From the NCBI GenBank assembly GCA_964016885.1, contig OZ024757.1:40796001-40860000 (forward strand): 64,000 nt of DNA, given 5' to 3'. A program made the position numbers and the translations under genes. Shown piece after piece: positions 1 through 64,000 of the stretch (positions are counted from its first letter, which is position 1; each line of letters starts with the position of its first letter). The notes under the pieces were generated by a model. It did no database searches. It saw only the letters and a list, made by a program, of their open reading frames with translations, and was not told the origin of the DNA. The stretch is from Eledone cirrhosa. Its lineage: Eukaryota.

Positions 1-34
1 TATAAGATCAAAAGATGGTTAAAAGAGTTCCAAT

Positions 35-105
35 TATTTTATTATGCGCATTTCAAAAACAAATATCATCATGGGATGATATCTGCGTCCTCATCAGATA
101 AAATA
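35..105 (-). ncRNA. Type I hammerhead ribozyme motif with palindromic stem III
   Basis: Minus strand reads TATTTTAT-CTGATGA-GGACGCAGATATCATC-CCAT-GATGATATTTGTTTTT-GAAA-TGCGCA-TA-ATAAAATA. Stem I is a perfect 8 bp. Stem II is 16 bp with G·U pairs and one C·U. Stem III is the palindrome ATGCGCAT. Predicted cleavage is between 43 and 42. Confidence 0.8.
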
Positions 106-235
106 GGGAGACATGATATAAAGCTTAAAAAACACTTGTGAGCAGTGAAGTTTTAAATCAACATATATCAAACTGTAGAGTGCTACTTATCCGATATTTG
201 CATTGCTTTATTGTGCTGCAATAAAACTCACCTCC

Positions 236-366
<131 letters not shown>

Positions 367-371
367 ATATA

Positions 372-497
372 ACGTATGTTGATGCCCTAAGGTCAGACAC
401 TGGTCTGTTGGAGACGCAGGACATGGCAGCGATAATGAGGGACAGAGACCGCTGGAGAGAACTCGTCCATGGATCTCGGGAATTTTACCCGCCTTAG
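372..497 (+). mobile_element. RTE-clade LINE 3' fragment
   Basis: Translates [41 protein letters not shown], a typical RTE RT C-terminus. It is closely similar to 49485-49605. Confidence 0.75.
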
Positions 498-702
498 AAT
501 ATATATATATATATATATATATTACTCCTATATTTTCAAGGAATTCTGGTATTCTGGCCTAGTTTCGGAACTGGTAGAGGGATCGTTCCAGCATATACCC
601 AGGATTAATATATATATATTATCAAGTACTGATAAGTTTGAAAGTAGCGATGATACAACGCAGTAGAAATATATAAAAAGCAGAGAATGACAAATAAAAC
701 AA

Positions 703-748
703 TACAAAATAATATTTCGGGGTTTCAAGCCCCTTTTCAAATGTGATA
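703..748 (-). ncRNA. Degenerate hammerhead-like motif (U3-A8 core)
   Basis: Minus strand reads TATCACAT-TTGAAAA-GGGG-CTTGAAA-CCCC-GAAA-TA-TT-ATTTTGTA. Stem II is perfect. Stem I pairs at 6 of 8 positions. Confidence 0.4.
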
Positions 749-1377
749 CAGAAACTATACTACATTATAAAATCCATTTTATCAGAATTATTTTGTGAAT
801 ATCTCTCTCTATATAGGAAATTTTCCGACTATATACTTTTCAGTCGAGCCTCTTGTAAATGTAACGTTGAATTAGTTTTTGCCTGGATCAAACATAATTT
901 GCATAATGCAAAATATGTTCCAAGATTCATGAAAAAAAAAAGTTACATAATGCGTTTATGTGAATGCTATTTAAACTACATTTTATGCAACTACGGATAA
1001 TATCGATTTCACGTAATTATTCATAGAAGGAAATATTTTCCGGGTTTATATATAGATGCCTGAATCGATTATTAGTTAATGAGAGATATTTATACCGATA
1101 TCTAATATGTAAAGTGATCTCTGGTCTTAATTTGTACTATATATCACGTGATATTTAATGACTAAACATTACAGCTTCGAAAAGACTCTTCACAATTCTC
1201 GTCACATCTAGAAGCCAAGATAAATAAGGAATACTTATTCAAAATTTAAATTTTCTTTAGCATATTTCTAATTTTAAAATATACACATTGCCTATCATGT
1301 TTATATCATTTTGAAAATCTTCAATAATTATCTCTGATTTATGAATATAATTCTTTATTAATATAATGTAGTGTTTA

Positions 1378-1557
1378 TGCAGTATCGGAGCCGAGGAGCG
1401 TCGGAGAGAATGTTATGCGGTATTAAATAACGGTTCTTTACGTTCTGATTTCAAATCCCAGGGAGGTTAACTTTGCCTTTCATCCTTACGGGGTCGATAG
1501 AATAAAGTACCAGTAATACAATGAGATAGTTGCTGGCCTTGTGCCAAAAGTGGAAAT
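1378..1557 (+). mobile_element. tRNA-derived SINE family 1 (Nin/Deu-like central domain)
   Basis: B-box-like TTCAAATCC followed by AACTTTGCCTTTCATCCTTACGGGGTCGATA..AAAGTACCAG and the tail TTGCTGGCCTTGTGCCAAAAG. Many other copies occur in the window. Confidence 0.8.
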
Positions 1558-1607
1558 GATATACGTTGTAATGTAAATATGGACGTGATTTTTAATATCT
1601 ACTAAAA

Positions 1608-1940
<333 letters not shown>

Positions 1941-2007
1941 ATATGCACGCCTACACATACATATACATATGCACATATATATATACACGCCTACACATGC
2001 ACATATA

Positions 2008-2099
<92 letters not shown>

Positions 2100-2892
2100 A
2101 TATATATATATAATATGTATATACATACGCTGACAAATATATAAGTACATTTTTATATTATTAAAATGTATATTGCCTTACATATGGATGCATGTATATA
2201 TTTATATACACATATATATATATGTGCATATGCGCACACAAACAAATTTATACGCAGACATAAATACTCACACATATACACATATACACACACACACAGA
2301 CACACACACACACATATATGGACTGAGAATGGATGTTTCTTTTGTCAATTTATTAAAAGCATTTTAAGATCATTACTTTTGACAATGAAGCAACACAGAT
2401 ATAACAAAACTTTTATAGAGAGAAAGGTGCGTTTACGGCAAGGATTTTTCGGGGGGGGGGGGGGGTCTTGTTATCTCAATCTATTTCTATGTGTGTGGGG
2501 GTGGGTTGGGTGTGGCGTGGGGTGTGTGTGTGTAAGATTTTGTTATTTTATGACGCAGTGTTGACATATAGCTGTCAGTTTGTGAATTTATATTGGTATG
2601 AAAAATGAAATACGATGAGAGAAGAAGTCTCAAAGAAAAAAAAAACATATGAAGATAGATTGATAGAGAGAGAAAAAGAGAGAGAGGGGGTGGGGATACA
2701 GAGAGAAAGAGAGAGAGACTGATAAAGAGAGAGAGTGCTTGTGAGAAAAGATGAAGAGAGTGAGAGAACATGATGGAGATAGAAAAATAGAAATAATGAT
2801 GATGAGAGGGAGAGAATAAAAAGACGAAGAGAGAGAGGGGGAGCGGGAGAGAGAGAGGGGGAGATAAAATGGAAGGGAAAGAGATAAAGAAA

Positions 2893-2959
<67 letters not shown>

Positions 2960-3060
2960 AAGAAGAAGAAGAAGAAGAAGAAGAAGAAGAAGAAGAAGAA
3001 GAAGAAGAAGAAGAAGAAGAAGAAGAAGAAGAAGAAGAAGAAGAAGAAGAAGAAGAAGAA
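2893..3060. repeat. Compound (AAT)n/(GAA)n microsatellite
   Basis: Visible directly in the sequence. Confidence 0.95.
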
Positions 3061-3387
3061 TTAATAAATAACAATAAAAAATACAATTTGTTTTGTTGTA
3101 AGACAAATATTTTTTTTTTCTTCCAAACGTTATGAAAGTACATAAATGAAATATAGCCAGAAAAACTGCAAGATAGGGGACTCTGTGTTAGAAACAGTTA
3201 TAATATAGAAGTAGATGGTTTCGCCGTAACATTTGATTAAATAAGATAGTCTTAATAATGGGGCGTTTAAACCCACTATCTCTGGAAGAAACCTGCTGTA
3301 GTAACGCCTGGAGAAGGATGGGCTTGGTCAGGCTTTTAAAATTCCCAAGAAACGACGTATGTCAATATGGCTTCCCTACGATTCTAT

Positions 3388-4010
3388 CAGGAGTTACGTG
3401 ACCAGACATATAAGACTAAGGCGGGGAATTGGCAGAGAAGTTAGAAAGTCAGGAGTTACGTGACCAGACATATAAGACTAAGGCGGGGAATTGGCAGAGA
3501 AGTTAGAAAGTCAGGAGTTACGATACCAGACATATAAGACTAAGGCGGGGAATTGACAGAGTAGTTAGAAAGTCAGGAGTTATGAGACCAGACATATAAG
3601 ACTAAGGCGGGGAATTGGCAGAGAAGTTAGAAAGTCAGGAGTTACGTGACCAGACATATAAGACTAAGGCGGGGAATTGACAGAGTAGTTAGAAAGTCAG
3701 GAGTTACGAGACCAGACATATAAGACTAAGGCGGGGAATTGGCAGAGAAGTTAGAAAGTCAGGAGTTACGAGACCAGACATATAAGACTAAGGCGGGGAA
3801 TTGGCAGAGAAGTTAGAAAGTCAGGAGTTATGAGACCAGACATATAAGACTAAGGCGGGGAACTGGCAGAGTAGTTAGAAAGTCAGGAGTTACGAGACCA
3901 GACATATAAGACTAAGGCGGGGAATTGGCAGAGTAGTTAGAAAGTCAGGAGTTATGAGACCAGACATATAAGACTAAGGCGGGGAATTGACAGAGTAGTT
4001 AGAAAGTCAG
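3388..4010 (+). repeat. 62-bp tandem repeat, 10 copies, containing the SINE 5' head
   Basis: Unit CAGGAGTTACGTGACCAGACATATAAGACTAAGGCGGGGAATTGGCAGAGAAGTTAGAAAGT starts at 3388, 3450 and so on to 3946, with few substitutions. Confidence 0.95.
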
Positions 4011-4140
4011 AGAGAATATTTTGCAGTATTCAATCTGGCTCTCTTCTCTCTCAGTTCACATCCCGTCGAGGTCAACTTTGCCTTTCATCCTTTCGAAGAT
4101 GAGTCGATAAAAGTACCAGTCAAGTACTGGGGGTCGATTC
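3978..4140 (+). mobile_element. SINE family 1 copy
   Basis: GGCGGGGAATTGACAGAGTAGTTAG head continuing into GTCAACTTTGCCTTTCATCCTTTCG...GATAAAAGTACCAG...CTGGGGGTCGAT. Confidence 0.75.
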
Positions 4141-5309
4141 TTCCTCTATATCTCTTTCTCACTTACTCTCCCCAACTAAATCACTCCCTTTCACTAGAAT
4201 GTTTTCTCTTATCCAACCAACTTGGCCTAGATGGTAAAGCTTTGCACAGTATAACAATATACTAGTAGAGATTTCAACCTGCGCCAAGAATTATAACATA
4301 TGCTTCAGTTTATATACTTTATCACTTATAAATGTATCCTGAAATTGCTTCATGCACTAATCTGTATATTATTATCCTCGCATATTTACAAGCATTAATT
4401 TGAATTAAAACGAGAGCTTCATGTTTCGGTAGAAGGTAATTCGCACTGGGGGGTTTAAATATAATTACGAAGATGTGATAGGAGAAAAACAAGACGCAAT
4501 TACCGAAGTAATTCACTCAGAGGTAGAATAAATCATGTAGGGTGGGATTTGAATTGAATAAAAAAACCCACACACCCACACATAGAAACGCTCACTCACA
4601 CATACATACACACATACACACGCAGAAAACACAATTAAATTTATTACCTGCAATTTCTATTGGTTTACAAAGGGTGTAACCACATGGAATGAGAGGGAAT
4701 TGGTGCAAAGAATAATGGATTAGAGGGATTATAGAAAAGGTTATTTATTGATTCAAACCAATGAGGACTGGGAAGCTAGAATGAAGGGATTTATTGAAAC
4801 GATGTTGTCAGGGATTTTCGTAGATTACCCACTGTATTCATATATCGTAATGTAATCACTGCTCCTACCACTGGGTATAGGAGGACTGAGATAGGAATTA
4901 ATCTAGATCAATGGGTGGAGATACCCGGTAGTGTTTACTTTGATTGAAGGATTAAATCTTAAGATAACTCTGGTGTGGAGAGATTTTGTCAATATACGGT
5001 ATTTATAAGGTATATTGTGAAGGTGAAGATGGTGGTGGAGGTAATGGCTAAGGTGGAGGTGATGGGGGAGGTGATGATGACGGTAGAGGTGATGTTGAAG
5101 GTGGGGGTGAAGTTAAGGGTGGTGGTGAGGTTGGAGGTGCGGTTGGAGGTGACGTTTTCCGTTTTGCCTTGTTTTCAATCTTTGTCTTGTCTTCTCTTTG
5201 TTAATTATTCTACTACCCAGGGTATCGAGTACTCTCTTGAGTATTGGTCAAACCTGTTTCAAACTGAATCCATACTGATTATATATATATAATTATATAT
5301 ATATATATA

Positions 5310-5452
5310 CGGTTTTATTTCTTATTCTTCTTCTCGTGAAGGACTTGCGTCCGAAACGTTAAGACCCTCTTCCTGCTATATCAAGTGTTAACCTAATATA
5401 TACCTTCCATATACTGTACCGATTGTGTTGTTATTTCTGTTTATCTGTTACA
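5310..5452 (+). mobile_element. HHR-carrying short element family A, copy with a mutated core
   Basis: Homologous to 27140-27277. The core reads CTCGTGA instead of CTGATGA (motif 5329-5364). Confidence 0.75.
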
Positions 5453-5599
5453 TATATATATATATATAGACACATATATCCAGGAAGTGTAACTCAATGT
5501 TTAGATTCACGTCCCTAACGAGGTGTAGAGTTAGACAAAGTGTAAATATGATAATAAAAGGACGATTTGTTATGTCTTCATTAATGCTAATGATTAGTG

Positions 5600-5698
5600 A
5601 CGCGCGTTTCGCTATTGATCAGCTCAAGGTTCGATATGTATTGATCTGGCCAGACTCTGCAATGAAATGATCGTCGGATCTCCGCTGTGGTAATGACA

Positions 5699-5702
<4 letters not shown>
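5600..5702 (+). repeat. Short dispersed repeat family E
   Basis: GTTCGAT.TGTAT.GATCT.GCC.GACTCTG.AAT..AA...TCGTCGGA recurs at 48978-49055 and, diverged, at 42565-42635. Confidence 0.6.
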
Positions 5703-5769
<67 letters not shown>

Positions 5770-5777
5770 AATGTATT

Positions 5778-5996
5778 CAGGCATTGCTTTATATCTGGAG
5801 ATCTCTCTGCACTTGTCATCACACGCTACCATGGGCCCAGCACTATGTGTCAATAATTGTCACAAGTGTAGTGATTGTACCAGAGTTTTCAAGTCGCTGG
5901 CTGGACTAAAAAGTCACACTTGTTCAGCGCATCGGTAGGGGTTCTCCTACATGGATATAAAGTAGTAGCCGTACTCGAAAACGAGTTGGCAGCCAC

Positions 5997-6000
<4 letters not shown>
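5778..6000 (+). mobile_element. 3' part of an RTE-5'UTR-like non-autonomous repeat
   Basis: About 220 bp highly similar to 42129-42351. Both copies end at GGCAGCCACCA next to (TA)n. Confidence 0.75.
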
Positions 6001-6074
<74 letters not shown>

Positions 6075-6844
6075 GAAAGATATATATATATATACGTGTG
6101 TGTACACCAAAAGTTGCCAACACGATGAAGATTCGACGTGATAGTTCGAAAATTTCTGAACACTCTTTAGTAGAGTGGAAACGATTTACTTAAATAGTTT
6201 CACTAAGCGTAAAAACACTAAAGCTAGCTGCTAGCATCTCAGAAGAATACCGAGGAATTTCTAGCGGATAGTTTTGTTTCTTTCAATCGTTTTACCTTTA
6301 TACATATATATATATATTTTTTGTTTTTTTTTGTTTTAACTTTGTCAAATGATGCGTACCTGGATTAAAAGAACTGTGAAATAAAGCAATGCAAATAAAG
6401 AGTTTAATAATTAATGTAATCTATAAAATACACGCAGAAAACTACGAATAATTCACGGCTCAATGGTAAAGTCTTGTTTCTTATTTGTACTGTATACATG
6501 TAAGTGTTGGTGTGTATATAGATTCATATACACCAAATACACACATACAGATAGATATATGATAAGTATAAATATATATAATGTATGTATATGTATGTGT
6601 ATATTTATATATATGTATATATATATATATGTATTCATATATATAGATAGATATATGATATATGATATATATATAAAGATTAATTGATGATGTAAGCGCT
6701 CCTTGTTTTTGTTTCATATATATATATGTATGTATGTATATATATATATACATATATAATTTATATTTCATAACATCATATGTGATGTGTATATAATACA
6801 ATATTATATATGTATGTAAGATGTATATATATTAACGTATATAC

Positions 6845-6887
<43 letters not shown>

Positions 6888-7054
6888 GCGCTCGCGCGCG
6901 TGTGTGTGTATTTGAGGCGTTGTAATTGAACGGTATCAAATAACATTATTGAACGCACCATCTAATTTATGCAGTTGCTTAGCAAAGTACAGGCGAATTA
7001 TTACAGGGTCAGTTGAAATGTATGAACGATACACAAACACACGTGTGTGTGTGT

Positions 7055-7108
<54 letters not shown>

Positions 7109-7367
7109 GTGTGTATGTATGTGTGTGTGTCGGTGCCTGTGTGTGTGTATGTGTGTGTATGTGTATGCGTGTGAGAGAGAGGTAGAGAGAGACTGTATGT
7201 GTGTCCTTATATAAGTCAAGAGATTTTTAATTTGCGATGAAACAAAATATTTATAAAAGAACAGTCCCATCAAAGGCTGAATATACATACACACACGCAT
7301 ATATAATTAGATATACATATATAATATAAGCATATATACCTACACACGCACACACACACACACACAC

Positions 7368-7405
<38 letters not shown>

Positions 7406-8632
7406 GGACACGCGCATTCATATATACTCTCACACAAACACACAGTACACACACACATATATATATATATATATGAGTGTGTGTGTATGTGTGTGGGTGT
7501 GGGTGTGGGTGGGTGTAGACAGTGCGAGAGAGATAGTATTTAAGTGGAGAGAGAAGGAGAGAGACTGTATGTGCTTGAGAGAGAGAGAGAAAGAGTGAGA
7601 GAGAGAGAATGAGAGAGAGTGTGTGTGTGTTTGAGAGAGAGAAAGAGAGAGGGTGTGTGTGTGGAGTGAGAGAGAGAGTATGTGTATGTGGAGAGAGAGA
7701 TAGTAAGGTAGACAGAGAGATGTCTATAAGTATTTCATATCAACGCACTCATGGACTGAGCTTGAATTATTAAACAATGAACTCTTCCTTATCTTTCACA
7801 CTTCTCCCCCTTTTAGTCTTTACCTCCTTGCCATTTCTCTATCTCTTACTCTCTACCTCTCTCCCTTCCCTCTCTTCCCTCTCTTCCCAATCTTCCCCCC
7901 TCTCTATCTGCCTTTCTCGTCCACTCTCTATCTCTCCCTATTCTTCTCTCACTCCGTCTAAATATACGTATGTGTATATCTGTCTACCTGAATGTATGAA
8001 ACGTTTATATGCGGTGTGTGTGGAATAGATATATTACAAAATAAAATTAGATAGTAACCTATGTTGAATAAATACTTCCAAACGTTAGCACTCCATATAG
8101 AAATTTCCTGTAAAGAAAACTAGATTAACTGTACAAGATTTATTAATAGCAAGATGCAAACCGAAAAATCAATATACAGGTAGAACACATAAGAGATAAA
8201 TTATGGTAGGAATAGAGAGGCAACAGCTAAACAATTTGAAATCCTTCCATTACGGTTTTATTAGTTATAACATCACTATTATTATGCCTGACAGCTAACT
8301 GCCTACTACATAATATACGTGTTCCCGACACGCATCTACCCCTCACTTCGTTCAGAAGATGGGACAAGGAAGCACTTGAAATTCTAATAGTCTTGAAATC
8401 GTTATTGCTTCAGAAGAAATATATAATATACTAGGCAGGCAATTATTTTACTTGCTTCTGACATTCGCCAGTCACAATGCTAGGGCGCCTTCCTTGAAGG
8501 TCATATCAACTGCTCACTATATATTTATTCAGCTCTCATTTCATTGTTCTCATTTTGTCGAACTTCTATTTTACAAGACAGAATCATAGAGTGTACTAAA
8601 TTCGCAGACACACACAGGCACACACACATATA

Positions 8633-8674
<42 letters not shown>

Positions 8675-8778
8675 TATATATCCTAACCCTAACCCTATCC
8701 AACCAAACAGTGAGTGTGTTCTGTTATTATTTCTGGCAATATTACAACAATATGACCCTCCCCAAGTATAACAATATT

Positions 8779-8828
<50 letters not shown>

Positions 8829-8939
8829 TACAAGAGGAAAGCACACACGGGGGATATTTCCCATCATCAGTTGTCTGCTGGAGATTATGGACATATACTC
8901 CTATATACATGTATGCACAGAAACTGTCCAGACATTCTT

Positions 8940-9135
8940 CAACCTTGCTATGGACTGGCGTCCTATCCAGATGCACACATTGTACTATCAGTTGCTCAAT
9001 GCTGTAGAAACTGTGATATGCACCAGCCTGATGATCCTCCGAAAGCGATTGACTGGTGCCCTGTCCAGGGGGTTGAGTTTTACTCTCTGTCGCTTCACGC
9101 CACGGACACCGGGACAAGCTCCGTCCTGATGAGCT
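8940..9135 (+). mobile_element. Two partial SINE central domains (Meta/V-domain-like)
   Basis: GCTATGGACTGGCGTCCTATCCAG and GACTGGTGCCCTGTCCAGGGGG...GTCGCTTCACGCCACGGACACCGGGACAAGCTCCGTCCTGATG resemble the recalled metazoan SINE domain consensus. Confidence 0.5.
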
Positions 9136-9912
9136 TCCCAAATCGAGACAGACTTCAACCCTCTGATGGGGAAGCATGCTGTCCAGTGGGGTGTACCCTG
9201 ATATTTTATTAACCTGTCCTAATATTTCGGGTCAAAAACCCTTTGTTAGAAGACTAAATTGAAAAAGTGGCTCAGAATTTGTGTTTTCGTAGTTATAATG
9301 ACTTTAAAATCCCTGCATTGAACTATCACTTCACGCCATGAAAACCCGGATATGCCCCGCCCTGAACAGATTCCGAAATCACAACACATTTTAAACTTTT
9401 TGAGTTTTAGACGTTCACATATTTAGATTTTCCATATTAGTTCTAAAATGTAATGGTTTCTAAATATACCATTATATCGTTTTTGGCGACTCTGTTATCT
9501 AATTTGGTTATTCTAGTACCAGTATAAACTAAATAAAGCTTCAATTCTCAACGGCGTGAGTAAAAAGTCCTGAACTCCGTAAGTTAAATATAAGATGTTT
9601 GTTAAACGCTACTAAATCGTTCAATAACACACTTAAAGATTGTTAGAACGAAACCTTCTAATGTCGGGAAACTTTTTACAAGTTGCTGTAGATTTAATCA
9701 TCAATTTTATTCTTCTTCGTCTACTTCTTTGAATTTTTATTATTTTTGTTGTTGCTGTTGCGGAATCTACTGTGAACCGGGTATGTATATATATATGAGT
9801 GTGCGTTTGTGTATGTGTGTGTCTGTGTACACATACACATATATATAGATAGATAGATAGATATAGATATGTCCATATATATATATATATATATGTGTGT
9901 ATATATATGTCC

Positions 9913-9944
<32 letters not shown>

Positions 9945-10098
9945 AAATATGTCCATATATATATATGTGTGTATATATATGTCCATATATATATATATAT
10001 GTGTGTGTGTATGTATATATATATGCATATATATATATATGTGAGTGTGTGTGTGTATGTATATATGTATATATGTACATAAATGTATACGTGTCCAT

Positions 10099-10130
<32 letters not shown>

Positions 10131-10406
10131 TTATATACATATATCATTTTTACTTTCACGACATTGATAGGTTTGCCAAAAACTATGGAAACTTGTTAAA
10201 TAACTAACAACAAAACTAAACAAAGCAGTAAAAATACTTTTAAATATCCGAATATTCCGAATAGTTAGAATACATATTACGTTAACGAAAGGAAATTTAA
10301 TTAACGTCGAATATGAAAGAGGCGATGATTCCTTTGCGAGAGAATATATAAAGAGATGTATATATAAAGAGATGTATAAATAAAGATATATATATATATA
10401 TAAAGA

Positions 10407-10467
<61 letters not shown>

Positions 10468-10468
10468 A

Positions 10469-10523
<55 letters not shown>

Positions 10524-10962
10524 AGGGAGAGAGAGAAACAGAACGACGTGTTTGTATGTCTGTGTGTATCATTTTACAGAATTTTCCACAGTTTGTTACA
10601 CTTGTCTTTAAAATTAAATTACAGGAAGAAAATAGGAGAGATAGACATATAGAAATAAAATATATGAGAGACGATTCCAACATATTTCTACCATTTCCAA
10701 GCGATAAGCAAATAAGTAGCCATTTAAATGTTCTTTGCAAATGACTACCTTTCTATATCTATCCTTTCCACACTAATCTATCATCCGCCAACTAAATTCC
10801 TTTTAGAACATTTCAAGAGTCTTACTCAGTTGAGTAAAGAAAAATACAGAATTCCGCTCCATGCGTGTGTCTGCGTATTTGTGTGTGAATGTGTCTGTGT
10901 GTGTGTCTGTGTATGCGTGTAACTGCGTGTGTATGTGTACTCATACTCACGCATACACACAA

Positions 10963-11011
<49 letters not shown>

Positions 11012-11063
11012 CATTATATACACACACATATATACGAACATATATATATACACATATATGTAT

Positions 11064-11133
<70 letters not shown>

Positions 11134-11151
11134 GCATATATATACACACAG

Positions 11152-11188
<37 letters not shown>

Positions 11189-11356
11189 CATATATATATA
11201 TGTATATATATATATCTGTGTGTGTGTATATTTGTGCCTATCCGATTGTCTATATGTCTATATATGCGTATATATGTTTATATATGTATATGTGATTATA
11301 TATTTATGTATATGCCTTTATATATTAATGTATATGTGTATATATATATATATATA

Positions 11357-11495
11357 CCGAAGGAATTGTGGTGAGGAACCAGATGGCCCATAACGCACCA
11401 GAGTACTCAATACTTAGGGTAGTAGAGTGGGTAATAGGAAACAGTATGACCCTGACAGCAGAGCTCAAGCCGTTTTGACAGTTATTTCTGGTCCC
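11357..11495 (+). mobile_element. (TA)n-inserted short element family D, single-arm form
   Basis: CGAAGGAATTGTGGTGAGGAACCAG...GTACTCAATACTTAGGGTAGTAGAG...GAGCTCAAGCCGTT; at least 8 copies in the window. Confidence 0.8.
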
Positions 11496-11834
11496 GAAAT
11501 GTGTGTATATATGTATATATATATATATGTGTGTGTATGCCTGGTGGTGAGTTCGTTTTAAGTGAGACAAAGTTAAAATAGTATTTTGACTGCTAGCTAT
11601 TTCTATCATGACCTTTAATATAAACATTGTTAAACTGTCGCCTCCGGTGCTAAACCATTTACAATTTCAGTACATTTATTAAGTCTTTGCTATTTTTGTC
11701 CATTTAGAATTATTATAGTTATAATAACATCATTAATGTAGGACAAATAAAGAATAAGGGTAATTTTATTAAATTTAGCTGCCGATAATACACTGGAATG
11801 GTGTGTAGGTGAGAATTTGTGAATCTGTGTTATA

Positions 11835-12155
11835 ATCATCATCATCAAGTCGAGCTTGCTCGGCTTTCTACGACACGTTTCCTCCATCCATCTCTGTCTC
11901 TCATAGAGTTTGCCAGTTCTTCCGCAGTGCATCCAGTAAAGTCCTCAAGTTGCTTCACGTAAGTCTTCTTGGGACGACCAGCGTTTCATGCTCCATGAGA
12001 TGGGCTCCATAACAACACATCACCTGCTATTTCTTCCTTGCTGCGCCAACAGTGGCCAGCAAATCTGAGTCTCTGTCCACGTATTGACCTGCTGATAGGT
12101 GGTATATTGCCATAGAGATCCTTATTTGTTGGGTGCTCCCTCCAAGACACGTTTA
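11835..12155 (-). mobile_element. RTE-clade LINE 3' fragment with (GAT)n tail
   Basis: Minus strand translates VSWREHPTNKDLYGNIPPISRSIRGQRLRFAGHCWRSKEE...LLWSPSHGA*NAGRPKKTYVKQLEDFTG...MRDRDGWRKRV, with an in-frame stop. Confidence 0.8.
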
Positions 12156-12252
12156 AAGCAGCGTTATAATGGTTCTAGAGTATTTGTCTGTACGTCTGTC
12201 ACACTGTCACTTAAGGACGCCACAAGTCACAATCTCATAAAAATGGTCACAA

Positions 12253-12498
<246 letters not shown>

Positions 12499-12590
12499 TT
12501 AGAATTGGTGCTCTGAAATATATAGGTATATATTTATAGATATACATACACCAGAAAAGTTATAAATACCACCATATTACATGGACAGTC

Positions 12591-12640
12591 GGCTTCCTAA
12601 TGATTCTCCCGAATGAAACAGCTCTAGTCCTGTAGAAGCC
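12591..12640 (+). ncRNA. Hammerhead family G, copy with a G5>A mutation
   Basis: GGCTTC-CTAATGA-TTCTCCCGAAT-GAAA-CAG-CTCTAGTC-CTG-TA-GAAGCC. Confidence 0.55.
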
Positions 12641-12782
12641 ATTTCTCTATTAAATATATATATATATATATATTTAATATAGAAATGGCTTCTACAGGAC
12701 CAGATCAGTTTTATTCGGTAGAAATCACCATCTGTACATACACCCGAAAAGGTATAAATACCACCATATTATTTGGACATTC

Positions 12783-12833
12783 GGCTTCCTGATGATTTCT
12801 ACCGAATGAAACAGTTTTAGTCTTGTAGAAGCT
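12783..12833 (+). ncRNA. Type I hammerhead ribozyme, family G (intact core)
   Basis: GGCTTC-CTGATGA-T-TTC-TACC-GAA-T-GAAA-CAG-TTTTAGTC-TTG-TA-GAAGCT. Stems I, II and III all form. Cleavage is predicted after 12827 (GUA). Confidence 0.75.
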
Positions 12834-12842
12834 TTTTTATAT

Positions 12843-12916
<74 letters not shown>

Positions 12917-13109
12917 TTATATATATGTAAGTGGGTACATAAATATATGTGTGTGTCTGGGTGTTTACGAACGTACACTATACACTATATCGATTTTCAC
13001 CCCAACACCGTATATAAGAATTTAAACAAATGCCCAAGCCCTGCTTATTCTAACTTAAAAAGACAAAAATCCCAAATCAATCAAAGATCATCACCGGCTT
13101 TTATTTTGT

Positions 13110-13260
13110 CAATGCATCCCTTCGAGTCCAAGTACAGCCACTTGTTTTTGCAACGTGAAACAAAATTTTCTGTTTAATGGTACATACAGCACGCCACATG
13201 GAATCAAAACCAAGCCTTTACAATCATGAACCAAACAACCTATCCACTAAGACACTCGCT
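13110..13260 (-). mobile_element. Degenerate tRNA-derived SINE
   Basis: The minus-strand head GTGTCTTAGTGGATAGG...GGTTTTGATTCC resembles A and B boxes. Confidence 0.4.
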
Positions 13261-13997
13261 TTTTAGAATATCGTAAATATTCTACATCTAAAAAGCAAAT
13301 ACATTTATATGTTCAGTTGTGTGAAATGACATGATACAAAATTAAACTTGAAGCAAAAACAGAATCATTAAATAAAATAAATAAGAATAAAATACACTTA
13401 CTTTCATGTCGGTATATCCTCCAGTTTTTAAAGTTTTTTTTAAAGAAATGTTCTGTTTTAATGTTCATATGAATCTTTAAAATTGTATCCGAAAATGTTG
13501 TAACGAAATAAAATTTTCATTTTATAACTTTGATTATATCCATAAAATCTTTTAAATATATAGTTTAGAGAATAACGAATTTGGATTTCAGAAAGGCATA
13601 TTCTTTTTTTTTTCAGAACACGACGCTGCAATTATAACTTATATGTAGATGAGACATTCAACTTTTTTTTTAAGATTCAAAATGTCGGCATTTATTTAAG
13701 GCGCATGTATTTTTTTTTTTTTTTTTTCGTTTTGTATATAATGCTTCCAAATTTAGACACGTATATCAAAATGGTTTGTATATTTCAAATTTTAATCTGA
13801 AGCTTGCTTTTGTTAAATTCCGTTCCAGAGCTAAAGAAAAACAAAATAGAGAAATAAAATGCCGTATGTTTAAATATAGGGAAACTTATTTTAATGTTTG
13901 TAGTTATTTTCAGATAAAAGACTTTATATCAAGCTGGAACAAAAAAGAGTTTCAATTGCAAAAATATCCATAGGCATTCATGTGATTTATATATACA

Positions 13998-14045
<48 letters not shown>

Positions 14046-14151
14046 TATATATGTAAAATTAACTCTACATACTATATATGAATTTATGAGCCATTAGTTC
14101 ACTACATATTTAGCGCATTTATCTTGTCAAACAAAACCATAAAAAAGAAGC

Positions 14152-14209
<58 letters not shown>

Positions 14210-14563
14210 GACTGTAAGTGTTTGGTGAGTTCTAATGTCGAACCCGGCTGGTGAAACAAGAGCTAAGTTGGCAGCATCATATCTTCTTTCGTTTCATTGT
14301 CGGTACCTTTGTTAAGGGAATGTATTAGCAAATATTAATTTGACGGACATTTTGTTTTTGCCGTAACGACGGACTGGTCGCTTTAGATTTCTAGAGATGT
14401 ATCATTTGCGTGTTGCGTCTACTGGAATCTGAAGTAATATAACTAAAACGCAGAGGCTATGGAATCATGGGAAACATTTTATGATTTTATTTACTTATTT
14501 TTATCGTCTGAAGTAGGCCAGTTTCCGGTCTGAATGTTATATAAATATCTATACCTATATATG

Positions 14564-14622
<59 letters not shown>

Positions 14623-14867
14623 ACGAATACAGGCAAACATATATATATATATGTGTGTGAGTGTAAGTGCATGTGTGTTTTATTCTGGAATTCTTTGGCG
14701 AGGTTAGTTGGGCTGTTTGATTGGATGGTGTGGGCTACACAGTACACTAACATGTTACAAGATAGTCCCGCCTTCAAAGAAAAAAACATAAAACAAACCT
14801 CAGCAAAGAAAATCTATACAGGCATACATCTTTCTTACACACTTTCATACATACTCACTCGTTTTAT

Positions 14868-14944
<77 letters not shown>

Positions 14945-14984
14945 TATGTGTGTGTAATTATATATTTGTATATAAATGTATATG

Positions 14985-15033
<49 letters not shown>

Positions 15034-15087
15034 GTATGAATGGGTGTATATTTAGATATATGTATATATATACATATATATATATAC

Positions 15088-15162
<75 letters not shown>

Positions 15163-15668
15163 CTTAGATATGAAAATATATTTATGTGCTGCAGTTGGGA
15201 TGGAAATTATTTTTTTATTCTTATAATACATATTGCAATTTCCACTATTCCTCTACTTCCTATAAAAATATTCTTTGGCAGACATGATCAGGAGAAGAGG
15301 CAGCTCCGCCGTTGTTGAAGCTAAGAAGTCCTGCTCCATATTCCATTTGTGTGCCAAAATATATCTAAAACTTCTCATTTAGTTGCATCTCTATACTTTG
15401 GGATTGTAAGCACACTATCAACTGTCCCACCACCCATTTCATTTTCATACGCCTGATAACATATACGTGCTTACAGAAACACACATACACACACACTCAC
15501 ACACACACAATCACACGCTCACACACACATTCACACATACAGAGAGAGGCATAGACATTCATTTATAAACTAAGACATGTAGAGTGAGAAATACATATAT
15601 AAATACATATATAATGCTCTCATATACACACACACATTTATTATGCACATATACATATATGTACACAC

Positions 15669-15700
<32 letters not shown>

Positions 15701-15707
15701 GTGTATA

Positions 15708-15758
<51 letters not shown>

Positions 15759-15942
15759 ATATATATATATACTATATACATATATGCATATATATGTATA
15801 TACATATTATATATATAGTATAAACATATATGCATGTGTATGCATATATATGTATATATTTGTATGGAAATGTACTTATTTAAATCGATATATAAACAAA
15901 ATATATGTACATTGTGTATGGAAATCAATACACACCAATATA

Positions 15943-16018
<76 letters not shown>

Positions 16019-16111
16019 ATATTTATATATCTGTGTAAGTATAAATCTATATGTACGATTCTATTCAATGTACTTACGTATATCTGCATATATATATATA
16101 TATATATATAT

Positions 16112-16160
<49 letters not shown>

Positions 16161-16174
16161 CATATATATATATT

Positions 16175-16226
<52 letters not shown>

Positions 16227-16678
16227 TACATATATACATATGTTATGTACGTTCGACATCTTAAAAATCATTTCATTGTATTCTGTACTTTAACTCGTCC
16301 AATTTAGCTGCTCTTTTAAGAATACATTGATTCCTACACAGACACATAATGGTTTTAGCTTTACATACAACCGATATTTACCGAGTATTTTAATGTTCTT
16401 ATCTATATATTTTCCTTCAGTCTTCTATTTATTTTCCATTCAATATTTTTTTGTTGTTATCTCTCAGTTATTACGTTTTTTATTTTATTAATTTAGCGAA
16501 AATATTTCTCTCGTTTCTTTCTCTATATATACTCTCCACGTCCTTCATTTAAATTCGATAGAAGTAGTTGGATTGCCATTAAGTTATAAACTCTTCGGTT
16601 CAAAGATGAATGAGGGAGAAATAGGTGTAAAGGCAGATAGGGGAGTATATATATGTATGTATATATATATATATGTAA

Positions 16679-16720
<42 letters not shown>

Positions 16721-16766
16721 TGTATGTGTATGTATATGCATATATATATATAATATATATATATGC

Positions 16767-16990
<224 letters not shown>

Positions 16991-17043
16991 AGATATATAT
17001 GTACGTATGCATGTATATGATATTTACACATCTAGAAAGAAAG

Positions 17044-17121
<78 letters not shown>

Positions 17122-17481
17122 GAGAGAGAGAGAGAGAGAGACAAAGACATAGATGGACAACGAGAGTGATAAGTAGATAGATAGATAGATAGATTTATAG
17201 ACTGAAAGCTAGGTAGATACATAGGTAGCAAGAAGGTAGAACAGGAGGTAGGTAGGTATGTATGTAGGTAAGTAAGTATGTAGCGAGATAGGTAAGTAGG
17301 TAGGAAAGTATGTAGGTAGATAGACAGGAAGGCATTAGCCGCCATTTTGCTGTGTAAAGGAATGTGGATTAGAAATGTAGGCAAACACAATGTCCGATAC
17401 GAAGAGAGTAGACAGAGCAGAAGTGGTACAAAAACATTAGTTTATGAATTTAAACACATGTCAGTTGATACAAAAAGACAG

Positions 17482-17541
<60 letters not shown>

Positions 17542-17543
<2 letters not shown>

Positions 17544-17740
17544 CGAAGGAAATGTGGTAAGGAACCATGTGGACCATAACGCACCAAAGTACTCAATACT
17601 TAGGGTAGTAGAGTGGGTAATAGGAAAAAGTAAGACCCCGACGGCTGAGCTCAAGCCGTTTCGACGGAATTAGCCGAGCGTCCAGAATTAGCCGTCGAAA
17701 CGGCTTGAGCTCAGCCGTCGGGGTCTTACTTGTTCCTATA
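17542..17740 (+). mobile_element. Family D element, full hairpin form
   Basis: (TA)n-ACGAAGGAAATGTGG...TAGGAAAAAGTAAGACCCCGACGGCTGAGCTCAAGCCGTTTCGACGG-loop-CCGTCGAAACGGCTTGAGCTCAGCCGTCGGGGTCTTACTTGTTCCTA-(TA)n. Confidence 0.85.
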
Positions 17741-17745
17741 TATAT

Positions 17746-17807
<62 letters not shown>

Positions 17808-18392
17808 GAAATGTAGTTGCTATTTAAGGTAACTTAAAATGCAGTGGGAATACGACCTGTTGGTTTTCAGTTCAATTTATTATAAATTTCTGGTTGGTTG
17901 TTTGGTTCGATAAATGACCTCTACATAGCAGAACTGTTTCATTCGTATGGATTCGTATGTATATATATTTAGCTTCCCGTCCCCACGTAAAATTTGTAAA
18001 TCAGTGGCTAGTTGAGAGATAGAGTCCTATAGAGTGCCAGTTGCTAATAGCTTTAACCTGTCAGTCGTCACAAACATTCATGGCCGGCACAGACTGGTCT
18101 TAGGATTCTGTCGATTGATTGGTTATTGATTAGGGATACCCACTGATGAAGCCGCATAAGCCGATTGTGCATTGTTGCATAATATATGCAGACAGATGGT
18201 GCAGTGCACCTTACTGCTGCATTAGTGCGGCAGAAACTCGAGTCCGGGAACCTTATAGGCACCCGTTTTACGTGCGTTGTGTTGAAGCAATAACTTTGTG
18301 TATACTCTGGGAATGTATCTTACATTGCCCATGGAGTGCGCTGAGATACAACCTGTCCTGGCATTGATAAATATGCTGGGTCCGTCAACCCT

Positions 18393-18429
<37 letters not shown>

Positions 18430-18463
18430 TAATAAATGGAAACTATATTTATAAAACCATAAT

Positions 18464-18529
18464 TATTTTATTATATATATTTCAAGGGCGACCAAGGTAA
18501 ATTATAGTGCGCTTTCATCAAATAAAATA
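18464..18529 (-). ncRNA. Hammerhead motif with U3·G8 core
   Basis: Minus strand reads TATTTTAT-TTGATGA-AAGCGCACTATAATTTACCTTGGTCGCCCTT-GAAA-TATATA-TA-ATAAAATA. The 8-bp stem I is identical to that of the 35-105 motif. Confidence 0.65.
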
Positions 18530-18662
18530 CAGATTTGTTTTATAAATAAATATTGACATACCCGGAAAAAAGACAACCTCACCGGTTGAAATTCGCTGGA
18601 TAGTCGAGTGATTTATATCAGTTATAAAAAAATGTTTAAGCTTTTAAATTAAATATTACCTC

Positions 18663-18711
<49 letters not shown>

Positions 18712-18714
18712 ACG

Positions 18715-18753
<39 letters not shown>

Positions 18754-19161
18754 AGCAATGTATGTATTATTCGAGGGAGAGAGAGGGACCGAGAGAGAGA
18801 GCAAGAAGGAGAAAGGTCCTAGAAACTTCGAAATATCTAAATGAATCTTTCTCTATCTCTATGTTGTTGTTTTTTATATATATATTCATATATTTTATGA
18901 GTGAACGCCTACTGACATAACAAAGGCAAATATGCATTGAACGATTAGCTGTTGATGCTCCCGATGATGATGCAGGTGGGGCTGGGTTAGGATTGGATGG
19001 AGTGGGCCGTGGTGGGGTGAGGCGGTGTCGAGTGAGAGAGAAAATTGTCTAGAAATATATAAAGAAAATTATACAACACACACAGAATGTCGAAAAACAA
19101 ACGGAGTTACTTCAGCAACAACAAAAAAAAAATACGGAAAATGTAGGTATATAGCAGACAA

Positions 19162-19250
19162 TACTACTGCTGCTACTACTACTACTACTGCTACTACTGC
19201 TACTGCTGTTACTACTACTATAACTACTGTTGCTGCTGCTGCTGCTGCTG

Positions 19251-19321
<71 letters not shown>

Positions 19322-19377
19322 GCTAATTCTTCCGTTACTAATACAACTACTACAACTACTACTATTAAAGCTGTTGA

Positions 19378-19424
<47 letters not shown>

Positions 19425-19570
19425 TTACTACTACTACTATTGCTATTTATATTACTACTACTACTACTACTACTACTATTATTACTACATCTACTACTAC
19501 AATAGCTGCTGCTGCTATTACTACCACCACCACCAATACTACTACTAAAACTACTACTTCCACTACAACA

Positions 19571-19605
<35 letters not shown>

Positions 19606-19606
19606 A

Positions 19607-19638
<32 letters not shown>

Positions 19639-19652
19639 TACTACTACTACTA
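19162..19652. repeat. Degenerate (ACT)n/(GCT)n trinucleotide tract
   Basis: Visible directly; the source of the poly-Thr, poly-Leu and poly-Val ORFs. Confidence 0.9.
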
Positions 19653-20188
19653 GAAATGATGGCGGCGAAAAAGAAAGAGAAGAAAGAAAGAAAGAAGGTC
19701 GAGAATGAAGCCGATGAAAAAGAAGAAGAGTATTAAGAAGGTAAAAAGCAAGATGAACAAGTAGTAGAAGAAGCCAGAATGTCGATATATAGGAGAAAGA
19801 GAGGATAAAGATATACAAAGAAATACAGAGAAAAAAAGGAAAACAGCGGAATATAGACGTAACCAAGAGAAGGGCATCTTTCAACGTCTACCAACCTAAC
19901 ATTTTCATAAAAGTCTTACAAAGATAGAAAGAAAAAATAACTAAGAACTACAAGACAAACCAATCTAAGAAAGACGAAAGAAGTTTGGTTAGATTTGCCG
20001 GCAGTCTTTAAAGTCTTAGCTAGATAGATAGTGATCTATTCCATCCACACATCGAAAAATTCTATGTAACTAATATATCTTGCTACTTATTTTTAACCCA
20101 ACCTCTTACATTTTCTTTCGTTTACTATATATATATATATATATATGTATAAATGTGTGTGTGTGTATATACATTTCTATAAAAGTAC

Positions 20189-20238
<50 letters not shown>

Positions 20239-20358
20239 CCTTATTACTGTGCAATGTATTATATAAAGGCTCTCGTTTATTATTATCATCGTTCATTATA
20301 TATTTGGCAAATGCAGCTATAATTTTCACATTATATATATATATACATACATGCATAC

Positions 20359-20434
<76 letters not shown>

Positions 20435-20599
20435 ATATATTATATATATTATATATACCCACATATATATATATATATATGTGGCTCATATATCTGTGTT
20501 ATTCTTTGCTTACTTTTCACCTTCCTTTTTCCTTAGTCCGCCATACTTCGTTTGCAGGCAAATCCCGGCCAGACACAAAAGTTCAAATGTTTATATCTA

Positions 20600-20677
<78 letters not shown>

Positions 20678-20749
20678 TAGATATATATACATTTATATAT
20701 ACATATACATATATATGTATGTACGTATATATATATATATGTATGCATG

Positions 20750-20804
<55 letters not shown>

Positions 20805-20980
20805 GTACATACATATATATGTATATATATATATGTATATATATACGTACATACATATATATGTATATATATATATATACGTACATACATATATATGTAT
20901 ATATATATACGTACATACATATATATGTATATATATATGTATATATATATATACGTACATACATATATATGTATATATAA

Positions 20981-21080
<100 letters not shown>

Positions 21081-21847
21081 ACTAATATATATATATTTCC
21101 ACCCGATTCTTTTAAGTAGAATTTATATTCTTGCCTTCGTGGCAACATCTTTTCTTTTTTATTTTATTTTTTCTCCTTTCATGTATCATCTTTTAACTGT
21201 TCTTTTGTATGTGAAATAACATAAGGAGAGATTATTTCTACGGTATCTTCCTTCTTTCGTCTTCTTTTGAAAGTCTTTATTCTTTCTTTATTACTTATAT
21301 GTATATTATTTTTTTATTTTTTCGTCTAAGCTTTTCATTTTCTTATCAAAGTCGAACTGAATTTTCGCCTTCAATTTTCTAAGGTCAGTGAAATATAATT
21401 GAGAGAATAGACTGGAATAAGAAATTCTCAGTTCATCGTCCGAGTGTCAATGTTAAGATCAAGGACAAAAGAAAGGTTGAATCAATTGATATCGCGTATC
21501 AAGTTGACACGGAGTTAAGTTTTTTTTTTTTTGTATTTTTCTAAATTATCATTTTTTGTTACTACGAGAAGAAATTCCGGAACCTGTATTATCTAAGAAC
21601 TGTGACCACACTTGACATTACAGTTCGAATATTCCTATCAAAAATTAAGTCTATTCGTAGGTTGATTCTAAGTATTAAATGTAAAATTAAAAAGCCCCTC
21701 TGGTAGTGTTTTAGTGTCAAGGACTTGGCAGAGGGCGTATCTTCGTTGTTTTAAAACTGGGGAATCACTCCCCGACTTTGGTTCGTAATATAGTCGAATT
21801 TCTTTTGAGAGGAAAGATAGAGAGAATGAGAAAGCGAGAGAGAGAGA

Positions 21848-21886
<39 letters not shown>

Positions 21887-21940
21887 GGAGATGTGAGAGA
21901 GAGGAGGATGTGTGTGAGATACAGAGATAGAGAGAGACAT

Positions 21941-22019
<79 letters not shown>

Positions 22020-22323
22020 TGTTTCTTTATTAGCCACAGGGCCACAAAAGAAGGGGACAAATACAAAGGGGGAAGTTTACATACAATAAAAACGTGTAAA
22101 ATGCTATCACAAATGCAGTTTAAAAATTAATCGATTTTTCCCAATAGGGGGATACATTTCATATGGGTAACACAAACCCCCGAAAAAATGTGCAGCCCTC
22201 ATCTCCAGGAGTACGAAGTGTTTGTACCCCTTTCCTCTCTTCCTCTTTTTCCTCAACCTACAGGCGGATATAGAGAGAAGGCCCATTCACTCGGGCTATT
22301 CTCGCCACTTTTACCCATGAGAC

Positions 22324-22414
<91 letters not shown>

Positions 22415-23799
22415 ATAGATAAAAAGATAGGCGAATATGAGCGAGAGAGAGAGAGAGATGGGAAATTAGGGTACGTTCTCGAGGACGAAGCGTCTTCGGC
22501 GCCGGGAAATACGGTATTTCAACAGCCACCTAATCTCACTGGGTGCTTCTTCCTCACTAGGGTAAATGTCATGCTGATATTGTATACAAGGAAATCAGCA
22601 ATGCGGTGACCAATGACGTCTGATGCCTAGAGGGCGATTCATATCAAAATAGAAACGATTGGTCATATTACTTGATATTTGCAAGAATTTAACGATATTA
22701 CATTATATTATATTCTTCCATTTCACACCTGTTGGACTCAGTGTGTCTCGCCAACACAATTATGGAAATATAACAATGGATATACAAACTAATTATTTCT
22801 AAATAAGATTACATATCAAAGAGTGTACACAGAAAATATTTCATTACTGTAAACAATACAAATTATGTCTAGACTGGTATCGATTATCATAGTTGAATGT
22901 ATTCAGAAACTGACGACAGACATAAAAAAACATGGTGTATGCTATGTTAAAAAAATAAAGAATGTTATACGCCATTAACACCAATGCAGAACAAGGAAAA
23001 ACAACTCAAAATGTCTTCTTCCTTTATATAAATACGTATTTTTTCACTGTAAGTGATAAAATATCTATCCTATATATATATATAGGATATCCTATATATA
23101 TATATACCCCTCTCACCAGATGGCCTCAAGTAGACCGAATAGCCAGTCAATTTGGAAGGCGTGTGTGTGTCTGTATCTCTGTGTGTATATATATATATGT
23201 GTGTGTATGAGTATGTGTGTACATATGTATATATATGTATGTATATATATATATATATGTGTGTGTGTATGTATGTGTGTGTGTGTGTGCGTGTATGTGT
23301 GTGTCATTTGTTGAGATATTTCTGATTTCTAATTTAGACACAAGCCTAGCAAATTTGCTTGAGGGCAACGTTGATTAAATCAACCCCAGTACATTACTGT
23401 TAATTCCACGAGAGTATCATAGTCATGCTATGAACATTTCATCCAACTTTCATATGTTAAAATAAGGTCCAATATTCTATACATTAAAAAAATATATATT
23501 CAATATAAAAATGAATAACAAGACAAAGCTCTCTGGCAAATAAAAGGTTGATACGTAGGCGAAATATTTCTCATTAGTGTATTCTTGTTAGCAATTTAAA
23601 GGATCAGATAATTTTAAATTTGAATCACAGCATTACTGAAAATCTTTTCTTGTTCAATTTAAATACATAGTTCCCTAATGATTTCTTTACAAGCTTGTTA
23701 TTCATACAAACCCACACACATCGGCGTTTAATGACTTTAGGAAATATAATTGTCATTACTACAGTGATTATCAAAATATAATATTATTATATAATATAT

Positions 23800-23988
23800 G
23801 GGGTGGTGGATTGGCAGTATGAGTAGATGGTCGGACACCATGCTTTTCATAGTGTTACGGCCCTTTACGGTCTGAGTTCAAATCCTGCCGATGTTAACTT
23901 TGCCTTTCATCCTTACGGGGTTGATAAAATAACGTAGCAGTAACAGACTGGGTAATTGCTGGCCTTGTGCCAAAAGTAGAAACAATTA
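23800..23988 (+). mobile_element. SINE family 1, near full length
   Basis: TGGCAGTATGAGTAG A-box-like, GAGTTCAAATCC B-box, central GCCTTTCATCCTTACGGGG and tail GCTGGCCTTGTGCCAAAAGTAGAAAC. Confidence 0.8.
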
Positions 23989-24019
23989 TATAATATATAT
24001 ATATATGATGGCTTCAACT

Positions 24020-24437
24020 CAGTATCACAGGCATGGCTTTTTAGTCATGCTTGGGCCTTGCCTATGGCCAGCAATGATAAGCATCACAAAAGATGTCACA
24101 AATCAAACGAGGCCTGTGCTTGAAGCTTTACACGAGGTCAATCCCACTCTCTCAACATTGAATTCATTGTACATCATCGGTTGTAAAAGAAGTCGCAGGT
24201 TTTATATCAAAGTGACCTTCTCCTATAGAGATGTCTTAATGGAGACTAGGAGTCTCTCGCTCGACAAATATAAACTTATTGGATGGCTCTTAACTCTCCT
24301 GGGGTCGCCTTTTGAATGTTTTCGTTTTTCATCCCGCAGAATGTCTAAAATCAACTTCCTCACCAAATAATCTTGGGGGTTGCCGGTTTAATCGCCGACG
24401 ACCCTTGCACAGATTGTACTGGGTTACATGTTACCAG
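24020..24437 (-). mobile_element. RTE-5'UTR-like repeat, diverged copy
   Basis: The reverse complement aligns with 41763-42190 (TGGTAACATGTA.CCCAGTACAA, GGCGA.TAAAC.GGCAACCCC, TAGGAGAAGG...TGATATAA.ACCTGC, GAGAGTGGGA). Confidence 0.65.
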
Positions 24438-24959
24438 TAGCGCTGAAGAGCGACATGACATACATACAAACATAACGATGAACTCTCTAAGACGATTATC
24501 TAAGGAAGAGAATTCGTGACAGACAGAATTACCGGGATTGACAGCATAGCTATGTCAAGCACAAGGACTTTTCCATAATCACCAGAGATTGAGGTCGCTT
24601 GTGCAACATTCAACACTGCAATGACCGAACGGACCTGAAAATGTTTAGGGTCCCATAGTGATAATAAGGGTGATGACAACGATGATGATGATGAAGATAT
24701 ATCATAGTTATTTCCTTCGGTGATCAGCAAGTGCGCGTCTGTTGAAGACAGTTTTTAAAAAGATATTTTAAGCTAAATCATTACAGGATATTAAGAGTTA
24801 ATCCAGCTGATGATAAACTCATTGAGATTTTGCTGTAATATCCCGCTGAGATAATCTGCTTGTAATGAAGTGATAGAAAGAGAAAAATTAAAATAGGCTT
24901 AATGTAAGAGTAATTATTTCGAAGCGGCATATCTGCACTGAAATACACACAGCTCATAA

Positions 24960-25068
24960 ATAATTGTTTCTACTTTGGGCACAAGGCCAGCAATTAACCA
25001 GTGCATTACTGGTACTTTATTTTATCGACCCCGTAAGGATGAAAAGCAAAGTCAACCGCGGCGGGAAT
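24960..25068 (-). mobile_element. SINE family 1, 3' half
   Basis: Reverse complement of the central domain and tail. Confidence 0.75.
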
Positions 25069-25921
25069 AATATCTGATGAACGAAATATAATCAATAAGA
25101 AGACACATGTAACCACAGATTTACCCAACGGTGCACCCTGCTGGGTAACCAACTGTGTGCCCAGCAGGGACATACGATTTAAGCTTTAGCTTAATAAACT
25201 TATCTCTCAACTATATCTTTTATCAGACATTCTTTTTGTATTCGTTTTTCTTCTCGTATCTATTATTTACATATATATATATATGTGTGTGTGTGTGTTT
25301 GCATGTGTGTTTATGTATACATATTTATATCTTTGTGTCGATGTGTGTATGTATATATAAATGTGTGCATGTATGCATGTATATATATATAATTACACCT
25401 AGATATCCTGTAGTTTATCAGTATTGGACTATTTAACATCTCTCATCTTCTTAGATACTTTTCGCAGACTGCTGTGACTTATCACCTCTACACAGACTTA
25501 GAAATTATTTTAATAAAATAATAAATGACTACATAATACCACGGTAATTACTTTGCCACACTAACACCTCCGCCTACTCACCACATATAATAATTATTCG
25601 AAACATAATTCTACAAAGCAGCATTAATAATTGCCTCTTACCACATGTGTATACAGATCTGTCTAGATGTATGTTGCTCTCGAGATACTTGTGTTTTTAT
25701 TTATCTACCAGTCTCCTCTCCTTCAGTTCAGACTGTTGAAAATATCTGATTCATTATCCACTGTCTGGTGAGCTTTCTGTTGTGTTTGTTTGTATTTTTA
25801 ATTGGACTACATACTTCCTTCTATATATGTGTATATGGAAATAAGGTGGAAATAAGGTGGTAATGAATTACTGACCTTTCCTGTTTATAATTATATATAG
25901 TGTATATATAAGTATAAATAA

Positions 25922-26993
25922 TATTATTATTATTATTATTATTTGCATTTATCTTACTTTATGTTCATACGAGTTATCACCAAGTCACAACCAGTGACCT
26001 CAAGAGACAACAAGGTCTGCCATGTTCAAGAAAGAGCATAGATATTCACACATGCATCCTTAGTGTTTAGACTTGTGATGTACTTATATTGACAGGATCT
26101 TCCTTAGTATATGGGCAGTTCCCATTAGTACTATCTTTTGTATTTCTTCTATACGCGGGTTTCCTGGGATTTGCGATAAGTAGTCGTTAGACCCCTTAGG
26201 TATCATTCCCAGAGCGCCTACAACCACTGGTATTGTTTTAGTTCTCAATTTCCACATTTTTCCAATTTCTATCTCCAGGTCCTTATACTTGCTCAATTTT
26301 TCAAATGTTTTTATAGATACATTCTTGTCTATTGGAAGAGACATATCAATTAGCAGGCATACCCTCCTTTGAAAGTCCTTCAATATTATATCAGGTCTAT
26401 TTGCATCTATTTTTCGGTCTGTTTGGATGCTAAAGTTCCACAAGATTGAGATGTGATCTTTTTCAAGTATGGGAGGTGGTTGATGCTCCCACCAATTCTT
26501 TTGATGGGGCAGGTCAAAATGCTTACACATTATCCAATGTATGTATTGTGCAGCTCTGTCATGCCTGTTTAGGTATTCGGTTGGAGCTATAGGACTGCAC
26601 ATTGAAATTATATGGTCAATGGTCTCTGGTTGTTTTTTGCATACACGGCATAATGGGCTGCACCCCTTTTTTATTATGTTGGCTTGGTAATTTTTTGTTG
26701 GCAGACACTGATCTTGTGCCGATATAATCAGTCCTTCAGTCTCCGATTTCAGTCCAGAGGATGCCAACCACTGATGGGTTAAAGTTTTGTCAACATCAGG
26801 ATTGTTAGCTCGCTCTGGGTATTTTCCATACAGAGGCTTTTCTTGCCATTTCTTAGCCAGTTTCTGTAGCAGTTCTTTCTTTGCAGTTACTTTTACCTGG
26901 TTTGCTTTTTCTGTGTTTTCCATTTCAGCAGTAAATGGGACTTCTGAAATTTGTAGTCCATTACTGTATCTTTGTGCATCTTTTGTAATGGAA

Positions 26994-27047
<54 letters not shown>
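25922..27047 (-). mobile_element. 5'-truncated R4/Dong-clade non-LTR retrotransposon within (TAA)n
   Basis: ORF C-terminus plus a ~140-bp 3'UTR. Flanked by (TAA)n on both sides (25922-25942 and ~26994-27047). Confidence 0.85.
26084..26995 (-). pseudogene. C-terminal CCHC zinc knuckle plus restriction-like endonuclease of an R4/Dong retrotransposon
   Basis: CRVCKKQPETIDHIISMC (C-X2-C-X8-H-X4-C), RHD, NRPDI, IDMSLP and KLSKY motifs. The frame stays open upstream of the listed ATG (26923) up to the (TAA)n junction. The RT domain is absent. Confidence 0.88.
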
Positions 27048-27053
<6 letters not shown>

Positions 27054-27054
27054 G

Positions 27055-27387
<333 letters not shown>

Positions 27388-27497
27388 TATATATATATAT
27401 ATTTAGATAGGTATATATATATATATTTAGATAGGTATATATATATATATAGATATGTACTTATATATATATAGATATGTACTTATATATATATATG

Positions 27498-27583
<86 letters not shown>

Positions 27584-27584
27584 C

Positions 27585-27729
<145 letters not shown>

Positions 27730-27748
27730 GATATAGATATATATATGT

Positions 27749-27813
<65 letters not shown>

Positions 27814-28593
27814 ATATACATATACATGTGTTTGAATGCATGTCTGAGTGGGTATACTTGTATATATTTGTACGCGTATATGTCTTAATCATATATCTCA
27901 TATATGTCAGTTCATACTCATAACTCTATGTGATATCTCTATCATAACTCTATGTGATATCTATATCATAATCTCATCTATCTTAGAAAGATATCTAGGA
28001 TAATATGACAGATTGTTCATAAATTTCCCTGCGATTATGCTTATACCACTTTTGTTATCTCGTCTTTGCATAAGCGTCTCCTCACTGAAGAAAGAAGGTA
28101 AAGTTTTACATACCAGCACCAACACTACACACCGCCCATCCGACGTCACTACCACCACCACCTTTCAATCTGGTGCCAAGATATCTTATCTCATTCAAGA
28201 GGTTTCACGTTGTGTATTTTAGAACTTTGCCAACTATATGTCAGCGTAAATGAATTAACACCCATCCCCCTGTACCATTACCGCCGCAGAGCCACCAGCA
28301 CCAGTATCACCATCACCACCAACACCTCCTACGCAGTACAACTGGAAGAATTATTGCTGTTGTTGCTGTTATTGCTGTTATTGCTGTTCTCAATACTACT
28401 GCTGCTCGTTGCTTGCTGCTTCTACTCTGCTTGCTGCTACCATTATTATCGTTGCTGACTAATTAGTCGAGAATAAGTACGACGGGCTTGAAGGGAAAAT
28501 TGAGACCAATGGGAATTAAATTCTAACGCAAAATGCTTGAAATTACTAAATAACTGAGACTAGATGGTTCTAGCAATATATATATATATATAT

Positions 28594-28667
28594 TTATACT
28601 GCTAGAATAAATATAGATATATATATATATAAATTTGTGTGCGTGTGTATGAATATTATATATATAA

Positions 28668-28763
<96 letters not shown>

Positions 28764-28799
28764 TTATATATATAATATTCACACACACGCACACAAATT

Positions 28800-28870
<71 letters not shown>

Positions 28871-28883
28871 TCTAGCAGTATAA
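28594..28883. repeat. Fold-back inverted repeat centred on (TA)n
   Basis: TTATACTGCTAGAATAAATA...AAATTTGTGTGCGTGTG...AAGTA is mirrored on the far side of the (TA)n tract. Confidence 0.85.
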
Positions 28884-29387
28884 TTTGTTGCACTGAAATT
28901 CTCTCCTTGACAAGGTGCCACGTAATTGCCTGTGTTCGTTCTCGTAGTTTACCGCGTGTGTTATCTCGCCTGTGGTGGTGGGATATCACCCACTTCTGTG
29001 TAGATAGAAGTGTCGGCACTTTCCCTTATCTCACTCTAAGTTGAGTTGTTAAGATGTCTGACCTATGTGGCGAAGGTAAGTGTAATAAACTGGATTACCA
29101 TCCAGCTTCTGATATTTCACAAGTTCATTAGAGAGCTAAGTGAAATAATTATATAGATATTTATAAACATACATGCCTTCACGTGTATACATATTTGTGT
29201 GAAGGCATTTATAATAGTTAATATATGTATGTGCGTGTGTGTCTAGGGGGGATCAGTGAGTTTGAAAAAGAGTGTGCCCCGAGTACAATCGGTGGTACGT
29301 AACAATATGTTACAAAGCATGTTGTCTGTCACTTTACCAATGCTACCAAGCAATCCGCCGCCTTACTATATATATATATATATATAT

Positions 29388-29490
29388 AACGAAGGAACTA
29401 TGCTAAGGAACCAGGTGGACCATACCGCACCAGAGTACTCGATACTTTGGGTAGTAGAGTGGGTAATAGGAAAAGAGTCAGGAGCCCGAT
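29388..29490 (+). mobile_element. Family D element, 3'-truncated
   Basis: (TA)n-ACGAAGGAACTATGCTAAGGAACCAGGTGGACCATA...GTAGTAGAGTGGGTAATAGGAAAAGAGTCAGG. Confidence 0.75.
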
Positions 29491-29545
29491 ATATATATTT
29501 AAATGTTGAGTATGTGTTGGTTGTTTACCAATACCTCAGTATGCA

Positions 29546-29611
<66 letters not shown>

Positions 29612-29742
29612 GTGATGTTTTTTTTACAAAATGAAAAATAACCGCGGTGTCCTACACGAGTGAAAGTATAAAGAAAAAGGGATGAAATCGAAAATGCAAC
29701 TGAAGTCTTATTTTTTTTAAAAATATATATATTTATTTGGTT

Positions 29743-29780
29743 CCTTTACCGGTTTCGCAGTTCTTCTGCTTTTCAAAAGG
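29743..29780 (-). ncRNA. Minimal hammerhead, U3-A8 variant (left arm)
   Basis: Exact reverse complement of 29853-29890. Confidence 0.7.
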
Positions 29781-29852
29781 TGAGTTGAGATGGAGGGTCT
29801 GTGGTTTTTCTCACAGATGTGAGAAAAACCACAGACCCTCCATCTCAACTCA

Positions 29853-29890
29853 CCTTTTGAAAAGCAGAAGAACTGCGAAACCGGTAAAGG
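29853..29890 (+). ncRNA. Minimal hammerhead, U3-A8 variant (right arm)
   Basis: CCTT-TTGAAAA-GCAG-AAGAA-CTGC-GAAA-CCGG-TA-AAGG, followed by AATAAA. Stems I and II are perfect and stem III is the palindrome ACCGGT. Confidence 0.72.
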
Positions 29891-30470
29891 AACCAAATAA
29901 ATATATATATATATTTTTTTTAAAATAAGACTCCAGTTGCATTTTCGATTTCATCTCTTTTTCTTTATATATATATATATATATAGATAGATAGATAGAT
30001 ATATATGAGAGGGCCTACGAAACCTGAACTGCCCTAGGCCAACCCACCATAGTATAAATGCCGTTCTAAATGTACACTGAATTGTCTCACTATTTATTCA
30101 GTCTAAGCACATTACACATTATTCAACAGGCCTCCTACGCCGTCCTAATTTTAACGAGAAGAGCTGCCAGATCTGCTCAAACTCTTTTCTCTCACTGCTC
30201 CATGAAGACTATTAACTGAGAATATAAACTGCTGTCACGTCCGTAGCAAGATTTATCTATGATTTGCTTCACTCAATTAAACTGGTGCTACTCTACACAT
30301 CTTAAAAGCCTTTTATGGCTTACAAGATACATCTTTTTTTCTTTTCTACATTGGAATTATCGATCTATATATACCTAAAACCATATGACACTAAAACTAC
30401 TACATTGTACTGTCTTTCGTCATTCGGTTTATCTCTCTCTGTCTCTCTCTCTTTCTCTCTTGTATTTATA

Positions 30471-30672
<202 letters not shown>

Positions 30673-31187
30673 ACTAATGTTGCCACTCTGAATCATACGA
30701 TATATCGAATACCTCTTTGATTTGTGGTTTTCCCGGTCCCTGATCCAAATCCAAAATTACAATTAAGATCATTGCAATTTACTCCACACTATATTATCCA
30801 TGATTGCAGTATCCCAGCTCAGCTGTTATAAAAACCATATATCTCAAAGCGACAGATTCTCCGCTGCTATTTCTAGTATATTTTGATAGACCAGTTTGAA
30901 GCGCTCTCCTCTGGTGTTCTTATTTAGCAGACGCATATATAGTTCTTCTCTTCAGTGAGGTCATCAACCGCTAACACGTTCTGCTAGCATGTTCTCCTAC
31001 ACTAAATATCCTCCCAGTTATAATATAGAATATAGAGAGAAAGAAGTTTGCAGGGGAATAAAACGGAAGCAAATGTAATATGAAGAATTATTATTTAAAA
31101 AATAATAACAACTTCACAATACTAGCGTCGGATTGATATCACATATAGAGAATTTATAGCATGTACACAGACACACACACATACACG

Positions 31188-31376
<189 letters not shown>

Positions 31377-31378
31377 TT

Positions 31379-31525
<147 letters not shown>

Positions 31526-31912
31526 AGTAGGTAGGTGAATAGGGACGTATGGGGTACGTAGGTAAGATGATTCCCAAACCCGTATCTATATGCATATTTA
31601 CGTCTGCATGTGCATGCATGTGTGTGCATGTGTGTGCATGTGTGTGCATTTGTGTATGTTTAAATATGCAGAGAAGCATAAACACACCAAAAAAAAAAAG
31701 AAAAACAGAAAAAAACTACAACAACAAAAGCATGTTCCAGGGTGTATCAACAGCAATTATGCAGAGTATAACATACGTAATTCCTGTAAGGAACTAAAAC
31801 ATAATCTTAAATATCCAATGCATATCAGAGAAAATGTCTGCAATGGCATTCGGCTAAAAGTTAAGAACCAAATCAAACCAAATAACAAGACATACATACA
31901 TACATACATACA

Positions 31913-31948
<36 letters not shown>

Positions 31949-32060
31949 TACATACATACATACATATATATATACATACATACATACATACATATATACA
32001 TACATACATATATATATACATACATACAAAAAATGAAAGTTTATAATTTGAATTTACATT

Positions 32061-32255
32061 ACATGCAAATGTAATTTGCAGACAAAGGACTAAGATTGAC
32101 GTGGAAGAGGTGGAGTCTAGCTCACATGTAGATGTAATTTGCAGCCTAAAGCTGAAGGTGGAACAGGTGAAGGATAGCTCATATATAGATGTGATTTGCA
32201 GACTTAGCTGGAGGTGGAACAGGTGAAGGTTAGCTCACGTGTAGATGTGATTTCT
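32061..32255. repeat. Degenerate minisatellite, ~56-63-bp unit, ~3.5 copies
   Basis: AGATGT(A/G)ATTTGCAG...GGTGGAACAGGTGAAGG.TAGCTC repeated at 32061, 32124, 32181 and 32237. Confidence 0.8.
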
Positions 32256-32483
32256 CTAGAGAATATTATTTTGGAATTGAATTCATCGTATGAATATATA
32301 CATAGAGAGGTATATTGTGATTTCAGCTTCTCTTTTGTCGAGAGAATAAATAATTCTAGTGTTGCTAGTAATCCATGGCAAAACTGATGCTGATGGTGTC
32401 CAGTATGTCAGCAGGGATACGCTAGCCACTGACTGATAGAGGTAAAACATGTACTCAAAAATATACACACGCACAGACAAAGT

Positions 32484-32558
<75 letters not shown>

Positions 32559-32768
32559 CTTTGTCTGTGCATGTGTATATATATATATATATGTATAAAG
32601 AGAGAGATAGAGAGAGAGGGGGGGAGGGAGAGGGAGAGAGAGAGAGACAGAGAGAGAGACCATTTTTAAAATTGATATCCAAAACATAATTATTTTATCT
32701 GACGAATCATTTAATCTCTTGAAACGTTCGGTAATGAAATAAATTTATTGTGTTGTTTATTATGTAAT

Positions 32769-32815
<47 letters not shown>

Positions 32816-32913
32816 ATAATAATAAATTTGAAGACTAAAATCCAAAGAGAGCTCGATAAGGATAAATAAATATCAAATATATAAGAACCGTAGAGCAAAT
32901 ATTTATTATTTTA

Positions 32914-32986
<73 letters not shown>

Positions 32987-32990
32987 ATAC

Positions 32991-33084
<94 letters not shown>

Positions 33085-33195
33085 AAGAAAGCGAAACTCC
33101 AGAGGAACCAGACTCACTATGCTGAAGTAAATGTGTATTAAAAATCTACTTCAGTATTGAGCACTCTTTTCTTTCATCCGTCAACCAGATACGGA

Positions 33196-33266
<71 letters not shown>

Positions 33267-33310
33267 TGACGAAACATAAGTCAATTGCATGAACTCATAA
33301 TCCTTTATTT

Positions 33311-33366
33311 ATTGCTATATATATTTCGATGATAGCCATTGAATGGCTATGACCTCATCAGGCAGT
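33311..33366 (-). ncRNA. Hammerhead ribozyme, family B
   Basis: Minus strand reads ACTGC-CTGATGA-GGTCATAGCCA-TTCAA-TGGCTATCATC-GAAA-TATATA-TA-GCAAT. It is flanked by a perfect 24-bp inverted repeat (33267-33290 / 33432-33455). Confidence 0.78.
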
Positions 33367-33542
33367 TAGTCAGTTCTTAGATATGCCAGCTCTGTGTTTA
33401 TAGTGTTGATGGTATCAGAGCCTTGGGACATATGCAATTGACTTATGTTTCGTCACTTTTATAACTCCGGAACTTACATCTTCGTTGAGTGCTCCCTATC
33501 CGCATACTGAAGTACTGGATTTTACCAACACCTACTTTCTTG

Positions 33543-33605
<63 letters not shown>

Positions 33606-33862
33606 AGCCATGTGTTCTATATACTCAATTCCTGATTAATCTTCTCAAGAGAAAGAACCACAAGCAGAGTTAACCATTACCTACACCAGACAGTTTTCTA
33701 TTACAACCTATTTCTTCAGAAATTACATTTGCATATAATGTAAATTCACGGTACTCAACACAAATACAACACCTTAATTGCTTACTTATTTTCCTTACAT
33801 CTCAGACTGAATCTATCCGGAGATTCTCAAAGCCGAGACACTATACATATATATATATATAT

Positions 33863-34055
33863 TTAGGAACGAGTAGAACCCCGTCGGCTGAGCTCAAGCC
33901 GTTTCGACGGCTAGTTCTGGACTGAACTAGCCGTCGATACGGCTTGAGCTCAGCCGTAGATGACCTACTTGTTCCTATTACCCACTCTACTACCCTAAGT
34001 ATTGAGTACTTTGGTGCGTTATGGTCCACCTGGTTCCTTACCACATTTCCTTCGT

Positions 34056-34057
<2 letters not shown>
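33863..34057 (-). mobile_element. Family D element, full hairpin form
   Basis: Reverse-complement homologue of 17542-17740, lying between TA tracts. Confidence 0.85.
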
Positions 34058-34154
<97 letters not shown>

Positions 34155-34465
34155 CTGCCGGCCTGCTACCGCTACGTATGCAAATGAGGTTCATCAGCTA
34201 ATATAAAATGGAGAGAAATCTATGAGATTCTACCTTATTTTTGTCTCAGCGGAAACTAAGTGGCTAGGCAACCAACAAGGAGAAACAGCGTGTCAGTTGC
34301 TTCCCCTGATTTTTTTTCTGTGAATAAGGGATGTCTGGTGGTGGTCACAAGACCATATAACATCTGTCAGCCAGATGATGAGACAAATACGCTTATATCT
34401 ATTTATCCATCTCTCTCTCTGTCTTTGTCCACTCTCTTTCTGTCTCTCTGTCCCCTAAATATTCT

Positions 34466-34606
<141 letters not shown>

Positions 34607-34629
34607 CAGATATTCATATATATATATAT

Positions 34630-34766
34630 ATATTTATTAAAATAACAGATTAAAGTTTAAGCAAAGAATCGCAGCTTTCACCCTTAACGGGATCTTCAGA
34701 AGATCCCGTTAAGGGTGAAAGCTGCGATTCTTTGCTTAAACTTTAATCTGTTATTTTAATAAATAT
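34630..34766. repeat. Perfect palindrome (68-bp arms, 1-nt spacer at 34698) of an HHR-like family C sequence
   Basis: GGGATCTTC-A-GAAGATCCC centre; a single-arm homologue lies at 51880-51952. Confidence 0.95.
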
Positions 34767-34848
34767 TTGCTCTACGGTTCTTATATATTTGATATATATT
34801 TTCCTTATCGAGCCCTCTTTGGATTTTAGTCTTCAATTTTATTATTAT

Positions 34849-34908
<60 letters not shown>

Positions 34909-34909
34909 G

Positions 34910-34945
<36 letters not shown>

Positions 34946-34954
34946 CATATATAT

Positions 34955-35028
<74 letters not shown>

Positions 35029-35346
35029 CATATATATATGTCTCTGTGTATGTGTGCACGTTGAAAAATGCATGCGGAGAGATGTAAGAGTACATAAAGA
35101 GAGAATAACGGACATAAACACTCATATACAAACGAATTGATTTATAAATTCAAAGACAAATACTGAAAGATTAAACCAGTTCTGTGGTCAACAGACGTAA
35201 ATGTATGTCTATAGACAATACTAAACTTTAGGAACAGAGTCAGATCAACAAATATATATTGATACACATACATACGTTAGAAGTCATTGGAACTTATAAA
35301 ACACTTTAATGTATAAATAAAATAATTTTTTGTTCAAATATGTGTG

Positions 35347-35386
<40 letters not shown>

Positions 35387-35530
35387 TAACCATACATCTA
35401 TATGTATACGTATATATATATGTATATATATATATATACATACATACACACATATATATATATATATATATATACATACATACGTACATATATATACCTC
35501 TTTGAGTCTAAACTCTAAGCTATTTATATA

Positions 35531-35572
<42 letters not shown>

Positions 35573-35584
35573 GGTATATATATG

Positions 35585-35669
<85 letters not shown>

Positions 35670-35973
35670 GCACTCAACATATATCAAATGAAATCCGAAA
35701 TATTTGTGAAGCACGTAGTGTCTTCCACAGAATTGTATCATCAGAATCTATTTTCTTTCTGACAGTCATGTTTCAAAATTAATGGCCTCAGACTCTTTTA
35801 TGCCAATATCACGTTAATGCCAAACAGCATTTACTTCATATGCTCCCCCTCCCCCTCCTCAAGCCAGACAGTGTCAACGTTTCAACGTTTCTGAATCATC
35901 GTCGTCATTTTATACATGTTTATGGTTGTGTAGAGTAGTGTAAGGGTTACAGTACGGATTTTTTTTACAAAAC

Positions 35974-36007
<34 letters not shown>

Positions 36008-36058
36008 AAATAAAATAAAATAAATAAGTCAAATGTTTAAAATTTGGCTTCGTTTATT

Positions 36059-36113
36059 ACTGCTATATATATTTCGGTGACAGCCATCTTTGGCTGTGAC
36101 CTCTTCAGGCAGT
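36059..36113 (-). ncRNA. Hammerhead ribozyme, family B (best copy)
   Basis: Minus strand reads ACTGC-CTGAAGA-GGTCACAGCCA-AAGA-TGGCTGTCACC-GAAA-TATATA-TA-GCAGT, then AATAAA. Stem I is a perfect 5 bp. Confidence 0.85.
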
Positions 36114-36508
36114 CCGAATTAGTGTGGTCGAGACGTGTACACATGTTGTTGAGGTGTTTAACTTTGTCAATACTCTGATATGCCCAGTTCCTTGTTGGGT
36201 TGTTATTTCACTGAGGCACTGGAATCATATGAATTTAAACAAACGAATTTCAGCGTCAAAGGGCCTCTTCTCCTCTCATTGGTCAGTTGTTAGAACATTC
36301 CTCAGTCAAAAGTCTATAGAAATTCGTTCTGAGGCCGGCCAATCTGTAGTTGTTGTTCTTGTTATTGTTAGGTACATCTGACCTCTATTCTTATGTTGGC
36401 AGTGGTGTTGTTGTTGGAGTCAGCCCAATCTGCATACTAAGGTGTTGGTATACAACCAACATATACTCAAAATATATATATATATATGTTTGTGTGTGCG
36501 TGTGTGTA

Positions 36509-36568
<60 letters not shown>

Positions 36569-36591
36569 TATATATACATACTTATATACAT

Positions 36592-36649
<58 letters not shown>

Positions 36650-36855
36650 GTCTGATGGGGTTCAAAGCGGTACTAAAGTATATAGAGAAAATAGGATAAA
36701 TAAAGCAATACAAAGGTAAGGTTTTACTAAGTATAATTCGTCATAATATTTTAGAGCTGGTGCCCTCTTTTCAAATGTAAAACGAACACGGTTAAAAACA
36801 AAACGAATGAACGATCGGTATGTTCTAAAACATATATTTACCCACACACACACAT

Positions 36856-36905
<50 letters not shown>

Positions 36906-37209
36906 CTTCTATAGAACGTTAACAGTTTCATTCGCATGAATATGTATACGCACGTGTATATATGTATATGATGTATATGATGTATGTGTATCAGTATCAA
37001 TGTAGCATATGTGTGTGAGTGGAACCAGAAAAAAATATTTCTATTATATATGTATGTATGCGTATATATATGTATATATATTGCACCCTCACACTTGCCA
37101 ATAATTATCTGAGGTTCGTGTATCAAAACTTTTTATCCCTGACACTGAGATGGCAGATGTGTATATCTATTTTTCTCTATTCTATAGTGTATATATATAT
37201 ATATTTCGT

Positions 37210-37322
<113 letters not shown>

Positions 37323-37509
37323 ATCTCTATATATATATGTATTTATATATATACACAGATATATTGTATTATACTTATATATATTTCGTTAAACACATAT
37401 TTCGTTATGTATTTGTGAATTTCTTTTACAGGAGCTTCTTTCGTCCATATTTTTTTCACTTTTTCCCATCGATCTATATAATAATGTACATATAGATATA
37501 TATAAATAC

Positions 37510-37622
<113 letters not shown>

Positions 37623-38108
37623 CACATATATACATATACATATATATATTGTCATGAAGAGAGTGAAAGAGTGGGGCTGCTGGTGAGGAAATGCAGCAGA
37701 GAGGGGTTGTATAACGTTTTGAAATTAATGAGCTCTCACAAAAATGTGACGTGCATTTTTTTGTAAGCGCTTTCTTTCATCAATCTCCTTGTATTTCTTG
37801 AAGAACTGGAGAGACTTCTGGTGGTGTATACATACATACATACACGCATATATATATATATATATATATATATGTCAAAATATTGGAGTCATACATGGAA
37901 TCCATAATCAGTGTTAACCACTAAAAGTGAGTAATTATAGGTTCTCCAAGTGCAAAGTATGAAAATGACATTTTCTATATGTGTGTATGTATATATATAT
38001 TAGGTATATATATATGTGTACGTATTTATGTATATATGTATGTGTGTATGACTCTATCTATGTGTGCATGTATGAATGTGTTTCCATGCATGCACCTATG
38101 TAGATATG

Positions 38109-38154
<46 letters not shown>

Positions 38155-38155
<1 letters not shown>

Positions 38156-38328
38156 CGAAGGAAATGTGGTAAGGAACCAGGTGGACGCACCAAAGTACTC
38201 AATACTTGGGGTAGTAGAGTGGGTAATAGGAACCAGTAAGACCCCGACGGCTGAGCTCAAGCCGTTTCGACGTCCAGAATTAGCCGTCGAAACGGCTTGA
38301 GCTCAGCCGTCGGGGTCTTACTGGTTCC

Positions 38329-38330
<2 letters not shown>
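38155..38330 (+). mobile_element. Family D element, full hairpin form
   Basis: Same ends as 17542-17740 with a shorter loop; inserted in (TA)n. Confidence 0.85.
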
Positions 38331-38365
<35 letters not shown>

Positions 38366-38429
38366 AAAATATATATTTTGATACTTTCGAGGAAAAGAAA
38401 TAATGGGATGAGCACCAGAGTTAAATCAT

Positions 38430-38516
<87 letters not shown>

Positions 38517-38964
38517 CGTGTGGGGGGGGGCGTGTGTGTGTGTGAGTATTTAATACATAGAGAAATAAACCAAACATGGCAGCAATAAAATTATATAGAG
38601 ACTTGTGCAGAGCAAAAAAAACAGTATTATAGAGCTGTATAGCTTCTTCACCTATAATTATTTGCTGAAATCCTATTACTTTACACTATATATATGATAT
38701 ATTATGTTTGATATATTCACCAATAAAAACAGTTCTTTTAATACACATCGATCTACTTAATTTCTCTCAGCAAACATATGTATTTTCCCATATCATTTCC
38801 TGTTGGCGTTTTTTGGCAGGTTAAAAATTGGGAAGTTTTAAAAGGAATTTTATCTAGACCCATCCCACCGTATACAACTACCACCACGATCTAAAAGACA
38901 CCCAACACCTCATACGACAAATAACTAAAACTGACACCACCACAACCACACCTCAACATACAAC

Positions 38965-39250
38965 AACTATGACTACTACTACTACCACCACCACCATCAA
39001 TACTACTACTTCCACCAATACCACTACTACCACCACCAGTACCACTACCACCACCAATACCACTACCACCACCAATACCACTATCACCACCACCAATACC
39101 ACGACTACCACCACCAATACCACCACCACCATCAATACTACTACCTCCACCAATACCACTACTACCACCACCAATACCACTACCACCACCAATACCACTA
39201 CTACCACCACCAATACCACTACCACCACCAATACCACTACCACCACAACC
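38965..39250. repeat. (ACC/ACT/AAT) degenerate trinucleotide repeat
   Basis: Visible directly in the sequence. Confidence 0.9.
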
Positions 39251-39405
39251 TATCTATTGGAAACAACTAATTAAATACACATAAAAAAGAAGGCTAATAT
39301 CAACTTTGTATATAGACTATCACAATAAATATAGCATAAACTATTTTATTTATCAATATATATATTGCTCGGGTGGTGTGGATTATATATAAATAATATA
39401 CATAT

Positions 39406-39515
<110 letters not shown>

Positions 39516-39626
39516 ATCACATAGATATATATATGTGTGTGTATAAACGATGAAAGTATGATAGATAGTTTTACACTATATTGGCTTACGGCCATTATAA
39601 TGTAGCAAGATTTATTGCCAATTGAG

Positions 39627-39738
<112 letters not shown>

Positions 39739-39904
39739 AGAGGGGGAGTTTTGCATGAATGCTCGAATGAAATTGAAATGCTCCAGCACCCACACATATA
39801 GGAAGATATATATATATACATACACATATACATATTATATATAGTCCTATTTAAAAAGTATTTACATATATGATTACATATGCACGCATTGGATACCTAT
39901 ACGC

Positions 39905-39944
<40 letters not shown>

Positions 39945-40068
39945 TTGTGTGCTTGTATATATATAAGTGTGTGTATGTGTGTGTGAAGGTGTGGGTGTAT
40001 GTGTGTATGTATATATGTCCATTCCATTTAATAAGCTGCGGCTCTTAATTATATATATATATGTATAC

Positions 40069-40101
<33 letters not shown>

Positions 40102-40574
40102 CGTGTATGTATGTGTGCGTGTGTGTCTGCGTGTATGTTTATACAAATATACCTATACACAAACACACGTATGTTAATGTGTGTACACATGTATATATAT
40201 ATGTGTGTGGGGGAGGGTGTGTATGTGTTTGTGTTTGCCTCTATCAACACGTGTCGATAGGACGGTATGAGTTTATATTTCAAAATTTTTATGGTGTGTA
40301 CTTTGTGAGAAATATATTAAATATTTATACCGACACATCGAAAATGTAAACACTGTGATCTACATAGGCATGTTGTCCATAGTGCGTCTGTGAAACGGGC
40401 TTAACATTTTATTATTTCCTTATGTAATTCCAGGCTATATATATGTCTTCACGTATTTCTAAGAATATGGTTATATGTATGAAAATATCTGTGCCACACG
40501 CACACATAGGCACTCACTCACAGACACACACGTATACATATACATATATATTTATATATATATATATATGTTCA

Positions 40575-40614
<40 letters not shown>

Positions 40615-40618
<4 letters not shown>

Positions 40619-40729
40619 ATCAAGTATGATCTCGACGGCGGAGCTCAAGCCGTTTCGACGGCCAATTCTGGACTAAATAAGAAAGACTGGTAAATAAATT
40701 TCAACTGGTTCCTAACCACATTTCTTTCG

Positions 40730-40732
<3 letters not shown>
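40615..40732 (-). mobile_element. Family D element, internally deleted
   Basis: Both ends are retained and flanked by (TA)n. Confidence 0.7.
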
Positions 40733-40763
<31 letters not shown>

Positions 40764-40766
40764 ATG

Positions 40767-40800
<34 letters not shown>

Positions 40801-40878
40801 TATAAATACATAGTGAGAGAGATAGAGAGAAAAAGAGACTCCGACTGCATGTGGCAGGAAACAATATGTCAGTAGCTT

Positions 40879-41060
40879 CGTGAAATAAAGTGACTTGCTC
40901 AAGGACACAAGATGGCTGAAATAACGTGAAATAAATTGACTTGCTCGAGGACAAAATATCTGGCCCAACGTGAAATAAATTGTCTTCCTCAAAGCTAAAG
41001 CAAGCTGGAGCAACACGGAATGAAGTGTCTTGCTCAAGAGACAAGACACCGGGAATAGAA
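40879..41060 (-). mobile_element. CORE-type SINE segment, tandemly amplified about four times
   Basis: GTGAAATAAA.TG.CTTGCTC.AGGACA repeated about every 45 bp; its reverse complement is the CORE-like TGTCCTTGAGCAAG.CACTT. Confidence 0.6.
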
Positions 41061-41762
41061 CACGGGGTATCCACCCATGGACGGTTCAATTCTGAGCCGA
41101 CCACCATCAACAAAAATGCCCATGTCTTCACACATTATCAGGGACTATAAAGAGACTACCCTGATGTCTTTTAAACTGACCGTAGGTGAGACAGTTGAAT
41201 ATATCGATAAAAGCTCCTATGAAGGTAACTCTGTCAACGAAATATCACCGAGTAATTTAATACGATGCTTTACTTAAAAGGGAGCACAGGAGAATGAGTT
41301 GAATAATAATTATCAGGCGTTCAATATGAGTAGAAGATTCATTTCCATCGATGAGGAAACGAAATAGCTACCGACTAGATACTAAAATTTTATTCTGGGA
41401 TATATATATATTCTCTCATTAAGTTAATGTCACTGAAACAGTAGAAGAGCTCTTGATTGATTCAACCTACAGGACCTCCAAGCCATAAAATATAATGGAA
41501 ATAATAATAGCGTGATATCAAATATATATTTCACAGTTATTATATAGAATATATAGTTATCATATAGAATACAGTGAATGTATATTTCTTTCTATTTACA
41601 ATTACTCACGCACATTCACCAAATCACAAAAGAGCAAAAATATACGCATGCAGGCAACAGGATAATATATGAGGCTTTTATATACACACACACACACTCA
41701 CATATATTTATTTATATATGTATATATATATATATGTGCGTGTGTGTGTGTATATATAAAAC

Positions 41763-42348
41763 ATGGTAACATGTATCCCAGTACAACCTGTCTCATGGTC
41801 GGGTCGTTGGCGACTAAACTGGCAACCCCACCAAGGTTTCTTGGTGAGGAGGGTGACTTTGGACATCCTGCAGGACTAAAAACAAAACCTGTCAAAGGGC
41901 AAGGGAGCTCTTAAGACTCAATAGCCATCCAAAATCACCGGGAGAGATGACCCCTTAGCCTTTGTCAAGGCAGAATTCTAGGAGAAGGAAAACTCTGATA
42001 TAACACCTGCAACCCTGATGGTATCCAATGATGTTGACTTGTTCTTCTTTTTGGTAAATATCATCTTGGTTAAGAGAGTGGGACTGGCTTTGTGCAGTGC
42101 CTTTGCTCACTATAAAAGCTTCACAGCACAGGCATTGCTTTATATCTGGAGATCTCTCTGCACTTGTCATCACATGGTACCATGGGCCCTGCACTATGTG
42201 TCAATAATGGTCACAAGTGTAGTCTTTGTGCCAGAGTTTTCAAGTCGCTGGCTGGACTAAAAAGTCACATTCGTTCAGCGCATCGGTAGGGGTTCTCCTA
42301 CATATGGATATAAAGTAGTGGCCGTACTCGAAAACGAGTTGGCAGCCA

Positions 42349-42351
<3 letters not shown>
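41763..42351 (+). mobile_element. RTE-5'UTR-like non-autonomous element
   Basis: Contains CTAGGAGAAGGAAAACTCTGAT, recalled as an RTE 5'UTR motif. Homologues lie at 24020-24437 and 5778-6000. Confidence 0.6.
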
Positions 42352-42419
<68 letters not shown>

Positions 42420-42633
42420 TGAATGGGTTCAATAAAAGTTGCGTCCGCGGGGGTTCTGCCGGGTGAACCCTCGATGCTCGCGCAGAGCAGAATATAATAC
42501 TATAAGAATAAAGGAACAAAGAATCAATGTTGCATCATAACATATTTAATAACATATTACATATGTTTCACTGTCGATCAGCTCGAGGAACTATCTATTA
42601 TTGATCGAACCTGTCTCTGGAATCGAAAGATCG

Positions 42634-42674
<41 letters not shown>

Positions 42675-42770
42675 CGTATGTTTGTGAGACCTGCGTTCAA
42701 TCGGGTATAACAACAGTAAGGTACTCAATACATTAGTAGATTGTGCACATCATGTTTAATGCAGAACAAA

Positions 42771-42822
42771 GCTTCTACAGGACTAGAACATTTTCATTGG
42801 AAAGAAACCACCAGGAAAGCCT
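42771..42822 (-). ncRNA. Degenerate family G hammerhead
   Basis: GGCTTTC-CTGGTGG-TTTCTTTCCAAT-GAAA-ATG-TTCTAGTC-CTG-TA-GAAGC; the core is mutated. Confidence 0.45.
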
Positions 42823-42869
42823 GTCGAATCGACAAGAATTAAGCTGACAGGGCGAACTCTTTCTAATTC

Positions 42870-43539
<670 letters not shown>

Positions 43540-43597
43540 GAGTGTGTGTGTAGATAAAACCGTTTTCGTACTGTTGACCATGTTATTCTTCACTCTT

Positions 43598-43654
<57 letters not shown>

Positions 43655-43844
43655 TTATTTTTGAGTGTTTAATGTATAAATATATATTTATTTAATCCAA
43701 GTAGTAATGAGTGTATATAGATAATTAAGTAAGTGGCTTAGTATCTCTACGTAAATCATCAGTTAAGTAGCACGGCATCTCTTTAGCAAGATACCTGAAA
43801 AATAGGTAGGTGGTCTGTTAGGTATAATTTGTAAATGTTTAAAA

Positions 43845-44010
43845 TGCTAAGGAATTCCTTTCGCAACCACGTGGTTCTCGGTTAAGTCATATTGAGCGGC
43901 TCCTAGTGTAAACACACTCTACATTGCCCCTAGGGGTTTTGCTTCTCGGGGTTAACCAATAACTTGTGAGAAGCGTTAGGTAGATAGAAACTGCAAAAGG
44001 CCTTCATGTA
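43845..44010 (+). mobile_element. Degenerate tRNA-derived SINE (third family)
   Basis: CAACCACGTGGTTCTCGGTT...CTCGGGG..AACCAA...CTTGTGAG...GGTAGATAGAAACTG resembles a recalled octopus SINE consensus. Confidence 0.45.
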
Positions 44011-44218
44011 TAATATATATATATATATATACGCAGGGTAGACCACTTGATGAGGTGCACAGATGGTGCACATATATAGATTTACATATATCAGCAAAAT
44101 AGTATAGTGTTATATATACATGTGTGTGTGTGTAAAAGGTAAACAGAAATAACAACACAATCAGTACAGTATATGGAATGAATATATTAGGTTAACGCTT
44201 GATATAGCAGGTAGAGGG

Positions 44219-44254
44219 TCTTAACGTTTCGGACGCTAGTCCTTCATCAGAAGA
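44219..44254 (-). ncRNA. Minimal hammerhead, family A (within element 44135-44358)
   Basis: Identical to 27156-27191. Confidence 0.8.
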
Positions 44255-44381
44255 AAGAATTAGAAATAAGATAGATTGAAGGGAAGGGTGGAGGGGAATT
44301 TGAAAAAATGATTTTTGAGTAAAATAACAGGTACATCAATAACGTTGCCATCACTTATAGATATATATATGTGTGTGTGAG

Positions 44382-44425
<44 letters not shown>

Positions 44426-44863
44426 CTTATCATATATGTAAGACTATGTTCCTTTCAAGTCTAAAGACAAATATATATAGTTAGTAATATATATACCCAT
44501 CTATCGTATAAGGCACAAAGTACTACTAGATATATATGAGGGCTTATCTGAGGCACAGGAGACAAATAATAGCGCTAGGTGTAATCGTCCCTATCCAGCG
44601 TATAATGGCGGCAGTTTTCATGTCTTTAGAAGTCTGTTAATGGCGCCTATAAAAGGTTTTAAGTCTAAGAAACAATATAGTCTTTCATATTGAAAGTCGT
44701 AATTGATTGGTTTGTATCTGTCTCTCGCGAAATATCGTCGGGGAAATCAGTTCAACTTTAATTTTCCATTAGCCACCTAGTACACACACAGGCACACACA
44801 CACACACACACACAGCCAAACATACGCACACACACACACACAGGCACACATACACACACACAA

Positions 44864-44958
<95 letters not shown>

Positions 44959-45004
44959 ATATATATATATATTTACATACATACATATACATACATACAT
45001 ACAT

Positions 45005-45129
<125 letters not shown>

Positions 45130-45309
45130 TGTATATGTATATACACTTCAATATCATTCTAATAAATATTGCCTGCACAGGTAATCAGACTGTGTATACA
45201 TGTTTTGAAGACAGCCTAAATATATGTATATAATATATATATATATTAATATATTATATATATGCATACATTTATATATAACACACACACACACATCTAT
45301 ATATAGGAT

Positions 45310-45382
45310 GGCCGCGTGGCCTAACGGATAAGGCGTCTGACTTCGAATCAGAAGATTCCGAGTTCGAGTCTCGTCGTGGTCC
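45310..45382 (+). tRNA. tRNA-Arg(TCG), possibly a pseudogene
   Basis: 73-nt cloverleaf: acceptor GGCCGCG/CGTGGTC (two G·U), D arm GCC/GGC, anticodon arm TCTGA-CTTCGAA-TCAGA and T arm CCGAG-TTCGAGT-CTCGT (one mismatch). The discriminator is an atypical C. Confidence 0.85.
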
Positions 45383-45383
45383 C

Positions 45384-45389
45384 TTTTTT
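45384..45389 (+). terminator. Pol III terminator (T6) after tRNA-Arg
   Basis: TTTTTT begins 2 nt after the discriminator. Confidence 0.7.
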
Positions 45390-45574
45390 CAAGGGCGGTG
45401 CCCCAGCTTGGCCTCAGCCTGATGGCTGGAACAGGTAAAAGAGTAAAATAGTAAAATATGTGTGTGTATTATATATATATATATGTAAAGGTTACAAAGA
45501 AATAACAGCAGCAGAATCGGTACAGTATATGGAAGGGATATATTAGGTTAACGCTTGGTACAGCAGGAAGAGGG

Positions 45575-45610
45575 TCTTGACGTTTCGGACGCTAGGCCTT
45601 CATCAGAAGA
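45575..45610 (-). ncRNA. Minimal hammerhead, family A (within element 45485-45662)
   Basis: TCTT-CTGATGA-A-GGCC-TAGC-GTCC-GAAA-CG-TC-AAGA. Canonical GUC triplet with one stem II mismatch. Confidence 0.7.
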
Positions 45611-46247
45611 AAGAGTGAGAAATAAAAAGATCAAGGGGACGGGTAGGTTGGAATTGGAAAAAATATATACATATATACATATATAGCGAGGGTTTCTCAT
45701 ACTGGGAAGATAATTTATTTCATCTAACCTGAGAGAATAAAATGTAAGTTGATCACGGTGGGATGTGAAATCAGAATCTAAAGAGGTGGATCAAATACTG
45801 CAAGGTATATTATCCGATCCTACCAGGACGCCGCTAATTCATAAATCTCTGACATTCAAATTAATACAACAATGAAAAGTAGAATTTGTTTCAACCCCGC
45901 CGCTGTCATTGCCACTTCTCATATATATTCCAGGTTTAACTTCTACCAATAAATCACTTAAGTTCCCACATGTAGAGAAGATGTAAGAGAATTGATAGAT
46001 GAAAGATGTGATCGATATTATTAAGAAGTCATGACAACCACCTCCCACTCACCCCACCCGCTTTGGCTCATGATATATACCCGGTTCACCCTGTCCTCCT
46101 TTAAATCGTTTTGAAAATTAGGAAAATATGTGCGCGTTGTATACACACATAGTAATTTCCCACAAATATACGCACATGAATAATGAGGATAATATATATA
46201 TATATATGTGTGTGTTTATATATTTATGTGTGTATGCATGTATATAT

Positions 46248-46432
46248 ATAATTGTTTCTACGTTTGGCACAAGGCCAGCAATTATCCCAGTGTATTACTG
46301 GTACTTTATTTTATCGACCCCGTAAGGATGAAAGGCAAAGTTAACCTGGGCGGGATTTGAACTCAGTCCGTAAAGGGACGTAACTGTGCTGGAAAGTACG
46401 GCGTCCGACCCTCTACCGATACTGCCAATCCA
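46248..46432 (-). mobile_element. SINE family 1, near full length
   Basis: Reverse-complement homologue of 23800-23988. Confidence 0.8.
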
Positions 46433-46529
46433 ACATATATATAGATAGTTAGAGCTGGGGTGAGGCAACATGAAAGCCACACATGACTGACAAATGGATA
46501 GAGAAGGAAGAATATATTATATATATTTC

Positions 46530-46594
<65 letters not shown>

Positions 46595-46904
46595 ATCTAT
46601 GTATATATGTATGTATATATATATATATATATATCATGACATAACATATTTCAATATATATACGGACATATATACATATATATATCAAGCAAGATACATA
46701 CACAGACATACACAAGTATACATACACACATGAAAGTATCTGTGTGTTTATGTGTTTGTGTATGTGAGTATGTATGTGTGTGAGTGTGTGTATATATGTC
46801 GCTGTGTGTGTGTGAATATGTGTGTCTGTGTGTGTGTGATTGATTATTACAAGAATCATAATTTGTATTCGACAATAAAATATTATTATTGTTATTATTA
46901 TTAA

Positions 46905-47031
46905 TATCATCACCATCACCATCATCATCATAAATATCATCATCATCATCATCATCATCATAAATATCATCATCATCATCATCATCATCATCATAAATAT
47001 CATCATCATCATCATCATCATTATCATAAAT

Positions 47032-47063
<32 letters not shown>

Positions 47064-47187
47064 AAATATCATCATCATCATCATCATCATCATAAATATC
47101 ATCATCACCATCACCATCATCATCATAAATATCATCATCACCATCACCATCATCATCATAAATATCATCATCATCATCATCATCCTC
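46905..47187. repeat. (ATC)n microsatellite with periodic ATAAAT interruptions
   Basis: Visible directly; higher-order period of about 30 bp. Confidence 0.9.
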
Positions 47188-47464
47188 ATTGCCTTTGAAA
47201 TCGGAAGAAGTCCGACGTTTGATATTATCTGGCAATGTATCGGAAATTCTTTGAAGTGGATCCTACACCATTCCAAAGAACAAAAGTAAAATTATTTAGG
47301 ATATCTGACCCCTTTAGATACCTCAAAGTCAGTTTGAACATTCCTTACGGATTTAAATTGATTTACTCGCAGAGTATAGGGATCTCTGTCGGTTACGACG
47401 ACGAATGTGGTAGATGTGCGATCAGCTGAACACTGCGTTTAATGTAAAAAAGGTAAAATTTCTT

Positions 47465-47658
<194 letters not shown>

Positions 47659-47750
47659 CACATCTATATTTACATGTATATATACATACATATATATATA
47701 TGCATATATATATGTATGTATATATATATACATATATATATATACATACT

Positions 47751-47810
<60 letters not shown>

Positions 47811-47845
47811 TATATTATATGTATATATATATATATATACATACT

Positions 47846-47911
<66 letters not shown>

Positions 47912-48646
47912 CATATATATATATATCATATTCAATAGCCTAATTGCAACCGCCCTCTTGAATAGCTTTAATTAGTAATACATACCTTAGTACTCTATCA
48001 CAAACTATTAATTATTCTCAATGGTATGATAGCGTAGGCTTCAGGAGACAAACCTTGCCTTACGTTTTCTTCTATTTTATATTCCTACATTGTTTTACTA
48101 ATTTCTGCTTCATCTTTGCTGTTTAATTTTGTTCTCTCTTTGCTTTTGTTCAGATAATATTTTATCATTTATGTGATACGTTATATTTCATCAATATCTT
48201 ATATTATATTATATTTTATAACCATTTTATATTATATTATATTTTATAAGCATATATTATATTATATTTTATCAGCATATAATATTTTATATTTTATCAG
48301 CACCTCTGTTCGGATTAAGCCGGCGTGGATCAAAGTTACATTAACCATCATAATTCCATGTTATTTTAAAGAAATATCTCAGATTATATTATCTCTTTTC
48401 TTTATTTCTTGATCTTAGTGAGAGATAATCCTATGCAGATTTAGTTGTGTTATTTAGCAGGTCAAGTGGGGAAGAAAAAACATCGAATGACAGATTAGTT
48501 TCGTTTGAGCGGTAGTATGGATAATGGATAAGATTGTCACTAAAGTGCCGTTATTCTTTACATGTGTCTACGATTTCGTCTAAGATATCTGATGACACAC
48601 ACAAACACACACAGACACACAAATACACAGAGACACACACACATAA

Positions 48647-48683
<37 letters not shown>

Positions 48684-48686
<3 letters not shown>

Positions 48687-48763
48687 ATGTTAAAACATTT
48701 ATACTCTGCTATGCATTGAGTACCTTACTTATTGGGGTTACCCTCCGATTCAACCCGGAATAA

Positions 48764-48811
<48 letters not shown>

Positions 48812-48890
48812 TTATTCCGGGTTGAATCGGAGGTAACCCCAATAAGTAAGGTACTCAATGCATAGCAGAGTATAAATGTTTTAACATACA
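48684..48890. repeat. Fold-back inverted repeat (~82-bp arms) centred on (TA)n
   Basis: TGTATGTTAAAACATTTATACTCTGC...CGGAATAACTT-(AT)n-AAGTTATTCCG...TTTTAACATACA with a 1-nt indel. Confidence 0.92.
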
Positions 48891-49125
48891 TATTAATGAA
48901 TCTGACCTGCAGGCTGAGCTCTTGTATATACATATGATAACAAAAAGTACGATTTTTTTATGTCTTCATTACTTTTAACGTTCGATCTGTATCGATCTAG
49001 CCCGACTCTGGAATCAAAATCTCGTCGGACCTCTGTTGTGGAAATAACAGAATAAACCAGTTGAACCTTAGACGTCGGGGCCCTGACTCTTTTGATATTA
49101 CCCACTCTACTGTATATGTGTGTGT

Positions 49126-49610
49126 GGATGGGTGCTACACGAGAATGTTGAGGATGGGTGCTACACGAGAATGTTGAGGATGGGTGCTACACGAGAATGT
49201 TGAGGATGGGTGCTACACGAGAATGTTGAGGATGGGTGCTACACGAGAATGTTGAGGATGGGTGCTACACGAGAATGTTGAGGATGGCTCTGAACATTGA
49301 TCAGTATACACTGAGGATGAAAAACTCAGAGCTGTAGGGGAGCCTCCCAAAAGTCAGCTCGAGTGTGACACAGAGGAGACTGAGTTTAGCTGGACATGTT
49401 CACCAACATCCTGAGATGACACTGCAATCAGTGCTAATGTGGGAGCCGCTGCATGAACACACTGGAAGAGGAAGACCGAAGTTAACATATGTTGATGCCC
49501 TATGTTGATGCCCTGGTGTCTTGGAGGTGCAGGACATGGCAGCGATAATGAGGGACAGAGACCACTGGAGAGAACTCGCCGATGGATCTCGGAAATTTTA
49601 CTCGCGATGA
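49126..49610 (+). mobile_element. RTE-clade LINE 3' fragment with a 6 x 26-bp tandem at its 5' end
   Basis: Translates DGCYTRMLRMALN...NSEL*GSLPKVS...RRLSLAGH...LMWEPLHEHTGRGRPKLTYVDAL. GGATGGGTGCTACACGAGAATGTTGA is repeated six times at 49126-49281. Confidence 0.85.
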
Positions 49611-49701
49611 AATACCAATGATGGTTGGAAAATCACTGACGAAGGACTATTTTTATCATATGTAACCCATGTGCAAACCACGCAGTATTCTTCTTTCTTC
49701 T

Positions 49702-49756
<55 letters not shown>

Positions 49757-50028
49757 TGTGTATGTGTGTCTGTGAAGTGTCACGTACTACTATATTCTGT
49801 AAGATGTTAGTATAATTCTAGAGGTTTTAGATATAAGATTCACCGCTCTCCTCTTATCATTACCAAGAGGCTACTTATTGTTGAGGCGACTTTATAATTC
49901 GTTTTACTTTTATTTCTTTTCAAAAACCACATTATGGTTATCAATAATCCGGATTTGTTTTATGCATACGTAAATATATATCTATATATATATCTATATA
50001 TATATATATATGAATATATATATACATT

Positions 50029-50071
<43 letters not shown>

Positions 50072-50121
50072 CCCTCTCTTTCTAAATATATATATATTTA
50101 TATATATATAGAAATATATGT

Positions 50122-50204
<83 letters not shown>

Positions 50205-50379
50205 CATATACATATATATATATGCATATACATATATGTAAATATATAAATGTATATATATGTATATATGCATATATATACATATATATAAGTATATATA
50301 TATTCGTGTGTGTCTGTATATATATATATGTATATATACACTCACAGATACACATACACACATATATATATATATATAA

Positions 50380-50413
<34 letters not shown>

Positions 50414-50662
50414 TCTCACACACATATTTATATATATATATATATATGTATGCATATACATATATATATATGCATATACATATATGTAAATATATAAATA
50501 TATATATATATGTATATATGCATATATATACATATATATAAGTATATATATATTCGTGTGTGTCTGTATATATATATATATATATATATATACACTCACA
50601 GATACACATACACACACATATATATATATATATATATAAGTATATATATATATATATACACT

Positions 50663-50694
<32 letters not shown>

Positions 50695-50698
50695 CACT

Positions 50699-50743
<45 letters not shown>

Positions 50744-50744
50744 T

Positions 50745-50784
<40 letters not shown>

Positions 50785-51067
50785 CGTATATACACACACA
50801 TATATATACTCTCGATATCTTTTCCCGTTAATATTATCTTATGTTGAAGTTGTAACATCGATAAGGAGACGTTTCTATTTCTAACCAGATTCCACTTGTT
50901 ATATTTTTATATATATTAATCTAGTCTTCTTTTTTTTCTCTGTCCAACTATTTCTTGGCCATATATCTTAATCTCAGCTGAACATTTCATACAGCGGAAT
51001 TTGTTTCTTTCTTCAATTACCGATTCCTTGCTCTGGTCTCCAACATTTAACCATTTCTCTCTCTCTC

Positions 51068-51126
<59 letters not shown>

Positions 51127-51243
51127 GAATATATTTTGAAAGAATATATTTTGAACGGAGTCTCTAACTCTAATATATATATATGTGTGTGTGTGTGTAT
51201 ATATATATGCGTGTGTATATATGTATATGTGTATATATATGTA

Positions 51244-51345
<102 letters not shown>

Positions 51346-51463
51346 CTTATACATATATATTATATAATATATATGTATATATATATATATACTTATACAT
51401 ATATATTATATAATATATATATATAGAGAGAGAGAGAAAGACAGCGATGTATATTCATACACA

Positions 51464-51564
<101 letters not shown>

Positions 51565-51691
51565 TTCCCTGTCAAAATTGACACTTCGATTAGGAAGCTG
51601 ACTTAGCCGTACAATTTCTAACAGTAATATATAGGGTATTTGTCTTAAGTTCGTAGGGATTTGGCATATCACAACATATAAGGCTTTCTTG

Positions 51692-51738
<47 letters not shown>

Positions 51739-51901
51739 AAAAAAATTGTGGACGACAGAAAACTTACTATACACATCACGTTGTCTACGGGATAAAATAA
51801 TTTTTAAAAAAGCAGTTTATATTTATATATATATATATATATATACTATATATATACATATATATACATATATATATATATTTATTAAAATAACAGATTA
51901 A

Positions 51902-51952
51902 AGTTTAAGCTAAGAATCGCTGCTTTCACCCTTAACGGGATCTTCTGAAACT
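51902..51952 (-). ncRNA. Hammerhead-like motif, family C (U4>A core)
   Basis: Minus strand reads AGTTT-CAGAAGA-T-CCC-GTTAA-GGG-T-GAAA-GC-AGCGATTCTTA-GC-TT-AAACT, with a perfect 5-bp stem I. Confidence 0.5.
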
Positions 51953-52307
51953 AAAAAGAAAATCAATCTGTGAACGCAGACAATATATATATATATATAT
52001 ATATATAAATTGAAACAAAATGAAAACGAAATTTCATTTCTCACTCTTAGTATGGCACTTACTTAAATGTAAGTATGCATGTATACGTACATACATATAT
52101 GTATACAGACGTACAGTAGCATGCACATATATATATATATATACATATATACATACATATGCATAGAGGTACACATACATATATGCACGTATCAGTTTAG
52201 CGGCGCTAACGTCGCTTTGTTCGTTTGTAAACAAACTGAACAGCCTGAATTTATGCCATACGGTGTTAAGGCAACCACGTCACCTTTTTGTTCAACACTG
52301 ACACAGG

Positions 52308-52352
52308 AACGATGTACTAGTTTCAAGCTTGTTAGCTATCATCAGCACCGTT
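52308..52352 (-). ncRNA. Minimal hammerhead of the 466-bp unit, copy 1
   Basis: Reverse complement of 53220-53264. Confidence 0.82.
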
Positions 52353-52773
52353 TACCCATCTGCCAGATAGTTGAACGTTCGAAAGTATATACTTTCCTTA
52401 TGAAAATTAACGGCTGAGCAGCCTAATTTGCATATTGAGTGAGTAAAATCGGTCAGGCATACCGAAAACGATAAATTGAAACAAAATGAAAACGAAATTT
52501 CATTTCTCACTCTTAGTATGGCACTTACTTAAATGTAAGTATGCATGTATACGTACATACATATATGTATACAGACGTACAGTAGCATGCACATATATAT
52601 ATATATATACATATATACATACATATGCATAGAGGTACACATACATATATGCACGTATCAGTTTAGCGGCGCTAACGTCGCTTTGTTCGTTTGTAAACAA
52701 ACTGAACAGCCTGAATTTATGCCATACGGTGTTAAGGCAACCACGTCACCTTTTTGTTCAACACTGACACAGG

Positions 52774-52818
52774 AACGATGTACTAGTTTCAAGCTTGTTA
52801 GCTATCATCAGCACCGTT
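52774..52818 (-). ncRNA. Minimal hammerhead of the 466-bp unit, copy 2
   Basis: Lies 466 bp from copy 1 and is identical. Confidence 0.82.
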
Positions 52819-53219
52819 TACCCATCTGCCAGATAGTTGAACGTTCGAAAGTATATACTTTCCTTATGAAAATTAACGGCTGAGCAGCCTAATTTGCATA
52901 TTGAGTGAGTAAAATCGGTCAGGCATACCGAAAACGATAAATTGAAACAAAATGAAAACGAAATTTCATTTCTCACTCTTAGTATGGCACTTACTTAAAT
53001 GTAAGTATGCATGTATACGTACATACATATATGTACATACATATATGTATACAGACTAAGAGTGAGAAATGAAATTTCGTTTTCATTTTGTTTCAATTTA
53101 TCGTTTTCGGTATGCCTGACCGATTTTACTCACTCAATATGCAAATTAGGCTGCTCAGCCGTTAATTTTCATAAGGAAAGTATATACTTTCGAACGTTCA
53201 ACTATCTGGCAGATGGGTA

Positions 53220-53264
53220 AACGGTGCTGATGATAGCTAACAAGCTTGAAACTAGTACATCGTT
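53220..53264 (+). ncRNA. Minimal hammerhead of the 466-bp unit, copy 3
   Basis: AACGGTG-CTGATGA-T-AGCT-AACA-AGCT-T-GAAA-CTAG-TA-CATCGTT. Stem I is 7 bp (one G·U) and stem III is the palindrome ACTAGT. Cleavage is predicted after 53257. Confidence 0.85.
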
Positions 53265-53685
53265 CCTGTGTCAGTGTTGAACAAAAAGGTGACGTGGTTG
53301 CCTTAACACCGTATGGCATAAATTCAGGCTGTTCAGTTTGTTTACAAACGAACAAAGCGACGTTAGCGCCGCTAAACTGATACGTGCATATATGTATGTG
53401 TACCTCTATGCATATGTATGTATATATGTATATATATATATATATGTGCATGCTACTGTACGTCTGTATACATATATGTATGTACGTATACATGCATACT
53501 TACATTTAAGTAAGTGCCATACTAAGAGTGAGAAATGAAATTTCGTTTTCATTTTGTTTCAATTTATCGTTTTCGGTATGCCTGACCGATTTTACTCACT
53601 CAATATGCAAATTAGGCTGCTCAGCCGTTAATTTTCATAAGGAAAGTATATACTTTCGAACGTTCAACTATCTGGCAGATGGGTA

Positions 53686-53730
53686 AACGGTGCTGATGAT
53701 AGCTAACAAGCTTGAAACTAGTACATCGTT
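53686..53730 (+). ncRNA. Minimal hammerhead of the 466-bp unit, copy 4
   Basis: Identical to copy 3; cleavage is predicted after 53723. Confidence 0.85.
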
Positions 53731-53979
53731 CCTGTGTCAGTGTTGAACAAAAAGGTGACGTGGTTGCCTTAACACCGTATGGCATAAATTCAGGCTGTTC
53801 AGTTTGTTTACAAACGAACAAAGCGACGTTAGCGCCGCTAAACTGATACGTGCATATATGTATGTGTACCTCTATGCATATGTATGTATATATGTATATA
53901 TATATATATATGTGCATGCTACTGTACGTCTGTATACATATATGTATGTACGTATACATGCATACTTACATATATATAT

Positions 53980-54029
<50 letters not shown>

Positions 54030-54037
54030 ATATATAT

Positions 54038-54093
<56 letters not shown>

Positions 54094-54101
54094 ATATATA
54101 T

Positions 54102-54211
<110 letters not shown>

Positions 54212-54849
54212 GCTAAGACAATGTAACCAGAATATAAGTCGTGGAATGTATGCGGGAAACTTCTCAAGTTCAATATATAACATATTTCATATTCTATTCC
54301 TCTTCATTTGTGTCTGTTTTAAATATTAATCATTTCTCACAAGAATCTAAGTTCTCTTACGTTCTATTTCTCTTATTCATCATTAATATTATTATCATCA
54401 TCATCATCATTATTATTATTATTATTATTATAATGCACTGGGTAATTGCTGGCCTTGTGCCAAAAGTAGAAACAATTATTATTATTACTATTATTATTAA
54501 CATCATCATCATCATCATCATGTTTTTCTTTTACTTTCATATATGATTATTAATATTTTATATTTTCTTCTACTTTGCTTGTAAGGCTGCTGTTATGTCT
54601 AGTTCATTAATTCATAAGTATTTATGTCTGTGCTTTGCTAAATACTTTTAACTCTTTTCTTTATTTAATATGTGGTTAATGTTATATTAATTAAATATCA
54701 TTTGTTCAGAGTTGCTTCGGTTCATTTCTCCAAACCAAACTGTACGTAGAATTCATTCTCTCTAAGTCTGTGTAATGTTACTAAATACTAAACAGTTTGT
54801 TCTGCTCAGAAATATCGGGTACATCAAATATTTCTGTATCATCGTGATC

Positions 54850-54977
<128 letters not shown>

Positions 54978-55005
54978 ATATATATGTATTTATATATATA
55001 TATAA

Positions 55006-55084
<79 letters not shown>

Positions 55085-55159
55085 GTATATATATGTATAT
55101 ATATATATATATACATATATAAATGTGTATATATATATATAAATGTATATATAAATATG

Positions 55160-55196
<37 letters not shown>

Positions 55197-55857
55197 ATAT
55201 ATATATGTGTGTGTGTGTGTATGTATATATATATATGTATATATATATATGTATATAAATATATATATATATAAAGAGAGAGAGGAGGAATGAGGAAAAT
55301 GCAAAGTTGTAGATATGAAAGAGCTCTTTCTTAATATATTTCAATGATAGTCGATTGCGTGATATCATCAGACCGCAGCATTGGGTAAAACGTAACGTGT
55401 TCGTGGCAATTATGAGTGGAAGGGAGCGGACTACAAAAGTTTTTGCATAAACATACAATGTTTGTTAGAACATATTGTACCCCTGGTGAAGCCCATTTGC
55501 TTTCAAGGGCTGAATGCTCCAGATTTCGCCCAGAGTGAAATAGAACGTGAGAAAAATATATAGAGGAAGAAACGACCCCAATAGCAGACTGATACTTTTT
55601 TAATTGACCTTGTATGTATATATATTTGTACGCCTACATATGTATCTATGAGACAGTCTATCGCCTTCTATAAGTGGTATATTCTTGCCAGTAATGGAAT
55701 AAAACGAAATAGCGATATTATCACGATTGGGCCACCATACTTGGTCTGAAATGATGGCCTTTTATTCCGTGCTGTTAGTAATGGCCTAATGTCTAATGAA
55801 ATATTTAATCAATCTTATAAAAAGCCACTCCACACACTAATATGTAAACACTCTGAA

Positions 55858-55888
<31 letters not shown>

Positions 55889-55919
55889 CAAACACACATA
55901 TATGTATGTGTGTATATAT

Positions 55920-55950
<31 letters not shown>

Positions 55951-56016
55951 CGTATATATATGTATATATATATATATGTGTGTGTGTGTTTCTATACATA
56001 CACATATCAGAATATT

Positions 56017-56119
<103 letters not shown>

Positions 56120-56352
56120 ATTTCTAGAAATTAAATATATATCTATACACAAATATATATGTATACACGTACGTATGTATATTTTCATGTGTGTATGTGT
56201 GTGTGCGAATGAACCATATCCTTAATTGCTTTAATGCCTTAATTACTTTATATCTGACATCGTTCAGATCGAATAAATAAGATTTTATCGCGATGGTTTC
56301 ATTGCCACAACTGTACATCGTGGCTTCCTATCGAAATTAATAATCACCAACG

Positions 56353-56640
56353 CAATCATAAATATTTCTTGCTCTTGCAAGAGAAGGCTCCTGGCTTAGT
56401 GGTTAAAGTATTCGATTTGCAATCGTGAGGCTGCGAATTCAATTCCTGGACTGTACAATCATAAATATTTCCTGCTCTTGCTGAAGACGACTCCTAGCTT
56501 AGTGGTTACAGTATTCGATTTACATTCGTGCGGTTGGGAGTTCAAATCTTTGACTGTACGATGTGTTGTGTCCTTGAGCAAGATGTACCTCACTGTTGTG
56601 CTTACCTCAAGGAGACACAGGGGTAGATTCTGAACAAAGT
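56353..56640 (+). mobile_element. CORE-type SINE with a tandemly duplicated head (103-bp period)
   Basis: T(G/A)GCTTAGTGGTTA A box and (A/G)TTCAA B box occur twice, followed by TGTGTCCTTGAGCAAGA. Confidence 0.7.
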
Positions 56641-57209
56641 TGGTTGGATAACATTCATGAGTGTGGCTGGTCTCTCTTAGGGATCCAGCCGGATCAGTTG
56701 GAGACGGTTGCCTATGACAGGACACGCTGGGGGGGAGTGTTTGATAACTCTGTCACCATGACACTCTCAGGAAAAAGTGACCAAAGAAGAAGAATATAAA
56801 AAAGATATATATTTAGTAGCGATTGCATATCATCATTGAAGCACGTGTTAGAGTCACTAATATATGATAGATATTACATCGAATTTTAACAAATCTTATA
56901 TAAATTATTCCATGGGATACACCTTGGAACATCTGAACCAGACCTTGTGGTGTACATTATATCATGTCGTCTGGATATTTATGTACACACCTTCATTGAC
57001 CACGTCAAGCAAAACGAACAGGTAAGCTGTCACTTCCATTTTCGTTAGGTATATCTACTTTAAGTAAACGCGTATTAACGTACATACAAAACGACTGCAT
57101 ATAAATTTACAATTTCGTTTGGTAAATTACTAACTTTTTGTTAACTTCGGTGGGGAGATTTTTTTAAAGATTCTTGGTTTACTTTCCTATAGAACTTTCT
57201 CGCATTCAT

Positions 57210-57255
<46 letters not shown>

Positions 57256-57617
57256 ATATATATACAAGACATAATTGCAAACTTCCATGGCTTCGTGTAA
57301 TATTAAATTTTCTTAGTTGTGTGAGGTAAATTTACTTAGTTGTAGAATTGTACATTGTATATATAAAGTCCAATTCAAAAGATATATATTAGAATATTTA
57401 ATATAACATACGGTTATATTGTAAGTAGTTAAGATATGTTGATATTGCTCACACAGCCTCTTAAACAAACATGTCACTCTGTACATACGTACATATACAT
57501 ACATACATATACATATATATATATGCGTGTGTGTGTGTGTATTTATTTATTTATACACAACAGACAGACAAAACCACACACACAAACGCACACACATATA
57601 TATATATTTCTGAATGC

Positions 57618-57659
<42 letters not shown>

Positions 57660-57694
57660 GCATATATATGTATATATATATTCATACGTGTGCG

Positions 57695-57752
<58 letters not shown>

Positions 57753-58352
57753 TACATATAAGTGTCAGTGTGTATGTAGTGTGTGCAGTTAGAAGCAGGT
57801 AAGTGTGTGATCTGGTGGAGCACTAGAAACGCCATCTTACGACAGTTAGTTTAATAACGCCATATAAAGATCTCAAACCATTGAAATCTAGAAATTCACT
57901 GTCCAATAAAACGCCTGTTATTTACTTATGGTAAATAAACATCTTATCAACCTCATACAAGGACGAGTGTCAGCATGTGTGTGTGTTGGCCAGTGTGGGA
58001 ATGTGGAGCATGTATGTTTGTGTATGTTTGGGCATGAGTGTATTTGTGTGTGTGTTGTCGCTTATGTGTATATGTGTCTTTATGTGGCTGTTTGTGAATA
58101 TGTATATATGACTGCGACTCTATATGTATATATAGATACGTATCTGTGTGTCTGATTGTGTCAATGTGCTTGTGTCTGCGCATCTAAGTGTGTAGATGTC
58201 TGCGTTCTTAATGTGTGTATCTGTGTATATACATATGTGTATGCACACACACACATACACATATATATATATATATATATATTTCTATATATATATATAT
58301 ATGTATATGTATATATATATGTACATACATATATATATGTATATATCTAAAA

Positions 58353-58386
<34 letters not shown>

Positions 58387-58398
58387 GCACATGTTTAG

Positions 58399-58450
<52 letters not shown>

Positions 58451-58826
58451 TTGTGTATGAATATACATCTGAGGTTGTCTGTTTATATGCGTATATATGT
58501 ATCTATATGTGTGTTACTGTATGAATATATACTTCTGGTTGTCTGTATATATATATATGTATATATCTGTGTATATATGTCTATATATGTGTGTCTATAC
58601 GTGTTAGTGTGAATATCGGTCAGCAAGAATATTGTGGAATATACAAGAGAAATATTTGAAATTAAAACCAGGACAACCATCGAAGTTGTTAATATTCTAA
58701 CTTGAATGGAATCAGTTAAAGTAAACTTGAGACAATATTTTAGTCTCAACACGTAATCTCATTTAATTTTATTTCGCATATATATATATATGTGTGTGTG
58801 TTTGTGTGTGTGTGTGTGTGCGTGTG

Positions 58827-58887
<61 letters not shown>

Positions 58888-58904
58888 TTGTGTGCGTGTG
58901 TATG

Positions 58905-58945
<41 letters not shown>

Positions 58946-58971
58946 TTGTGTGCGTGTGTATGTATATATAA

Positions 58972-59011
<40 letters not shown>

Positions 59012-59039
59012 GTATGTATATATATATATGTGTGTGTAT

Positions 59040-59147
59040 GTGTGTGTATACATATATAAATATATGCATCTATATATGTATATATATATATATTTGTATT
59101 TATATATATATGTGTGTGTATGAATTATATGTATATATTCATATATA

Positions 59148-59222
<75 letters not shown>

Positions 59223-59316
59223 ATATACGCACCACACCTATATATATACATGTATACATACACACACACACATATATATATATGTGTGTGTGTGTTTGTG
59301 TGCGTGTGTATGTATG

Positions 59317-59354
<38 letters not shown>

Positions 59355-59360
59355 CGTGAG

Positions 59361-59397
<37 letters not shown>

Positions 59398-59507
59398 ATG
59401 TGTGTGTATACATATATAAATATATGCATCTATATATGTATGTATATATATATTTGTATTTATATATATATGTGTGTGTATGAATTATATGTATATATTC
59501 ATATATA

Positions 59508-59580
<73 letters not shown>

Positions 59581-59633
59581 ATATACACACCACACCTATA
59601 TATATACATGTATACATACACACACACACACAC

Positions 59634-59660
<27 letters not shown>
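59040..59660. repeat. ~360-bp tandem duplication of low-complexity DNA
   Basis: TATATGCATCTATA...TGAATTATAT...CACCACACCTA is repeated 360 bp apart. Confidence 0.8.
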
Positions 59661-59664
<4 letters not shown>

Positions 59665-59810
59665 ATTTATTAGTCGGTTATTGTGGAAGCAACTGGTGTT
59701 ATGTCTCTGACAATCCACCCATCCTATCATCTGTCACAGAATAAATTCAATTAGTCTGGTTATATAAGTTAACAAGATTGGGGAGGGACAGAGAGTGAGG
59801 TAGAATGTGA

Positions 59811-59852
<42 letters not shown>

Positions 59853-60010
59853 CAGTGAGTGGGTGTTTATGTGGAGGAGTGAGGAGTGGTTAGTGTTTGA
59901 AGATGTAATATCTTCTGTTTGCTAACTATCTCTCGTACATTTTCACGTTTTTCTACAACTGTACACTTCAATAAATCTTCAGTGTATATATAATATATAT
60001 ATATGTATAA

Positions 60011-60084
<74 letters not shown>

Positions 60085-60089
60085 GTATA

Positions 60090-60137
<48 letters not shown>

Positions 60138-60237
60138 CATTTATATATATATATATATATATATATACATTATTTGTTTGTTAAAATAATCAAATTAAAT
60201 TTATTCAACAATTAAACACACATAGGAATAATAATGC

Positions 60238-61326
60238 TGTTACCAAAGACCCAGAAGATTGACAAGTCGACACTAAATATGACTAATAGTTCTAGGAAAG
60301 CCTGGTCTGAAGTTCGATTCTAGTCGGGAGTAGGGTTCCCGGTAAAACTTTACAGTTTTACAGGCTGTAAAATAAAAACAGAAAATGAGTTCATGTACCT
60401 CTTGACCAGGATTGAACCCAAGACCAGGATCTCCAGCGTCTCTAGTACTTACCACTAGGCCACAGACACAACTACGAAAATCTAATGAAAATTCATACTT
60501 ATAAACCTACTTTCAAAATGTTCAATATGAAATGATCTGGTGTCGTTCATGCCTTTCTTAATGTTATTGCTCCTAAATCATGCTTGTAAATCATTTGGGT
60601 GTTCCATAAACTACATCCTTGTTTTGTTTCTCATCTATCTAGACTATATTTTAACCTGTAATACATGTTTCATTTCAGTTACATCTCATTCCTTCCCCAC
60701 CTCTCTCTTTCTCTCTGTGATATTTGAATAGCGATAATAAAGTTGTTACCAAAGAGCCAGAAGATTGACAAGTCGACCCTAAATGTGACTCATAGTTCTA
60801 GGAAAACCATCAACAACACCACATCTTTTTAACTTTGAAAGTAGGTTTATAATTATCAATTTTCATTATACTTTAGTAGATGTCTCGGTGGACTAGTGGG
60901 AGGAATCATAGACGGTGGTGATCCTGGTCTGAAGTTCGATCCTGGTCGGGAGTAGTGTTCCAGGTAAAACTTTTCAGTTTTTTTCTATTGGCTGTAAAAT
61001 AAAACTAAAAATGGACCACTTGACCAGGATTGAACCCAAGACCATGATCTCCACCGACTCCAGTACCTACCACTAGGCCACAGAGACAACTACGAAAATC
61101 TAATGAAAAATCATACTTATAAACCTACTTTCAAAATTTTCAATATGAAATGATCTGGTGTCGTTCATGTCTTTCTTAATGTTATTGCTCCTACTTAAGG
61201 TCGACTTCTAAATCATTTGGGTGTTCCATAAACTACATCCTCGTTTTGTTTCTCATCTATCTAGACTATATTTTAACATGAAATCCATGTTTCATTTCTG
61301 TTGCACCTCATTTCTCTCCTCTCTAC

Positions 61327-61340
<14 letters not shown>
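60238..61340. repeat. Tandem duplication of a fold-back element with convergent tRNA-like Pol III heads
   Basis: Copies start at 60238 and 60744. Copy 2 has inverted arms 60814-60952 / 61017-61163, each with A and B boxes. Copy 1 lacks most of the left arm. Confidence 0.8.
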
Positions 61341-61403
<63 letters not shown>

Positions 61404-61488
61404 ATCTGAATCTACTCTGATTTGGGCTTACGTTATTCATATATATGTTTTTTGCATATCAGTTATATTCAAACTTACAATGATTAGC

Positions 61489-61527
<39 letters not shown>

Positions 61528-61568
61528 AGAAAGAGCGAGAAAGAGAGAGAGATTTAGTCAGATAGATA

Positions 61569-61622
<54 letters not shown>

Positions 61623-61623
61623 A

Positions 61624-61669
<46 letters not shown>

Positions 61670-61734
61670 TTATATATGTATATATAAATATATATATATA
61701 TATATAAATAAATTATATATGTATATGTATATAA

Positions 61735-61799
<65 letters not shown>

Positions 61800-61874
61800 A
61801 ATATATATATATACATATATATAAATATATATATAAATATATATATAAATATATATATAAATATATATATACAC

Positions 61875-62017
<143 letters not shown>

Positions 62018-62558
62018 GAGAGGGGGAGAGAATGAGAGAGAGACAGGGGAGAGATCTATATATAGATAGATAAATTGTACTAAAGAAACGAACAAAGGGC
62101 ATATCATTATAGGGATTCTTTGCCCTACAATTAAGCTCATACATATCCGATTGGGGTCTTAACTTGATCCGTTCTAGTATTGAAGAGCGTTCTCTTCACG
62201 TTATAATAAATCTTACACCGATTGCGCAATTTCAGAAGTTTCTCATGCTGCGTGATAGGAATACAGAAAATCGATTGATTCTTTCGTTGTACGTGTTCGT
62301 TCTCCCACTGGAACCTCGCCAATATAGATCAATTATGACTTCCTAAAGGAGTTAATTAGCGTAAATCATAAGAGAGCTTAATTGGAGTAAGGCAGGTATA
62401 GAAACAACACTGCTTTCTAAAGGAGAAAGAAATATGCCTATATATATATATACATTTATTTATTTCATATATATATATATATATATACGTGTGTGTGTGT
62501 GTGTATATGTATGTATATATACAGAAATATATGTATGTATATACACATTTATTTGTTT

Positions 62559-62592
<34 letters not shown>

Positions 62593-62934
62593 TATACATA
62601 TATATCCTATATATATTTAAAGATATAATTTATAGATATATATAAATATGATTTTTTCCCTTCATATTCTGCTTCGCTTAGACATCGATTTCTCCAGTAG
62701 TACTTATGATAGTGATAGAATAATAATGAAGGTTAAAGTAAGCCAGTTAGTGTGCCAGATCGAAATGCTGAGGGGGGCAGAAGTAATTTATCAATAATTT
62801 AGTTCACCTTCGTAACAAGAACCTGCTATTGGGACATACTTTAGATAAAGAATGTACTGGTTTGGTACATACAAAGTCGGTTATACATGCACTCACATAC
62901 ATACATACACACATACACGCACACATCCAAACAG

Positions 62935-63075
62935 TTCAGAGCTAGCTGTCGAAACGGCCGGAACTTAGCGGTCGGGGTCCTGACTCTTTTCCTATTAGCC
63001 CCTCTACTACCCTAGGTATCGAGTACTCTGGTGCGTTATGGTCCACCTTGTTCCTTACCACAATTCCTTCGTTAT
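62935..63075 (-). mobile_element. Family D element, single-arm form
   Basis: Reverse-complement homologue of 11357-11495, ending CCTTCGTTA-(TA). Confidence 0.8.
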
Positions 63076-63189
63076 ATACATATATATATGTATATATCAG
63101 GATTGATTCGGTTAGAAGCTGGTTAGAGCATTATTCACCAGAGTACTCGATACTTGGTGTAGTAGAGAATGGTTATGAGGGGTCCTGGC

Positions 63190-63450
63190 TCTTTTATAAG
63201 ATCGATAAATAACCCACTGAGCGTCGAGAAATAAACACAGAGGTCAATTTAATCGATTTACCCTTCCCCTTCAAATTGCTGGCCTTTTGCCTCTGATCCC
63301 ATCTTTACAGCCAAGAGTTACGTCCCTTTATGGTCTGAGTTCAAATTCCGCCGAGGTCAACTTTGCCGTTCATCCTTACGTGGTGGATAAAATAAAGTAC
63401 CAGTAATACACTGAGATAGTTGCTGGCCTTTTGCCTAATTCAAGAACCCA
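63190..63450 (+). mobile_element. SINE family 1, composite or nested fragments
   Basis: GAGTTCAAATTCCGCCGAGGTCAACTTTGCCGTTCATCCTTACG...GCTGGCCTTTTGCC, with a second tail upstream. Tail-only copies also occur at 54435-54478 and 63956-64000. Confidence 0.75.
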
Positions 63451-64000
63451 TTATTTTTACTTTTCTCACAGCTTCCCTTTATTTTATATCCACCGGAATA
63501 TAAAAGAAACTACAGCAACAACGACAATAACAAAAGTAAATAAATTAATTAATAAGCCAATAAAGAAAGAAAGAATTCCAGAATTAAACTAAATCGGATT
63601 CTGACTGTGAACATTTCAATCAATTAAATTTCAATTTATATCTTAATTCTGTTTTTTTTCTGTTTCTTTTTTTTTTTTTTTTTTTTTTCTAACAAACACA
63701 ATCGTATGTCGTAAAGATTATACATTGTGATTATAAAGTTTTGAATTTGGTTTTTATTATGAAAGGGGTGTTGAGGGGGTGGCAGATGTATTGAGAATGG
63801 TGGGAGGAGTTGAAAGTGATGGGGAAAGGAGGAGGATGGAGGTGGTGAGTGAGGTGCCTATGGAATGGTCAACATTTGTACGTTCAATTTTTGTGCAGGC
63901 TGATCTGTTGAGTCTATCACCTGGCACACGAGTCCTCGTAACCAGAGATTATTTTGCACTGGGTAATTGCTGGCCTTGTGCCTAAAGTAGAAACAATTAT

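Follow-up and report, generated by a model that had tools for sequence, protein, structure and literature searches.

A hammerhead array in Eledone cirrhosa: a putative young retrozyme insertion with a Penelope-like footprint

In a 64,000-nt stretch of Eledone cirrhosa DNA (the window), a 466-nt unit with a hammerhead ribozyme occurs in tandem and then again, in tandem, in the opposite orientation. How is such an array written into a genome, and from which RNA? Judged by its sequence, the array is a young insertion that belongs to a non-coding hammerhead family of high copy number, a non-LTR retrozyme. We consider it probable that a reverse transcriptase (RT) and endonuclease of a Penelope-like element (PLE) wrote it into (TA)n, probably with a single 466-nt RNA circle as the template on both sides of the break. 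This proposal rests on the size of the family, the (TA)n flanks, two fixed ends (sites A and B), scattered and overlapping junctions, arms of a single variant and repeated A-to-G marks.

The array and its hammerheads

Self-comparison of the window confirmed the tandem plus inverted-tandem layout that an earlier note had read from the letters, with an exact 466-nt period across 52005-53035 and 53055-53971. The inverted arms (52067-52983 and 53055-53971) are perfectly complementary over 917 bp with 71 nt between them, and at the centre a 14-nt slip duplication (53036-53049) is followed by a 2-nt AC overlap (53055-53056). The segment 53258-53723 is identical to the reverse complement of 52315-52780, so that both arms would release the same 466-nt RNA, as had been predicted. 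The hammerheads face outward only, on the minus strand in the left arm and on the plus strand in the right arm. The outer ends are unlike: the left one (52005) lies at site A and has a 62-nt tail, the right one (53971) lies at site B without a tail, and (TA)n adjoins both (Table 1). The GC content of the unit is 35% and its reading frames are of low complexity only, over the TA-rich tract. Non-coding, low in GC and without LTR-type organisation, the unit shows these defining features of non-LTR retrozymes.

Table 1. Features of the array and its flanks, in window positions
Feature	Position	Strand
3'-end fragment of another PLE family, a separate insertion; same end 3' of a PLE ORF in loci L033 and L039	51880..51983	-
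(TA)n target, left flank	51984..52004	no strand
Left arm, ~2.2 units, outward, up to (TA)n, where it stops at unit position 310 (fixed site A)	52005..53056	-
62-nt tail between sites B and A, this end only	52005..52066	-
Type I hammerhead, left arm outer copy; predicted cut between 52315 and 52314	52308..52352	-
Type I hammerhead, left arm inner copy; predicted cut between 52781 and 52780	52774..52818	-
Head-to-head junction: 14-nt slip duplication, then 2-nt AC overlap of 5'-truncated arms	53036..53056	no strand
Right arm, ~2 units, up to (TA)n, where it stops at unit position 248 (fixed site B, in the loop of an ACUUAC/GUAAGU hairpin)	53055..53971	+
Type I hammerhead, right arm inner copy; predicted cut after 53257	53220..53264	+
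Predicted 466-nt monomer (cut to cut), internal TA-rich tract, non-coding	53258..53723	+
Type I hammerhead, right arm outer copy; predicted cut after 53723	53686..53730	+
(TA)n target, right flank	53972..54207	no strand

The hammerhead parts that had been listed for each unit are present in all four copies: CUGAUGA (at 53227 and 53693 on the plus strand, 52811 and 52345 on the minus strand), a 7-bp stem I with one G.U pair, a stem II of U.U plus 4 bp, GAAA, ACUAGU and a GUA site. All hammerhead core nucleotides are present in the unit; an Rfam scan of the window left the hammerhead uncalled at the gathering score. In fold predictions, stem III of a monomer has 2 bp closed by 2 nt, and between two copies it becomes a 6-bp ACUAGU duplex. 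Such a stem III is that of the dimer-dependent hammerhead form (PMC4209133), and the earlier proposal of a retrozyme-type unit whose hammerhead is predicted to need a dimer agrees with it. Among Xenopus dimers, only 1/9 cleaved in vitro (10.64898/2026.07.22.740005, a 2026 preprint). The circular fold of the monomer is strongly self-paired (z about -7).

The pattern of variation suggests that the ribozyme is under selection, as lineage variants avoid its core. We compared 78 loci chosen by their ends, discarding loci chosen by their hammerhead as circular. Variants common to at least three loci fall at 0/26 core, stem II and stem III sites vs 30/190 elsewhere (p=0.016), and lineage-level variants within the hammerhead lie at N7, in loop II and at two stem I positions (one changing G.U to A-U). 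Support for selection is only moderate because the sites are not independent and 18/164 sliding 26-nt windows outside the hammerhead are equally free of variants.

Elsewhere in the window, another repeat family contributes three minimal, related hammerhead motifs, at 27160 (+), 44250 (-) and 45606 (-); hammerhead-like motifs with a long stem II at 97 (-), 33361 (-) and 36064 (-) resemble Hydra-type PLE ends in fetched loci. A 303-codon frame (26084-26995, -) lacks a Pfam match and has a similar piece in L043; it resembles the C-terminal region of a non-LTR element, with a zinc knuckle and a restriction-like endonuclease. A tRNA gene was found at 45310-45382 (+) with 56 bits, its anticodon read as UCG.

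A large family with two fixed ends

The unit is not single-copy, the case that the earlier note had set against its own reading: a 33-nt hammerhead pattern gave 10,608 matches in the 3.0-Gb assembly and a reversed-pattern control gave 0. Tandem units that each carry a type I hammerhead, dispersed and in high copy number, are what is expected of a retrozyme. The window's subfamily is very young, because 30/40 scored matches to a 291-nt piece show full identity, in 8 loci distributed over 7 contigs. Older subfamilies, to about 80-90% identity, show the same form, and the window locus is an ordinary copy of the family.

Arms end at unit position 310 (site A) or about 248 (site B) and then run into (TA)n, both in the window and in a first set of 60 loci. 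Across the assembly, 2,672 A sites run into (TA)n and 7,382 are internal; forward B-to-(TA)n matches number 1,892 (overlapping matches inflate the reverse count of 3,335). A second set of 60 loci was chosen solely by an A end and called automatically. An inverted 5'-truncated head-to-head copy was called in 41/60 of the A-anchored loci; the inverted arm ends at B in 35, two of them on very short arms, and elsewhere in 6, three of which look like B variants by eye. A second A end on the inverted arm was seen in 0/60. The remainder comprises 18 loci without a called inversion, some of them missed short arms or broken chains, and one assembly gap. Sites A and B are both predicted to be unpaired, and both end in TA or AT.

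The inner junctions are scattered (n=47: 12 with inserted letters, 2 fold-backs that were dropped, 33 clean), and 19/33 of the clean ones overlap by at least 2 nt vs 17% by chance, a share that alignment ends may inflate. The (TA)n target is present, and any target-site duplication is unreadable inside it. With an inverted truncated copy and a tail at one end only, insertions of the family match the PLE footprint, and insertion of the PLE type is very likely. The Penelope connection drawn by the earlier note is upheld by the head-to-head arms, the one-end tail, the (TA)n target and the pairing of A with B (35 loci) and never with a second A.

Candidate enzymes are at hand in the same genome. 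Intact PLE frames are numerous (114 scored, many of 821 codons), and their RW, DKT and CxCX5C motifs match the description of the Hydra clade in a motif comparison with PMC8557442. Pfam assigned none of 11 window ORFs and 4 PLE ORFs to a family, and the PLE and Hydra labels rest on these motifs. The A/B pattern of ends recurs with intact 809-aa ORFs that have Hydra motifs, and their tail hairpin is similar. A RAGUGC hairpin occurs in several PLE tails and also lies at site B of the unit; beyond it, the unit shares nothing with any PLE family compared (H1, H2, H3, H5/X and two others, by eye and by profile). No PLE end resembling the unit came out of a profile search that covered the window and 110 fetched loci, and an ORF with RT and GIY-YIG parts flanked by the unit was found neither at the window locus nor among the fetched loci. 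The suggestion that the unit is the pLTR of a coding element, adjacent to a PLE ORF, was therefore abandoned.

Several other loci show the unit or PLE ends in further arrangements. The unit is joined straight to broken Hydra-type PLE ORF pieces from the endonuclease and RT regions in L044:3752-4621 and L047:2716-3369. In L038:4158-4220, L060:4020-4090 and L079:2950-3138, an A-ended retrozyme arm stands head to head with the end of another PLE family, the partner end being B-type in L038 and L060; these mixed joints possibly record two different RNAs in one insertion, or a later deletion. A very abundant PLE end (L031:3729-3915; 34,757 matches) has the same two-end pattern, mostly as short inverted pairs with a one-end tail and with no canonical hammerhead by scan; one copy sits inside the unit's internal TA tract, and a relative lies 3' of an ORF in L054. 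A second hammerhead tandem family, with 310-nt units, adjoins an array of the window's family in L034:5900-7900.

The largest array seen (G000:C3:12.27-12.33 Mb, L270-L272) has at least 66 units over 50 kb and ends at site A. Its listed hammerheads all share two A-to-G changes, one of which turns GUA into GUG at the cleavage triplet and is predicted to be inactivating, and its recurring higher-order variant patterns point to later local expansion into a satellite. L264 was considered as a daughter of this array and ruled out, as it belongs to a different subfamily. Parts of the unit were also present in 20/24 listed sequencing runs, filed under about 15 organism codes. The listing named no RNA run containing the unit, a result without bearing on its expression. 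Of four runs examined, one had 4,163 contigs with the unit and the others had 1, 10 and 1 contigs of low depth; for these, carry-over, kinship and transfer cannot be told apart.

The template and competing readings

On balance we favour, by a modest degree of confidence, twin rolling-circle reverse transcription by a pair of PLE enzymes, in which a single ribozyme-made RNA circle is copied into one strand from A and into the other from B. Tandem copies would be transcribed, paired hammerheads would cut out monomers and a host ligase would close these into circles. A PLE protein, of a kind predicted to be a dimer and found to nick and extend both strands in vitro (PMC11167929), would then prime one cDNA at A and one at B via 2-3 nt of TA pairing. 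Each RT would round the circle a variable number of turns, and microhomology would join the two cDNA ends, leaving outward arms with a tail on one end.

The template was not a cut linear monomer, because the cleavage site shows no accumulation of 5' ends: 2/192 mapped ends lie within a few bases of it vs 4.35 expected, and alignment artefacts account for part of an excess near -209 and -159. In 39/44 cases the two arms of a locus resemble each other more closely than they resemble the median other locus, and arms often have a common, locus-typical unit length. Clonal arrays alone are no proof of a circle, as two seemingly private variants recur genome-wide (66 and 133 matches) and are markers of sub-lineages; we dropped the argument built on them.

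A further line of evidence comes from A-to-G marks. A pattern requiring one A-to-G change gave 161 matches, and among the 100 of these that were listed, 66 lie in one array; the editing survey covered 20 stretches, or 18 loci, chosen by A-to-G pattern. L263 has 5 A-to-G marks, one of them in the catalytic A9, that are identical in both full units, and its inverted arm has one A-to-G change absent from the other arm. In L265, about 20 marks are common to both arms and 5 are common to the tails upstream and downstream of the hammerhead; the tails differ at one mark, and G was seen in 0/533 sampled tails at each of the five sites (redundant loci included). Repetition of this sort points to a circle because a reverse transcriptase would meet the same nucleotides again on a circle and different ones on a linear multimer. 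The repeated multi-mark pattern was found in 2/18 of the fetched loci. Four edited loci with 4-6 marks contain just one full unit, and the rest mostly bear a single mark; in the C3 array marks are common to all units, yet local expansion is clear there. The repeated marks of L263 and L265 point to an RNA stage and a circle, with conversion within the locus as a possible other source. Given insertion of the PLE type, we hold a circular template to be likely.

The same kind of mark is found in other copies. A strong A-to-G excess in the RNA sense was seen in L145:1110-1980, L265:3144-4330 and L266-L269, and the same edited sites (-23, -15, -4, -39/-37) recur in different subfamilies. Differences of the L145 stretch from its nearest relatives include 18-23 A-to-G changes among 31-38, a pattern found at L145 alone that fits A-to-I editing of the template RNA; L145 also looks converted between neighbouring copies. 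These copies are likely reverse-transcribed A-to-I-edited RNA, and we presume that ADAR was the editor. RNA of the family would thus have met a dsRNA editor and still been copied into the genome.

A possible but doubtful alternative keeps the PLE enzyme and the start sites and replaces the circle by an uncut linear multimer transcribed from existing arrays, with hammerheads and circles as by-products. The absence of run-off at the cut site fits it as well as a circle, long source arrays exist (19 hammerheads in L205, at least 66 in the 50-kb C3 array), variants common to many loci mark sub-lineages, and the main in vitro substrate of the PLE protein PAc is unprocessed RNA (PMC11167929). However, the identical marks on successive L263 units and on both sides of the L265 hammerhead require a circle or later copying within the locus, and source lineages retain the catalytic core, which would cut such templates.

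It is improbable that short PLE-type insertions were expanded and homogenised in place, by unequal crossover and conversion between inverted arms, in which case the number of units would be uninformative on the template. Higher-order variant patterns of the C3 array and the converted appearance of L145 are what such a process would leave, but young arrays with zero divergence, exact A/B ends and two multimeric arms occur on many contigs, and local expansion does not predict multimeric growth of both arms at once.

The earlier note had also proposed a special bidirectional locus that makes the same RNA from both strands, or silences itself as a hairpin. Each arm does contain a hammerhead pair, read-through would give a 917-bp duplex, and hyper-edited copies show that RNA of the family was edited as dsRNA. 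The inversion is nevertheless the ordinary insertion footprint of the family, at least two hammerheads are present in both arms in only 6/60 of the A-anchored loci, which makes symmetric pairs a by-product of arm length, and junction positions are scattered; the self-paired monomer could itself attract editing. A purpose-built locus of either kind is very improbable. We give practically no credence to an assembly or fold-back read artefact, to which the 100% identity of the copies and the lack of a sequencing-run contig spanning the whole stretch might point, as the arms end at two different fixed sites, junctions are locus-specific in 47 cases, minus-to-plus joints in the unit recur many times in an independent run and diverged old copies share the form.

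Relation to known elements and significance

The family is a further member of the known non-LTR retrozymes (reviewed in PMC11722881), with unusually clear genomic evidence for insertion that is PLE-driven and probably of the rolling-circle kind. Metazoan non-LTR retrozymes (PMC7229834; 10.64898/2026.07.22.740005) likewise consist of tandem, non-coding units that each carry a single type I hammerhead, are low in GC and reach thousands of copies. The U.U at the base of stem II is shared with axolotl HHR_Amex2, and PLEs are present in the same genome, as in other retrozyme hosts. At 466 nt the unit is above the 170-400 nt of PMC7229834 and within the 51-972 bp of the preprint. Both sources propose tandem cDNA templated by circles and/or mobilisation by PLEs. 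Head-to-head arms, fixed A/B ends and editing scars are not described for retrozymes in the main-text passages and abstracts covered here; supplements such as Fig. S9 of PMC7229834 or the preprint tables may hold locus diagrams.

Insertions of EN+ PLEs (PMC3846280, PMC8557442) likewise have an inverted 5'-truncated copy, a one-end tail, microhomology joins, (TA)n and a repeat with a hammerhead, and non-autonomous head-to-tail PLE derivatives are known for Chlamys (same sources). Unlike them, the family described here has no ORF, and in both of its arms a short unit can be repeated many times; its tail is 62 nt vs 30-40 bp. PAc (Poseidon, Anolis; PMC11167929) also has two internal RT start sites that define the tail, and AT-rich targets; in vitro this predicted dimer cuts and extends both DNA strands, hammerhead cleavage is dispensable for insertion and no circle is used. 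In contrast to PAc, each arm of the present family can be traced to one start site, and there are hints that the template was circular.

How retrozymes are mobilised, and how PLEs come to have inverted copies with a one-end tail, are stated as open questions in the literature covered here. The family offers a readable record of both, with a single fixed start site per arm, a ribozyme cut at which copying does not stop and marks that recur at each turn. It also supplies a test system within one genome: a 466-nt RNA, sites A and B, a (TA)n target and intact PLE ORFs. If the circle reading is true, the ADAR scars are a barcode of an individual RNA molecule. Twin rolling-circle copying, if true, would give a direct view of how retrozymes spread in animals and would solve the old puzzle of why Penelope insertions in general are inverted and have a tail.
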